DNA from: a bacterium
Lineage (GTDB): Bacteria; UBA8248
Assembly: GCA_965199855.1 (NCBI GenBank)
Contig: OZ241326.1
Coordinates: 160,001-224,000 of the forward strand
DNA length: 64,000 nt
Direction: 5' to 3'
The notes beneath the pieces were generated by a model. That model made no database searches, was not told the DNA's origin, and saw nothing but the letters and a program-made list of their open reading frames with translations. The position numbers were made by a program, and so were the translations under genes. Below, piece by piece: positions 1-64,000 of this stretch. Positions within the stretch are counted from its first letter, which is position 1. The number at the start of each line of letters is the position of its first letter.

Positions 1-144
1 CGAAACGCCGCTGGTCGCCTTGTAGGCGGGCAGCTTCGTGTCCACCGTCAGGGCGGCGTCGCCGGGCGCTGCGGCGAGGGCGAGGCATACGGCGGCGAGG
101 GCGGCCAGCCCCCGGACTTTCACAACTCTTCTCGTTGCCGACAT
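1..144 (-). CDS. pstS: Phosphate ABC transporter substrate-binding protein, N-terminal part (runs off the window)
   Basis: Manual translation from ATG 144 gives MSATRRVVKVRGLAALAAVCLALAAAPGDAALTVDTKLPAYKATSGVS: a signal peptide plus a PstS-like 'VDxxLPxYxxxSGVS' start. GAAAGGAG RBS upstream; lies downstream of phoBR. Confidence 0.8.
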   Translation of the reverse strand, partial: MSATRRVVKVRGLAALAAVCLALAAAPGDAALTVDTKLPAYKATSGVS

Positions 145-211
145 TCTCTTTTCTCCTTTCGTCGAACGGGTTGAAACTACGGGAAAAAACGAGAGACTTT
201 GTTGCGTTTCC

Positions 212-240
212 ATGACAGAACGGTGAATTTCCCGCGACAT
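212..240 (-). promoter_or_regulatory. Putative Pho box (PhoB-binding direct repeats)
   Basis: Minus strand reads ATGTCGC-gggA-AATTCAC-cgtt-CTGTCAT: three 7-bp half-sites at 11-bp spacing, one matching CTGTCAT exactly, upstream of pstS. Confidence 0.6.
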
Positions 241-529
241 CGACGCTCCCCCCTCCCCCGAGACGGGGAACCGACCCTCCCGTCGCTGCGGCGCGAACAC
301 CGGAGCGTCCGGGAGCGGCGTCGCCTTTTCACATCGGCCATCAGCCGCGAGCGAAGGCGCTCTCTCCCGCGATGCGCTCCCAAGACGGGAGGAATATAGA
401 AAATTACGGAGCCGGAAAGTTGCGAAAAGGTGACGATTGGGTGATTTTTCGGACAAATTGAATGTATCGGCGCGCGGGCTTCCGCGAAGCGTGCGCGAAG
501 CGTCCCGAAAAGGCGGGCGCCCTCCCCGC

Positions 530-2299
530 TCAGGGCGTCGGCGTGGTGAAGCGGAAGGTGGAGCCCCGGCCCGGCGCGCTCTCGACCCACACGTCTCCGC
601 CCATCTCCTGAACGAGGTGCTTCACGATGGAAAGCCCCAGGCCGGTGCCTCCGTTCTCGCGCGAGCGGGCGGAATCCACCCGATAGAAGCGCTCGAATAT
701 CCGGGGCAGGTGCTCGGGGGGGATTCCCTCGCCCCGATCCGCCACGGAAACCTCGACGAAGCCGTCCTCGCGCAGGCGCCCGGAGACGGCGACCTCGCCT
801 CCCTCGGCGCTGTAGTTCGCGCCGTTCTCGACCAGGTTGATCAGAATCCGCTCGAGCGCCGCCGGGTCCGCCCAGACCCGGTCGGCCTCCCCGGGAACCT
901 CCGCCGCCAGGCGGACGCCCCTTTTCTCGACGACGGGCGCCAGGGCGTGGGCGGCCGCGTCCATCGCGCCCCGCAGGGAGGCACTCTCGGGGCGGACGTG
1001 CTCCTCCCCGGACTCTATCCTGCCCAGCTCGAGCAGATCCTCGACCAGGGCCGAGAGCCGCCGGGCGTGGCGGGTGATGGTCGAGGCGAAGCGCCGCGTC
1101 GCGTCGGGGTCCGAGCGCGCGGTCATCTGGAGCGTCTCGGACGCCCACTGTATCGCCGTCAGGGGCGTGCGCAGCTCATGGGAGACGTTGGCGGTGAACT
1201 CCCGCCGGATTCCCGCGAGCCGCTTGATCTCGGTGACGTCGTGAAACACGAGGACGAGGCCCGCGTCCTCCCCCGCGCCCCGCCGCTTCGCGTGGAGCGC
1301 CAGGGCGCGGGCGGGGAGAACCTCCACCTCGCGCTCCACGCGGGGGACGGAGCGGGCGAGCATCTCCCGCACCGTCTCCTGCACCTCGGTGGAGCGCACG
1401 GTCTCCAGAGGAATCGGCGATCCGTTCCCGAAGGCCGGAAGCGAGGGGAAGAAATCCCTCAGCGCGGAGTTCGCGAGGAGGATGTCCCCCGAGGCGTCCG
1501 TGACCATGACGCCCTCGGTCATTCCCTCGAGAATCGCCTCCAGGCGATCCCGCTCGCGGCGCAGCTCGTCGAAGCGGCCCTCCACCTCGGAGGCGAGCCT
1601 GTTCATCGCGCGGGCGAGTTCGCCCAGCTCGTCTTTTCGCCGGGAGGCGGCGCGGCGGCTGAAGTCGCCCCGGGAGACGCGCTCCACGGCGTCGTGGACG
1701 TCGGAAAGCCCCCGCCGCGCGATGACGCCCGCCCAGCAGCTCACCGCGGCGGCGAGCAGGAGCGCGAACGCCCCGGCCGCGAGGAGGAGGCTCCGCGTTC
1801 CGCCTATCGTCTCCTCGACTTCCTGAAGGCTCATGGCCAGGCGGAGCGCGCCGCCGGCCAGGGGGCCCGCCTCTATCGGAAGCGCCAGATAGAGCGCGTC
1901 CCCGTCGGGCGTCCGGACGCGCCGCGCGCCCATCCCCTTCTCGCGGGCCGCGGCGACTTCGGGCCAGGCGGGGCGGTGCCCGGCCGCCTCGGCGCCATCG
2001 AGAGCGAGGTCGGAGTCCGCGAGGGGGCGGCCCGCGGGAGAGAGTATCGTCACCCGGACGCCGAGGGCGCGTCCGATCTCATCGGCGAGCTCATCCAGCC
2101 GGGGGGCGGCGGCGCCCGCGGCGGGCAGGGAGGCCAGCTGGCGCCGGGCGAGGCGCGCGCCGCGGGCGAGGCTCTCCTCCGCCTGCTTCACCAGCCGGGC
2201 GGAGAGGCCGAAATGGACGTAGATCAGCCCCGCCCCGAACGCCGCGGCGACGACCGCCAGACAGCCCGCCGTCAGCTTCCCGTAGAAGGATCTCCGCAT
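530..2299 (-). CDS. phoR: Sensor histidine kinase, PhoR-like (2 TM, HAMP, PAS, HisKA, HATPase)
   Basis: Motifs FTANVSHELRTPLT, NLVENG, DRGEGI, FERFYRVD and GGTGLGLSIVKH; between phoB and pstS. Confidence 0.88.
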   Translation of the reverse strand: MRRSFYGKLTAGCLAVVAAAFGAGLIYVHFGLSARLVKQAEESLARGARLARRQLASLPAAGAAAPRLDELADEIGRALGVRVTILSPAGRPLADSDLALDGAEAAGHRPAWPEVAAAREKGMGARRVRTPDGDALYLALPIEAGPLAGGALRLAMSLQEVEETIGGTRSLLLAAGAFALLLAAAVSCWAGVIARRGLSDVHDAVERVSRGDFSRRAASRRKDELGELARAMNRLASEVEGRFDELRRERDRLEAILEGMTEGVMVTDASGDILLANSALRDFFPSLPAFGNGSPIPLETVRSTEVQETVREMLARSVPRVEREVEVLPARALALHAKRRGAGEDAGLVLVFHDVTEIKRLAGIRREFTANVSHELRTPLTAIQWASETLQMTARSDPDATRRFASTITRHARRLSALVEDLLELGRIESGEEHVRPESASLRGAMDAAAHALAPVVEKRGVRLAAEVPGEADRVWADPAALERILINLVENGANYSAEGGEVAVSGRLREDGFVEVSVADRGEGIPPEHLPRIFERFYRVDSARSRENGGTGLGLSIVKHLVQEMGGDVWVESAPGRGSTFRFTTPTP

Positions 2300-2330
2300 A
2301 CCCAGGCTTCTCCCCGAGCGTCAAGCGGGT

Positions 2331-3029
2331 CTATTCTCCGGACGTCCTCTGAAACCGGTAGCCCACGCCCCGAAGCGTCTGGATCATCTCCTCCCCCGCC
2401 GGGCCGAGCTTCTCCCGGAGGCGGCGGATGTAGGTGTCCACGGTGCGCGGGGTGACGAACTTGTCCTCTCCCCAGATCACGTCGAGCAGCTCGTCGCGGC
2501 TGCGGGCGCGGCCGGGGTGGGCCGCCAGGTGATGCAGAAGGCGGAATTCCGTCGCCGTCAGCGCGAGCGGGCGTCCGTCCAGCGCCGCCTCGTGCTGGCC
2601 GGGGTCGATGGCGAGCGCCCCGCGCCGGAGCGTCCCGCCCGCCTCTTCCGCCGCCGTCCTCGAGCGCGCCAGCACGGCCTTCACCCGGAGGATCACCTCC
2701 CGGATGTTGAAGGGCTTGGTCACGTAGTCGTCCGCGCCCAGCTCGAAGCCGACGATGCGGTCCACCTCCTCGCCCTTGGCCGTCAGCATGATGACGGGAA
2801 GCCGGGCGAGGGAGGAATCGCGCCGGATGAAGCGGCAGACCTCGAGGCCCGAGACGTCGGGAAGCATGAGGTCGAGAATGACCAGCTGAACCGGCCCGGC
2901 CCCGAGCGCCTGGAAGGCTTCCTCGCCGCTCGCCGCCCCGCGCGCGTCGAACCCCTCCGCCTCCAGGTTGTAGATCAGAAGCTCCCGAATGTCGGCTTCG
3001 TCTTCCACGATGAGAATTTTCCTGGCCAT
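2331..3029 (-). CDS. phoB: OmpR/PhoB-family response regulator
   Basis: Motifs ILIVEDE, LDLMLPD, GADDYVTKPF, RTVDTYIRRLREKL and TLRGVGY. Confidence 0.88.
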   Translation of the reverse strand: MARKILIVEDEADIRELLIYNLEAEGFDARGAASGEEAFQALGAGPVQLVILDLMLPDVSGLEVCRFIRRDSSLARLPVIMLTAKGEEVDRIVGFELGADDYVTKPFNIREVILRVKAVLARSRTAAEEAGGTLRRGALAIDPGQHEAALDGRPLALTATEFRLLHHLAAHPGRARSRDELLDVIWGEDKFVTPRTVDTYIRRLREKLGPAGEEMIQTLRGVGYRFQRTSGE

Positions 3030-3249
3030 CCTCGCCCCTCCGCCGGCGAGCCGGGGCGTCCGCCCATCCGGATCGCGCCCCTGTTCTGATAATCAATCGC
3101 CGGGAGAAATTCAACCGGGCGCCTCCGCCCCTCCCGCCGCGCGCGGAAGGATTCGGCGTTTCCCTCGCGATTCCCCTCCCGCCGGACTCGGGAGGCGTCC
3201 GCGCGCGGCGGGAGGGGCGGAAATATATTTCGCGCGAAACGTTTGACGT

Positions 3250-3278
3250 TTGAAAATTACGGCGAAACCGTGCATAAT
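3250..3278 (+). promoter_or_regulatory. Sigma70-like promoter of the ABC transporter operon
   Basis: TTGAAA-17 bp-CATAAT. Confidence 0.55.
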
Positions 3279-3362
3279 GGAAGGCACTGGACGAAAATTC
3301 CGGCCGCGGCGTTCCATCGGGCTTCGGGCCGCCGCGCATCCGACGGCGAGGGGAGTAGCGCG

Positions 3363-4436
3363 TTGGCCTCCATCACGCTCAAGAACCTGGTCAAGAAATT
3401 CGGCGAGACGGTCACCGCCGTCGCGGGCGTCGATCTCGAAGTGGTGGACGGGGAGTTCATGGTGGTGGTCGGGCCCTCGGGCTGCGGAAAAACCACCACG
3501 CTCAACATGATATCGGGCTTCGAGGAGCCCACGAGCGGCACCATGCTCATCGGGGATCGCGTGGTGAACCACCTCGACCCCGGGGATCGGGGGCTCGGCA
3601 TGGTGTTTCAGGACCTCGCCCTGTTCCCCCACATGAGCGTCTTCGAGAACATCGCCTTCGGCCTGCGGGTGGGCAGGACGCCGGAGGCGGAGGCGCGCGA
3701 GCGGGTCGGGAAGGTCGCCCGCACCATGAAGATCTCCCACCTCCTCTCCAAGAAGCCCGCCCAGTGCTCGGGCGGCGAGGCCCAGCGCGTCGCCCTGGCG
3801 CGCACGATCGTGACCGAGCCGGAAGTCCTGCTCATGGACGAGCCGCTCTCCAGCCTGGACGCCAAGCTGCGCATCGAGATGCGCACGGAGCTCAAGCGGC
3901 TCCACGAGGCGCTCCAGTCCACCTTCGTCTATGTCACCCACGACCAGGCCGAGGCCATGACGATGGCCGACCGCATCATGGTCATGGAAGGCGGGCACGT
4001 GCAGCAGATCGACACCCCCCTGGGAATCTACCGCAAGCCCAAAAACCAGTTCGTCGCCACCTTCTTCGGCCAGCCGACGATGAACGTCATTCCGGGGCGC
4101 GTCGAAAACGGCGGCGCGCCGAGGTTCGCGTCCGAGCATTTCGAGGTATCCCTCGCCCCGGACGCCGTCCCCGCCTCCGCCGGCGGCCGGACGGTCAACC
4201 TGGGGGCGCGCTCCGAGAACGTGACCATCGGGGAGGAGGGCGTCCCCGGCGAGGTGCGGCTCATCGAGCCGATGGGCGACGAGACGCTCGTCTTCTTCTC
4301 CTGCGGGAGCGAGGAATACCTCGTGGCCAAGGTGGACGCCGAGCGCGAGTTCAGCCCCGGCGAGAGCATCCGCTTCGGCTTCCAGCCGGGCGGGCTGCAC
4401 TTCTTCGACGCGCAGAGCGGGCTGCGGCTGGAATGA
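3363..4436 (+). CDS. ABC transporter ATP-binding protein (MalK/CUT1 type)
   Basis: Walker A GPSGCGKT, SGGEAQRVALAR, LLMDEPLSSLD, YVTHDQ. TTG start at 3363 chosen from the GGGAG RBS. Confidence 0.92.
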   Translation: MASITLKNLVKKFGETVTAVAGVDLEVVDGEFMVVVGPSGCGKTTTLNMISGFEEPTSGTMLIGDRVVNHLDPGDRGLGMVFQDLALFPHMSVFENIAFGLRVGRTPEAEARERVGKVARTMKISHLLSKKPAQCSGGEAQRVALARTIVTEPEVLLMDEPLSSLDAKLRIEMRTELKRLHEALQSTFVYVTHDQAEAMTMADRIMVMEGGHVQQIDTPLGIYRKPKNQFVATFFGQPTMNVIPGRVENGGAPRFASEHFEVSLAPDAVPASAGGRTVNLGARSENVTIGEEGVPGEVRLIEPMGDETLVFFSCGSEEYLVAKVDAEREFSPGESIRFGFQPGGLHFFDAQSGLRLE

Positions 4437-4575
4437 GGCCCGCGGGGGAGCGGAAAAAAGGAGCGGCGCCGCGCGGCGCGAACGGAGACGAAGCTTGCGC
4501 GAGGATGCTCGCGTTCAACCCCGGCGATTCGAGCGCCGGTCATCGCCTTTCTTTCACGCAGAGGGAGGAGTCAAG

Positions 4576-6045
4576 ATGAAACGATTCGTTTTCGCAGCGC
4601 TGATGCTCACGGGCCTGGCGGGCTTCGCCGCCTCGGCGGCCGTCGCCCAGGTTCTCCCGGGGGCGACGCCCGAGGAGCGCGCCGTCAACGGGGCGAAGGC
4701 CTACATCAAGAAGCATGGACTCAAGAACCCGACCCAGACCATGCTCCTGATCTCGCTCTTCAAGAACGCCCAGCCGAAATACCTCAGGCAGTGGGAGAAG
4801 CTCACCGGCGTCAAGATGAAGACCATCCAGTACGGCTACACCGACATTCCGGCCAAAATCATGGCCGAGGCGGTGGCGAAGACGGGGCAGTACGACGTCA
4901 TCAACCACTTCCCCTACGTCATCCCCGACGCCGTGGGCGCGGGCGTTCTTCAGCCGCTCGACGCCTTCATGGCCAAGGGCAAGCCCGACTTCTCGGGCAT
5001 CGACCCCGGCCTGCTGGCGCAGCAGACCTACAACGGGAAGCACTACTGGTTCATCCTGGACGGCGACCACATCGCCCTGTTCCTGCGCTCGGACATCATG
5101 AAGCTGGGCGCGGCCGAATACAAGGCGAAGTTCGGCAAGGCGCCCGGATGCCCGGACACGATGGCCGAATGGGAGCAGATGGCCAAGTTCTTCCACACGA
5201 AGAAGGGCGCGACCCGCTGGGGCAAAAAATTCGACCAGCCGCTCTACGGCGCCCAGGCCTACCGGAGCATCAACTTCTCCTACCGCCACTTCCCGGCGTA
5301 TCTGGGCACGCTGCTGTTCGACAAGAACATGAAGCCCGCCATCAACACCCCGAACGGCATCCGGGCGATCAAGGAATTCTCCTCGATCGTCAAATACATG
5401 CCGCCCGACGTGCAGGGCTGGGGCACGCCGCAGCTGTATCCCCACTGGGGAAGCGGCCAGGCCTTCTCCTTCATGTCCTTCCCCTCGGCGATGGGCTACG
5501 CCAACCGCAGCCCGAAGAGCAAGATCAGCGGCCATCAGCTCGCCTGCCCGGTTCCGGCGGTGAGCGTGGGCGGCAAGATGGTGCGCCGCGCGCCCCAGGC
5601 GGCCGGCACCGGCTACATGGTGAACCGCCACGGCAAGCACCCCGAGCTCGCCTACTACTTCATCCAGTGGTTCACGGGCCCGACCAAGGGCGACGAGGCC
5701 ATCGCCGACCCCAAGGGCTTCTGGGATCCGATGCGCGCCTCGAACCTCACGAACAAGGCCGTGCTCGACAAGCACACCGAGCCCTTCGTCAAGATGACGA
5801 TGAAGAACGCGAAAAACGCCATTTCGCTCCTCATGATCCCGGGCAACTACGAGTACTTCAACGTGCTCGACAAGAACCTCGCCCAGGTCATGCAGGGCAA
5901 CGCGAGCGCCGCGCAGGCGGCCAAGAACATCGAGAAGGGCTGGGACCGCATCACCGACGACATCGGCCGCAAGGAGCAGATCGCGGCCTGGAGAAAGAGC
6001 GTCGCCAGCGGCGCCTACATCGACAAGTTCGCGCCGGTGAACTAG
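4576..6045 (+). CDS. ABC transporter substrate-binding protein (CUT1/sugar-type)
   Basis: Signal peptide MKRFVFAALMLTGLAGFAASAAVA; GGAGG RBS; operon position. Confidence 0.85.
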   Translation: MKRFVFAALMLTGLAGFAASAAVAQVLPGATPEERAVNGAKAYIKKHGLKNPTQTMLLISLFKNAQPKYLRQWEKLTGVKMKTIQYGYTDIPAKIMAEAVAKTGQYDVINHFPYVIPDAVGAGVLQPLDAFMAKGKPDFSGIDPGLLAQQTYNGKHYWFILDGDHIALFLRSDIMKLGAAEYKAKFGKAPGCPDTMAEWEQMAKFFHTKKGATRWGKKFDQPLYGAQAYRSINFSYRHFPAYLGTLLFDKNMKPAINTPNGIRAIKEFSSIVKYMPPDVQGWGTPQLYPHWGSGQAFSFMSFPSAMGYANRSPKSKISGHQLACPVPAVSVGGKMVRRAPQAAGTGYMVNRHGKHPELAYYFIQWFTGPTKGDEAIADPKGFWDPMRASNLTNKAVLDKHTEPFVKMTMKNAKNAISLLMIPGNYEYFNVLDKNLAQVMQGNASAAQAAKNIEKGWDRITDDIGRKEQIAAWRKSVASGAYIDKFAPVN

Positions 6046-6126
6046 GAGCCGCGTCCGAGACCGCCCGCCCCGGCCCGCCGGGGCGGGCGCCTCGCGGCGG
6101 CGAAACGGGATAAAGACGAAAACGCG

Positions 6127-7080
6127 ATGGCACGCGCCTCGAGGAGAACGCAGCGAAAGGGCCTCGCCGCCTGGCTGGGGCAGGAGAGGGTGTTCCGCCT
6201 GATTCCGTTCATCATGGTGGAGGCGACCTTCCTTCTCCTGCTCGCCGTGCCCTTCATCCTCACCATTTACATCAGCCTGCTCAAGTGGCGCGCCAACCGC
6301 CCCTTCGAGATGGCCTATTTCCACGGCTTCCTGAACTACGTCCGCGTCCTCACCGACGAGGATTTCTGGTGGGCGCTCGGGCGGACGTTCTACTTCGCGG
6401 GAACGGCGGTCGTCCTCGAGCTGATCCTGGGCTTCCTGCTCGCCATGCTGGCCTACAGGCAGTTCCGGGGCAGGCGGCTCTACATCACCATCTTCCTGAT
6501 TCCCATGATGGTGGTCCCTGTCGTCGGGGGCTACAACTTCTCGATGATCTACATCGATTCGGGGCCGCTCAACCAGATTCTCGCTCCGCTCACGGAGGCG
6601 CTGGGCGTCAACCCCCGCATCCGCTGGCTCTCCCACCCCATCGCCGCGCAGTGGGCGATCATCCTCGCCGACGTGTGGCAGTGGACCTCGCTCACGTTCC
6701 TGATCTTCCTGTCGGGCTTCACCGCGCTTCCCCAGCAGATCACCAACGCCGCCCGCGTTCTGGGGGCGAGCCGGTGGCAGATCTTCTGGCGAATCCACCT
6801 GCCGCTGCTCAAGCCCGCCATCATGATCGCCGTCATCATCCGCTCGATGGAGGCGCTCAAGCTCTTCGACCTCTCCGTGCTGCTCACCTTCGGCGGCCCG
6901 GGCACCTCGACGGAGACCATCGCGTTCTTCCTCTGGCGCCAGGTGTGGCAGTTCAACAAATACAGCTTCGGCGCGGCCGCCTCGGTGCTGCTGCTCTTCA
7001 TGTTCGGGGGACTCATCTTCTACGGCATTCACCTGCTCGTGCGCGAGCGCTCCATCGTCGAGGAGGAGCGGATGCGATGA
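6127..7080 (+). CDS. Carbohydrate ABC transporter permease (MalF-like)
   Basis: TM helices, DVWQWT, EAA-like loop NAARVLGASRWQIFWRI. Confidence 0.9.
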   Translation: MARASRRTQRKGLAAWLGQERVFRLIPFIMVEATFLLLLAVPFILTIYISLLKWRANRPFEMAYFHGFLNYVRVLTDEDFWWALGRTFYFAGTAVVLELILGFLLAMLAYRQFRGRRLYITIFLIPMMVVPVVGGYNFSMIYIDSGPLNQILAPLTEALGVNPRIRWLSHPIAAQWAIILADVWQWTSLTFLIFLSGFTALPQQITNAARVLGASRWQIFWRIHLPLLKPAIMIAVIIRSMEALKLFDLSVLLTFGGPGTSTETIAFFLWRQVWQFNKYSFGAAASVLLLFMFGGLIFYGIHLLVRERSIVEEERMR

Positions 7081-8048
7081 AAGACGGCGCGCGGGCCGGG
7101 CGGGCGGAGATGTCCTTCGCCAAGCGCTACGGCCTCTTCTTCTGGTTCCGTCACGCCGCGCTGCTGGGCTGGGCGGTGATGATCATGTTCCCGATCTTCT
7201 GGATGATCTCGACCTCCTTCAAGGACGCGGGCGACTGGGTGGCCTGGCCGCCCAACTGGCTCCCCGCCTTCCTGGGCGGAGGCTACGAGCCCACCCTGCT
7301 GAACTACCGGCAGATTTTCACCCTCGCCGGGCACGGCGAGAGCCTGAGCCGAGAGGCCACCGATCAGGCCTACACCATCTGGGGGGCGGTGCGCGACTCC
7401 ATGCTCATCTCCGCCGTCAGCTCCCTGGTCGCGCTTCTCATGGGGACGTTTCTGGCCTATTCGATATCGCGGTTCAACGTGGGCGGCAAGTATTTCCGCT
7501 ACGTGATCCTCACCATCCGGATGGTGCCGCCCATCGTCATCGCGATTCCCATCGTCATGTATTACGCCATCCTCATTCCGTTCGCCACGCAGTCGGTTCT
7601 CGGGTTCCGCGTCAGCATGATCGACACCTACATCGGCCTCGGCCTCCTCTACACGGCCACCACCCTGCCCTTCGTCATCTGGATGATGCTGAACTTCATC
7701 GAGGAGGTGCCCTTCACCATCGAGCACGCCGCCCAGATCATGGGGGCGAGCCGCATCTACACCATGCGCCGGGTGGTCGTCCCCCTGGTCGCCCCGGGCA
7801 TGGTGGTGACCTTCCTGTTCATCTTCATTCTGAACTGGAGCGAGTTCCTGCTCGCGCTGACGCTCACCCAGCCGAACGTCATCACGCTTCCCGTGCTGCT
7901 CAACAAGTTCCAGAGCGCCGTGGAGGGCAGGCTCTACGGCCCCCAGGCGGCCATCGGCACCGTCATCACCATTCCCGTCGTCATCCTCGGCGTCTTCATC
8001 CAGAAGCACCTCATCACGGGCTTCAGCTTCGGCACCATCCGCAAGTAG
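7077..8048 (+). CDS. Carbohydrate ABC transporter permease (MalG-like)
   Basis: C-terminal part of ORF 6285..8048, ATGA overlap with the upstream gene. Motifs FPIFWMISTSFK, EHAAQIMGAS, FILNWSEF. Confidence 0.9.
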   Translation: MKDGARAGRAEMSFAKRYGLFFWFRHAALLGWAVMIMFPIFWMISTSFKDAGDWVAWPPNWLPAFLGGGYEPTLLNYRQIFTLAGHGESLSREATDQAYTIWGAVRDSMLISAVSSLVALLMGTFLAYSISRFNVGGKYFRYVILTIRMVPPIVIAIPIVMYYAILIPFATQSVLGFRVSMIDTYIGLGLLYTATTLPFVIWMMLNFIEEVPFTIEHAAQIMGASRIYTMRRVVVPLVAPGMVVTFLFIFILNWSEFLLALTLTQPNVITLPVLLNKFQSAVEGRLYGPQAAIGTVITIPVVILGVFIQKHLITGFSFGTIRK

Positions 8049-8161
8049 GGGCGGGGGCGCAAGCCTTTCAGCAGGCGAAAATCCTGTTCTCCCGGTCCGT
8101 CAGGAGAACGGGACGCGCCCGACCAAGGACAAAATCCAATCGCGGAACCCGTCATGCGGAG

Positions 8162-8566
8162 CTACAACAAACGGCGCTTCCGAACGCGGATATAGTTTTC
8201 GAGCGCCTCTACGGCCTTTTTCCCCGAAGCCAGATATTCATCGATAATTTCCTGAAGACCTTTCATATAGGCGCGCTGTCTGTCTCTCGACAATTCCATG
8301 AAATCATCCGATCCCACCCGATTCAAAGATATTGAAACAAAGCGGTCGAGCTTGTGGCAGCGTATCAACTCTTCTATGAGATGAGGTTCAAGGAGATATA
8401 ATTCGCGCTGAACGTTATCAAACGTAGAAGGCGCGTCGAGTTCAATGATTACAAACAGCTTTTTATCTTCTGAAAGAAGTTGATTTACCTTGTCAGCCCA
8501 GCCTTCCAAACTGCTTTTGGCGCTCTCCAGGCTCACCTTCACTTCCACCATCAAAGCTTGGGCCAA
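8162..8566 (-). CDS. Hypothetical protein in an AT-rich islet (possibly 5'-frameshifted)
   Basis: AT-rich ORF. The frame stays open upstream through a hydrophobic segment (ILASALLATLTAVCAYY) that has no start codon. Confidence 0.5.
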   Translation of the reverse strand: MAQALMVEVKVSLESAKSSLEGWADKVNQLLSEDKKLFVIIELDAPSTFDNVQRELYLLEPHLIEELIRCHKLDRFVSISLNRVGSDDFMELSRDRQRAYMKGLQEIIDEYLASGKKAVEALENYIRVRKRRLL

Positions 8567-9044
8567 CCCGATTTGACGATGGCGCCGATCTCGATAGTAA
8601 GCGCAAACAGCCGTCAGAGTGGCCAGAAGCGCCGAAGCGAGAATCGCGCAGGTTGAAGGAATTCTTTATCGAAAGTCGGGAAGGAACTCACAAGGAAAGA
8701 GAAGTCGGATCGTTATTCCGAAATCCTAATGCCCGGAATCTTGGCGCATCTCATATCTTTATCCAAAAGGGCACTGCGAGAAATTACAGAAATGCGCCTA
8801 CACTAGCAAAATGGGTCCATAACTCATGTTGGAATTCCTCCTCGTCAACATAGTTGGAGACCAGACAGCCGCCAACCAAACCCTCCGTTGAGAATCTCGC
8901 GCATGAGAAACCGCTTGTCAAGGCGGCTTGATCGGTTTTTCATCCGTAGAGTCTGAAGCAGGCCAGCCGCTGAACGCCCCGGGAAATCGCCGCGCAAGCG
9001 GCCGCGGGAAAGTCGGGCGTCCGCCGGGCTCGCCCGCATCAAAC

Positions 9045-9136
9045 TGGCGGAGAGGGAGGGATTCGAACCCCCGGTGCGGTCGCCCGCACAACAGATTTCG
9101 AGTCTGCCGCCTTAAACCGGACTCGGCCACCTCTCC
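9045..9136 (-). tRNA. tRNA-Ser(CGA)
   Basis: GGAGAGG acceptor stem, anticodon arm GCAGA-CT-CGA-AA-TCTGT, long variable arm, GGTTCGAATCC, encoded CCA. Confidence 0.96.
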
Positions 9137-9149
9137 GGAGCGAAAGTCC

Positions 9150-9653
9150 TCAGCGCGCGGCCCGCCTCGCCTCCCGGGCGAGGCGGCGGCGCTCCTCGAA
9201 GAAGGCGCGGAGCATCGCGCTGCTCTCCTCCGCCATCACGCCCGAGGTCGTCGGCACGCGGTGGTTCAGGCGCGGGTCGGAGGGAATGTCGAACAGCGAG
9301 CCGCAGGCGCCGCCCTTGGGGTCCGCGGCGCCGAAAACGAGCCTGGCGATTCTCGCGTTGATCAGCGCACCCGCGCACATGGGGCAGGGCTCGAGCGTCA
9401 CATACAGGGTGGCGCCGTCGAGCCGCCATATCCCGTCCGTCTCGGCCGCCTCCCGGAGCGCGAGCACCTCGGCGTGCGCGGTGGGGTCGCAGGCGGCCTC
9501 GCGCCTGTTGAACCCGCGGCCCAGCACCCGTCCCCCGCGCACCACAAGGGCGCCCACGGGCACGTCGCCCGTCTCCTCGGCCATCCTGGCCAGCGCCAGC
9601 GCCTCCTCCATCCACCGCCGATCCTCGCGCGCCCGCGCCGCCGCACCCGCCAT
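9150..9653 (-). CDS. tadA: tRNA adenosine(34) deaminase
   Basis: Motifs VPVGA, DPTAHAE, WRLDGATLYVTLEPCPMCAGA, DPKGGACGS. Confidence 0.95.
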   Translation of the reverse strand: MAGAAARAREDRRWMEEALALARMAEETGDVPVGALVVRGGRVLGRGFNRREAACDPTAHAEVLALREAAETDGIWRLDGATLYVTLEPCPMCAGALINARIARLVFGAADPKGGACGSLFDIPSDPRLNHRVPTTSGVMAEESSAMLRAFFEERRRLAREARRAAR

Positions 9654-9808
9654 CCTCTCCTCCGTTCGCTCTCCCTCGCGGCGTCTAAAAGACCACGAAT
9701 CGAAGCCTCTGGCAAGGCGAAGGGACGCGGCCGCGCTTGTCCGACGCGCAAAAACCTGAGAGGCTTGGGGCCGCATCCATCTCTCACACTTCTTTCGAGG
9801 ACGCCCCT

Positions 9809-10570
9809 ATGCTTTGGGAAGAGCTGAGCTGGCCGCAACACAAGAGAATGGCGCAGGAGGGGGCCGTGGTCGTCGTTCCCTTCGCGTCGATGGAGCAGCA
9901 CGGCCCCCACAGCCCCGTCGTGGTGGACACCCTGCTGTGCGAGAGCGTCTGCCGAAAGGCGACCGAGGGACTCGAGGGCGCGCTCCTCACCCGCGCGATG
10001 TGGGCGGGCGCGTCCCATCACCATTTCGAGTATCCGGGCACCATCTCGCTCAGGCTGGAGACCTACGTCGCCCTCGTCAAGGACATCATCCGCTCGGTCG
10101 CCCACCACGGCTACGGAAAGATATTCGTCGTGAACGGCCACGGCGGAAACGTCCAGCCCCTTCAGGCCACGCTGAACGACGTCGGCTACGAGCTCGACGT
10201 CGCCATCTGGATGGTCACCTACTTCCACCTGGGAGACGAAATCGCCGGCCGCGTCAGAAAAAGCGAGGTCGGCGGCATGGCCCACAGCGGCGAATTCGAG
10301 ACCGCCATGATGCTGCACCTGCGCCCCGACCTGGTGAACATGGACGAGGCGGTGGATCAGCCCAGCCAGAGCGCGCACCCCCTGATGACGAAGGACATGC
10401 ACCGCCGCGGGATGCTCTTCCGCCCCGTGGACTTCAACCGGCACCGCGCGCCCTCGGGCGTGTCGGGGACGCCGAGCGCGGCGACGGCGGAAAACGGGGA
10501 GAAATACTTCGAGGCCGTATCCGCCCGGCTGCGGGGCCTGATAGAGGACATGGCCGCTCTCGAGGTCTAG
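9809..10570 (+). CDS. Creatininase/creatinine amidohydrolase family protein
   Basis: Motifs EQHGPH..VD, SHHH..YPGTISL, NGHGGN, HSGEFET. Confidence 0.9.
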   Translation: MLWEELSWPQHKRMAQEGAVVVVPFASMEQHGPHSPVVVDTLLCESVCRKATEGLEGALLTRAMWAGASHHHFEYPGTISLRLETYVALVKDIIRSVAHHGYGKIFVVNGHGGNVQPLQATLNDVGYELDVAIWMVTYFHLGDEIAGRVRKSEVGGMAHSGEFETAMMLHLRPDLVNMDEAVDQPSQSAHPLMTKDMHRRGMLFRPVDFNRHRAPSGVSGTPSAATAENGEKYFEAVSARLRGLIEDMAALEV

Positions 10571-10742
10571 CGCCGCGCCGCCGAAAGCCTGACCTGATAG
10601 GGCCGACCCTTCGCCCCGGCGCGGGCGTCGGGCCGGAAAACGGAGATTCCGATGGACGGAACGAGCGCGAAAAAATTCATCAAGAGCGCCGCCCGCGCCC
10701 TCCCGCGCGGGGCGCGCCGCCCGGCCGTCGGGAATTGACGCC

Positions 10743-11624
10743 GTGCCGCGCCTCGCCCGCGAATCCTCCCGCGCGGCCCGATACGTCAACATCAGCCGCC
10801 CCGGCGCGGACGACCCCGTCATCCTCTGCTATGAGGACGCGGGCGACGGCCCGCCGGTCGTGTGCGTCCCGGGGCTGGGAGACACGAACCGGGTGTGGCG
10901 CAAAATCATCCCCGCCTTCTCGGGGACGCACCGCGTCCTCGCCGTGGAGCCGCGCGGGCACGGCCGCTCCTCGAGCCCCCGCGGAAAATACGCGCTCTCC
11001 GACATGGCGGGCGACCTTGCGGAGGCCGCCGCCCGCCTGGGCGTGGAGCGGCCCGTCCTCATCGGAGACGGCCTGGGAGCGCGGACGGCGCTTCTGCTGG
11101 CGATGGAGCGGCCCGGCTGGCCGGCCGCGCTCGTCCTCATCGGCGCGGGCGCGGCGCCCGCCAGCAGGCGCGCGCGCAGAGGGGTCGCCGAGCGCGTTCA
11201 CCTGGCCGAGGCGGGAGACATGCGCGAAGCCTACAGGAACAGAAAAAGCGAGGGACGCGAGCCCAGGGGCATGACCCCGCGCGAGCGCGCGGAGCGTCAC
11301 CGCCTTTTCCTGCGAAACGACCCTGCGGGCTACGCCTCGGCCGGATACGCGGAGCTGCTCGCGCCCGACCTGACGGATCGCCTGGGCGAGGTGGCCTGCC
11401 CCGTTCTCGCGCTCGCTGGCGCGGACGACGAGGAGTGCCGCGAGGACGCCCGGGCGCTCGCCGCCGGAATCCCCCGGTGCGAATCCGTGCTGATAGAGGG
11501 GGCGGGGCGCTGCGTTCAGCTCGATCAGGCGGAGGCGGCCCTCGCCATCATCCGCGACTTTTTCAGGAAGCACATTCTCTCGGTCGTCAAGACAGCGGAG
11601 GACAGCGATGGCCCGGCTCATTGA
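10743..11624 (+). CDS. Alpha/beta hydrolase-fold protein with degenerate catalytic residues
   Basis: Fold motifs present (EPRGHGRS, PVLALAGADD). Nucleophile elbow is GDGLG and the His loop reads GAGRC. Confidence 0.8.
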   Translation: MPRLARESSRAARYVNISRPGADDPVILCYEDAGDGPPVVCVPGLGDTNRVWRKIIPAFSGTHRVLAVEPRGHGRSSSPRGKYALSDMAGDLAEAAARLGVERPVLIGDGLGARTALLLAMERPGWPAALVLIGAGAAPASRRARRGVAERVHLAEAGDMREAYRNRKSEGREPRGMTPRERAERHRLFLRNDPAGYASAGYAELLAPDLTDRLGEVACPVLALAGADDEECREDARALAAGIPRCESVLIEGAGRCVQLDQAEAALAIIRDFFRKHILSVVKTAEDSDGPAH

Positions 11625-12288
11625 CCTCACCGCGCCCCTGGGACACCCGGCGCTCTGCCAGGTTCCGACGTTTCCCCCGGTGGAATACTGGCGCTTCCAC
11701 GAGCACGCCTCCCACGGCCGCCAGAACAGCGCGGTGAAAATGGCGATCCACCAGGGAACGCACCTCGACGCGCCCAGACACTTCTACGAGGACGGCGCGA
11801 CGATTGACGAGATGCCGCTCGACACCTTCTGCGGCCGCGCCGTGAAGATCGACCTGAGAGGAATCGCGCGGGAGGCGCGTCCCGTCACCCGGGAGATGAT
11901 CGAATCCGCCCCCGGGTTCGACCCCGCGCGCCTGGAGGGCGCCATCGCCGTCACCTGGACGGGCTGGTCGAAGGAGAAAATCTTCACGCCCGACTACTTC
12001 GGCCCCAACCCCCATCTCGACAGGGAGGCGTGCCTCTTCCTGTGCGGCTGCGGCATGAAGGCGCTCTGCATGGACCACGCGATCGACCCGGGCCTTCGGC
12101 CGGATTCCGTCGTCCACGGCGAGGATTCCCCCGGCCACCGGGCGGTGCTGGGCCGGGGCGTTCCGCTCATCGAGCACGTCGTCAACCTGGACGCGTTCGA
12201 CGAGGCCGAATTCGAGATGTTCGCGTTTCCCCTGAAGCTCTACGGAATCGAGGGCGCGCCCGCCCGCGTGGTGGCGCGGCTCCCCTGA
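11608..12288 (+). CDS. Cyclase family metal-dependent hydrolase (kynurenine formamidase-like)
   Basis: HQGTHLDAPRH motif; C-terminal PLKL.GIEGAPARVVA. Confidence 0.9.
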   Translation: MARLIDLTAPLGHPALCQVPTFPPVEYWRFHEHASHGRQNSAVKMAIHQGTHLDAPRHFYEDGATIDEMPLDTFCGRAVKIDLRGIAREARPVTREMIESAPGFDPARLEGAIAVTWTGWSKEKIFTPDYFGPNPHLDREACLFLCGCGMKALCMDHAIDPGLRPDSVVHGEDSPGHRAVLGRGVPLIEHVVNLDAFDEAEFEMFAFPLKLYGIEGAPARVVARLP

Positions 12289-12307
12289 AAACGAGGAGGC
12301 GGGAAAG

Positions 12308-13111
12308 TTGCCATTCTACAGAATCTCCGAAATGGAGGCGCAGTTCGTCGATATGGGAAAGGCCCGGATGCGGAGCGCGGCCGGGGAGCTCATGAAGGCG
12401 GGCGTGATCACCTACCCCGAGGACGGCGGCCCGCCGCCTCACTTTCACCCGAACGAGGAGCAGTTTCTTCTGGTGACGGAGGGAGAAGCGAACGTGATTC
12501 TGGGGGAGGAGACGCGCGTCGTCCGCCCCGGCGATTTGGTCCACATCCCCCGGAACGAGCGGCACGGGCTTCGCATCCTGGAGGGGCCGTTCTCCTTCTT
12601 CACCGTGAAGAGCCCCGCGGGCGACGGCGACCTCTACCAGGACTACAACAGGGCCGCGGACGCCGAGGAGGCGCGAAAAAAACTGGAATCCGTCCCGCCT
12701 TCCCCGGAAAGGAAAGTCCGGACGCCCTTTTACAGAATGGAAGACCTGCCGCAGGGCCGCTCGAAAGTAGGCCCTGCCGTCAGCCACGCGACCGCCGGCG
12801 AGTTGATGAAGGTGGGCTGGGTCATCTACCCGCAGGGGGAGGGGCCGCCGGCGCACTTTCATCCCAACGAAGAGCAATACATCCTGATGCTCGAGGGGAG
12901 GATGAACATGATCTGCGGGGAGGAGACGCGCGAAATCGGCCCCGGCGACCTCGTCCACATCCCCAGAAACACGCGCCACGGCATCCACATCACCCAGGGG
13001 CCGGCGAAATTCTTCGCCGCCAAGAGCCCGGCGGGCGACGGAACGCTGGATCAGGACTACAACAGGGCGGCCGACGCGGACGAGGTGAGGGAGCGTCTGG
13101 CGAATTCGTAA
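12308..13111 (+). CDS. Bicupin (two tandem cupin domains)
   Basis: Two copies of HFHPNEEQ...GDLVHIPRN..HG...KSPAGDG.L.QDYNRAADA. Confidence 0.88.
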   Translation: MPFYRISEMEAQFVDMGKARMRSAAGELMKAGVITYPEDGGPPPHFHPNEEQFLLVTEGEANVILGEETRVVRPGDLVHIPRNERHGLRILEGPFSFFTVKSPAGDGDLYQDYNRAADAEEARKKLESVPPSPERKVRTPFYRMEDLPQGRSKVGPAVSHATAGELMKVGWVIYPQGEGPPAHFHPNEEQYILMLEGRMNMICGEETREIGPGDLVHIPRNTRHGIHITQGPAKFFAAKSPAGDGTLDQDYNRAADADEVRERLANS

Positions 13112-13163
13112 GCGGCGAATCCGGCCAGGCCGGCGGAGACGGCCCTGCCGGCTCCCCTCCTCC

Positions 13164-13691
13164 TCACCGCCGCCGGGACTGCGCCGCCATGCGTTTTTTG
13201 CGGAACCGCACGGCCTGGATGACGTCCTGCCAGACGAGACGGCCCAGGGGGCCCGAACTATAGACGGCGATGTTCACCTTCCCGTCCGGGGAGAGCAGGA
13301 AGTTGGTCGAATGCAGATAGGGCCTCGGCTTCTCGCCGGCTTCCGGGGCGTAGTAGGCGCCGAGCGCCTCGGAGACGCGCGCGGGGTCCAGGCTGTGGCC
13401 CACCGGAAAGTTCACCTTGCTCGCCTCGATGGATCGCAGGGCCTCCTCTTCAGGATCCGTGGACGCCGCGACGACCTTGACGCCCTCCGCTTCCAGCCTT
13501 TCTCCCGCCCGGGAGAATCCCGCCAGCTGGGCGAGTCAGTAGGGTCACCAGTGGCTTCGGTAGAACAGCGCGACGCCCCAGGAGCCGCGCAAATCGTCGG
13601 GAAGCGCGATTTCCCCGCCGCCCGCCTTCGGGACGCGGAGGCTCGGAAAGTCATCCCCGGTATCGAGAAAGAAGTCGTTCGCCTTCGGCAT
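13164..13691 (-). CDS. Peroxiredoxin/AhpC-TSA-like selenoprotein with U-P-Y-U (two Sec)
   Basis: One frame from ATG 13691: MPKANDFFLDTGDDFPSLRVP...LFYRSHW-TGA-PY-TGA-LAQLAGF... joins ORF 13164..13415. TGAs at 13545-13547 and 13536-13538 (codons 49 and 52) occupy both Cys positions of the WCPYC motif. Collinear with the upstream paralog. Confidence 0.85.
13500..13517 (-). promoter_or_regulatory. Putative bacterial SECIS hairpin
   Basis: TTCTCCC-GGGC-GGGAGAA. The loop is 34 nt after the first TGA and 25 nt after the second. Confidence 0.65.
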
Positions 13692-13816
13692 GACGCGCTC
13701 CCCTTGCTCAAAAAAACGAATGCGCCCGCCTCATCCGCCCGGGATGCGGGCACGCGCGCAAAAAGCCGCCCTCCCGAATCCGGCCGTCGGAAGGGCGGCT
13801 TCGGGAATGCCCGCGC

Positions 13817-14314
13817 CTAGTTCTGCGCCGCCATCTTCTTGAAAAACTGAACCATCCCCAGGACGTCCTGCCACACGAGCCGTCCGATGGGCCCGGTGCT
13901 GTAGACGGCCACGGCGACCGTTCCATCGGGCTTCAGGACGTAGCCCGTGCCGTGAAGAATCTGGCGCCTCTCCTCGTAGAAGCAGCCGGTGAGCTCGGAA
14001 ATCCGCTTGTTGTCGAGGCCGTAGCCCACGGGAAAGTTCAGCCCGCATTCATCGATCGTTCCCCTGGCCTGCTCTTCCGTGTCCACGGAAGCCGCAACAA
14101 CCTTGACGCCCTCCTCCCGGAGCTTCGCCGCCCGGTCGAAGGCCGTCAGCTGCTGCTTGCAGTAGGGTCACCAGTGGCCTCGATACAGCAGAACCACCCC
14201 CCAGTCGCCCGCGAGATCGCCGGGCAGGGAGATTTTCCCTCCGCCCACCCGATCCGCCTCGACGTCCGGAAAGGGATCGCCCGAATCGATCATCCTGTCC
14301 GTCATGCGCGGCAT
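13817..14314 (-). CDS. Peroxiredoxin/AhpC-TSA-like selenoprotein with U-P-Y-C
   Basis: ATG 14314 with GGAGG RBS: MPRMTDRMIDSGDPFP...LLYRGHW-TGA(14168-14170)-PYCKQQL... in frame with ORF 13817..14086. Confidence 0.9.
14123..14141 (-). promoter_or_regulatory. Putative bacterial SECIS hairpin
   Basis: CTTCG-A-CC-GGGC-GG-CGAAG. Same GGGC loop, 34 nt after the TGA as in the paralog, with a different stem sequence. Confidence 0.65.
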
Positions 14315-14381
14315 CAATGCGTCCTCCGAAAATGAATGAAGCGAAAGCGGGCCCCGAAGCGGCGAGGCCCCAGCCCGTTCA

Positions 14382-14410
14382 TTTATACCCGCGCGCCGCG
14401 GAGATTTCAA
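14382..14410 (-). promoter_or_regulatory. Sigma70-like promoter of the seleno-peroxiredoxin pair
   Basis: TTGAAA-17 bp-TATAAA on the minus strand. Confidence 0.55.
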
Positions 14411-14449
14411 ACCGCGCCGATGGCGCCGGGGCTTCTCACCGAGTCGCCC

Positions 14450-14478
14450 TTGACATCGAGAGGGCGGCTTCCTAGCAT
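14450..14478 (+). promoter_or_regulatory. Sigma70-like promoter (divergent)
   Basis: TTGACA-17 bp-TAGCAT. Confidence 0.55.
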
Positions 14479-14505
14479 GGGGCCGGTTCTTCGGGAGAAT
14501 AGCGA

Positions 14506-14784
14506 ATGAGCGACGCCATCGCCTGCGAATGCGGGAATCTGAATCTGCAGGGCGCATACGAGAAAGCCTCCGAAGCCTGCCATCGGGAGGTTCATCTCTC
14601 CACGGAGGACGCGGAGCGCTATCTTCCGCGGGACGAATCCCAGCAAAACCAGATCATCTCGAAGCAGTGCCGGATTCCCCCCCTCACCAGCGTCATCCGG
14701 TATGGGCCGGACTACTACGTGCTCAAAAAGGGCCGGGTCATGCGGGAGGGGTTCCGCAGGACGCTTCCCGAATACAGGCAGTAG
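14506..14784 (+). CDS. Small hypothetical protein (CEC...CH...C)
   Basis: 92-aa ORF with GGGAG RBS, its own promoter and protein-like composition. Confidence 0.7.
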   Translation: MSDAIACECGNLNLQGAYEKASEACHREVHLSTEDAERYLPRDESQQNQIISKQCRIPPLTSVIRYGPDYYVLKKGRVMREGFRRTLPEYRQ

Positions 14785-14984
14785 GCGCGCCTCCCCCGCC
14801 CCGCCCGAAAAAGGGCGCGCCCGGACGTCCTCCCTTTCGCCTCCACCCGCTTCTTCCCCCGGCTTCGATGCAGCTGATAGCGCCTCTCGCAAGCCGCGTC
14901 CTCATCGCCCACGGGCGCTTTTTGATGCTAGGATAGCGTCTCCATCGAATTCGCCTCGAAACCTCCAGCCTCGGGAGATGAGCC

Positions 14985-15347
14985 ATGCGCGCCAGAAAAT
15001 ACAGCTGGGACGAGATGCCCGAAGAGGCCGTGACCGATTCGTTTTCGAGAAAAATGGTGGTGGGCGAAAAGGAGATGCTCTGCTGGCTCAAGCTCAAGCC
15101 CGGCTGCCTGGTGCCGACGCACAACCACGAGCACGAGCAGATATCCCACGTCATCAAGGGGAGGCTCAGGTTCCTCATCGACGACGAGGCCGTTGAGATC
15201 GGCCCCGGCGAGACGCTCCTCATCCCGCCGCACGTCCCCCATTCCGCCGAAGTCGTGGGAGACGAGACGGTGATAGACTACGACATATTCAGCCCCATCC
15301 GGGAAGACTGGCTCGACGGAAGCGACTCTTATCTGAGAGACAAGTAG
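14985..15347 (+). CDS. Cupin domain protein
   Basis: Motifs PTHNHEHEQ, IPPHVPHS, DIFSPIREDW. Confidence 0.9.
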   Translation: MRARKYSWDEMPEEAVTDSFSRKMVVGEKEMLCWLKLKPGCLVPTHNHEHEQISHVIKGRLRFLIDDEAVEIGPGETLLIPPHVPHSAEVVGDETVIDYDIFSPIREDWLDGSDSYLRDK

Positions 15348-15806
15348 CGGGATTTTCCACCCGGGCGCCCCCCTTGCGGTGAAAGGAGCCGCGCGCCTCC
15401 GGCGGCGTTCGCCCCGCTCGCTCCCGTCCGGCGGCGTCCCGCCCCGGAAAAGATGCTCGCCCGCGCGAAACCGCCCCTTCCCCGAAAAGCGGCTGAAAGA
15501 GCGCGGGCTTCCCCATCCAGCGCGAAATGTTGTATCCACAACCCATCGAAACCCTACATATAGATTCCATCCAAGCATTTGCTTTTTATGCGCCAATCCG
15601 TTTTCCCCGGTCTGGATAAACTGTGCGTAAATCGCCGCTTTGACTCCACATATTGCGCGGCGAGAAAAAAACTTCCTACATTCTGTATGTTGAACGATAT
15701 TTCACTTCTCATCGTCATTGCGGCGAAAGCCGCAATCCAGGACCGACGGGAAAACAAGGGATTCCGCAATCCCTCCGCCTTGTCGGGAGTGCCGCGCGTC
15801 AAGGAA

Positions 15807-15843
15807 AAGCGCCCCCCTCGACGAGGGGGGCGCTTCGTTTTTT
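15807..15843. terminator. Rho-independent (probably bidirectional) terminator after hflC
   Basis: Perfect inverted repeat AAGCGCCCCCCTCG-A-CGAGGGGGGCGCTT flanked by A and T tracts. Confidence 0.75.
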
Positions 15844-15854
15844 CGGGGAGCCCG

Positions 15855-16763
15855 CTATTCGGACTTTTTCGGCTCCCTGCTCTCGGAGCCTTGCAGGAAT
15901 CTGAGGAAATCGCTGCTCGCGGGCAGCACGAGCGTCGTCTTGTCCTTCAGGGAGCGCTCATACACCTCCAGGCTTTTCAGGAAGGCGTAGAACTCCTCGT
16001 CCTGCCCGAACGCCCCGGCGTTGATCTCGATGCTTTTGGCGTCCCCCTCGCCCTTGATGGTCTGCTCCTTCTCGTAGGCTTCCGCCAGAAGCACGTCGCG
16101 CTCGCGGTTGGTCTCCGCCCGGATCTTCTCGGCCTGCTCCTTTCCCTCGGAGCGGTATTGGCGGGCGATCCTCTGCCGCTCGGCCTGCATCCGGCCGTAA
16201 ATCGCCTTGAGGTTCTCCGCCGGCAGATCGGCGCGCTTGAGGCGAACGTCCACGATTTTGATGCCGTATTCGCGGGCCTTCCGGTCGCTCGCCTTCGTGA
16301 CCTTCGCCATCAGCTGGGCGCGGTCCTTCGCCACGATGTCGATCAGGTCCTTGCGGCCGAGCTCCAGGCGCAACTCGCTGTAGATGATGTCGTCGAGCCT
16401 CGCCTGCGCCCCCGTCTCGTTGCGGACGGTGCGCAGAAACTGGAGGGGATCGATGATGCGCCAGCGCGAGAAATTGTCCACCACGAGGGTCTTCTTGTCC
16501 TGCGTGATGATCTCCGTCGGGTTCGAGTCGTATTCGAGCAGGCGGCGGTCGAAGAAGGAGAGCTGCTCCACGAACGGGAGCCGGTAGTGAAGCCCCGCGT
16601 CTCGCAGAACCCGCACGGGCTTGCCGAAGCGGGTGACGACCACCTGCCTGTCCTCGCGGACCGTGAACAGGAACGAATTGAGGGCGACGATGGCGAGCAC
16701 GACCAGGACGAACAGGGCGATGGTCTTCTTCGGCAGTCTGACGGCGGATCCCTCGGCGCTCAT
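15855..16763 (-). CDS. hflC: Protease modulator HflC
   Basis: SPFH domain: DKKTLVVD...WRIIDPL, RMQAER, FYAFLKSLEVY. Confidence 0.95.
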   Translation of the reverse strand: MSAEGSAVRLPKKTIALFVLVVLAIVALNSFLFTVREDRQVVVTRFGKPVRVLRDAGLHYRLPFVEQLSFFDRRLLEYDSNPTEIITQDKKTLVVDNFSRWRIIDPLQFLRTVRNETGAQARLDDIIYSELRLELGRKDLIDIVAKDRAQLMAKVTKASDRKAREYGIKIVDVRLKRADLPAENLKAIYGRMQAERQRIARQYRSEGKEQAEKIRAETNRERDVLLAEAYEKEQTIKGEGDAKSIEINAGAFGQDEEFYAFLKSLEVYERSLKDKTTLVLPASSDFLRFLQGSESREPKKSE

Positions 16764-17797
16764 CGCTTCGTGATTCCTTCGATTCCGTTGCCCCGCAGCG
16801 GGAGGATGGGCAGGACGCCGGACTTGCCCTGATCCAGGATGACCTTGTCCACCGTCGGCATCACCTCCTTCATCATTTCGAGATAGAGGCGCTCGCGCGT
16901 AATCGCCGGCGCCTTCCGATATTCCTGCAGGGTGGCGACGAAGCGGTTCGCGTCGCCGCGCGCGTGGCGAATCTTGGTCTCCCTGTAGGCTTCCGCCTTC
17001 CGGAGGACGGCGGCCACCTTGCCGCGCGTCTCGGGGATCACCTGGTTCTGGTAGCCCTGCGCCTCGTTCACGAGGCGGTTTCTGTCCTCGCGCGCGCTGG
17101 CCACGTCCTTGAAGGCGTGAATGACCTCCTTGGGCGGCGTCACGTCCTGAAGCTGCACCGCCGCCACGCGCAGGCCGGTTTCGTAGAGATCCAGTATCTT
17201 CTGCATCTCCAGCAGCGTCTCCTGCTGGATGGCGCCCTTGCCGGTGGTGAGCGCCTCGTCAATGGGCTTGCTGCCCACCACCTGGCGAATGGCGGCCTCC
17301 GCGGCGTGCACGACCGTCTCCCGGGGGTTGCGCACCTTGAAGAGATACTTGTCCGCCTCCACGATGCGGTATTGGACGATCATGTCGACGTCCACCATGT
17401 TCTCGTCGCCGGTCAGCATCCTCGATTCATGGGGCTTGTCCGAATACCGCGCGGGAGGGCCCGGGTCGATGGTGCGGAAGCCGATCTCCACGCGCTTCAC
17501 TTCGGTCACCTTCGGCGTGTAGGCGGTCTCCATCGGGAAGGGGAGGTGATAGTTGAGGCCCGAGGACACGACCCGATCGATGCGCCCGAACCGAAGAACG
17601 ATGCCCTGCTCGTCCGGCCCCACGCTGAAAACGCCGGAAGCCAGCCAGAGCAGAGCCACTGCCACGAAGATGACCGCGGAGGGCAGCTTGAAGGCGGGCA
17701 TACGGAACTGGGGCAGCTTGATCTGCGGCGGCATCCCCCCTCCTCCTCCGCCACCGCCCTGCCTTTTCGACTTGAACTCATCCCAGTCCATCGGCAT
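16760..17797 (-). CDS. hflK: FtsH protease modulator HflK
   Basis: Gly-rich N-terminus, MLTGDEN, AFKDVASARED, TRERLYLE. Confidence 0.95.
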   Translation of the reverse strand: MPMDWDEFKSKRQGGGGGGGGMPPQIKLPQFRMPAFKLPSAVIFVAVALLWLASGVFSVGPDEQGIVLRFGRIDRVVSSGLNYHLPFPMETAYTPKVTEVKRVEIGFRTIDPGPPARYSDKPHESRMLTGDENMVDVDMIVQYRIVEADKYLFKVRNPRETVVHAAEAAIRQVVGSKPIDEALTTGKGAIQQETLLEMQKILDLYETGLRVAAVQLQDVTPPKEVIHAFKDVASAREDRNRLVNEAQGYQNQVIPETRGKVAAVLRKAEAYRETKIRHARGDANRFVATLQEYRKAPAITRERLYLEMMKEVMPTVDKVILDQGKSGVLPILPLRGNGIEGITKR

Positions 17798-17898
17798 GAG
17801 CGCATCTCCCTATCGGCGAGGTGACATGATCGTCCGGGGCGAGGCTTCGCCCATCCCGCGCCTCCGCCTATGAACCCTATGCGGGTTCCGGCTGGAAG

Positions 17899-18864
17899 TC
17901 AACCGGCCCGAATCCGTTTTTGGCGCACCATGCTTCGCATCTTCAGAATCCCCCGACGCGAGGGCAGACCCTCCTGCGCGCCGCGCCTTCTCACGGAGCA
18001 GGCCCCCGCGGCGACGGCGAAGCGAACGGCCTCGCCCATCTCCGCGCCCTCCGCCAGCCTGGCCGCCAGCGCGCCGCAAAAAGCGTCCCCGGCGCCGGTC
18101 GCGTCCGCCGCCTTCACCCCGGCGGGGGGGCGCGTCCAGCAAGCCCCGCTTCCGTCGAGGAGAAAAGCGCCCCTTCTCCCCGCCGTGATGACGACGCGCG
18201 AAGGCCCGAGCGCCCGCAGGGCGCGGGCGGCGCGAAGGAACTCCGCGTCGCTTGCGGGCGCCCCGTCGAGTCCGGCGAGCTCCGCCGCCTCCGTTTCGTT
18301 CGGCGCCAGCACGTCGGCCAGCCGGAACAATTCCTTCGGCGAGTCGCCCGCCGCCGGCGCGGGGTTCAGGACGTTGCGGGCGCCGCGCCTTCTCCCCGCG
18401 CGGAACGCGGCCGCCACGGACGAGGCCGGAACCTCGAGTTGCGCCAGGACGACGGCGCCGAAATCCAGAAGTCCCGGCTTCCTCCTCATGCGTCCGGGCG
18501 TGAGGAGCGCGTTCGCGCCGGGGACCACGGCGATCTGGTTCTCGCCCTCATCGTCCACCAGAATCAGCGCGGCGCCCGTGGGCGACTCGCAGCGCAGAAC
18601 GCCTTCGGGCGGCAGGCCGCTCTCGGTCAGACGGCGCAGATAGGCGTCGCCCGCCGGGTCGCCGCCCAGCATGGTGACGAAGCGCACCTCCGCGCCCGCG
18701 CGCCTGGCCGCCAGCGCCTGGTTGGCGCCTTTTCCGCCCCAATGCTCCCGCCGGCCCTCTCCCAGGACGGTCTCGCCCGGGCGGGGCAGGCTCTCAACGC
18801 GAACCACCACGTCAACGTTCGAGCTCCCCAGCACCAGAACGGCGCTTTTCTCAGCTCCCATCAC
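17899..18864 (-). CDS. rbsK: Ribokinase
   Basis: Motifs GSSNVD, PRPGETV, GGKGANQA, PNETEA, DATGAGDAFCG. Confidence 0.9.
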   Translation of the reverse strand: MMGAEKSAVLVLGSSNVDVVVRVESLPRPGETVLGEGRREHWGGKGANQALAARRAGAEVRFVTMLGGDPAGDAYLRRLTESGLPPEGVLRCESPTGAALILVDDEGENQIAVVPGANALLTPGRMRRKPGLLDFGAVVLAQLEVPASSVAAAFRAGRRRGARNVLNPAPAAGDSPKELFRLADVLAPNETEAAELAGLDGAPASDAEFLRAARALRALGPSRVVITAGRRGAFLLDGSGACWTRPPAGVKAADATGAGDAFCGALAARLAEGAEMGEAVRFAVAAGACSVRRRGAQEGLPSRRGILKMRSMVRQKRIRAG

Positions 18865-19877
18865 TTCTCATCGGCGTCCCAGCCGCGATATTCGCGCAGA
18901 CGCGACAGGAAGAACGACAGGAAGCCCTTCGCGTCCACTTCCAGCGCCACGTCCACCGGACGCTCGACGCGCCGCCCCGCGCTTTCCCTCAAGTCCACCA
19001 GCGTCATTCCGCGCGCGAGGCCCCTGCCGGCGTCCACGTCCACGCGGCAGGGTCTGGTCTCCACGAAGTCCGGCCTCATCGCGACGGCGAGGGCCAGCGG
19101 GTCGTGCAGGGTGATGTCGTCCGCCCCTCTCGTTCGCCTGGCGAACCGCGCATACGTCCGGACGAGATCCCGAAGCGCCGCCCGAAACGACCCGCCTCCC
19201 TCCAGCTCATCGACGCGAAGACGGGCGCGCCTCGTGACGTCGAGGCCCACCATGGTGACGGGCAGGCCCGATGAGAACACTTCGGCGGCGGCGCGCGGGT
19301 CGCAGTAGATGTTGAACTCGGCCGCGGGCGTCACGTTCCCGGGCATTCTCGCGGCGCCCCCCATGACGACGATTCGCCGCGCGCGGGCGAGCGCCCCGGG
19401 CGCGCGCCGCAGCGCCAGCGCCAGATTCGTCAGCGGCCCCAAGGTGATGATGGTCAGCGCCGGGCCCCGCTCGCGCGCCTGCTCGACGATCACCTCCCAG
19501 GCGGGCCTTGCGCTCCCCCCGCCCAGGGGAGGCGGGCGGCGCCTCTTCCCGAACAGTGCTCCCAGGCCGTCCGCCCCGTGAATCATGCGCGCCCCGCCAC
19601 GGTTCAGCCGGCTTCCGTCCAGGGCCAGCGCCGCGCCCCGACAGACGGGAGCCTCCGGGCCGGGGCGTTCGAGGCGCTCCCGAAGGAACGCCGTGAGCCT
19701 TCTCGCGTTCCGGTAGGCCAGACGCGTGGAAACGTTGCCGTGAGAGGTCGTTACCGCGGCGTATTGAAAAAAGGAGGAGGCGAAGCCCATCGCCAGCGCC
19801 AGGGCGTCGTCCACGCCCGGGTCGCAATCCACCAGGGCGTATCGCGGGACGGATTCCCTCTTCTCTCTTGTCGGCAA
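18861..19877 (-). CDS. Inosine-uridine preferring nucleoside hydrolase
   Basis: Motifs DCDPGVDD, HGADGLG, GPLTNLA, GNVTPAAEFNIYCDP, LHDP. TTG start at 19877 has a GGAGG RBS. Confidence 0.9.
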   Translation of the reverse strand: MPTREKRESVPRYALVDCDPGVDDALALAMGFASSFFQYAAVTTSHGNVSTRLAYRNARRLTAFLRERLERPGPEAPVCRGAALALDGSRLNRGGARMIHGADGLGALFGKRRRPPPLGGGSARPAWEVIVEQARERGPALTIITLGPLTNLALALRRAPGALARARRIVVMGGAARMPGNVTPAAEFNIYCDPRAAAEVFSSGLPVTMVGLDVTRRARLRVDELEGGGSFRAALRDLVRTYARFARRTRGADDITLHDPLALAVAMRPDFVETRPCRVDVDAGRGLARGMTLVDLRESAGRRVERPVDVALEVDAKGFLSFFLSRLREYRGWDADEK

Positions 19878-20027
19878 GGCGCGTCCTCCTCTCGCATCCG
19901 GAGAATATACATCATATCGCGCGGACGCTCCGCTTCGCCTCCGCGAACGATGATATGCCGCCCGGCGACGCGAGAGCCGCGCCGCACGCGCGGAATCCGG
20001 GACAATGCGGTTCGGCAAAGACAAGCA

Positions 20028-20126
20028 TATCAATGCGTTAGCCTGAAAATCCCCCGAAATTCCATTATTTTCATTACCGCCTCCCGCTCCCGCGATTCAT
20101 TCAACTCATTAAAAATCAATCCGTTG
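20028..20126 (+). promoter_or_regulatory. Two IHF-consensus sites
   Basis: TATCAATGCGTTA (20028-20040) and AATCAATCCGTTG (20114-20126) both match WATCAANNNNTTR. Confidence 0.5.
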
Positions 20127-20149
20127 AAGCGCATCCATCCGCGCGGGAA

Positions 20150-20178
20150 TTGACAAAGCGCGTGTTTTCATATACTTA
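20150..20178 (+). promoter_or_regulatory. Sigma70-like promoter of the hydantoinase operon
   Basis: TTGACA followed by TATACT; spacer is short (15 bp). Confidence 0.45.
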
Positions 20179-20279
20179 TATCCCGCTTTCAGAATTTGCG
20201 TTGCATGGAGCCACCCTGAGCGCATGGTGATTCGCTAATCCCGTCTTCCCCGCTTCAGAGGGCTGTCCACAACTCCCAA

Positions 20280-22379
20280 ATGGCCAAATCCGCTTCGTCC
20301 TCCACGTCAAGAAAGCGAATCGTCGCCGCCATCGACATCGGGGGCACGTTCACCGACATCGCGATTTACAGCCCCTCGAACGGCAGAACGGCCGTGGGCA
20401 AATACCTCACGACCCCGAACGACCCCTCCATCGGCGCGCTCGCGGGTCTGCGGACGCTGCTTGACGAGGAGAAGCTGCGCTTCCGCGACCTGGGCCAGGC
20501 GATTCATGCCACCACCCTCGCCACCAACGCCATCATCGAGAAGAAGGGAGCGACCACGGGCCTTCTCGCCACCAAGGGGTTCGCCGACATTCTCCTGATG
20601 GGCCGCGAATCGAGATACGACATCTACGACATCGTGCCCGAATTTCCGGAGCCTCTGGTGCCCGGCCCCTTCCGGCGCGAGCTGACCGAGAGAATCTCCG
20701 CGGCCGGCGACATTCTCCAGCCGCTGAGCGCCCAGGAGGTGAAGGTAACGATTCAGGAGCTCGTCGAGAAGGGGGCGGAATCCATCGCGGTCTGCCTCCT
20801 GCATTCCTACGCCAACCCGGCGCACGAGGACGAAGTCGGCGAGGCGATAGCCCAGTCGTTCCCCGGCGTGAGCTTCAGCCTCTCCTCCCAGGTGTGCCCG
20901 GAGATCAGGGAATACGAGCGCACCTCCACCACGGTGGCCAACGCCTACATTCAGCCCATCGTCTCGAAATACCTCGAAGACCTCGAAGCGAACCTCGAGA
21001 ACGTCTCGCTCTACATCATGCTCTCGAACGGCGGCGTCGCCACGGCGCAGTCCGCCGGGCGGAGTCCGATACGGATGTTCGAGTCGGGGCCCGCGGCGGG
21101 GGCACTCTCCTCGGCCTACTTCGGCAAGCTCGGCGGGTTCGAGAATCTCGTCGCCTTCGACATGGGCGGCACCACCGCCAAGTCGTGCATCATCGAGAAC
21201 GGCGAGCCGCACCTCTCCGTCCAGTTCGAGATCGCCCGCGTCAGGCGCTTCACCAGGGGCAGCGGAATGCCCATCCAGGCGCCGTGCATCGACCTCATCG
21301 AGGTGGGTGCCGGCGGAGGGAGCATCGCGCGAATCGACGACCTGGGCCTGCTGAAGGTCGGGCCCGAAAGCCAGGGGGCGTTCCCCGGGCCGGCCTGCTA
21401 CGGGCTGGGCGGCGAGGAGCCCACGGTGACCGACGCCGACCTGCTGCTCGGCTACATCAACCCGGAATACTTCCTCGGCGGCGAGATGCCCGTCTCCCCC
21501 GAAGCCGCCTCCGAGGCCATCCGAACGAAGATCGCCGAGCCCCTGAAGATGGAGGAGATCGAGGCGGCCTGGGGCGTTCACGAGCTGGTGAACGAGACCA
21601 TGGCCGCCGCCGCGCGCATCAAGCTCTCCGAGCGCGGCAAGGACCCGCGCAACTTCACCCTCATGGCCACCGGCGGCGCCGGCCCCGTCCACGCCTTCCG
21701 GCTCGCGCGCAAGGTGGGGCTGAAGCGCATCGTCTGCCCGCCGGGGGCGGGCGTGGCCTCCAGCCTGGGGCTGCACACCGTCCCCTTCAAGGTGGACGCC
21801 GTGGACAGCCGGGTGATGCCGCTCGAGGAGGTGAACCTCCCCCGGCTGAACGACACGCTCAACCGGCGGGAGAAGCGGATCCGCGAGGTGCTCATCGACG
21901 CGGGCGCGAAGGAGCGCGACATCCGCATCCAGCGCATGGCCGACATCAGCTTCGAGGGACAGGGCTTCCCGCTCACCATTCCCATCCCCGGCGGACGCCT
22001 GAAGAAGAGCCACTTCGGGGTGATCAGCGACACCTACCGGGAGCACTACGCCTCCGCCCACGGGCGCGCCATCAAGGAGGTGCCGCTCCAGGTGTTCGGC
22101 TGGCGCATCTTCGGCATGGGGCCGGAGCCCGGCGTGACCTTCCGCTTCTCGAACCTGCGGGAGAAGGGCGTGAAGACCGCCCAGAAGGGCAGCCGGCGCA
22201 TCTACATGCCGGAGAACAAGGGCTTCCGCAAGGTCAACGTATTCGACCGCTATCTGCTGAAGCCGGGCCAGAGGCTCAAGGGCCCCGCGCTCATAGAGGA
22301 GCGGATGACGACGACGGTCGTCGGGCCGCGCTCGAACTTCCAGGTCGATAAATTCCAGAACCTGATCATCGAACTCTAG
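20280..22379 (+). CDS. Hydantoinase A / 5-oxoprolinase family ATP-dependent subunit
   Basis: Motifs DIGGTFTD, TTLATNA, ESGPAAG, DMGGTT, GAGGGSIA, PGPACY. Confidence 0.93.
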   Translation: MAKSASSSTSRKRIVAAIDIGGTFTDIAIYSPSNGRTAVGKYLTTPNDPSIGALAGLRTLLDEEKLRFRDLGQAIHATTLATNAIIEKKGATTGLLATKGFADILLMGRESRYDIYDIVPEFPEPLVPGPFRRELTERISAAGDILQPLSAQEVKVTIQELVEKGAESIAVCLLHSYANPAHEDEVGEAIAQSFPGVSFSLSSQVCPEIREYERTSTTVANAYIQPIVSKYLEDLEANLENVSLYIMLSNGGVATAQSAGRSPIRMFESGPAAGALSSAYFGKLGGFENLVAFDMGGTTAKSCIIENGEPHLSVQFEIARVRRFTRGSGMPIQAPCIDLIEVGAGGGSIARIDDLGLLKVGPESQGAFPGPACYGLGGEEPTVTDADLLLGYINPEYFLGGEMPVSPEAASEAIRTKIAEPLKMEEIEAAWGVHELVNETMAAAARIKLSERGKDPRNFTLMATGGAGPVHAFRLARKVGLKRIVCPPGAGVASSLGLHTVPFKVDAVDSRVMPLEEVNLPRLNDTLNRREKRIREVLIDAGAKERDIRIQRMADISFEGQGFPLTIPIPGGRLKKSHFGVISDTYREHYASAHGRAIKEVPLQVFGWRIFGMGPEPGVTFRFSNLREKGVKTAQKGSRRIYMPENKGFRKVNVFDRYLLKPGQRLKGPALIEERMTTTVVGPRSNFQVDKFQNLIIEL

Positions 22380-22392
22380 GGGAGGCGCGGAC

Positions 22393-24054
22393 ATGGCCCG
22401 CAAGGGCATTGATTCGATCACGCTGGAGGTTCTCTGGAACCGGCTCATCGCCATCGCCGAGGAGGCGGCCACCGAAATCGTGCGCACCGCCTTCTCCACG
22501 ACGATACGCGAATCGAGAAACTTCGCCGTCCTCATCCTGAACCCGGCCGGGCAGTCCATCGCCCAGGCGCGCTCCACCATGCCCAGCTTCGTGGGTGCGC
22601 TGCCCATCACGGCGAAAAAGCTGCTCGAGATGTTCCCGCCCGAAACGCTCGCCCCCGACGACCTCATCCTCACGAACGACCCCTGGATGGGAACCGGCCA
22701 CCTGCAGGACCTCGCCTCCCTCACGCCCGTGTTCTACAGGAAGCGGCTGGTCGCCCTCATCGGCATCACCACCCAGGTGACGGACATGGGCGGCAAGCTG
22801 CGCTCCCCGGAGGTGCGGGAGATATACGAGGAGGGCCTCCAGCTCCCCCCCTGCAAATACATGTCGGCGGGCCACGTCAACGAGGACATCCTGCGCATCA
22901 TCCGCCACAACGTGCGCGTGCCGAACCAGGTGGAGGGCGACCTGATCTCCCACATGTCCGCCGGGCGGCTCGCCGCCAGGCGCATCGGCGAGATGCTCGG
23001 GGAATACAGGCTCGCCGACCTCGAGGCGCCGGCCGCCACCATCTTCCAGCGCTCGGAAAACGCCATGCGCGAGGCCGTCAAGAAGGTGAAGGACGGCGAA
23101 TACCGCTTCCAGGTGTCCACCGACGGCTACGACGAGCCGCTGGTCATCCGCGTGGAGGTCCGGGTGCGGGGCAGCAGCATCCTGGTGGACTACACGGGCT
23201 CCTCCCCGCAGGTGGACCGCGGCCTCAACTGCGTCCTCAACTACGTCTATTCCTATTCCGCCTACTCCCTCAAATGCCTGTTCTGCCCCCAGGTTCCCAA
23301 CAACGAGGGCAACTTCCGCCCCGTGACGGTCTCGGCGCCCGAGGGCAGCATCCTGAACCCGCGCTATCCCGCGCCCGTGAACGGCCGCTCCATGGTCGGG
23401 CACTTCATTCCCTCGGCGATCTTCGGCGCGCTGTGCAAGGCGGTTCCCGGCCTCGCGCAGGCGGCCAGCGGCAGCCCCACCTGGGCCATCAACGCGGCGG
23501 GCGTCGCGAAGGAGAGCCGCCGCTTCGCCGGCAACTTCTTCCTGCACGGCGGACAGGGCGCGGCGGACGGGAGCGACGGGCGCGTGTGCCTCGACTTCCC
23601 CTCGAACACCTCGAACACGCCCATCGAAATCCTCGAGCACCTCGTCCCCCTGCTCGTGGAGAGAAAGGCGTCCATCCGCGACAGCGGCGGGGCGGGCAAA
23701 TACGCCGGCGGAAACGGCCAGCAGGTCATCGTGAAGTCGCTCTCCGACGGCCCGATTCTCCTCACCTTCATGAGCGAGCGCACCCGCTACCCCGCCTACG
23801 GGCTTTTCGGCGGGAAGAACGGGCGCGTCGGCAAGGTGACCCTGAACGGACGCCCCATCAACCCCAAGCGCCAGTGGATGATGAACCAGAGCGACCGCCT
23901 CGTCCTGGAGGTTCCGAGCGGGGGCGGCTACGGCGACCCGAAGGATCGCCCCCCGGACGCCGTCGAGCACGACCTGAAGGAGGGCCTGCTCTCCGTCCAG
24001 AAGGCCAGGGCCGAATACAACTACGACGGCGACTTCACCGCCGCCGACGCCTAG
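22393..24054 (+). CDS. Hydantoinase B / 5-oxoprolinase family subunit
   Basis: Motifs RTAFS..IRE, NDPWMGTGHLQD, DSGGAGKYAGG, GGGYGDP. Confidence 0.93.
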   Translation: MARKGIDSITLEVLWNRLIAIAEEAATEIVRTAFSTTIRESRNFAVLILNPAGQSIAQARSTMPSFVGALPITAKKLLEMFPPETLAPDDLILTNDPWMGTGHLQDLASLTPVFYRKRLVALIGITTQVTDMGGKLRSPEVREIYEEGLQLPPCKYMSAGHVNEDILRIIRHNVRVPNQVEGDLISHMSAGRLAARRIGEMLGEYRLADLEAPAATIFQRSENAMREAVKKVKDGEYRFQVSTDGYDEPLVIRVEVRVRGSSILVDYTGSSPQVDRGLNCVLNYVYSYSAYSLKCLFCPQVPNNEGNFRPVTVSAPEGSILNPRYPAPVNGRSMVGHFIPSAIFGALCKAVPGLAQAASGSPTWAINAAGVAKESRRFAGNFFLHGGQGAADGSDGRVCLDFPSNTSNTPIEILEHLVPLLVERKASIRDSGGAGKYAGGNGQQVIVKSLSDGPILLTFMSERTRYPAYGLFGGKNGRVGKVTLNGRPINPKRQWMMNQSDRLVLEVPSGGGYGDPKDRPPDAVEHDLKEGLLSVQKARAEYNYDGDFTAADA

Positions 24055-24062
24055 GCGCCTCC

Positions 24063-25070
24063 GTGCCCCCCCGAAAGCCGTGGGTGGCCGTCGCCTCCAC
24101 GCCCGACCTGCCCGTCGCCATGCCGCCCGTCAGGAAGGCGCTGGCGGGGGTCGCGCCCGTCCGCGCCGTGGCGCTCCCCTTCCGGCCGCTCGGCGAGAAG
24201 GAGGAGGCCGCCTTCGCGCGGGAGCTCGCGGGGGCGGCGGGCGTCCTCCTGCGGTCCGGCCGCCTCACCGCCTCCCTGCTCGCGAGGCTTCCCGACCTCC
24301 GCGTGGCGGCCGTGCACGGCGCGGGGGTGGATCAGGTGGACCTGGAGGCGTGCGCGGCGCGCGGCGTGCGCGTCACCAACGCGCCGGGGGCGAACGCGAA
24401 CGCGGTCGCCGAGATGACGCTGGGCCTCATGCTCTCGCTCGCCAGGCGCATCCCGCAGGCGGCGGCGCGCGTGGGCGGCGAGCGCGTCTGGGGAGAGGCG
24501 CGCCACGCGGGCGTCGAGCTCCGGGGAAGGACGCTGGGGCTCGTGGGCCTGGGGCAGGTGGGGAGCCGGCTGGCGAAGCTGGCGGGCGCGATGGGGATGA
24601 AAGTCCTCGCCCGCGATCCGGGCCTCGCCCGCGAGGAAATCCGGGCGCGCGGGGCGCGGCCCGCCGGGTTCGACGCCCTGCTGCGCCGGGCGGACTTCCT
24701 CTCCCTTCACGCGCCCCTCGCGCCCGGGACGCGCCGCCTCATCGACGCGCGCGCCCTCGCGCGGATGAAGAAGGGCGCGTTCCTCGTCAACGCCGCCCGC
24801 GGCCCGCTGGTGGACGAGCGGGCGCTCGCGCGCGCCCTCCGGAGCGGACGACTCGCCGGCGCCGCGCTCGACGTGCTGGAAGGCGAGCCGCCCGACCCCC
24901 GAAGCCCCATCTTCGACGCGCCGGGCCTCATCCTCACCCCGCACATGGCGGGCTCCACGCGGGAGTGCCTGGAGGCCGTCGCCGCCCGCGCGGGCGCGGA
25001 CATCGCGCGCGTCCTCACGGGCCGAAGACCCAGACACCCCGTGAGCGCGCCCGAGCGAAAGCCCGCCTGA
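24063..25070 (+). CDS. D-isomer-specific 2-hydroxyacid dehydrogenase (SerA-like)
   Basis: Motifs GAGVDQVD, NAVAE, GLVGLGQVG, NAARG, ALDV..EP, TPHMAG. Start codon approximate. Confidence 0.9.
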   Translation: MPPRKPWVAVASTPDLPVAMPPVRKALAGVAPVRAVALPFRPLGEKEEAAFARELAGAAGVLLRSGRLTASLLARLPDLRVAAVHGAGVDQVDLEACAARGVRVTNAPGANANAVAEMTLGLMLSLARRIPQAAARVGGERVWGEARHAGVELRGRTLGLVGLGQVGSRLAKLAGAMGMKVLARDPGLAREEIRARGARPAGFDALLRRADFLSLHAPLAPGTRRLIDARALARMKKGAFLVNAARGPLVDERALARALRSGRLAGAALDVLEGEPPDPRSPIFDAPGLILTPHMAGSTRECLEAVAARAGADIARVLTGRRPRHPVSAPERKPA

Positions 25071-25213
25071 GCCGCCCGGCCGCCGGATGAGCGGCGCCGC
25101 CTCCGAAAGCGCTCCCGATTCGCCCGAAATCGCCCCCTGCCGTCGCCGCCGATTTTCTCAACCTATTGTAAATGCTTCGGTTTCGCTTATGCGCCGCGCC
25201 CCGAAGGGGGCGT

Positions 25214-25297
25214 GAATTTGTCGAAAAAGGTCGTGAATTTGCGGGATAAAGCTTTGAATTTGCGGAAAAAGGCCAGGAATTTGTCGAAAAAGCCCGT
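25214..25297. repeat. Four tandem 21-bp direct repeats
   Basis: GAATTTGTCGAAAAAGGTCGT / GAATTTGCGGGATAAAGCTTT / GAATTTGCGGAAAAAGGCCAG / GAATTTGTCGAAAAAGCCCGT. Confidence 0.85.
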
Positions 25298-25756
25298 CCA
25301 TGCGCTCGCCATCGCCCGCTTCCGCAAAGCGCGCGGCGGGGGGTCGGGAAGCCCCCGAAGCGGCGGCGGGAGAAGCGCGAAGGCGGACGCCGCCTTCCCG
25401 GGCGATGGGCGGGGGCCTCGCCCGCCTGCGCGGGCTGCGGCGCCGGCCTCCGTCGCCCCGCCCGCCTTCCGTCGCTCCGGGAGCCGCTCGCTTCCCGGCC
25501 TCGGGTCCGCGGGGTCGCGCGCCGGGCGGCCGTCTCCGGCGCGCGCGCATTCTGGCGCGGACGGAAGCGAACCCGAAACGCGCAAATGCGGGCAAATGCG
25601 CGCGAAGGGGGGAATTGTCTTTCCCGCGCGCTTGTTTTAGAATGGCGACAGCGCATTTGACGCGCGCTGAGCATGTCATCGCCCTTACAGGAAAGAGAAA
25701 TGCGCCCTTGACGCGCCGCCTCCGGCGCTTCGCCCTCGCAGGCAGCGGATGAAAGA

Positions 25757-27106
25757 ATGACGGATCGGGCGATTCTCGATATCCCGGCGATGGAGGCTTC
25801 GCGGGAACTCCGCGCCCCGCAGGCGGCGGCGCCCGATTCCCTTCATCCCTTCCGATACGAACACCCCGACCACGAGAGCCTCCCGCACGTCGTGAAGTTC
25901 TCCGGCGGCCGGACGAGCGGGATGCTGCTGCTCCTTCTTCTCGAGGCGAGCCTCCTGAAGGCGGAGCGCGGCGACGTGGTCGTCTTCAACAACACCTCGG
26001 CGGAGCATCCCAAAACCTATGAATTCGCCCGCCGCTGCAAGGAGTTCGCCGAGCGGAAGCACGGCCTCCCCTTCTTCTGGCTGGAATACCAGACCTACGA
26101 GGACGCCAGGGGCGGCGAATATACGCGCCTTCCGTCCTGGCGCCTCGTGAACGCCGAGCCCCGCTCGGAGTCGAACCCGGAAGGCTATCACTGGCGGGGA
26201 GAGGTGTATGAGGAGCTGCTGTCGTGGACGGGCTTCGTCCCCAATCTCTTTCAGCGCACCTGCACGCAAAGCCTGAAGCTGGAGACGACCCGCGCCTTCC
26301 TCAAGGAATGGTTCGCCGACAGGCCCGGAACCGAGCGCCTGGGGCATTTCGGGAAGGCGAGCCGTCTGGAGGACGACGAACTGTATGAGCGCCATCTGCG
26401 CAGCGGCGGCGGCGTGCCCAGGGAGATATTTCTGGAGAAGAAGCGGTTCGCCCGGGAGCGGCCATTTCACAGGCCGGCGCAGCTTTACGCCGATTTTTCC
26501 TCCCCGGCGCGCGGCTTCCAAAGCCCGTATCTGGCCGAAAGCGTCCCGGGAGAGAGCGTCGTCTTCGGAGAGGAGGGGGTGGAGTATCTGAGCTTCGTCG
26601 GTCTGCGGGGCGACGAGCCGCACCGGGTCGCCAGGGTGCGCCGGCGCAACGGCGGCGGGCCGGAATCCGCGGGCTACCGGGGCGAGCGCGCCCGTATGCC
26701 GCTTTTCGACAGGGGCGTCACAAGGGAGGACGTCGAGGATTTCTGGCGAAGGCGGAGCTGGAATCTCGACCTGGATTCCGAAGCCGGCCTTTCCAACTGC
26801 GCCTTCTGCTTTCTGAAGGGCGTCGGCGCGCTTCAGAACGCCCGCGCCGCCCTCGGCGCCGAAGCGGAGGAGGAGCTCAGGGATACGCCCTGCGATTTGA
26901 ACTGGTGGGTGGCGCTGGAGCGAAAATACGGGCGGGATCTGAAAGCCGAAAAGCGGACGACCGCGCGGGAGATTCCCGACGACTTCATCGGATTCTTCGG
27001 CGCGTCGAGCGGATTTTCCTACCGACGGCTGGCGGAGGCGCCGATGACGAAGGGCGCCCTCGCCGAATTCGCGGAAAGCGTCCTGCCCTGTGACTGCACG
27101 GATTGA
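25757..27106 (+). CDS. PAPS reductase-like PP-loop protein (SGGRTS type, Cys-rich)
   Basis: Motifs VVKFSGGRTSG, FNNTSAEHPKTYEF, RTCTQSLK, VGLRGDE, SNCAFCFLKG and C-terminal PCDCTD. Confidence 0.82.
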   Translation: MTDRAILDIPAMEASRELRAPQAAAPDSLHPFRYEHPDHESLPHVVKFSGGRTSGMLLLLLLEASLLKAERGDVVVFNNTSAEHPKTYEFARRCKEFAERKHGLPFFWLEYQTYEDARGGEYTRLPSWRLVNAEPRSESNPEGYHWRGEVYEELLSWTGFVPNLFQRTCTQSLKLETTRAFLKEWFADRPGTERLGHFGKASRLEDDELYERHLRSGGGVPREIFLEKKRFARERPFHRPAQLYADFSSPARGFQSPYLAESVPGESVVFGEEGVEYLSFVGLRGDEPHRVARVRRRNGGGPESAGYRGERARMPLFDRGVTREDVEDFWRRRSWNLDLDSEAGLSNCAFCFLKGVGALQNARAALGAEAEEELRDTPCDLNWWVALERKYGRDLKAEKRTTAREIPDDFIGFFGASSGFSYRRLAEAPMTKGALAEFAESVLPCDCTD

Positions 27107-27145
27107 GGCCCGCTCGCGCGACAGGCGGCAAGGAGACCCTATTCA

Positions 27146-29164
27146 ATGAAAAAGCGAAGCCGGAGGAAAGGCGGAAAAGCGAAGCGGCCCAATCTACAGC
27201 GGCCCGACCTCCGGTTTGGGCCCGGGGACTTGTCCGGCTTCACCGCCGCGGGAGTCGCCGGGTTTCACGAGCTCAACCCGGCGACGGTCGTCAGGGAACT
27301 TCTGCAGAACTCCCTTGACGCGGCGCGCGAGGCGGGACGAGACGTCGCCCGCATCCGCTTCGAGGTCGAAAAGCGCGCCCTCGATTCGGTTCCCGGCATC
27401 GAGTCTTATCGATCGGCATTCAGGCGAGCGATAGAAGACCAGGAAAAACTCCTGGGCGGAAAGCTGCAGGATACGGCGACGGGAATCGCGCGCGCCATGG
27501 AAGACTGCCTGAAGTCCGGCGAATGCGAGACGCTTTTCGTGCTGGACAACGGCATCGGCCTGGATGAGAGCAGAATGCGAGGCTTGCTCGGCGACGGCCT
27601 GAGCGTCAAGGGCGACGCGGGAACCGGCGCTCTCGGCAACGGACATCTGACGGTCGTGCCGGCGTCCGACCTGCGCTACGTTCTCTACGGCGGACGGACG
27701 GAGGACGGAGAGATCATCGGAGCGGGCCACGCGGTTCTGGCTTCCCACCAGCGAGAGGGCAAGCGCAAAAGCAAGGACGGATTCTACGTCAAGGCTATCC
27801 GCGAAGATTTTTTCGAGCCTTACGTGTTTCCCCGAAACGGCGAGGTTCCCGACTACGTAAAAGCGAAGCTGGAATGGATCGCGGCGAACTGGGAGCCGGG
27901 CGCGGGCGCCGTGGTGGCCGTTCCCGGCTTCAACCGCTTCCGCGCGGAGGAAGACTCGCTGTGGGACATGGCGTCGAAGGCCGCCGCGTGCAACTTCTTC
28001 GCCGCGTTCGCAAAGGGAGAACTGCGCGTCGAGCTTCGGGAAAACGGCGAGGAAAAATCGCTGGACAAGTCGAACATAGGCGAGACTTTGGAGAAATTCA
28101 GCGACGAGAAGCGAACGCGCGGCGGCTTTCTGAGCGGATCAAGAGCGCTCGCCGCCTTCGAGACGATAGAAAAAGGCGAAGACGTTTCGGTCGACGCCGG
28201 GACCGGGCGAATTTCCATGCGCTGGCGCGAACCGCCCCAGGGCGGCCTTTCCAGAGTCGAACTCTGTCGAAACGGCATGTATATCACCGACGATTTGCCC
28301 AGGCTCCAAAGGGCCCGATTTGCGGATTTCAAGCCGTTTCATTGCGTGATTCTGCTGGACTCGAACGATGGCGAGATTCATCGACTCGTACGCAAGGCGG
28401 AAGGCCCGCTGCACAATCGCCTGGAAGCCAGAAAATGGCTCTTCAAGGAGGAAAAAGCCGCGCTGGACAAAGCGATGAAAGCCGTTTTTTCCAAGCTGCG
28501 AGAAATCCTTCCGAGACACGACGCGGAAGAATTCGAGATAGCGGACGTGATGGCGATTGACGCAAGCGGCATCTCCTCCGGCGGACGCCGGCCGCGCATG
28601 GTCGGGCGTTTCGGAGAGGTGCGGAGGCGGCCGCGCTTTCCAAAGGAAACGGACGAGGGAGAGGAAAGGGAGGTCGGCCCCGGGCCCGTCGACGATCCGA
28701 AAGGCGCGGGCAAGGGCGGAGGGGTCAATCCCGGCCGGCGGGGACGCGGGACTTTCCGCCGCTCGGGCAGCGCCATTCCGTTCAGCGCGCTTGCGATCCC
28801 CGTCGGGAAGCGCTCCTGCCGCGTCGATCTTCGCCCCGGCGAGAAGACCGCCGGAAGCGAGGCGCGGTTCGCCCTCGACGAGAGCCTGGACGAGAGCTGC
28901 GGCGCTTTCGGGTCGGAAGAATTCGCGGAGATCAGGAACGTGAGAATAGACGGCGCGCCCGCGTCCGAAGCCATGCTGACGCTTGACGAGGAAGGCCGGG
29001 CGCTCGGCGTCCGGCTCGGCGCGCTCGACCCGGAAAAGGAGATCCGGATCGAATTCGACTACGCACCGCCCGCGAGCCTTCATCTGGCGGACGACATGCC
29101 GGTTGTCCTGAATACGCAGCTGATTCGCCGGAAAGCGGCTTCTGAAAAGCGGGAGTCCCCGTGA
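27146..29164 (+). CDS. GHKL/HATPase-like ATPase (large, MORC/Hsp90-type N-terminus)
   Basis: N box RELLQNSLDA, G1 box DNGIGLD, G2 box GTGALGNG; AGGAG RBS. Confidence 0.75.
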   Translation: MKKRSRRKGGKAKRPNLQRPDLRFGPGDLSGFTAAGVAGFHELNPATVVRELLQNSLDAAREAGRDVARIRFEVEKRALDSVPGIESYRSAFRRAIEDQEKLLGGKLQDTATGIARAMEDCLKSGECETLFVLDNGIGLDESRMRGLLGDGLSVKGDAGTGALGNGHLTVVPASDLRYVLYGGRTEDGEIIGAGHAVLASHQREGKRKSKDGFYVKAIREDFFEPYVFPRNGEVPDYVKAKLEWIAANWEPGAGAVVAVPGFNRFRAEEDSLWDMASKAAACNFFAAFAKGELRVELRENGEEKSLDKSNIGETLEKFSDEKRTRGGFLSGSRALAAFETIEKGEDVSVDAGTGRISMRWREPPQGGLSRVELCRNGMYITDDLPRLQRARFADFKPFHCVILLDSNDGEIHRLVRKAEGPLHNRLEARKWLFKEEKAALDKAMKAVFSKLREILPRHDAEEFEIADVMAIDASGISSGGRRPRMVGRFGEVRRRPRFPKETDEGEEREVGPGPVDDPKGAGKGGGVNPGRRGRGTFRRSGSAIPFSALAIPVGKRSCRVDLRPGEKTAGSEARFALDESLDESCGAFGSEEFAEIRNVRIDGAPASEAMLTLDEEGRALGVRLGALDPEKEIRIEFDYAPPASLHLADDMPVVLNTQLIRRKAASEKRESP

Positions 29165-30003
29165 TGGCGCGGGTCGGAGAACTCGTCCGCTCCCTTCCCT
29201 ATCCCGCCATCGAGGACGGCAACCTCTCCTTTCCCGAAGGCGAGTATCTGGCCGATGCGACGCCGCAGCGAGGCGAGGCTTCGGCGCTCCTCAGCCACGA
29301 GATAAGGGGCGCGCCTTTTCTCGAGCGCCTGATTTCCGAGGGCGAGGCCAGATACGGCTGCCTGGTTTCCGTGCCGGCGACGGGATACAGAAAACTGCAT
29401 TTGTCGGACGAGGCGCGCCAGCTCGTGGAGTGGGACACGGGCGTGGTGGGCGAGCCGCCCATGCTGCGCCCTCTGGTCGTCGCCGTCGCCGAGATTTCCC
29501 GCGTCCCGGGGCCGGAGGACGGGGTGGCGGAGGCGTGGCGGGGACGGAAGCTCATCATTCCCAAGGGGGCGCGCCTCGCCCTGCATCCCTATTTGCGGCC
29601 GACGGCCTCTCTCCAGCGTCTGCTTCACGCGGTGAAAGACGAGGACTTGCCTGGCGGCTGCTTCGAGGTCAAGCCGTGCGAGGAAAACGGCTTCTACTTC
29701 AAGGTTCACGCGGCGTCCGACCTGTTTCCCTTCCTGCAAAACGCGGGGCGACATCCGCTTCACCGGCGCAGCGTGCTGACGCACGCGGCGAGCAGGTGCC
29801 TCGAGATACTGGCGCGGGATTACGGCGCGGCCGAGGACGGCGAGGACGGCGCGAAATGGGAGCCGTTCCCCAACCTGAAAGCCCTGGCGGATGCGTTCGG
29901 GAAGCGCGGGCTTCAGATGTGGAACGAGGACGGCTTCGCCGCCGACAGGGCGGCGACGCAATGGTATCCCCATCGTCCGCCCGAAGCGGAAGACGGGGAA
30001 TAG
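29161..30003 (+). CDS. Hypothetical protein, gene 3 of the PAPS/GHKL operon
   Basis: GTGA overlap with the ATPase gene; N-terminal SLPYPAI; protein-like composition. Confidence 0.8.
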   Translation: MMARVGELVRSLPYPAIEDGNLSFPEGEYLADATPQRGEASALLSHEIRGAPFLERLISEGEARYGCLVSVPATGYRKLHLSDEARQLVEWDTGVVGEPPMLRPLVVAVAEISRVPGPEDGVAEAWRGRKLIIPKGARLALHPYLRPTASLQRLLHAVKDEDLPGGCFEVKPCEENGFYFKVHAASDLFPFLQNAGRHPLHRRSVLTHAASRCLEILARDYGAAEDGEDGAKWEPFPNLKALADAFGKRGLQMWNEDGFAADRAATQWYPHRPPEAEDGE

Positions 30004-30011
30004 GGCGCGCC

Positions 30012-30881
30012 ATGTCCCGCGAACAGTTCGAGGACGCCTCCTATACCGAATTGCGCGGGAATCTGCTCCGGTCGAAAGGCTCCGGGGCGGCGCGGGATTT
30101 TCTGGCCGCCCTGCGCGACAGCGGGGAATTCGCGGAATGGATCGGGGAGCGGGTTCAGGTCGAGCCGGGGGACGGCCTGCCTCTTCTGGAAGACCCGCTC
30201 ACGGAATCGGAGTTCAAGGAGCCGCCCAGAAGCGCGGAAAAATGGATGTTCGACGCCTGGGAATCCATCGCTCCGGCGGACGCCTGCCGGGTTCCGTTCT
30301 GGGGACTCGTGACCCTGCGCCATATCGAGGCGGGGCGGATCGAATCCCGCTATCTGGCCGCGGACGGCGGCGCCTTGTCCGGGGGACGGGAAAGAATCGA
30401 CCGGACGCTGAGGGAAGGAGCCGCAAGCGAGGTTGACGGCGTCGTTCGCGCGGCGTTGCGCCGCATGAGCGGCCTGCCGGAGGCGCGCGGCAGCCGCAGC
30501 GTCTATGTGAACTGCCCGTTCGCGCGCGCATGGTGGCGCGGATATCTGGCGCGCGAGATTTGCGGGGAATCCGGCGCGGAGCCGGGGCGCGTCGCGAAGG
30601 TTCTGAGCGTCTCGCAGTCCTACTGGGAGGAGCTCATCAATCTCGTCGTATCGAGAAATTCCGTCCTGGGCGACGCGAAGGCGCGCACCGCCCTCGTCTG
30701 GGCGCTTTCGGAACTCATCAACGACGAGGACAAAAAGCGCCTGTTCCACGCGAATACGCTGACGCGAATCCAGAGGCTCATCGGGGTTCGCTCCGCGTGG
30801 CAGGAGCTGGGCGTCTTCTCGGTGGGGGAATTGAAGGAGATGATGATCGGCGAGTTCATCGCGGCGATCCGGCCCGGGTAG
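30012..30881 (+). CDS. Hypothetical protein, gene 4 (possibly DUF6339-like)
   Basis: ATG 8 bp after gene 3; FWGLVTLRH and FARAWWRGY motifs. The family resemblance is from memory only. Confidence 0.75.
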   Translation: MSREQFEDASYTELRGNLLRSKGSGAARDFLAALRDSGEFAEWIGERVQVEPGDGLPLLEDPLTESEFKEPPRSAEKWMFDAWESIAPADACRVPFWGLVTLRHIEAGRIESRYLAADGGALSGGRERIDRTLREGAASEVDGVVRAALRRMSGLPEARGSRSVYVNCPFARAWWRGYLAREICGESGAEPGRVAKVLSVSQSYWEELINLVVSRNSVLGDAKARTALVWALSELINDEDKKRLFHANTLTRIQRLIGVRSAWQELGVFSVGELKEMMIGEFIAAIRPG

Positions 30882-30894
30882 CCCTTTCCCCCGC

Positions 30895-33390
30895 TCAGGG
30901 GCCCAGGGTCATCTTCGCGCTCAGGAAGAGGGCGCGTCCCAGGGAGGAGGCGAGGGTCGCGTCCGGGCTCGCGCCGCCGGGGAGGCGCGAGGGGCCGCGG
31001 TCGCCCGCGTTCAGGACGCCGCCCAGCAGCTCCAGCCCCCGCACGCCGAAGGCGCCGCGCCAGCGCAGGGTGAGGTCGTGCCCCGTCCAGCCGCCGTAGC
31101 GGGCGGTTCGCGCGGCGTTCTCGTAGCCCGAGGCGGCGTATACGCTCCAGTTCGCCGTGAAGCGGCCCCGGCTCGCGCGGAGCGAGGCGTGGGCGCGGTC
31201 GCGCGGGTAGGCCGCGGGCCTCTCGCGCCCGGCCGCGCGGGTCTCGCGCTCGCTCACGCGCAGCCAGCGCAGGCTCAGGCGAAAGTCCGCCGCCGCCGTC
31301 TTCCAGGAGGCGCCCGCGCGCGCGTCCAGCCCCCTCAGGTCGATTTCCCCGACGCCGCCCCACGAGCCCTCGATGCGCCTTATCGCCCCGCCCTCGCGCG
31401 CGACGCGCAGGCCGGCGGGCAGGCGTCCCGCCGCGTCGAGATCGACGATCTCCTGCGGGGAGAGCCGCGCGGGCGCCCTGGAGACGCCGACGCGGAACCA
31501 GTCGAGGCTGAACGAGAAGGGCGCCAGGCGCGCCTCGGCGCCCAGGCTCACGCTCTCCGCCTCGTCGGGGGAGAGCCTCGGGTTGCCGCCGTCCACGTGG
31601 AGGGCGCGCGTCCGCTCGCAGCCGCCGCCCGGACGCGGGGCGCAGACGGAAGCCTCGCTCCTCGTCTCATGCTGGCCCATCGCGCGCAGGTCGGGCGCCG
31701 CGCCGCCCGCCCCCCAGGAGGCGCGAAGCGCGAAAGCCTCCGTCGGGCGCCAGCGCGCGGCGACCTCCCGCGAGAGCGTCCCGCCCGCGTCGTCGCGCTC
31801 GTCACGCCGCCCGGCGAGGGAGACCTCCCAGCCCGGGAGCAGGGGGAGGACGACTTCCGCGAACGCGGAGAGGCGCTCGCGCTCGCCGTCCGCCGAGGCG
31901 CCGCTCGCCCCGCGCACGTCGCCCGGGTCGTGGGCGCGGCCGCGCGCGTCGCGGTAGCGGCGGACGTATCGCCACTCCTCGGAGGCGGCCTCGACGCCCC
32001 CGCGCCAGCGCGCCACGCCGCCGGGCAGGGCGAGCGCCGCGCCCTCCAGCGCGAGGCCGGCGGAGGCGCGCTCCGTCTCGTGATCGAGCCTGAGCCCGAG
32101 CGACGTCTCCCGGACGGCCGCCAGATGAACGGGGTCGGTCGAGAGCGGGTTTTCGACGTCGTAGCGCCCCTCCTCGATCGCGCGGCGCGCCCCGCTTCGG
32201 CTCACGAAGGTCCCGCCGCGCACGACCTCGTCGTAGCGATACCAGCCCGCGCTCGCGTCGTAGCCCACGCTTCCCCACCGGCCGCGGACGCCTATCGCCG
32301 CGTCGGCCTCCTCCAGATCCGTAATCCAGTTCCGGCTGCCGTGGCCGACGAAGCGGTGGTGAACCGTAACGCTCTCCAGGTCCCCGCCCGCCAGGTCGGA
32401 ATGCCGCGCCAGCAGGCTCTCCCGCAGCGCCTCGGGGGGGGCGAACGAGACGGAGTCGAACGCGGGCGAGAAGCGCTCCCCCGTCTCGCGCCGCGCGGCG
32501 CGCGCCTCGAGCCACAGGCTCGCGCCCGCGCCGATCGGATGCTCCGCGCTCAGGAACAGCCCCTCGCGCTCCATGCGCTCCCAGCGCCAGTCGATCTCCG
32601 AGTAGGCGAAGCCGCAGCCCTCGCCCGGAATCCCCAGGGGGTCGCGCAGCCCCGGGACGTAGGCGCCGCCCTCGCACGCCCCCAGCGGACGCGCGAGAGC
32701 GCCGCCGCCGCGCCGCAGCACGAGGGTGTTGCCCCGCGTCGAGACCCCCCGCGCCTCGGCGAAGGCACCGCCCGGCGTCCACGAGGCGCGGCTGTAATCG
32801 CGGTCGGCGTCCCTTATCTCCTCGCGGCGGAACACGTCCAGGCCGATCATCGCGCGCCCGCGCCCGAGCGCGCCGCCCCACAGCAGGCTCCCGCTCCCGT
32901 AGTCGCCGCCCCGCGCTTCCGGCAGCGCCGCGCTCCCCCGCGCCTCGAAGCCCTCGAAGCCGCGGCGCAGCACGAGGTTGATCGCCCCGCCCGCGCCGCG
33001 CCCGCCGCGCAGGGCGGCGGCGGAGCCTGACAGCGCCTCGACGCGCTCGACGGCGGAGAGGGGGAAGGAATCCAGATCGAAGGTCGCGTCGGGGACGCGG
33101 CGCCCGTTGACGAGAATCACGGCGCGCCCGCGCCCGAGGACGAGCGGCCGCCCCAGGCCGAAGGCGTTGAACCTGAGGCCCCTGCGGCTCTCCAGCAGGT
33201 CGCGCAGGTTCCTGAAGCCCGACAGCTCGATTTCCTCGCGCGTGACGACGGAGTGGGGGCGAATCGCGTCCGAGAACCCGGAAGGGGCGCGGCCGCCGGC
33301 GTCCTTCTCCCCGGCCGGAGCCGCCGCCGGAAGCCCCGCCAGGAGAAGGGCGAGAAGCGCCGCGCGGGCGCGGCCTGCGGCGTGCGTCAT
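30895..33390 (-). CDS. TonB-dependent outer-membrane receptor
   Basis: Signal peptide; plug motifs VVTREEIELSG, ILVNGRR, DLDSFPLSAVERVEAL, GGAINLVLRR; barrel motif GGNPRLSPDEAES. Confidence 0.85.
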   Translation of the reverse strand: MTHAAGRARAALLALLLAGLPAAAPAGEKDAGGRAPSGFSDAIRPHSVVTREEIELSGFRNLRDLLESRRGLRFNAFGLGRPLVLGRGRAVILVNGRRVPDATFDLDSFPLSAVERVEALSGSAAALRGGRGAGGAINLVLRRGFEGFEARGSAALPEARGGDYGSGSLLWGGALGRGRAMIGLDVFRREEIRDADRDYSRASWTPGGAFAEARGVSTRGNTLVLRRGGGALARPLGACEGGAYVPGLRDPLGIPGEGCGFAYSEIDWRWERMEREGLFLSAEHPIGAGASLWLEARAARRETGERFSPAFDSVSFAPPEALRESLLARHSDLAGGDLESVTVHHRFVGHGSRNWITDLEEADAAIGVRGRWGSVGYDASAGWYRYDEVVRGGTFVSRSGARRAIEEGRYDVENPLSTDPVHLAAVRETSLGLRLDHETERASAGLALEGAALALPGGVARWRGGVEAASEEWRYVRRYRDARGRAHDPGDVRGASGASADGERERLSAFAEVVLPLLPGWEVSLAGRRDERDDAGGTLSREVAARWRPTEAFALRASWGAGGAAPDLRAMGQHETRSEASVCAPRPGGGCERTRALHVDGGNPRLSPDEAESVSLGAEARLAPFSFSLDWFRVGVSRAPARLSPQEIVDLDAAGRLPAGLRVAREGGAIRRIEGSWGGVGEIDLRGLDARAGASWKTAAADFRLSLRWLRVSERETRAAGRERPAAYPRDRAHASLRASRGRFTANWSVYAASGYENAARTARYGGWTGHDLTLRWRGAFGVRGLELLGGVLNAGDRGPSRLPGGASPDATLASSLGRALFLSAKMTLGP

Positions 33391-33505
33391 GGGAGTCCTC
33401 CCGCGCGTTCGGGACGGGGGGCGAGCGGCGATTCTAAATCCTCCCCGCTTCGGGAGCAACGCGGGGGCGACCTTGACCCGCCGCCGCGCCGGACTCAGGC
33501 GCGAT

Positions 33506-34500
33506 ACGCGAAACGAATTCGACCCATACGACCAGCCGGAGAACCGCGTCACCCACGCGCTGATGAGCGCGCTCCACGAGGACGGGAAGCTCCTGAAAGT
33601 CTTCCTGAAGGAGCTCGCGCGCGAGGCGCCGCCCGGGGGAGGGGCGCGCTCGAAATCTCCGCGCAGCGCTATCCGGAAGGCCGGGAGATCGACGGGCCGG
33701 ATGAGGCCGAAGCCGGGAGGCGGAGGATTCCCGACGCCTGGATCACGCGGGGCGCGGCGTGGTGACGAATGGGCGGGCCGCGCCGCCGACTACCTGGAAG
33801 TGATCGAGGCGCGCATGATCGAGGAGGGAAAACTGTTGACGGGATCGCTCACGGCTTTCAACGGCTTCCGCTTCGGAGAGAACCCTTACACCTACCCGGA
33901 GGCCAAGCGCGTTCTGCGCCTCGCTATGGACGAACTGCGAAAGCGCGAGGACCTGCGCGAGGCGTTGCGCGTCGATCCGGATCGTCGGGGCCGGCCGGCG
34001 ATCACGGGGAGCAAGGGCGGCGTATGGGATTTTCTCCTCTTCAATTCCCACCCCGAAGGAAAAAGCCACAACGCGCGTCCGCACCTGAACCTCAACATCA
34101 GCGCGGATGGCGGCGTGGGGGCGCCGGCGATACTGCCCCACGCGGCGGGATCGAAATGGACGCTACTCAAGAATCCCAGCAGGGATGACTTCTCGAGCGT
34201 GGTGGAGGAGGTTCTGAAAAAGATGCGTCCCCTTTTGAAGGAATGCCCCGGCGCGAAGCCGCATCCGGGCATCTGCCAGCGGCATCCGAAGGGCAGTATA
34301 AGCCCGTTGATCACGGACGCGGAAATCCGCCTTGACCTCCGCGCGAGGCGAGGCGATCGCCAGGCCCGACGCGCTCGACCGCGTGGCCGCCTGGCGCGCC
34401 TGCAGGCCGTTTATCCAGAAGCTGGGGGCGTGAAGCCGGGCGCGGCGGGTGACGGCATATTTGACGCGCGCCGGGAGCGTCACGCCTTCGGAATCATCGG
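33506..34500 (+). pseudogene. Degraded gene, possibly a PD-(D/E)XK nuclease-like protein
   Basis: Start codon appears as ACG (RNEFDPYDQPENRVTHAL). The protein-like text shifts frame near 33645 (LEISAQRYP...IPDAWI, stop at 33765), then returns (DYLEVIEARM...YTYPEAKRVLRLAM). The 3' end is approximate. Confidence 0.55.
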
Positions 34501-34544
34501 CGCGAACGGCGCGATCACCGCCTTCCTCGTCAGCCGACAGCGCG

Positions 34545-35045
34545 TCACTCCGAGAAATACCGCGCCATCCAGGCCTCGACCTCGAAGCGCCAGAACTGGA
34601 GGCTCTCCTCGCGGAAGCCGCTCTCGAACAGGGGCGCGCGCCCGCCCGCCCGCGTCACCCGGAAGCCCCAGCGCAGGAAATGGGCGGCGTCTCCCGCCGG
34701 GTCGTCCTCGATGCGGAGGCCGCTCGCGTCCCCCACGTCGTATTCCAGGCGGACGAGGTAGGCGGGCTTTTCGGTCGGGCGTCCTCCCGCGTCCGGCCGG
34801 ACGCAGCGAAACCGCGTCTCCCCGAGCCCCGCGCACGCGGCCGCGCGCACCCGGGCGGGCTCCAGGACGGCCGCGGCGGCGTGGGAGCGCGAGGGGACGC
34901 GCTCGGCGCGAACCGCCACGAGGAGGCGTCCGGCGGGCGGGGCGCCGGAGCGCGCGATTCTCTGAAAGGGGGAGTCGGCGAGGGGAAGGCCCGCGCAGCC
35001 GGCGAGCAGGAGCGAAACCGACAGGCGAAGCGCGGGGCGCGCCAT
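34545..35045 (-). CDS. Hypothetical lipoprotein
   Basis: Lipobox LLLAGC. Confidence 0.65.
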   Translation of the reverse strand: MARPALRLSVSLLLAGCAGLPLADSPFQRIARSGAPPAGRLLVAVRAERVPSRSHAAAAVLEPARVRAAACAGLGETRFRCVRPDAGGRPTEKPAYLVRLEYDVGDASGLRIEDDPAGDAAHFLRWGFRVTRAGGRAPLFESGFREESLQFWRFEVEAWMARYFSE

Positions 35046-35048
35046 CCC

Positions 35049-35486
35049 TCACCCCCGAAGCGGCGGCGCGGGCGGAGGCGCCCCGGGGCGGGGACTTCCG
35101 GCGGCGTATTCGATTCTCGGCCACAAGTCCCACGCGCGGGCGCGCACGCGCTCCTCGCCCTGATCCAGCAGGCTCACGCGCACGCCGCGCGACTGGTTGA
35201 CGAGCCTCTTGTAGAGAATCGGCGCGTCGAGGTCGCCCACGGCCTCGTCCGCCTCCCGGAAGCGCTCGAGCCCCTTCTTGAGGTTGGCGAGCGCGCCCCG
35301 GTAGTGGCGCTGCTGGAGCTTCACGTAGCCCGCGGCGAGCTGGATGAGGCCCTGGTAGAATTTTCTGGGGATCGGCTCCGAGGCGAGCCAGACGCCCTCC
35401 CACGCCTCGTGGGCGCACCAGTATTCCCCCTGGTTGAACAGGAAAACGCCCGCGTCGCTGCGCGCGTCCCAGGGGATGGGGAACAT
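35049..35486 (-). CDS. DUF309 domain-containing protein
   Basis: Motifs LFNQGEYWCAHEAWEGVW and FYQGLIQLAAG. Confidence 0.85.
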   Translation of the reverse strand: MFPIPWDARSDAGVFLFNQGEYWCAHEAWEGVWLASEPIPRKFYQGLIQLAAGYVKLQQRHYRGALANLKKGLERFREADEAVGDLDAPILYKRLVNQSRGVRVSLLDQGEERVRARAWDLWPRIEYAAGSPRPGAPPPAPPLRG

Positions 35487-35606
35487 CTTGATCCCTCCGC
35501 GAAAGGAAAAGCCTCGCCCGCGCGGGAATGATAGCAACTCGCGGGGCGCGGAGCGACGGCGGCCGGGGAGGAGGCGCGGGGGGAGCGTCCCGACCTCCCG
35601 GGACGA

Positions 35607-35650
35607 GAAAAGCCCCGCCGGGGAGGGGCGCTCCTCCGACGGGGCTTTTC
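35607..35650 (-). terminator. rRNA operon terminator
   Basis: Hairpin GAAAAGCCCCG...CGGGGCTTTTC directly after the 5S gene. Confidence 0.7.
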
Positions 35651-35657
35651 GATCAGA

Positions 35658-35773
35658 TTCCGGCGGCGACCCACTCTCCCACGGAAAGAACCGCAGTACC
35701 ATAGGCGCTGGCGGGCTTAACTGCCGTGTTCGGGATGGGAACGGGTGTGGCCCCGCCGCCATGGCCACCGGAA
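35658..35773 (-). rRNA. rrf: 5S rRNA
   Basis: CCCGTTCCCATCCCGAACACGGCAGTTAAG and GATGGTACT-like core; complementary ends. Confidence 0.95.
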
Positions 35774-35872
35774 GCGCTTCCAAAACCCGACAACCGAACC
35801 GCGCGAACGGGAATCATCAGGCTCCCGGCGAAGCCTCGGCCGGGAATCCATCCGTATCGGAAAAATCCGGTC

Positions 35873-38867
<2,995 letters not shown>

Positions 38868-39022
38868 GAACTTGAGATTTCGATTCCTCAGCCATGCTGA
38901 GAGCCTCGATGATTCTGCCAATTCGCGCGATTCGGTTGTCAAAGACCAAAAGGCGGAAGAAACTCCCGCCCGAAACTGCCGAAGAATTCAGGTTCGCCGC
39001 CCGCGGCCGGGACGCAACCGGA

Positions 39023-39098
39023 TGGTGGAGATGAGCGGGCTCGAACCGCCGACCTCCTGGTTGCAAACCAGGCGCTCTCCCGACTGAGCTACATCCCC
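39023..39098 (-). tRNA. tRNA-Ala(TGC)
   Basis: GGGGATGTAGCTCAG...CCTGG-TT-TGC-AA-CCAGG...CCA. Confidence 0.97.
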
Positions 39099-39187
39099 AT
39101 TCCGCCCTTCGGGGACGGCTCGGCGAGAGGCGGGGCCCGAAAGCCCCGCTCGACGATTCGTCCGCGCCGCCCGCATCCGCATGAGGA

Positions 39188-39264
39188 TGGTGGGCCTACC
39201 TGGATTTGAACCAGGGACCTCGCGCTTATCAGGCGCGCGCTCTGACCGACTGAGCTATAGGCCC
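39188..39264 (-). tRNA. tRNA-Ile(GAT)
   Basis: GGGCCTATAGCTCAG...CT-GAT-AA...CCA. Confidence 0.97.
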
Positions 39265-39585
39265 GCGACCTCGCCCGCGCGCGCTCCGAAAAACTCCGGG
39301 CTTCCGCGCCGGGACTCACCCAGGCGTCCCGCCGAATCCATGCCGCCGGACCCGGAACGGCCCGCATATCCGCTGCGGCGTCGATTATCAAGAACAGGAT
39401 ATGGACGGCCCGAGACGGGCCATTGACCTCGAAGCGCCGGCTCGCCCCGCAATCATCCGGCTCCCGCGCCCGAAGGCGCGGGGCGGCGGCGCGCGATCCT
39501 CAGGCGGGCGGGCGTCCCGCTTCCCCGGACGGGAAAGCCGCCGCCCGCTCCCCTCCCGCGCTTTCTGGGGGCGAACCTCGCCGCG

Positions 39586-41147
<1,562 letters not shown>

Positions 41148-41269
41148 TATTTCTCGCCCGGAGGGCGCAACGACTCGGCCGGTTTCCCGGCCGGGCTTCC
41201 CGTCCCCCCGGATTCAATCGGGAATCGGACAACAGAGCCCGTTCAGGTCCGTCGCATATCCTGTTCTTT

Positions 41270-41339
41270 TGTCAAAGAGCAATTCTTCTCGAAGCAAGAA
41301 GGAATAACCAGACTATCAACGCGCGATCCCTCATGTCAA
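41270..41339 (-). promoter_or_regulatory. rRNA promoter and boxA antiterminator
   Basis: TTGACA(41339-41334)-18 bp-TAGTCT(41315-41310); boxA TGCTCTTTGACA at 41281-41270. Confidence 0.7.
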
Positions 41340-41545
41340 GCGCAAACTGCGCGAAAAAACCCCCAAAAAGCCGACAAAACGAAGAAAAGAGGCGGCGAGG
41401 CGTTCGCCGCGCGTCGTTCCCGGCGTCAATCCCGACAAGGCGGGGGGACTGCGGAATCCGATGAAAGGCGAAACATCCTTCCTCGCGGGGGCTTGCTCTC
41501 CCCGCCGATGGGGCGAACCCAAGAGGAGAGGCGCGCGAAAATCTT

Positions 41546-43300
41546 CTAGGCGACGCCTTCCCGCTCCACGAGCGCGGCCGTCGTGGGCGCTTCTCCGGGC
41601 GGGGGCGCGGCGGCCTCCTCGCCTGCGACCTCGCGGCGCCTCGGCGTCACCCGGCCGTCCTCGAGCGAGAGGACGAGATTGCAGCGCCACCCCTCGCGCA
41701 TTTCGGGATGATCCGCGCGAAAGTGCCCGCCCCGGCTCTCCTCGCGCGCCAGGGCGGCGACGGCGAGCATCCGCGCCACGCCGATGAGGTTGCGGGTCTC
41801 CTGAATCCGCCTCATGCAGTCGAAGCGCTTTCGGGGGGAATCGCCGGCCACGGCGGCCCCCTCGCTCTCCGCCTCCAGCGCATCCAGCCGGACGAGGGCC
41901 TCCTCGAGCCTCGCCCCCTCTCGTATCTGCCCGATTCCCTCCACGCCCACGCGCTGAACCTCCAGGCGCAGGCTCCTCTCGTCCGGCCCGCTCTCGTTCG
42001 CCTCGCGCTCGCGCAGCCGCTCCACCCCCTCGCGCCAGCCTCCGCCCCCGGGGTCGGGCCTCTCCCGCCTCGCCCCCTCGCAGGCCGCGCCTATTCCCGC
42101 ACGCAGCCCGAAGACGTAGCTGTCCGCCAGCGCCGCCCCGCCCGTGCGGTTCGCTCCGTGGACGCCGCCCGCCGCCTCGCCTCCCGCGTAGAGGCCCGGC
42201 AGGCTCGCACGCCCCCACTCGTCGATGCGGACGCCGCCCAGGTAGGTGTGCGGGCCGCTCGCCACCTCGATGGGAGACTTCGCCATATCGACGCCCTGGT
42301 TCCTGAAGACGCGGATGATGTCCGCCGTGGCGCCGTCGCTCACCTCCTCGATCACGCGGCGCGCGTCGAGATAGACGCCGTGGTTCTCCGTGCCGCGCCC
42401 CTCGAAAATCTCCATCCCCACCCCCCGGTTCACCACGGCGCGCGTGGCGCGCTCGGCCCTTTCGGGGTCGTATCGCCGCATGAAGCGCTCGCCGTCCCTG
42501 TTGTAGAGACGGGCGCCCGCGTTGATGAAGCCGCTCGTGTGCGGGGGATAGCCCCTGATCTTCCGGGGCGCCGCCGCCAGCAGCTGATAGTCGATGAACT
42601 CCATGTCGATGAGCTCCGCCCCCGCCCTGAGCGCCATGGCGTAGCCGTCGCCCGATATGTAGGGCGGCGAGTCGTTCACCTCGTGCAGCTGGGGGGCGCC
42701 GCCCGTGGCCATGACGGTCGAGCGCGCGTGGACGACGAGGGGGACGCCCTCCCGATACAGAAACCCCCACGCGCCGACGACGCGCCCGCCCTCCTTCATC
42801 AGGTCCGTGAAGACGGCGTGCTGAATCGTCTCGACGCCCCACTCCCGCATCTTCCCCGCCAGCGCCCGCATGAGGGGCTTGCCCATCAGCTTCCCGCAGT
42901 GGAGAAGGCGCGGAAAGCGGTGCGAGGCGCTCTTCTTCTGGTGGTATCTGCCGTCCTCCAGCCGCACGAGGCCCAGGCCCCAGCCGTCGAGCTCGATGGT
43001 TCTCTGAATCGCCTCCTCGCTCATGATCCGCATCAGCCGGCGGTTGCACACCCCGTAGCTCGCCTCGACGGAATCCTCATAGAGAAACTCCGGCCTGTCC
43101 GAGGGCTCCGCGTGGCCCATCGCCGCCGTGTAGCCGCCGCGCGCCATGGAGGAGCTGCCGGAGGGAAAGGTGGCCTTCGTGACGAGGAGGGGCATCACGC
43201 CCGAGCGGACGCAGCCCGCCGCCGCCATCATGCCGGCGACGCCGCCGCCGATGATGAGCGCGTCCGTCTCGATTTTTCGGACTTCGGAAAATGGACTCAA
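41546..43300 (-). CDS. FAD-dependent oxidoreductase, SdhA/FrdA/NadB flavoprotein family
   Basis: Motifs IIGGGVAG, ATGG, SGDG, DMEF, HTYLGG, GEAAGGVHGANR, REESRGGHFRAD. Confidence 0.88.
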   Translation of the reverse strand: MSPFSEVRKIETDALIIGGGVAGMMAAAGCVRSGVMPLLVTKATFPSGSSSMARGGYTAAMGHAEPSDRPEFLYEDSVEASYGVCNRRLMRIMSEEAIQRTIELDGWGLGLVRLEDGRYHQKKSASHRFPRLLHCGKLMGKPLMRALAGKMREWGVETIQHAVFTDLMKEGGRVVGAWGFLYREGVPLVVHARSTVMATGGAPQLHEVNDSPPYISGDGYAMALRAGAELIDMEFIDYQLLAAAPRKIRGYPPHTSGFINAGARLYNRDGERFMRRYDPERAERATRAVVNRGVGMEIFEGRGTENHGVYLDARRVIEEVSDGATADIIRVFRNQGVDMAKSPIEVASGPHTYLGGVRIDEWGRASLPGLYAGGEAAGGVHGANRTGGAALADSYVFGLRAGIGAACEGARRERPDPGGGGWREGVERLREREANESGPDERSLRLEVQRVGVEGIGQIREGARLEEALVRLDALEAESEGAAVAGDSPRKRFDCMRRIQETRNLIGVARMLAVAALAREESRGGHFRADHPEMREGWRCNLVLSLEDGRVTPRRREVAGEEAAAPPPGEAPTTAALVEREGVA

Positions 43301-43384
43301 AACCCCGCCTCCGCTCGCGCCGCCAGGCGCGGGGCGCGCCCCGAACCCCCGGCCGGAAGGCGGCGGGGAGCGCCGAACCTTCCC

Positions 43385-44185
43385 CTAGCGCTGCTTCGCC
43401 AGAAACGCGGAGACGAGGCCCGTCACCCGCTCGGTGTCCTCGATCGCCATGAGGTGCCCCACGCCCGGAACCACCATCCTCTCCGCCCCCTCGATCTTCG
43501 AGGCCAGCTCCTCCGCGCAGGCGTGGAACCCCGACAGGTCCTTCTCGCCCACCAGAAGGAGCGCGGGCGCCGCGATCCTGGAGGCCGCGCCGGCGAGCGA
43601 GGCGTCCTGCGGCGGGTTCTGGTCGAGCCAGTGCGCGCCCGTGTAGGTGAGCAGCATCTCCTCCGCCCAGTCGGCGGCGTCCTCGTTCTCCGCCAAGGGG
43701 GCGAAAATGGGGAGCTCCGACCAGTAGTCCTTCGCCGCCCGCAGCCCCTCGGCGCGCAGGGTGGCCATGGCCTGGAGCCTCTGGTCGGCGAAATCGGGCA
43801 TGAAGCGGGGAAAGTCGTAGCCCGCTCCCATCGCGATGATCGAGGCCGTCTTCTCCGGATGCGCCGCGGCGAAGGCGAGCGCGACGCCGGCGCCGCGGCT
43901 CAGCCCCACGAGATGGGCTCTCGCTATCCTGACGTGCTCGAGCAGGGCGGCCAGGTCGGCCACCTCGATGTCGCGCCCGTAGCCCGTCGGGGGCTTCTCC
44001 GAGCGGCCGTGCCCCCGCAGGTCGTAGGTCACGACCCGATACTCGCCCCGAAGCGCGAGCTTCTGGCGATCCCACATCGAGCGGTTCAGCCCGTGCGCGT
44101 GCAGGAACACGATGGGGGGGCGCGGGGTCTTCAGCCCGTTGTCGTCATAGGAAATCTGGACTCCGTTGCATACCGCTTGCGCCAC
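43385..44185 (-). CDS. Alpha/beta hydrolase
   Basis: Motifs DLRGHGRS, GLSRG, GEKD, GVGH. GTG start chosen by fold context. Confidence 0.85.
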   Translation of the reverse strand: MAQAVCNGVQISYDDNGLKTPRPPIVFLHAHGLNRSMWDRQKLALRGEYRVVTYDLRGHGRSEKPPTGYGRDIEVADLAALLEHVRIARAHLVGLSRGAGVALAFAAAHPEKTASIIAMGAGYDFPRFMPDFADQRLQAMATLRAEGLRAAKDYWSELPIFAPLAENEDAADWAEEMLLTYTGAHWLDQNPPQDASLAGAASRIAAPALLLVGEKDLSGFHACAEELASKIEGAERMVVPGVGHLMAIEDTERVTGLVSAFLAKQR

Positions 44186-44444
44186 AGGCTCGTCTCCGGC
44201 GGGAGGTTGATCATCCGCGCCCCGCCGCCCGGCTCCTGGGAGCCGTCCCGCGTCGGCGGCCGGGGCCGGGTTGGAAGAGGGAATACATACAACGATTCGC
44301 GGCGATTCGCAAAGCCCGCGCGCCTCTCCCCTCTCCCGGGAGGCCGCCAGACGCATCAAGTCGCATTTCGGGATGGGGTGATTGCAAAAAAAAACAGAAG
44401 CGCGTATTCTTTCTGGCAGGCATATCTATTCTAGGAGAAGAACA

Positions 44445-45488
44445 ATGGCTCTATGGCTTCTTCGCGGTGGTCCCCAAGGAGAATACGAAACGAAATTTCT
44501 GGATGAAAAACGGGCATTCCTCACTTGGGACGGCTTGAAGGATGATTTGTCACAAATCAGCGACCGAGATTCATTAAGAAATCTGCTTGAGGAAACATAC
44601 CCAGAATGCTCAAAACACCAAATTGGCAACTTTTTGGGTCAAGTCTGGTCATTCGCAAAATCAATGCAAATCGGTGATTTGATAGCGACGCCCCGAAAAG
44701 GGAAATCAATTATCGTATTTGGAAAAATACGCGGGGAATATGAACATCACCCCGAAGCGGAAAATCCCTTCTATCATAGTCGAGAAATCGAATGGTTCGA
44801 CGAAGAGGGGATGCTTCGATCAAAAATTGACCAAGACCTCTTATATTCGCTCGGCGCATTCCAAACAATTTGCCAAATCACCAAGAATGACGCGGAGAGA
44901 CGGATTCGCACAATAGTTTCCGAGCGCCCAGATTCTCACAGCCATTATCAACCAGCGACTCAACAAGAAGAGAGAGCAGCAGACGTTGAGGAAGAACAGG
45001 AATCGGTCGACTTCGCCGCACTCGCCCGCGATCAAATCGCAAAGGAAATCATCAAGAAATTCAAGGGGCATGGGATGACCAGACTGGTAGAGGCCATCTT
45101 GAAGGCTCAAGGCTATACCACCTTCAAAAGTCCAGAAGGACCGGACAAAGGCATTGATATACTAGCCGCGCCGGGACAGCTGGGATTTGCACAACCGAGG
45201 ATTTGCGTTCAAGTAAAATCCTCTGACAGCCCTATTGGTCATCAAACCTTGAATGAGCTGATTGGCGTAATGCAGAATGTCGCTGCCGAGCAAGGGCTTT
45301 TGGTTTCTTGGGGAGGATTTCGTTCATCCGTCGAAAAAGAGACGGCTCAACATTTCTTCAAAGTCCGTCTGTGGGATCAGGACGTAATTCTGGATCAGTT
45401 GTTTTCTTCCTACGAAAAACTGGATGAAAATATCCGCGCGGAACTTCCCTTGAAGAGATTTTGGTCGGTGGCGGAACCACAAGAATAA
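44445..45488 (+). CDS. Mrr-family (type IV) restriction endonuclease
   Basis: Motifs WLLRGG, DLLYSLGAFQTIC, GPDKGID, CVQVKS, GLLVSWGGF, RLWD. AT-rich relative to its flanks. Confidence 0.88.
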   Translation: MALWLLRGGPQGEYETKFLDEKRAFLTWDGLKDDLSQISDRDSLRNLLEETYPECSKHQIGNFLGQVWSFAKSMQIGDLIATPRKGKSIIVFGKIRGEYEHHPEAENPFYHSREIEWFDEEGMLRSKIDQDLLYSLGAFQTICQITKNDAERRIRTIVSERPDSHSHYQPATQQEERAADVEEEQESVDFAALARDQIAKEIIKKFKGHGMTRLVEAILKAQGYTTFKSPEGPDKGIDILAAPGQLGFAQPRICVQVKSSDSPIGHQTLNELIGVMQNVAAEQGLLVSWGGFRSSVEKETAQHFFKVRLWDQDVILDQLFSSYEKLDENIRAELPLKRFWSVAEPQE

Positions 45489-45649
45489 AATCGCTCTCCT
45501 CGGGCTTTTCAGGGGCTTCTCCCTCTGCGACCACGAATGAAGCGCGCCCGCCGCAGGCGCGGCGGGCGCGCTCAGGTTCCGCTTCGAGGCGATCCAACCA
45601 AGGCGCGGCCTTCCCGTTCCGGGAGGAGCGCCGCGCCGGGCGGCGGCCC

Positions 45650-47056
<1,407 letters not shown>

Positions 47057-47281
47057 TCATCCGCTCCCACTCTGTTGAAATTCGGTTGATGATGCCATCC
47101 GCTCCGGCGGCGCGCGCCGACGCTCTCCGCGCCGGGCGAAGACGCGCCGATCCTTCGCCCTTGGATGGGACTCGCCGTAACGCCGACAACCTATATCCGA
47201 CAACCTATATGAGAACGCCGAGGCGCGCAAGGCGGATTCGGAGATTCGCCGCCGCCCCTATCGACGAAAAGCGAACCGGCG

Positions 47282-47502
47282 TCAGTCGCGGTTGAAGCCC
47301 CGATCGCCGCGGGTCATGAGGACGCGCTTCCAGAATCCTTCGCGCTCGAGAACGGCCTCGTCAGCCGCCCAGCCTCGCCACGCGCTCTTGCCCCTCGCCC
47401 AGACGTCAAGCGGCTGAGAGCCTTCCCGTTCCATCTTGCGAAGTGAACCTTGAAGTCCGTCAGGTTCTCTGTCGGCCAAATGTCACTCGGAAGAATCGCC
47501 AT
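47282..47502 (-). pseudogene. Internally deleted nuclease remnant (GIY-YIG-associated type)
   Basis: N-terminus DIWPTENLTDFKVHFARWNG frameshifts to QPLDVW..W.GW, fused directly to the C-terminus VLEREGFWKRVLMTRG.RGFNR. Family assignment is from memory. Confidence 0.5.
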
Positions 47503-47530
47503 GATGCGCCTCCACAGTTCGCGGGAAAGC

Positions 47531-48136
47531 CTACGCGGGCGGGGAGACGCTTTCCCCGTAGATCTTCCGGGATTCCTCCTGCGTCACGGCGTTTCCCTCC
47601 GGATCGTGAAGGGGGTATGCCTTGAGCGTTCGCATGAACACCTGAAGGCCGTAGTGAAGCGCGATCATCGCGCCGATCTCCATGATCTGCGCCTCGGTGA
47701 AGTGCTTCTTGCCCTCCTCGTAGAATTCCGCGTCGAGCCGCGCGGCGTCCCGATACATCCAGTAGGAGTAGCGGAGCGCCCATTTCTCGGCGGCGGTGAA
47801 CTGCGGGTCGCTCTCGAAGTCGCCGCAGGCGGCCTCGACGCGCTCCTCCGTCAGCCCCTCCTTCCTCGCCCGCTCCGAGCGCAGGTTGGCGAAGTAGGTG
47901 TCCCGCGCGGTTCTGGCGAGCTGGACGCGGATCATCTCCTTGAGCCCGTGATCCACCCCGCCCATGGCGTGGGAGCGGTGCAGCGCGTCGTGCAGGGTGC
48001 CGGCGCAGCCGGGGGCGCGGGCCATGATGCGCGGGAACAGCGCGTCGGGCGCCCCGGTCTCGGCGGCGCGCTCCATGACGCGATCCCAGTCCTTCTCCTC
48101 GATCTCCCCGGGGTCGAGCGGCTCGATGATCGGCAT
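47531..48136 (-). CDS. AhpD/carboxymuconolactone decarboxylase-like protein lacking the CxxC motif
   Basis: Aligns end to end with the upstream gene, but DTYF replaces CNYU. Confidence 0.85.
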   Translation of the reverse strand: MPIIEPLDPGEIEEKDWDRVMERAAETGAPDALFPRIMARAPGCAGTLHDALHRSHAMGGVDHGLKEMIRVQLARTARDTYFANLRSERARKEGLTEERVEAACGDFESDPQFTAAEKWALRYSYWMYRDAARLDAEFYEEGKKHFTEAQIMEIGAMIALHYGLQVFMRTLKAYPLHDPEGNAVTQEESRKIYGESVSPPA

Positions 48137-48145
48137 GGCTTTCTC

Positions 48146-48808
48146 CTAGGCTCCGTTCGCCCGGGCGCGGTCGCCGTCCTCCACCGCGCGGGCGAGCGGG
48201 CCGCTCAGGTGCGAGACGGGGGAGTCGCCGTAGATGCGGCGCGACTCCTCCTGGCTCACCAGCCGGCCGTCGGGCGAGAACATGGGGTAGAAGTCGAGCG
48301 TTCTGAAAAAGGTGTGGTAGCCCACGTTGAAGCCGATGAAGGCGCCGAGCTCCACGATTTCCGCCTCGGAGTAATGCTCCCTCAGCCGCGCGTAGAACGC
48401 CTCGTCGATCTTCTCCGGCTCCGAATCCATGAGCTCGCTGTATTCGAGCGCCAGCTTCTCGGCGTCCGAGAACTTCTCGCTCTCGCGCCAGTTGTCGATG
48501 CCCTCGTCTATCAGCTCCTCGGTGAGGCCCGCCTGCTTCGCCGAAGCAGAGCGCACGTTCCCTCAGTAGTTGCAGAAGGCGCGGCGCGAGAGCTGGACGC
48601 GGATGATCTCCTTGAGCCCGTGGTCGATGGCGCCGGCGTTGAACACCGCGCCCCAGGCGAGATACATGGACTTCGCCAGATCCTCGTTGTGCCCCTGCAT
48701 GGCGTGAAAGGCGGGGTCGGGCGCGCGGTGCTTGAGCGCCTTGTTGAGGAAGGGGGCGAGCTTCGTCTTCTTCAACTCCTCGATGTCGAGCATGGTGATG
48801 TTGGGCAT
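48146..48808 (-). CDS. AhpD/CMD-like selenoprotein with C-N-Y-U
   Basis: ORFs 48563..48808 and 48146..48556 are one frame joined by TGA 48563-48565 (codon 82): LKEIIRVQLSRRAFCNY-U-GNVRS. The paralog is collinear across the TGA. Confidence 0.9.
48530..48553 (-). promoter_or_regulatory. Putative bacterial SECIS hairpin
   Basis: CGC-T-CTGCTTC-GGC-GAAGCAG-GCG: bulged U and G-rich apical loop 20 nt after the TGA. Confidence 0.75.
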
Positions 48809-48849
48809 CGCGGCGCCTCCTGAAAATGACGCATGAAGTGAGCGTTTGA

Positions 48850-50214
48850 CTATCGCCTCTCCGCCTGAACGCGGCGCAGGGCGGCGTCGAGGGCGGAGGC
48901 CGTGCGCTCCGCCTCCTCCTCGGTGAAGACCAGCGGCGGGCTGATGGTGACCGTGTTCGAGGGGCCATTGGCGACGCCCGCGTTCTTGCCCACGATGACG
49001 CCCTCCTCCCTGGCGTAGGCCAGGACCCTGGAGGTGGCCGCCGTGGACAGGGGCGCGCCGTCCTCCTCGATGAGCTCCACGCCCCAGATGAGGCCCACCC
49101 CGCGCACGTCGCCCACGCAGGGGACGTCCGAGAGCTTCCGCAGAAGCCCGCCCAGGCGGCCGCCGATCTTTCGCGCGCGCGCGGGAAGCTCCTCCTCCAT
49201 CATGATGTCGAGGTTCTTGAGCGCCGCCGCGCAGGAGGCGGGGTGGCCGCCGTAGGTGTTGATCTGGAGAAAGCCCGGCTCGCCCTCCGCGTTCAGCGCG
49301 TCGAAGATTTCGCCGGTGGCAGCCGTCGCCCCGATGGGCAGGTAGGCGCTGCTCAGCCCCTTGGCCATCGTCATGATGTCCGGCTCGATCTCGTAGAGCT
49401 CGGAGGCGAAGAGCGCGCCCGCGCGGCCGAAGCCGGTGATGACCTCATCGGCGATGAACAGGACGCCGTAGCCGCGGCACACCTCGCGCGTCCGCTTCAG
49501 GTAGTCCGCCGGCGGAGGTATCACCCCGCCGCCGCCGATGACGGGCTCGGCGATGAACGCCGCCACCGTCTCCGGGTCCTCGTAGCGGATGACCTCGTCG
49601 AGCTCCTCCGCGCACCGGCGGGCGAGCTCCTCCTCCGACGCCGCGCCGCTCCGGTAGAAATAGGGGGCGCTCACGTGAATCACGCCCGGCAGGAGCGGCT
49701 CGAACGCGGCGCGCCTGGAGGTTTGTCCGGTGAGGCTCGCCCCGCCGATGGTCGCCCCGTGGTAGCCCTGGCGGCGGGCGATGATCTTGTAGCGGCGCCC
49801 GCCGTTCAGCCGCCCCCACGCGCGCGCCAGCTTGAGGGCGGTGTCCACCGCCTCGGAGCCCGAGTTCACGAACCAGATGCGATCGAGCCCCCCCGGCAGC
49901 AGGGAGGCGAGCCGCCCGGCGAGCCTGGCCGCCGGCGGGTTCACCTGGGTGAGGGGATAGTAGGAGAGCTCGAGCATCTGCTCGTAGGCCGCCCGGGCGA
50001 CCTCTTCTCTCCCGTAGCCGACGTTCACGCACCACAGCCCCGCCATGGCGTCGATGTATTCCCGGCCGGCGGCGTCGCGGATGGTCGAGCCGCTCGCCTT
50101 CACCACGACGTCGAGCGGATCCTCCTCCATCCGCGCGTGGTTCAGGAGCGGATGCCAGACGTGCGCCCTGTCCATCGTTCGCAGGGATTCGGCTTCGGCG
50201 ACCGCCGGGTTCAT
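48850..50214 (-). CDS. Class III PLP aminotransferase (omega-amino acid/amine type)
   Basis: Motifs DAMAGLWCVNVGYGR, NSGSEA, YHGAT, FIADEVITGFGR, MAKGLSSAYLPIG. Confidence 0.93.
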   Translation of the reverse strand: MNPAVAEAESLRTMDRAHVWHPLLNHARMEEDPLDVVVKASGSTIRDAAGREYIDAMAGLWCVNVGYGREEVARAAYEQMLELSYYPLTQVNPPAARLAGRLASLLPGGLDRIWFVNSGSEAVDTALKLARAWGRLNGGRRYKIIARRQGYHGATIGGASLTGQTSRRAAFEPLLPGVIHVSAPYFYRSGAASEEELARRCAEELDEVIRYEDPETVAAFIAEPVIGGGGVIPPPADYLKRTREVCRGYGVLFIADEVITGFGRAGALFASELYEIEPDIMTMAKGLSSAYLPIGATAATGEIFDALNAEGEPGFLQINTYGGHPASCAAALKNLDIMMEEELPARARKIGGRLGGLLRKLSDVPCVGDVRGVGLIWGVELIEEDGAPLSTAATSRVLAYAREEGVIVGKNAGVANGPSNTVTISPPLVFTEEEAERTASALDAALRRVQAERR

Positions 50215-50410
50215 GGCTCTCCCCTTCGGGGCTTCGAGTGCGCGCGACTCTTCCGGGCGACGCGGAAAATCTTAATCCGCAACGGGCCGGGAATCAACCG
50301 GCGAAAAACCCTGCCCGCCGGGCGGAAAGCGCGGATTCGCGCGAGCGGGGCCCCTTCTCCCGGAGTCGGAGCGGGCGGCGAGGGAGAAGCCGCCGCCGGC
50401 CGCGCGCGTC

Positions 50411-51643
50411 CTAGACCACGCCTTCGCGCCTCAGCTCTTCCAGCTCCGCCTCCGGCACCCCGAGCAGCCCGCCCAGAATCTCCCCGTTGTGCTGCCCCAC
50501 GAGCGGGGCGGGGGCGGCGTAGCCCCCCTCCATCTCGCTGAACTTCAGGGGAAAGCCCGGCGCCTTCGCGTCGGGGAGCGTTCCGAGGGCGGGGTGTTCG
50601 AGATCGACGATCATCCCGCGCTCGCGCATGTGCGGCCAGGAGAGGACCTCGTCGATTCCGTTCACCGGCCCGCAGATGACGTCGCGCGCGCGCAGGGAGG
50701 CGACCGCCTCCTTCGTCGCGCGCCGCCTCGTCCAGGCGCCGATGAGCTCATCCACCTCCGCGCATCGCGTGACGCGCCGGCTCATGTCCCCGTATCGCTC
50801 GTCGCCGATGAGGTCCTCGCGCTCGATTCCGCGCAGGATGTCGCGCCAGTGGGCGTCGGTTCCCGAGGCGACGACGATCCAGCCGTCCCTCGTCTCGTAG
50901 GCGTTGAAGGGGGCGAGGCGCATGATGCGGTTTCCGAGGCGGGGCGGAAGCCCCAGGCGCTCGTAGCAGTCCATCGGCTCGTCGAAGATGAGCGAGAAGA
51001 TGCAGTCGATCATCGAAACGTCGATGTGCTGGCCCCCGCCCCCGCGCTCGCGGTGGAAGAGCGCCGTCATGATCGCGCCGAAGGCGAACGTTCCGCCCAC
51101 GCTGTCGCCCAGGGCAGAGCCCGCCTTGGTGGGCGGGCCGTCGGGAAACCCCGTGAGGCTCATCAGGCCCGAAGCCGCCTGGGACACGGCGTCGTAGCCC
51201 TTGAGGCCCGCGTCGGGGCCCGTCTGGCCGTAGCCGGTGATGGAGCAGTAGATGAGGGAGGGCTTTCGCGCGCCGAGCGTCTCGTAGTCGATCTTGAGCC
51301 TTCGGGCGACGCCGACGGAGAAATTCTCCACGACGACGTCGGAGCGATCCGCGAGGCCGTAGAAGAGCTCGAGCCCCCGCGGATCCTTGAGGTTGAGGGT
51401 GATCGCCTTTTTCCCCCGCGCGCGCTTGAGGTAAGCGATGCCCATGTCCGCGTCCGTTTGGGGATGATACGAAACGCCCTCGGCGCCGATGTAGGGAGGG
51501 GAGCTGGCCACCGGATCGCCGGTCGCCGGATTGTCCACCCGGATGACCTCGGCGCCCAGCCCCGCCAGGAAAAGCGTGGTCTGGGGCCCCGAGAGAAACT
51601 GCGTGAGGTCGAGAACGCGGACGCCTTCGAGCGGCTTCATCAT
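50411..51643 (-). CDS. CoA-transferase family III (CaiB/BaiF)
   Basis: Motifs PLEGVRVLDLT, RGKKAITLNLK, DVVVENF, CSITGYGQTGP, YD...QAASGLM. Confidence 0.93.
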   Translation of the reverse strand: MMKPLEGVRVLDLTQFLSGPQTTLFLAGLGAEVIRVDNPATGDPVASSPPYIGAEGVSYHPQTDADMGIAYLKRARGKKAITLNLKDPRGLELFYGLADRSDVVVENFSVGVARRLKIDYETLGARKPSLIYCSITGYGQTGPDAGLKGYDAVSQAASGLMSLTGFPDGPPTKAGSALGDSVGGTFAFGAIMTALFHRERGGGGQHIDVSMIDCIFSLIFDEPMDCYERLGLPPRLGNRIMRLAPFNAYETRDGWIVVASGTDAHWRDILRGIEREDLIGDERYGDMSRRVTRCAEVDELIGAWTRRRATKEAVASLRARDVICGPVNGIDEVLSWPHMRERGMIVDLEHPALGTLPDAKAPGFPLKFSEMEGGYAAPAPLVGQHNGEILGGLLGVPEAELEELRREGVV

Positions 51644-51654
51644 CGAGGGGCGAA

Positions 51655-52197
51655 CTACGCGCCGAGCAGAATCTTTACCGCCTGCCGCGCCGCGTCGCTC
51701 GCGCGCGCGGATATCTCCTCGTCCGGGAGCGTGCTCAGCGGGTGCTCGATGACGACGGGGTCGAGGCCGTCCATCCCCAGCGCGGCCCTCTGCACGCGGG
51801 CCTCGTGCAGGAACACTTCCGTCACCACCACGGCGGTGGGCGCTCCTTTCCGCTCCAGGGAAACCGCGTCGTGCATACAGCACGAGGTGCAGGAGCCTCA
51901 GTCGCCGATCGCCGTCAGGACGACGTCGTTCTCCTCCGCGATTCTGGCGATCAGATCGGGCGCGGCGTTCTTGGAGAAGCTCTCCTTCTTGTAGTAGCGC
52001 ACCTCGGCGAAGGGCCCCTCCGCCTCCATCAGCGCCGCGGTCTTCTCAAGCAGCCTGCGCCCGTTCCACTTGGTGTTGTCGAGAACGCCGAGCTTCAGCC
52101 CCTTGAGCGCGGCGACGCGCTCCGAGATGGGCCGCGCCTCGGCCTCGACCGCCCCGCGGGGGTCATAGACGGCCTGTCCGGTGATGACGTCGCTCAT
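51655..52197 (-). CDS. UGSC-motif selenoprotein (thioredoxin-like)
   Basis: ORFs 51898..52197 and 51655..51876 are one frame: VLTAIGD-TGA(51898-51900)-GSCTSCCMHD; Sec at codon 100. Confidence 0.9.
51869..51885 (-). promoter_or_regulatory. Putative bacterial SECIS hairpin
   Basis: TCGTGC-TGTAT-GCACGA; loop 18 nt after the TGA. Confidence 0.7.
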
Positions 52198-52224
52198 GCT
52201 TTCTCCTCCTATGCTCGGTTCCGG

Positions 52225-53319
52225 CTACAGCAGGCAGGCGCCGTCCACGCAGACGGGGCCGCCCCGGGGCGCCTTGCCGTCAATCGCCCGCAGCACCGGG
52301 TTCGTCATGTGGCCCCAGCCGGGGATGAAGGCGGAGAAGCGGCCCGCCTCTCCCCCCGCCACGAACAGGTGGATGTTCTCCGGGCCCGGCACGATGGGGA
52401 CGCGCTCGCCCGCCTCGCGCCGGTACCACCTGGGGATGTTGCGGTTATAGACCTTTCCGTAGCGGTGGCCGAACGAAATGTCCTCGAAGGTGTTCGTGGT
52501 GTGCATCCACAGATAGCTCTTCACGTCGTTGCGCGTCCAGTTCCTCGCGCTGATGGTGGCGGCGTGCTCGGGGCCGATGACGACGGCGCACGAGCCGCTG
52601 CTCACCGCGTTGTTGTGGGCGATCGTGCTCATGGCCGAGCAGACGCTGTCGAGGACGCCTTCCGGATCGTCGGAGATGTGGTTCGTCACGCTGTGGGGCG
52701 CCTCGGCCGCGATGGCGAAGACCGTGGAATCCTCGGGCGCGTAGCCCTGCTCCACGTGATAGGGCGCCCAAGGGCTCGCCTCCTCGTTCTCCGCGATGCA
52801 GTAGGTGTATTTCGTGGGACAGCCCAGCGTGCTCTTGTCGAGGTCGCCCGGCCGCGCCCCGCCCACGTTCAGGAGCATCATCCGCGCCGCGCGGCCTATC
52901 GTCGCGTTCGCGCGGTTGCCCGAGCCGAAGACGTTGCAGCCCGCGTTCATGCCGATCTCGCCGCGCGCCGGCCCGTTCACGACGAGGAGCGGGCACGCCA
53001 TGTGGGTGGTGGCCTGCACGCCGTTCAGGTTGAAGTGCGGGTCGCACAGGGCGAGCATCGCCGCGCGGACGACGGGGGCGTATTCGGCCCTGCAGCCCGC
53101 CATCACCATGTTGATCGCCAGAACCTCTCTCGTGAGATTGCCCCAGCGGGGAGGCACGCGGCACTCCACGAAGTCCTTCCCGCCCCCCAGCGCCGAGACG
53201 GCGGCGTCTATTTTCTCAGGCGTGGGCGGGACGACGGGAAGCCCGTCGGAGAAGCCCCGCTCGTAGTAATGCTCCACCAGATCGACTTCGCCGCCCACCA
53301 TCCGCGCCGCCTGCGCCAT
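52225..53319 (-). CDS. Conserved hypothetical protein upstream of the UGSC protein
   Basis: Motifs DGLPVVPPT, AINMVMAGC, RANATIGRA, ENEEASPW; C-terminal CVDGAC. Confidence 0.85.
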   Translation of the reverse strand: MAQAARMVGGEVDLVEHYYERGFSDGLPVVPPTPEKIDAAVSALGGGKDFVECRVPPRWGNLTREVLAINMVMAGCRAEYAPVVRAAMLALCDPHFNLNGVQATTHMACPLLVVNGPARGEIGMNAGCNVFGSGNRANATIGRAARMMLLNVGGARPGDLDKSTLGCPTKYTYCIAENEEASPWAPYHVEQGYAPEDSTVFAIAAEAPHSVTNHISDDPEGVLDSVCSAMSTIAHNNAVSSGSCAVVIGPEHAATISARNWTRNDVKSYLWMHTTNTFEDISFGHRYGKVYNRNIPRWYRREAGERVPIVPGPENIHLFVAGGEAGRFSAFIPGWGHMTNPVLRAIDGKAPRGGPVCVDGACLL

Positions 53320-53442
53320 GCCCTTCGCTCTCCCGTCACGGGTTCCTGGACGCCCGCATCATAAACCGGATTCCCGAAAAGGAAAAGACGGGGAGCAGGA
53401 CGCGAGAGACGAAACCAAAAGCATCCTTGAAGCGCCGCGCCC

Positions 53443-54075
53443 TCACCCTTTCGGCAGGCGCGTCGCCTCGTCGGTCAGCGCGGCTTGGGCCTGCGCCGGC
53501 GTCAGCCCCTTCGCCCCCGAGAGATCGGCGCCCCGGAGGTCGGCGCGCTCCAGATCCGCGTCATCCAGGAGGGCGTCCGCGAGGTTCGCGCCCGCGAGAT
53601 TCGCCCGGGCGAGCGAGGCGCCGCGCAGATCGGCGCCGCGCAGATCGGCGCCCGCGAGATCCGCGGCTCCGAGATTCGCCGACATCACGTTCGCCCCGGC
53701 CATGCGGGCGCCCGCGAGATTCGCCCCCTCGAGGCTCGACTGGAACAGGTCGGCCCCCTCCAGGTCGGCGTTCGAGAGGTCCGCCCCGCCCAGGTTCGCC
53801 CACTGCGCGTTGGCGCGGGCGAGGCGCGCCCCCCGCAGGTTCGCCTTCGACAGGTTCACGAGGAACAGGCTGACGAGCCCGAGGCGCGCGCCTTCCAGGT
53901 CGGCGCGCTCCCCGCTCGCGCCCGCGCTCTCGAGCCACTTCGCGTGGGCTTCCACCTTCCCGGCGAAAAGGGCCTCCTCCGCCTGATCCGGCGCCATGGG
54001 GAGGCCGAAGCCGGCCTCCCCCCCGGACGGAGCCGTCCTCCCCCCCGCCAGCCAGCCGAGAATCCGCTTCATCAT
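53443..54075 (-). CDS. Pentapeptide repeat protein
   Basis: Long run of A(D/N)LxG repeats. Confidence 0.92.
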   Translation of the reverse strand: MMKRILGWLAGGRTAPSGGEAGFGLPMAPDQAEEALFAGKVEAHAKWLESAGASGERADLEGARLGLVSLFLVNLSKANLRGARLARANAQWANLGGADLSNADLEGADLFQSSLEGANLAGARMAGANVMSANLGAADLAGADLRGADLRGASLARANLAGANLADALLDDADLERADLRGADLSGAKGLTPAQAQAALTDEATRLPKG

Positions 54076-54300
54076 GGGGACGCCTCCCGGCCCGAGGATC
54101 GCCCGGCCTGAACCGCGCGGATGAATGAAGGCGACCGACAACGCTCTCGCCGAAAAACCCGAACGCGAGCGGGCGAACCTTCGGCGGATCGTTTGCGAAA
54201 CCCGGCCGCCAGGGAAGATTACAGCATTTCGCCGGCGGACGAAGCGCGGGAGCGCGCCGCGTGACGCGAATCGGCCAGCGGGGGGGAAGAATTCCCTTCT

Positions 54301-55101
54301 TCAGGCCGCCAGAGAGTCCAGGAAGTCGCGGCAGACGCGGGCGAACGCATCGGGGCGTTCGATGAGCGCCACGTGGCCCGTGCCCTCCATGACGACGAGC
54401 CGGGAGCCCTCGATGCGGGCGCTCATCTCCCGCGCGTGGTGGGGATCGACGATGAGGTCGCGATCCGAGCAGGTGATGAGCGTGGGAACCCTGATGTTGT
54501 GAAGGCGATCCAGCGCGTCCCCCTCCAGGCAGGCGGCCAGCTGCCCCTCCCAGCCCGCGTCCTCCCCCGACGCCTCCATGAGCCACTTTCTCTTGCGCTC
54601 CATCTCCCCGGCGTTCGCGTCGTAGAACTCGTGCGAGTAAAGCCCCAGCAGGCTGAGCTCGACGAGCGCCTCGCGCTCCCCGCGCCGGGCGAGGCGCAGG
54701 CGGGCGCGCTGAAAGGAGGCCAGCCGCGGGCAGTTTCTCGCCCAGGCGTGGTGAAGCCCCAGGCTCATGACGCGCTCCGGGTGGCGCAGCGCGAGCTCCG
54801 CCGCGATGTGCCCCCCCATGGAAAAGCCCATGACGTGGGCGCGCTCGGCGCCCGCGGCGTCGAGAACGCCCGCGGCGTCTTCCGCCATGTCCGCGAGGGA
54901 ATAGCCCGGCGCGGGCGCGGAGCTTTTGCCCACCCCCCGGTTGTCGAAGACGACGCAGCGGAAGCGCGCACCCAGCAGGGGCAGCTGCCCCGACCAGAAG
55001 GCGTGGTCGTGGCCCGTTCCGCTCACCAGCAGAAGGGGCGCGCCCCGCCCGTGGACCTCATAGAAAATCCTCACGCCCGTGGGCGGCGCGGCGAACGGCA
55101 T
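54301..55101 (-). CDS. Alpha/beta hydrolase
   Basis: Motifs DNRGVGKS, GFSMGG, DRD, GTGH. Confidence 0.9.
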   Translation of the reverse strand: MPFAAPPTGVRIFYEVHGRGAPLLLVSGTGHDHAFWSGQLPLLGARFRCVVFDNRGVGKSSAPAPGYSLADMAEDAAGVLDAAGAERAHVMGFSMGGHIAAELALRHPERVMSLGLHHAWARNCPRLASFQRARLRLARRGEREALVELSLLGLYSHEFYDANAGEMERKRKWLMEASGEDAGWEGQLAACLEGDALDRLHNIRVPTLITCSDRDLIVDPHHAREMSARIEGSRLVVMEGTGHVALIERPDAFARVCRDFLDSLAA

Positions 55102-55250
55102 GGGGAGGCTCCCGAAAAAAGAAAGACGCGAGCGGACGGCTCCCCGCCCGGGAGCGCGTCAGGCCGAACCCGGCCGATGGACTCCTCCGCCAGTCCAGGC
55201 GACAGGGCGCGCCGGAGATTCCGCCCCCCGAAAGCGCGCGGCGCGGCCCC

Positions 55251-55949
55251 TCACGTTCCGGGTTCGTCCTCGGGCCCCCAGAAGAACGGATCGAGCAGCA
55301 GGCCCTCCCTCGGAACCTTCACGGCGGGCGCGAGCCCCTGCGCCAGCTTGAGGCGCTGAATCGTCCTCAGATGCGCGAGCGCCTCCCAATACATCTGCCG
55401 AAGCATCGCCCCCAGGGTGAAGGTGAATTTCGTCTCGTCCTCCGCGTCCCGGGAAAGACCCTCCTCGTGAAAGGCGGAAGCGCGCGCCCAGAAGCGATGC
55501 ACCGGCTCGTCGGTGTCCCCCATCATCAGCTCCGGCGCGAACGAGCGGGTGATGGCGAGGGTTCTCAACTCCTCCCCGCCCCTTCCCTCGGCGGCGCGCT
55601 CGGCGAAGCGGAGCGCCTCGTCGAACTTGGGGAGCAAATCCTCCAGCTTCCAGTATTTCTCCTCATCCAGCCTGCGGTCATATTTGTCGGGCGCCGCCAT
55701 GGAGAAATCCACCGGGTCGCCGGGCGGGTTCTCCGGCCAGAGCGTCTTGCCCCACATCTTCGCCCACCAGAAGAAATAGGCGAGCGCCACGTGGCTTATC
55801 TGCCGCCGGATGCTCCAGCGCGACCACTCCTCGGAGGAATCCTCCCAGTCGAGCTGGGCGTCGGTCAGCCCGGCCGCCTCTTCGCGGAACATCTCGCGCA
55901 GCGCCTGAAAATCGGGAATTCCCCCGTCCACGCCGGTCTCCTTTCGCAT
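55251..55949 (-). CDS. DinB-like family protein
   Basis: GLTDAQLDW...WSIRRQISH and C-terminal EALAHL. Confidence 0.65.
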   Translation of the reverse strand: MRKETGVDGGIPDFQALREMFREEAAGLTDAQLDWEDSSEEWSRWSIRRQISHVALAYFFWWAKMWGKTLWPENPPGDPVDFSMAAPDKYDRRLDEEKYWKLEDLLPKFDEALRFAERAAEGRGGEELRTLAITRSFAPELMMGDTDEPVHRFWARASAFHEEGLSRDAEDETKFTFTLGAMLRQMYWEALAHLRTIQRLKLAQGLAPAVKVPREGLLLDPFFWGPEDEPGT

Positions 55950-55986
55950 CCGTCCCGAAGCCTTCTCCAGACCCCGCGCCCGCGCG

Positions 55987-57534
55987 CTACGGAATTCTCA
56001 AGTCCCTGCCCGTCATCTCCGGCGGGGGCGCGATTCCCATTAGCCCCAGCAGGGTGGGCGCCACGTCGCGGAGCGCCCCGCCTGGCCGGAGCGCGCCCCC
56101 GAAGCCGGGCGCGACGAGGACGCAGGGCGTCTCGTTCAGGGTGTGCGCGGTGTGGGGGCAGTCGTTTTCCGCGTCCCACATCGTCTCGCAGTTTCCGTGA
56201 TCCGCCGTGACCACCGCCGCCCCGCCCGCCTTCTCCAGAGCGTCGAGAACGCGCCCGAGGCAGGCGTCCACGAAGCCCACGGCGCGCACGGCGGCGCTCT
56301 CCACGCCGGTGTGCCCCACCATGTCGGGATTGGCGTAGTTGAGGACGATGGCGTCCTCCTCGCCTCCCTCGATGGCGTCGATCGCGACCCGCGTCGCCTC
56401 CTCCGCGCTCATCTCGGGCCTCATGTCGTAGGTCGCCACCTTCGGCGAGGGAACCATGCGCCGCCTCTCGCCCGGAGCGGGCGTCTCCTCGCCGCCGTTG
56501 AAGAAGTAGGTGACGTGCGGATACTTCTCCGTCTCGGCGACTCTCAGGCAGGTTCGCCCCGCCTCCGCCAGCGCGTGGTGGAAGAGGCCCCGCATCCGCA
56601 GGGGGGGGAACGCGACGGGCAGCCCGAAGCGCGCATCATACTCCGTCATGCAGGCGTAGTGAACCCGCGGCCTCTCCGGAAGCTCCAGGCGGTCGAACGC
56701 CTCTTCGGTGAACAGGCGGGTGATCTGCCGCGCCCTGTCCGCGCGGAAGTTCATGCAGATCACGGCGTCGCCGTCCCGAATCAGCCCCGCCGGGCGCCCG
56801 CCCGCCCCCAGCGCGACCGGCTCGATGAACTCGTCCGTCACCCCCCGCGCGTAGGAGGCCTCCACCGCCTCGGCGGCGCTTCGGGCGCGGGCGCCCTCTC
56901 CCGCCGTCATCGCCCGGTAGGCGCGCGCGGTTCTCTCCCAGCGCCCGTCCCTGTCCATGGCGTAGTAGCGGCCCGTGAGGGTGGCGAGCTCCGCCCCCGC
57001 CTCGCGCCGCAGGCTTTTCTCGTAGCGGGAGACGAAGCCCAGCCCCGAGCGCGGCGGCGCGTCCCGACCATCCGTGAAGGCGTGCGCGAAGACGCGCCCG
57101 ATTCCGGCCTCCCTGCCGAGGCGCGCGAGCGCCGCCCCGTGCTCCTGCAAGCTGTGCACCCCTCCGTCCGAGACCAGACCCAGAACGTGCAGCGCCCCGC
57201 CCTGCGTCTTGGCCTTCCGAACGCACTCGACGAACGCGGGGAGAGAGTAGAAGTCGCCGCTCTCGATGGCGCGGTCGATGCGGACGACGTCCTGCTCCAC
57301 CGCCCGGCCCGCGCCGAGGTTCAGGTGGCCCACCTCCGAGTTGCCCATCCGCCCCTCGGGAAGCCCCACGGCGCGGCCGGAGGTCGCGAGGCGGGCGGAG
57401 GGCCTGCCGGCGAGCAGGGCGTCCATGGTCGGGGTGTCGGCGAGCGCGACGGCGTTGTGGGCGCGCTCCTCGGAGAGTCCCCATCCATCCAGGACGATGA
57501 GCATGACGGGACGGGGAACGCTCAAGGGCTTCAC
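55987..57534 (-). CDS. gpmI: 2,3-bisphosphoglycerate-independent phosphoglycerate mutase
   Basis: Motifs LDGWG, MGNSEVGH, SDGGVHS, GRYYAMDRD, AETEKYPHVT, NPDMVGHTG, TADHGN. Confidence 0.97.
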   Translation of the reverse strand: MKPLSVPRPVMLIVLDGWGLSEERAHNAVALADTPTMDALLAGRPSARLATSGRAVGLPEGRMGNSEVGHLNLGAGRAVEQDVVRIDRAIESGDFYSLPAFVECVRKAKTQGGALHVLGLVSDGGVHSLQEHGAALARLGREAGIGRVFAHAFTDGRDAPPRSGLGFVSRYEKSLRREAGAELATLTGRYYAMDRDGRWERTARAYRAMTAGEGARARSAAEAVEASYARGVTDEFIEPVALGAGGRPAGLIRDGDAVICMNFRADRARQITRLFTEEAFDRLELPERPRVHYACMTEYDARFGLPVAFPPLRMRGLFHHALAEAGRTCLRVAETEKYPHVTYFFNGGEETPAPGERRRMVPSPKVATYDMRPEMSAEEATRVAIDAIEGGEEDAIVLNYANPDMVGHTGVESAAVRAVGFVDACLGRVLDALEKAGGAAVVTADHGNCETMWDAENDCPHTAHTLNETPCVLVAPGFGGALRPGGALRDVAPTLLGLMGIAPPPEMTGRDLRIP

Positions 57535-57576
57535 GCGGCCTTGTCCGAAGAAGCGGAAAAAGCGGCCCGGCTTCGC

Positions 57577-58512
57577 CTATCCTGAATCATAAACGCGGAC
57601 GAAGCGCCGCTTTTTTCTGTCCCAGAGCCAGAATTCCTCGAACGGGAGTCGGTTGACGGAGAGCGAGTTCTTCCGTTTTCCGCCGCGCGAATCGGAGAAG
57701 CGCGCCTCGAATTTCCGCACCCCCTTCAGGATGAGGGTGGCGGGGTTTCCCGGCCCGTTGAAGCGGAAGCGAACCCTGGCGCGCAGACTCTCGCTCCTCT
57801 GAACGGAGCGGGTCTCCGCGTCGTCGAGATACCGCCTCGGCCAACGCAGCTCCTCGCGCAGGCGCGCGAACCACACCAGGTCGAAGCGGCGCTTCCCGAC
57901 CGGCTTGATCACGCGCACGGCGTCCGCGCCGCGGCCGTTCGAGCCTTCCCGGACGTTGACGATCAGCTCGTGGAGGCCGTCCGCCGTCAGGTCGGCTATC
58001 TGGTAGGTGATCTCGCGCCCGTGGCTCGAATCGCTGTAGGAGGCGAGCGGGGCGCGCCGCCTTCGGTCGTCGTCCATCAGGCAGAAGGTGATGTAGTCCG
58101 TCCCCCCCTCGTCCCGATCCGCCTGGATGACCATCAGGGTTTCGAGGCGCTTGTCCTCATCCATGTTGATGGGGATGAAGTCCACCGAGAAGGCGTAGTT
58201 TCTCATATGCTCGGAGGAGAGATACCAGGGCCATTCGTTTTTCGGCGGCGGGCAGTTCGCCAGCGCCTTGAGCTGCTCGCCGCGCTCCCGGGAGAAGAGC
58301 TTGCGCGCGAGGCGCCAGTCCTCGGGCCTCTCCATGCGCTTGAGGTGGGCGACGAGGCGCGAGACGCGCCTCCTCTCCCGCGCCCCGGGCGAGGCCGCGA
58401 GCGCTTCGAGCGACCAAAGCGAGGCGAGAAGACACGAAGCCAGCGCCATCCCCACGCGGCCTCTCATCGTCCGCTCCTTCAAGGGCGCCGTCACCTTACG
58501 CGGTTCCGACAC
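57577..58512 (-). CDS. Hypothetical exported protein
   Basis: Signal-like segment; DxDxD-like loops (INMDEDKRLE, DLTADGLHE). Start uncertain. Confidence 0.7.
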   Translation of the reverse strand: MSEPRKVTAPLKERTMRGRVGMALASCLLASLWSLEALAASPGARERRRVSRLVAHLKRMERPEDWRLARKLFSRERGEQLKALANCPPPKNEWPWYLSSEHMRNYAFSVDFIPINMDEDKRLETLMVIQADRDEGGTDYITFCLMDDDRRRRAPLASYSDSSHGREITYQIADLTADGLHELIVNVREGSNGRGADAVRVIKPVGKRRFDLVWFARLREELRWPRRYLDDAETRSVQRSESLRARVRFRFNGPGNPATLILKGVRKFEARFSDSRGGKRKNSLSVNRLPFEEFWLWDRKKRRFVRVYDSG

Positions 58513-58650
58513 GGCGCGAAAAAGATCCGCAAGGTCGAAGCCGCGCTCTCATTATGCCCTTCTCCCGCGCTTTTTCAAAGCGCCTCGGGCGGGCGCGGAT
58601 GACGCTCTCTCCGCCGCAGGCGGCGGAACGCGCGACACGGGCTGAAAATA

Positions 58651-59433
58651 CTACGCCGTCCCCCGCTCCTCTTCAACCGGCGAGAAAGGCGGCCCCGCGC
58701 CTCGGTTCCGCGATATCAGGGCCTCCTTCACGCGGCCGACCCCCAGGTGCTCGGCGATGACGTCCTCGCGCGCGAGGAGTTCGGGCCCCGTCCCCTCGAA
58801 GGCGACGAAGCCGCGGCTCAGCACGTAGAAGTAATCCCCCACCTCCAGGGCGAGGGAGAGGTTCTGCTCCACGAGAAGGACGGAGAGGCCCCGCGCGCGC
58901 GTCTTGAGGATTCCCTCCCGGATGGAGCGAACGAGGCCGGGGGCGAGACCCTCGGTCGGCTCATCCAGCAGAATCAGCTCCGGCCGCGCCACGAGGGCGC
59001 GCGCGATTACGAGCATCTGCTGCTCGCCCCCGCTCAGGCTTCCCGCCAGCTGCCGGGCGCGCTCCGCAAGGACGGGGAAGAACGCCAGCGCCTCCCGAAC
59101 GGCGCCCGCCGCCGGGCGCGCGCTCGCCTGGGCGGCGACCCGGACGTTCTCCTCCACGCTCAGCGAGGCGAAGGGGCGGCGATCCTCCGGCACGTAGGCG
59201 ATGCCCATGCGCGCGATCCGATGGGCCGCCAGGGCGTCTATCCGCTTCTCCCGAAAGAGAATTTCCCCGGAGGTGGCGGGCGCCAGCCCCATGATGGCCT
59301 TGAGCGTGGTGCTCTTTCCCGCGCCGTTGCGCCCGATGAGGCAGACGATGCGGCCGGGGGGCGCCTCCAGGCTTACGCCATGCAGAACGTGGGCGGTGCC
59401 GTAATGGACGTGAAGCGAGGAGACGCGGAGCAT
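58651..59433 (-). CDS. Branched-chain amino acid-type ABC ATPase (LivF-like)
   Basis: Motifs GRNGAGKS, YVPEDR, LSGGEQQM, LDEPTEGLAP, VEQN. Confidence 0.92.
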   Translation of the reverse strand: MLRVSSLHVHYGTAHVLHGVSLEAPPGRIVCLIGRNGAGKSTTLKAIMGLAPATSGEILFREKRIDALAAHRIARMGIAYVPEDRRPFASLSVEENVRVAAQASARPAAGAVREALAFFPVLAERARQLAGSLSGGEQQMLVIARALVARPELILLDEPTEGLAPGLVRSIREGILKTRARGLSVLLVEQNLSLALEVGDYFYVLSRGFVAFEGTGPELLAREDVIAEHLGVGRVKEALISRNRGAGPPFSPVEEERGTA

Positions 59434-60191
59434 CAGTCCCCCCCCGCCTCGACGGCTCCGAGGTAGGCGTCGCGCACCTGCGGATCGGCGCTGATGCGCT
59501 CCGGCGGCCCCTGGGCGATCACTCGCCCCTGCGTCATCACGGTGATTCTGTCCGAAATCGAGAGAACCACCTCCGTGTCGTGCTCCACCAGGAGGACGCT
59601 CCGCCGATCCGCGATGCGCCGCACCAGACGGGCGATGCGCTCGGTCTCCGCGCGGGACATGCCCGCCGTCGGCTCATCGAGCAGAAGCACTTCCGGGTCG
59701 AGCGCCAGCCCGATGGCCACCTCGAGCACCCGCTTGTCGCCGTGCCCCAGCTCCTCGGGGCGCAGATGGGCCTTCTCCAGCAGCCCGGCCTCGCGCAGCG
59801 CCTCCTCCGCGTCCCCGCGCGCCCGCCGGCACGCGCTCGCCCTCCGGAAGAAGTCGAAGTTCCGCCCCTCGCGGGAGCGCGCCGCGAGCTCGACGTTCTC
59901 CCGCGCGCTCAGCTCGCCGAACACCTGGGTAATCTGGAACGTGCGGACGATGCCGGCCCTCACCAGCCTGTGGGGGGGCAGGCGGGTGACGTCGCGCCCA
60001 TCGAGGAGGACGCTTCCCGCGTCGGGCCGCAGGAAGCCCGTGATGCAGTTGAACAGCGTCGTCTTGCCGGCGCCGTTGGGGCCGATGAGCGCGTGCGCCT
60101 CGCCCGCCTCGACGCTCAGACCCACGTCGTCCACGGCGCGCAGGGCGCCGAAGGATTTGCGAAGCCCCCGGACTACGAGCGCGCCGGCCAA
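59433..60191 (-). CDS. Branched-chain amino acid-type ABC ATPase (LivG-like)
   Basis: Motifs GPNGAGKTT, RTFQ, LLDEPTAG, VEHD, AYLG. Start approximate (TTG 60191). Confidence 0.92.
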   Translation of the reverse strand: MAGALVVRGLRKSFGALRAVDDVGLSVEAGEAHALIGPNGAGKTTLFNCITGFLRPDAGSVLLDGRDVTRLPPHRLVRAGIVRTFQITQVFGELSARENVELAARSREGRNFDFFRRASACRRARGDAEEALREAGLLEKAHLRPEELGHGDKRVLEVAIGLALDPEVLLLDEPTAGMSRAETERIARLVRRIADRRSVLLVEHDTEVVLSISDRITVMTQGRVIAQGPPERISADPQVRDAYLGAVEAGGD

Positions 60192-61177
60192 AGCCGCCTC
60201 CAGATTCTCTCGGCGACGCCCGCGATGCCCGACGGCATGAAGAGGACGGCGAGCACGAAGGCCAGCCCGAAGGAGAACTGCCACGCCCGGTACATGGTCG
60301 TCACCTCATCGCGTATGAACACGAAGCCTATCGCCCCGACGACGGGGCCGAACAGCGTGCCGATGCCGCCGAGAATCGTGATGGCCAGGATGTTGCCCGA
60401 CTCGATCCAGTAAAGCGACATCGGGTTCGCGCCGGCCTTGAGGAAGACGAACAGCGTCCCCGCGACGCCGCCCACCATCCAGGAGAGGACGAGAATCGCC
60501 AGCTTGTGCCGCGCCACGTCGATGCCGATGGCGGAGGCCCTCTCCTCGTTCGCGCGAATCGCCAGGAGGGTTTTGCCGAACGGAGACGCCACGAGTCTGC
60601 CCAGAAGAAGATAGCAGAGAATGAGCGCGGCGGCGGTGAGGAGGTAGAACTCCTCCCCGGGTTCGACGGCGCGGCCGAGGAGCGTGGGCAGCGGAACGCC
60701 GATGAGGCCGTCCAGCCCGCCGGTGACCGAGCGCCACACGACGGATATCTGAAACAGCACCTGGCAGACGCAGAGCGTGAGAATCGCGAACGCGATGCCG
60801 GAGAGCCGGGTCACGACGAGGCCGGTGAGGAGCGCCACGACGGCCGGGGCGAGGACGCCCGCCGCGAGCGAGAGGAGGAAGTCCGCGGAGACGCTCTGGG
60901 CGAAGATTCCCGCCGCGTAGGCGGCGAGGCCGAAGCTCGCGGCGTGCCCGAACGAGACGAGGCCCGCGTAGCCCACCAGCAGGTCCAGACTCATCGCCCA
61001 GATGCCGAAGATCAGCGCCTCGGTCAGCAGGGTGATGAAGAACGGCTCGACGTCCAGAAGGGGAATCGCCAGGGCGAAGAGCGCGGAGGCGGCGAGCAGA
61101 AGCCGCGCCGCGATCTCCCGGGAGCGGGCGCCCGGGGCGCCCCCCGCCCGGCGCGCCGGCTCAGGCGATTCGGCCAC
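60173..61177 (-). CDS. Branched-chain amino acid-type ABC permease (LivM-like)
   Basis: Motifs GYAGLVSFGHA, TGGLDG, SPFG..L.AIR.NE.RA. Confidence 0.92.
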   Translation of the reverse strand: MAESPEPARRAGGAPGARSREIAARLLLAASALFALAIPLLDVEPFFITLLTEALIFGIWAMSLDLLVGYAGLVSFGHAASFGLAAYAAGIFAQSVSADFLLSLAAGVLAPAVVALLTGLVVTRLSGIAFAILTLCVCQVLFQISVVWRSVTGGLDGLIGVPLPTLLGRAVEPGEEFYLLTAAALILCYLLLGRLVASPFGKTLLAIRANEERASAIGIDVARHKLAILVLSWMVGGVAGTLFVFLKAGANPMSLYWIESGNILAITILGGIGTLFGPVVGAIGFVFIRDEVTTMYRAWQFSFGLAFVLAVLFMPSGIAGVAERIWRRLWPARS

Positions 61178-62027
61178 GGCCGAACACCCCTCTGGGCCGC
61201 AGAACGATGATGGCGGCCACGACCAGGAACAGCGCCGCGATGGCCCATTCCGCGATGTAGCCCCCGCCGATGGACTTCGCCAGCGCCACGATGAACGCCC
61301 CGACGGCGGTTCCCGGGAGGTGTCCGAGTCCGCCCAGAATCACCGCCAGGAACGAGTCGATGATGACGCCCATGCCCATCTCCGGCTCGACGGAGAAAAT
61401 GGGCGCGCCGAGCGCGCCGGCGAACGCGGCGAACCCCGCCGCGCCCCCGAAGATGCTCGTGAGCAGCCAGCGCGTGTTGATGCCGAGGGCCTCCGCCATC
61501 TCGCTGTCGTCCGTGATGGCGCGTATCTTCAGCCCGACCGGCGTGCGCTGGATGAACGCGAAGACGAGGCCCGTCACCAGAAGCGAGACCCCCGCCGCGA
61601 AGAGCCTGTAGACGGGAAACTGGTTGCCGGCGATCTCCACCGTCCCGCGGAGGAGGGCGGGCGGCTTGATGAGCGTGGTCTCGGTGCCCCAGAGATACTC
61701 GATGGCGCCCGTGATCATGAAGGAGAGGCCGAAGGTCACGAGCAGGGTGTAGATTTCGTCGCGGCCCCGGATGGGGGCGATCGTCATCCGCTCCATGGCC
61801 ACGGCCAGGGGGACGACCAGCAGCGGCGCGAACGCCATCGCTCCCCACCCCATCGCCGGCATGAGGAGGATGAAGAAATACCCCCCCAGGGCGTAGAACA
61901 CGCCGTGCGCGAAGTTGACCACGCGGCCCAGGCCGAACACGAGGCTCAGCCCCAGGCTCGTCAGCGCCAGGAACGAGCCGTAGATGATCCCGTTCAGCGA
62001 ATTGACGAACAGGAAGTTCCAGTCCAT
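61161..62027 (-). CDS. Branched-chain amino acid-type ABC permease (LivH-like)
   Basis: Motifs GLSLVFG...VNFAHG, LGGLG, LRPRGVFG. Confidence 0.92.
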   Translation of the reverse strand: MDWNFLFVNSLNGIIYGSFLALTSLGLSLVFGLGRVVNFAHGVFYALGGYFFILLMPAMGWGAMAFAPLLVVPLAVAMERMTIAPIRGRDEIYTLLVTFGLSFMITGAIEYLWGTETTLIKPPALLRGTVEIAGNQFPVYRLFAAGVSLLVTGLVFAFIQRTPVGLKIRAITDDSEMAEALGINTRWLLTSIFGGAAGFAAFAGALGAPIFSVEPEMGMGVIIDSFLAVILGGLGHLPGTAVGAFIVALAKSIGGGYIAEWAIAALFLVVAAIIVLRPRGVFGRGRIA

Positions 62028-62036
62028 CGCGGCCGG

Positions 62037-63287
62037 CTATTTCTTCAGATTGCAGCCGAGCTGCTTCGCCGGCAGAAGCGTCTCATACGACGAGAGAATC
62101 TCGACCGACTGCGCATACGTCGCGCCGTATCTGGGCTTCTCGAGCTTCTCGATGCCGCCGAGAATGAGCGGCACCTCGGCCATGCGCCCGTTCGGCTGGA
62201 AGTGCATCCTTCCCGCCGGGGCGATCATGTCGATCTTCTCAAGCGCCGCGATGACGGCCCTGCCCTCGGTCGAGCCCGCCTGCTCGATGGCGCTGAACAG
62301 AAGCAGGGCCGCCGTGCCCGCCTGGATGGCCTGCATCCCGGCCACGCGGCCGTGCATCTTGTGGTAGAGCTCGTTGAACCTGCGCGTCATCGGCACCCGC
62401 TCCTCGAGCCGCCACGCGCCCCAGGCGCCCGCCGAGACGATGTGGGTGGACAGGTCCCCCAGCTTGGCGATGAGCCAGTCCGGAAGCCCGATGGGCGCCA
62501 CCAGCACCGCCTGCTTCGTGAGGCCGAACTCGTGCGCCTGCTGGATGAACTGCACGAGCGGCGTCCCCAGCGTGACGGGGATGACCACCGCCGTCGCCCC
62601 CGCCGAGCGAACCTTGGCGATGAACGGCGCCCAGTCCGTGGTGTCGAGCGGGGCGAAGGTCTCCCCGACGTATTTCACCCCCTTGACGATCTTCACCGAG
62701 CGCGCGACCCGGCGGCTCCAGGGGTAGTCGTGGCCCAGGGTGAACCACTTGGCCGCGCGCAGCTTCGGGTTCCGCGTGATGAGGTGCCGCATGGCCGCCA
62801 CGGCCATCTGGGGGGTCGGGTTCGTCTGGAACACCCAGTAGCTGCACTTCTTCCCCGTGATGACGGCGGAGCCGCTGTTCGAGGTGATAATCGGCACGCG
62901 AAGGCGATCCGCCACGGGCAGGAGCGCCAGGGCCTCGAGGGTGCTGGTTCCCAGAATGGCCGCGACGCGATTCCGCTGCACGAGCTTCGTCGCCTTGGTG
63001 ACCGCCACCTGCGCGTTGACCAGGCTGTCCTCGAGGATGAGCTCGACGGGGCGGCCCATGACGGAGCCGTGCATCTTCACGGCCGTCTGAATGCCGGTCG
63101 TGATCTCGTCGCCGATGGGCTTGAGCTTTCCGCTGAGAAACGTCAGGACTCCGATTTTGAGGGGCTTCTTCTGGGCGGCGAAGGCGGAGGAGCCGAAGAC
63201 GGCGGCGAGCGCGAACGGCAAGGCCGCAAGCAGCGCCGCCGGACGGGAAAAGCAGAACCATCGCTTTTTGGCGTCCATCGTTCTCAT
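62037..63287 (-). CDS. ABC substrate-binding protein (LivK/LivJ-like)
   Basis: Signal peptide, LKIGVL..LSG, GRPVELILED, DYPW. Confidence 0.88.
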   Translation of the reverse strand: MRTMDAKKRWFCFSRPAALLAALPFALAAVFGSSAFAAQKKPLKIGVLTFLSGKLKPIGDEITTGIQTAVKMHGSVMGRPVELILEDSLVNAQVAVTKATKLVQRNRVAAILGTSTLEALALLPVADRLRVPIITSNSGSAVITGKKCSYWVFQTNPTPQMAVAAMRHLITRNPKLRAAKWFTLGHDYPWSRRVARSVKIVKGVKYVGETFAPLDTTDWAPFIAKVRSAGATAVVIPVTLGTPLVQFIQQAHEFGLTKQAVLVAPIGLPDWLIAKLGDLSTHIVSAGAWGAWRLEERVPMTRRFNELYHKMHGRVAGMQAIQAGTAALLLFSAIEQAGSTEGRAVIAALEKIDMIAPAGRMHFQPNGRMAEVPLILGGIEKLEKPRYGATYAQSVEILSSYETLLPAKQLGCNLKK

Positions 63288-63451
63288 GATCTCATCCTCC
63301 CTGGTTCCGGTTCCGTGAACGCAGGCGCGGACTTGACTTAAAGGCGCATCCCTCCCCCTGTCCGCGCGAACGGAGAAAAAAGCTCGAGCCTTCCGGCGAA
63401 GCAGCTCCGGCGCGGCCCGCGCAGGCGACCTGGAAAGGATTTCATGGCTTC

Positions 63452-63479
63452 AATATACAAGAAGATTCCCTTGTGTCAA
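63452..63479 (-). promoter_or_regulatory. Sigma70-like promoter of the liv-type operon
   Basis: TTGACA-16 bp-TATATT; the spacer CAAGGGAATCTTCTTG is an imperfect palindrome (possible operator). Confidence 0.6.
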
Positions 63480-63719
63480 CAAACGAAAAAGCGGGGGCGG
63501 GGGCGTCCGGCGGGCAAGGCGGAAAAGAGAGACGGCGCGTCCCCACCGGCGTCGTGGCGAACGACCCGGCGCTTCGGTATATGATCGCCCGGGCGGGAAC
63601 GCGCGCGGGACGGGCGGCGGGCGCGGCCCGCCGCGCCCTTCAGGCCGCGGGCGAATGAGGCGGAAGGCGAAGCCGCCCGAAACGGGGCGGGGAGGAGAGT
63701 TCTTCGAGAGGGGAGTTCG

Positions 63720-64000
63720 GTGCTGCCTCCAGGGTTCATCCTGCTCGCGCTGTGCGCGTCGCTCCTGATCGGCGTGGCGGACTACATCTACGGCCGCGCG
63801 GTCAGAAGCCGCGTCTCTCCGGGGACGATCACGGTCTCGCAGGCGAGCTTCGTCGTTCCCGCCACCTGGATCTGGGCGCAAGGCGAGGGCGCCTACGCAT
63901 GGACGCCTCCCGCCTTCTGGGGAATCGCCGCCGCCTTTTTCACCTTCACCGGCTTCTGGAGCTTCATGAAGAGCGTGGAGCTGGGAGAGGCGAGCGTCAG
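63720..64000 (+). CDS. EamA/DMT-like membrane transporter, partial
   Basis: Manual translation MLPPGFILLALCASLLIGVADYIYG...FWSFMKSVELGEASV; GGGAG RBS; runs off the window. Confidence 0.7.
   Translation, partial: MLPPGFILLALCASLLIGVADYIYGRAVRSRVSPGTITVSQASFVVPATWIWAQGEGAYAWTPPAFWGIAAAFFTFTGFWSFMKSVELGEASV

Follow-up and report, generated by a model that had tools for sequence, protein, structure and literature searches.

Gene A, which lies on the minus strand at positions 13167..13691 of the analysed window (a stretch of 64,000 nucleotides from a genome assembled as a single contig of 3.04 Mb, its marker completeness being 100%), very probably encodes a genuine selenoprotein with two selenocysteine (Sec) residues in a UxxU motif, belonging to the peroxiredoxin (Prx)-like thiol:disulfide oxidoreductase family. 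When read from the ATG at 13691, the 175-codon frame was broken solely by TGA at codon 49 (UGA1, 13545..13547) and at codon 52 (UGA2, 13536..13538), and it ended on a further TGA at 13164-13166. Translation across both internal TGAs gave the local sequence Y-R-S-H-W-U-P-Y-U-L-A-Q, in agreement with the original prediction that two in-frame TGAs take both Cys positions of a WCPYC motif (here H-W-U-P-Y-U), with Sec49 at the N-terminal (nucleophilic) and Sec52 at the C-terminal (resolving) Cys position of a CxxC arrangement. A Shine-Dalgarno-like AAGGGGAG was read directly from the sequence at 13698..13705 on the same strand, 6 nt 5' of the ATG, and the orthologs all start with MPK or MAK, 47 codons ahead of the motif Trp. 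The N-terminus is acidic and carries no hydrophobic segment, signal peptide or membrane anchor, and for this reason the gene product is probably cytoplasmic. A pattern scan for promoters and terminators returned nothing relevant for gene A. Open reading frames on the opposite strand (such as 13311-13820 on the plus strand) had nothing to support them and were regarded as shadow frames of the kind common in GC-rich DNA.

Upstream of gene A on the same strand lies a tandem paralog, gene B (13817..14314; 164 codons followed by TAG), to which gene A was 54% identical and collinear over its whole length, bearing out the earlier description of the 175-codon frame as intact and collinear with its neighbour. 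Gene B carries an in-frame TGA of its own at 14168-14170, in the motif W-U-P-Y-C, and is not the plain WCPYC protein for which it had been taken when this codon was missed. The locus is a tandem selenoprotein pair on the minus strand, with B (UxxC) followed by A (UxxU). Between the two genes, a terminator-like GC-rich hairpin followed by UUUUU was seen at 13760..13799 (minus strand) in the fold of 13685-13825, which had an energy of -72 kcal/mol and a z value of -2.7; the simple pattern scan did not list this hairpin. Divergent from gene B, at 14506..14784 on the plus strand, is the gene for a 92-aa Cys-containing protein, which tblastn found adjoining the gene pair in 25 of 29 related loci, other genera included. 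Among 17 sequences of this protein C7 and C55 were invariant and C25 nearly so, and no match to it was found in Pfam, NCBIfam or the ESM Atlas. It could be a dedicated substrate or partner of the gene A product. Above the pair, the 92-aa protein is followed by a cupin gene on the plus strand and then by HflK/C-like Band 7 genes on the minus strand, and the plus-strand genes below the pair encode creatininase-family, alpha/beta hydrolase, cyclase and double cupin proteins. Within this neighbourhood no reductant partner and no metal-transport or resistance genes were found.

The organism has a full bacterial Sec system. The host genome contains selA (548 bits), selB (372 bits), selD (344 bits), which has one in-frame TGA of its own, and a tRNA-Sec (79 bits) that ARAGORN classified as tRNA-SeC with anticodon TCA, all of them scoring above the curated cut-offs. 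The machinery on which a two-Sec reading of gene A depends is thereby encoded in the very genome from which the window was taken, as had been anticipated.

The exchange of Sec and Cys at codons 49 and 52 was followed in the genome of the window and 60 relatives; a six-frame search found the gene in 42 of these 61 genomes. Orthologs of gene A (group A), recognised by ...RSHW-U-PY-x-[LIV]AQ..., were present in 33 genomes. Codon 49 was TGA in all 33 group-A genes (30 ortholog loci and three further genes), and codon 52 was TGA in 15 and TGC or TGT in the remaining 18. Eight of the 15 UxxU genes came from the window's own genus and seven from four other genera of the family, so that the UxxU form spans five of the seven genera having the gene, and the codons around the fixed TGAs varied synonymously (CCC/CCT/CCG and TAC/TAT). 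Two of the 18 genes with TGC or TGT were damaged copies, one with an internal deletion (G007) and one with a frame break (G017). Paralog B was UxxC in 28 of 28 loci, as were those single-copy genes showing the motif that came from the sister family and from another family in the order (L135-L139, L142); the other two sister-family loci, L140 and L141, gave no line in the motif filter. A scan of species-representative genomes, in which 80 loci were kept and their motif read (one locus giving no motif line), found UxxU and UxxC forms in metagenome-assembled genomes (MAGs) titled Nitrospinota, Nitrospinaceae or Candidatus Tectomicrobia, and a UxxC homolog (W-U-P-F-C) with 42% identity in a Thermodesulfobacteriota MAG. 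The remaining loci, from Actinomycetota, Alphaproteobacteria, Gemmatimonadota and others, were CxxC with WCPYC or WCPFC. Finally, a scan of metagenome contigs for an exact pattern made up of the motif and the hairpin described below yielded 17 contigs, 14 of them UxxU and three UxxC (TGC/TGT at codon 52), and the untruncated contigs all had an intact continuation of 120-124 codons. The predicted interchange between Cys codons and TGA thus occurs exactly at codons 49 and 52, both in orthologs and in distant homologs. Two chance nonsense mutations had been considered unlikely from the outset and are rejected here, as the TGAs recur in 15 of the 33 orthologs and 14 of the 17 metagenome contigs.

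The expectation that gene callers would fragment such a gene was borne out by a protein database search with the gene A product, which returned 78 matches. All 26 matches of at least 59% identity were pieces of 100-122 aa covering 51-68% of the query. Since the two short matches that were aligned both begin past the motif, public gene calls appear to truncate these genes. The full-length matches were 158-177 aa long and 42-56% identical; of the 11 aligned, most carried WCPYC or WCPFC and two deviated at the first motif position. The public annotation of these genomes cuts both gene A and gene B to fragments, and redox inventories of these symbiont lineages miss the two genes.

Near-identical DNA was present in runs from eight studies, several of them labelled sponge or marine metagenome. 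Contigs from four of the eight studies, all covering both TGAs, were compared over positions 13100-14400 (1301 nt) and showed 19 single-base differences and one insertion, none of them at 13536-13538 or 13545-13547. An alternative genetic code and a sequencing error were both rejected, since TGA also terminates gene A and the in-frame TGAs align solely with Cys codons in homologs; the agreement of independent contigs further rules out a sequencing error. Between UxxU orthologs, dN/dS over codons 53-169 was 0.05-0.20 (8 measurable of 10 pairs, the other two being saturated) and similar to that over codons 1-48. Purifying selection continues to act on the frame past the second TGA.

In a maximum-likelihood tree of 30 complete gene A orthologs, calculated with codons 49-52 removed, the U/C state of codon 52 required seven changes by parsimony, at least four of which are forced by well-supported branches in a root-independent test. 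The basal gene A lineages were UxxU, and the outgroup genus, paralog B and the sister family were UxxC, which suggests one early gain of the second Sec followed by several reversions.

A candidate for the signal that would recode the two UGAs is hairpin 2 (13500..13517, minus strand; UUCUCCC-GGGC-GGGAGAA), an 18-nt element with a perfect 7-bp stem that spans +31 to +48 past the U of UGA1, with a loop that starts 34 nt downstream of UGA1 and 25 nt downstream of UGA2. It was recovered both by the minimum free energy (MFE) fold and by RNAalifold. The stem was identical in 28 of 30 orthologs, the sole change among those 28 being a loop C to U in two, and covariation was consequently nil, as the stem never varies. 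The hairpin was present in 15 of 15 UxxU genes. It was absent from two of the 30 orthologs (genus g8) and from G025, all three being UxxC, and 13 UxxC orthologs of the same clade kept it with an unchanged stem. In the codon alignment, six of 142 degenerate columns used a single codon, and five of those six were consecutive (codons 60-64) and correspond to hairpin 2. These codons form the gene's only run without synonymous change, a run of five having occurred in 0 of 100,000 shuffles, and two of the frozen codons (GGA and GAA) have A as their third base although the gene is GC-rich elsewhere. Because it coincides with this run, hairpin 2 is likely the SECIS of gene A, although an Rfam search of 13000-14500 at E values up to 10 returned chance-level matches alone and no SECIS family. 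SelB and Sec-tRNA(Sec) would then recode both UGAs with hairpin 2 as SECIS, and this element would most likely serve UGA1 and, by proximity, UGA2. Service to UGA1 is argued from the invariance of the hairpin in UxxC orthologs as well.

The gene A product matched Pfam AhpC-TSA (PF00578) over residues 12-139 with 68.2 bits (cut-off 26), and at E values up to 0.01 Pfam gave nothing else besides Redoxin (PF08534). An AlphaFold2 model based on 38 sequences had a mean pLDDT of 94.5, and its best Foldseek matches were BCP, Prx6-type and AhpC peroxiredoxins with TM scores of 0.69-0.78, ResA appearing lower in the list. In a profile search of PDB sequences the w-C-P-y-C segment aligned with f-T-P-v-C of peroxiredoxins, and in the profile alignment the Prx Pro, Thr, peroxidatic Cys and Arg corresponded to R45, U49, U52 and S128, respectively. 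The PxxxTxxC signature and conserved Arg of a typical Prx were thus not found in the gene A product. Since the catalytic Thr and Arg are absent, thioredoxin/ResA-like chemistry would be expected instead of that of a classical peroxiredoxin, and on these alignments the active site is a predicted thioredoxin/ResA-type CxxC built with Sec on a Prx scaffold. The original prediction of a UxxU peroxiredoxin-like protein stands as regards the two-Sec thioredoxin/peroxiredoxin fold and fails as regards a classical peroxiredoxin.

In the catalytic cycle that we propose, the exposed N-terminal Sec49 would attack an oxidised substrate (a disulfide, possibly a peroxide), Sec52 would resolve the Sec49 adduct to give an intramolecular diselenide, and cellular reductants would re-reduce the diselenide. 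A selenenylsulfide would take the place of this intermediate in paralog B and the UxxC orthologs. Sec49 is taken as the attacking nucleophile because this residue is always Sec and holds the N-terminal position, and residue 52 would be the resolving one, as in CxxC oxidoreductases. Diselenides are thermodynamically hard to reduce, which makes the proposed cycle speculative. Synthetic UxxU analogues of glutaredoxin are, on the other hand, said to be far more reducing than the CxxC form and still to be recycled enzymatically, and a working diselenide couple is plausible on that account. On balance, we lean moderately towards a diselenide cycle for the gene A product.

Other accounts of how the two UGAs are decoded have to be weighed. 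The second TGA might be a true stop, or the gene might be decaying, leaving a 51-residue peptide as the sole product, or no functional product at all. Any UGA does compete with release factor 2, and two related genomes (G007 and G017) contain damaged copies, though both of these are UxxC. Set against this are the conservation of TGA at codon 52 in 15 genomes from five genera and in 14 metagenome contigs with intact downstream frames, a downstream dN/dS of 0.05-0.2 and the fact that codon 52 interchanges with Cys codons only, which together make a true stop or decay very improbable. If both UGAs are decoded as Sec, they could also be served by tandem elements, with hairpin 2 directing Sec insertion at UGA2 and a second structure, hairpin 1, at UGA1. 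Hairpin 1 (13520..13534, minus strand; UCGCC-CAGCU-GGCGG) has a 5-bp stem in the RNAalifold consensus and begins 10 nt past UGA1, immediately behind UGA2, near the spacing seen in host selD, where a hairpin starts 11 nt after the UGA. In 24 distinct rows, 95% of the cells were paired (six unpaired cells), and two of the five pairs showed compensatory changes. Hairpin 1 was, however, found in UxxU and UxxC orthologs alike, and both hairpins are kept where UGA1 is the only UGA; an invariant hairpin 2 stem in 13 UxxC orthologs is unexpected for an element that serves UGA2 only. The consensus bacterial SECIS carries a G in the first two positions of the apical loop, within a window of 16-37 nt past the UGA, and no such G is present in the hairpin 1 loop (CAGCU/CAGAU/CAACU). 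Moreover, the single-UGA paralog B has no conserved counterpart of hairpin 1, and its downstream structure is more variable. Tandem elements are thus considered unlikely, and hairpin 1 might act as a second SECIS or have an accessory role. The step in which hairpin 2 alone serves both UGAs is the one we would choose, with some reserve. The UGA-SECIS spacing is reportedly strict in E. coli, so that efficient service of two UGAs 9 nt apart by one element is not a given, and the 34 nt between UGA1 and the hairpin 2 loop are long compared with the 11 nt to the hairpin start in selD.

The chemistry can likewise be read in other ways. The protein could act mainly as a Se-dependent peroxidase, in which Sec52 is oxidised by peroxide and resolved by Sec49. 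Residue 52 does align with the peroxidatic Cys of peroxiredoxins, the nearest structures are peroxiredoxins, and a Sec-containing Prx (TxxU) appears among the selenoprotein families catalogued in the tables of a recent review (PMC13188914). The replacement of the Prx Thr, Arg and upstream Pro by U49, S128 and R45 argues against such a role, as does codon 52, which encodes Cys in 18 of the 33 orthologs and in all copies of paralog B. Since codon 49 is always Sec and codon 52 often Cys, it is position 49 that is marked as the key catalytic residue, and a predominantly peroxidatic function seems improbable. The UxxU motif could also form a ligand site for a metal or metalloid (for example in Hg, Cu, As or Se handling) instead of a catalytic redox couple. 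Further bacterial UxxU entries listed in the review tables are metal-binding proteins (PMC9312934, PMC13188914), Sec is described there as a possible metal ligand in some families (PMC13188914), and the surrounding genes include none for a reductant partner. Both the fold and the setting of the W-C-P-Y-C motif, however, are those typical of thiol:disulfide oxidoreductases, and the neighbourhood lacks metal-transport or resistance genes, leaving a ligand site a distinctly poor prospect. Kinship with SelL, named in the original prediction as the classic UxxU example, was not upheld. A UxxU motif on a Prx-like fold and a weak match to the NCBIfam SelL-related redox protein model (NF040769, SelL_rel_redox; 26.1 bits, E value 5.5e-6) might point to a bacterial member of the SelL family, but this score is far under the cut-off of 120, Pfam matches at E values up to 0.01 were confined to PF00578 and PF08534, and its nearest relatives are proteins with WCPYC from Actinomycetota and Alphaproteobacteria, so that membership of this family is extremely unlikely. 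A two-Sec oxidoreductase with thioredoxin/ResA-like chemistry remains the preferred reading.

A more encompassing picture, in which one invariant SECIS recodes two UGAs 9 nt apart, the relatives repeatedly toggle the resolving residue between Sec and Cys and the 92-aa protein is possibly a partner, is put forward tentatively, and in its entirety we regard it as rather doubtful. If true, the locus would offer a natural series of diselenide and selenenylsulfide sites on one scaffold, and the toggling between Sec and Cys would possibly be tuned to selenium supply or redox demand. Two Sec residues in one redox motif are rare, and to our knowledge there has been no biochemical study of a bacterial UxxU protein. 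The locus provides a test set of 15 UxxU and 18 UxxC orthologs at 60-90% identity, together with an adjacent UxxC paralog and a sharply defined candidate SECIS, with which one could ask how the SelB of bacteria copes with two UGAs so near to each other, and what is gained by a diselenide relative to a selenenylsulfide.

By domain and motif, gene A belongs to a family that is already catalogued. The tables of two reviews list a 'Prx-like thiol:disulfide oxidoreductase' with PF00578 and the motifs 'UxxC, UxxU' as a predicted selenoprotein family, and the protein can no longer be called hidden, as it was in the original prediction (PMC9312934, PMC13188914). The table of the 2026 review assigns '1~2' Sec to this family and the accompanying text says that few prokaryotic selenoprotein families have two or three Sec (PMC13188914). 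The catalogue entries, which give WP_010940744.1 as the representative, attribute the family to a 2004 prokaryotic selenoproteome study (PMC9312934, PMC13188914), and passages in two further papers record it in Geobacter, Syntrophus, Desulfotalea and Olavius symbionts (PMC1794560, PMC1976440). As far as these entries describe it, the family shares with gene A the AhpC-TSA domain, Sec in the first and, as an option, also in the second place of a CxxC-type motif, the existence of Cys homologs and a function that is predicted. The link to the representative is indirect only, through the Thermodesulfobacteriota UxxC homolog with 42% identity (L119). Gene A differs from the catalogued family in its lineage, an uncultured one with relatives labelled Nitrospinota or Tectomicrobia in public records, and in the presence of near-identical DNA in sponge and marine metagenomes. 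What goes beyond the entry in the review tables is the within-genus toggling between Sec and Cys, the sharply delimited hairpin that both UGAs would share and the conserved UxxC/UxxU tandem with its small Cys-protein neighbour. No paper in the library searched links a selenoprotein with Nitrospin*, Tectomicrobia, Entotheonella or sponge symbionts, though the supplements of selenoproteome surveys may already list such sequences.

Among better-known systems, SelL, reportedly a eukaryotic/aquatic UxxU Prx-like selenoprotein with a diselenide, is the precedent for diselenide formation between Sec residues three positions apart. Like the gene A product it combines a UxxU redox motif with a thioredoxin fold of the peroxiredoxin-like kind, but its SECIS lies in the 3' UTR, whereas the candidate SECIS of gene A is a bacterial in-frame hairpin. 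The 'Prx-like 2' UxxU sequences of the GOS ocean metagenomes are likewise bacterial/marine UxxU variants of a Prx-like protein; in the passages concerned they are described as very distant from Prx and as having low similarity to the N-terminal domain of SelP (pfam04592), in contrast to the gene A product, which is a clear PF00578 member (PMC2398784). The fold is shared with the ResA/TlpA-type oxidoreductases and the typical peroxiredoxins, of which ResA (3c71, 1st9) and Prx6/BCP gave the best sequence and structure matches. ResA also shares the W-C-x-x-C arrangement. The gene A product is set apart in that it has no signal peptide or membrane anchor, carries Sec in place of Cys and lacks the Thr and Arg of the peroxiredoxins.

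The selenoprotein genes at this locus are two, since gene A, with its UxxU motif, is accompanied by a tandem paralog, gene B (window 13817-14314, minus strand), whose sequence reads W-U-P-Y-C at the active site with the TGA at 14168-14170. In all 28 related loci the gene B motif is UxxC, and the gene lies immediately 5' of gene A without exception. Two sequencing runs also yielded short contigs of other organisms that match a single stretch, namely the 31 nt at window 14157-14187 that hold the gene B UGA and active site, which indicates that this segment is highly conserved at the nucleotide level outside the lineage.

A strong hairpin of high GC content, with UUUUU after it, separates gene B from gene A on the minus strand (window 13760-13799), and a second hairpin with a U-run is located just 5' of the gene A ribosome-binding site. 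Among relatives, the length of the intergenic region ranges between about 33 and 150 nt. The two genes may be transcribed separately, or attenuation may act on them.

Divergent from gene B lies a gene (window 14506-14784, plus strand) whose 92-aa product belongs to no known family and has invariant C7 and C55. Of 29 related loci, 25 have it beside genes A and B, other genera among them, and the protein could serve as a partner, a substrate or a regulator.

Among the gene A orthologs, variation was also seen at codon 53 (window 13533-13535), directly after position 52. Its first base is C or A (Leu or Ile) in 29/29 UxxU genes, while Val (G first) occurs only in UxxC orthologs (8 cases). Codon context might affect UGA read-through here, or common ancestry alone may account for the pattern. 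Two UxxC copies are damaged, one by an internal deletion (L145, G007:C1:1512142-1513783) and one by a frame break (L146, G017:C320:1897-3664); the latter may be an assembly error, since the G017 assembly is 79% complete.

Elsewhere in the window, a tRNA-Sec model match at 9049-9136 (minus strand) scored below threshold (39.6 bits vs 47) and is probably an ordinary tRNA with a long variable arm. The genome to which the window belongs carries a third TGA-containing Prx-like gene (L025, G000:C1 around 1361249-1361521, plus strand; ...YRGHF-U-GVC...). With a signal-peptide-like N-terminus and a retained Arg (RPAVFIID), its product is probably a peroxiredoxin-like selenoprotein of the UxxC type that is secreted. 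The selD gene (L010, G000:C1:2985603-2986568, minus strand) itself encodes Sec (AGG-U-GSKLGPEDL), and its 6-bp hairpin with a GGA loop starts 11 nt past the UGA, a tighter UGA-to-hairpin spacing than that of gene A.
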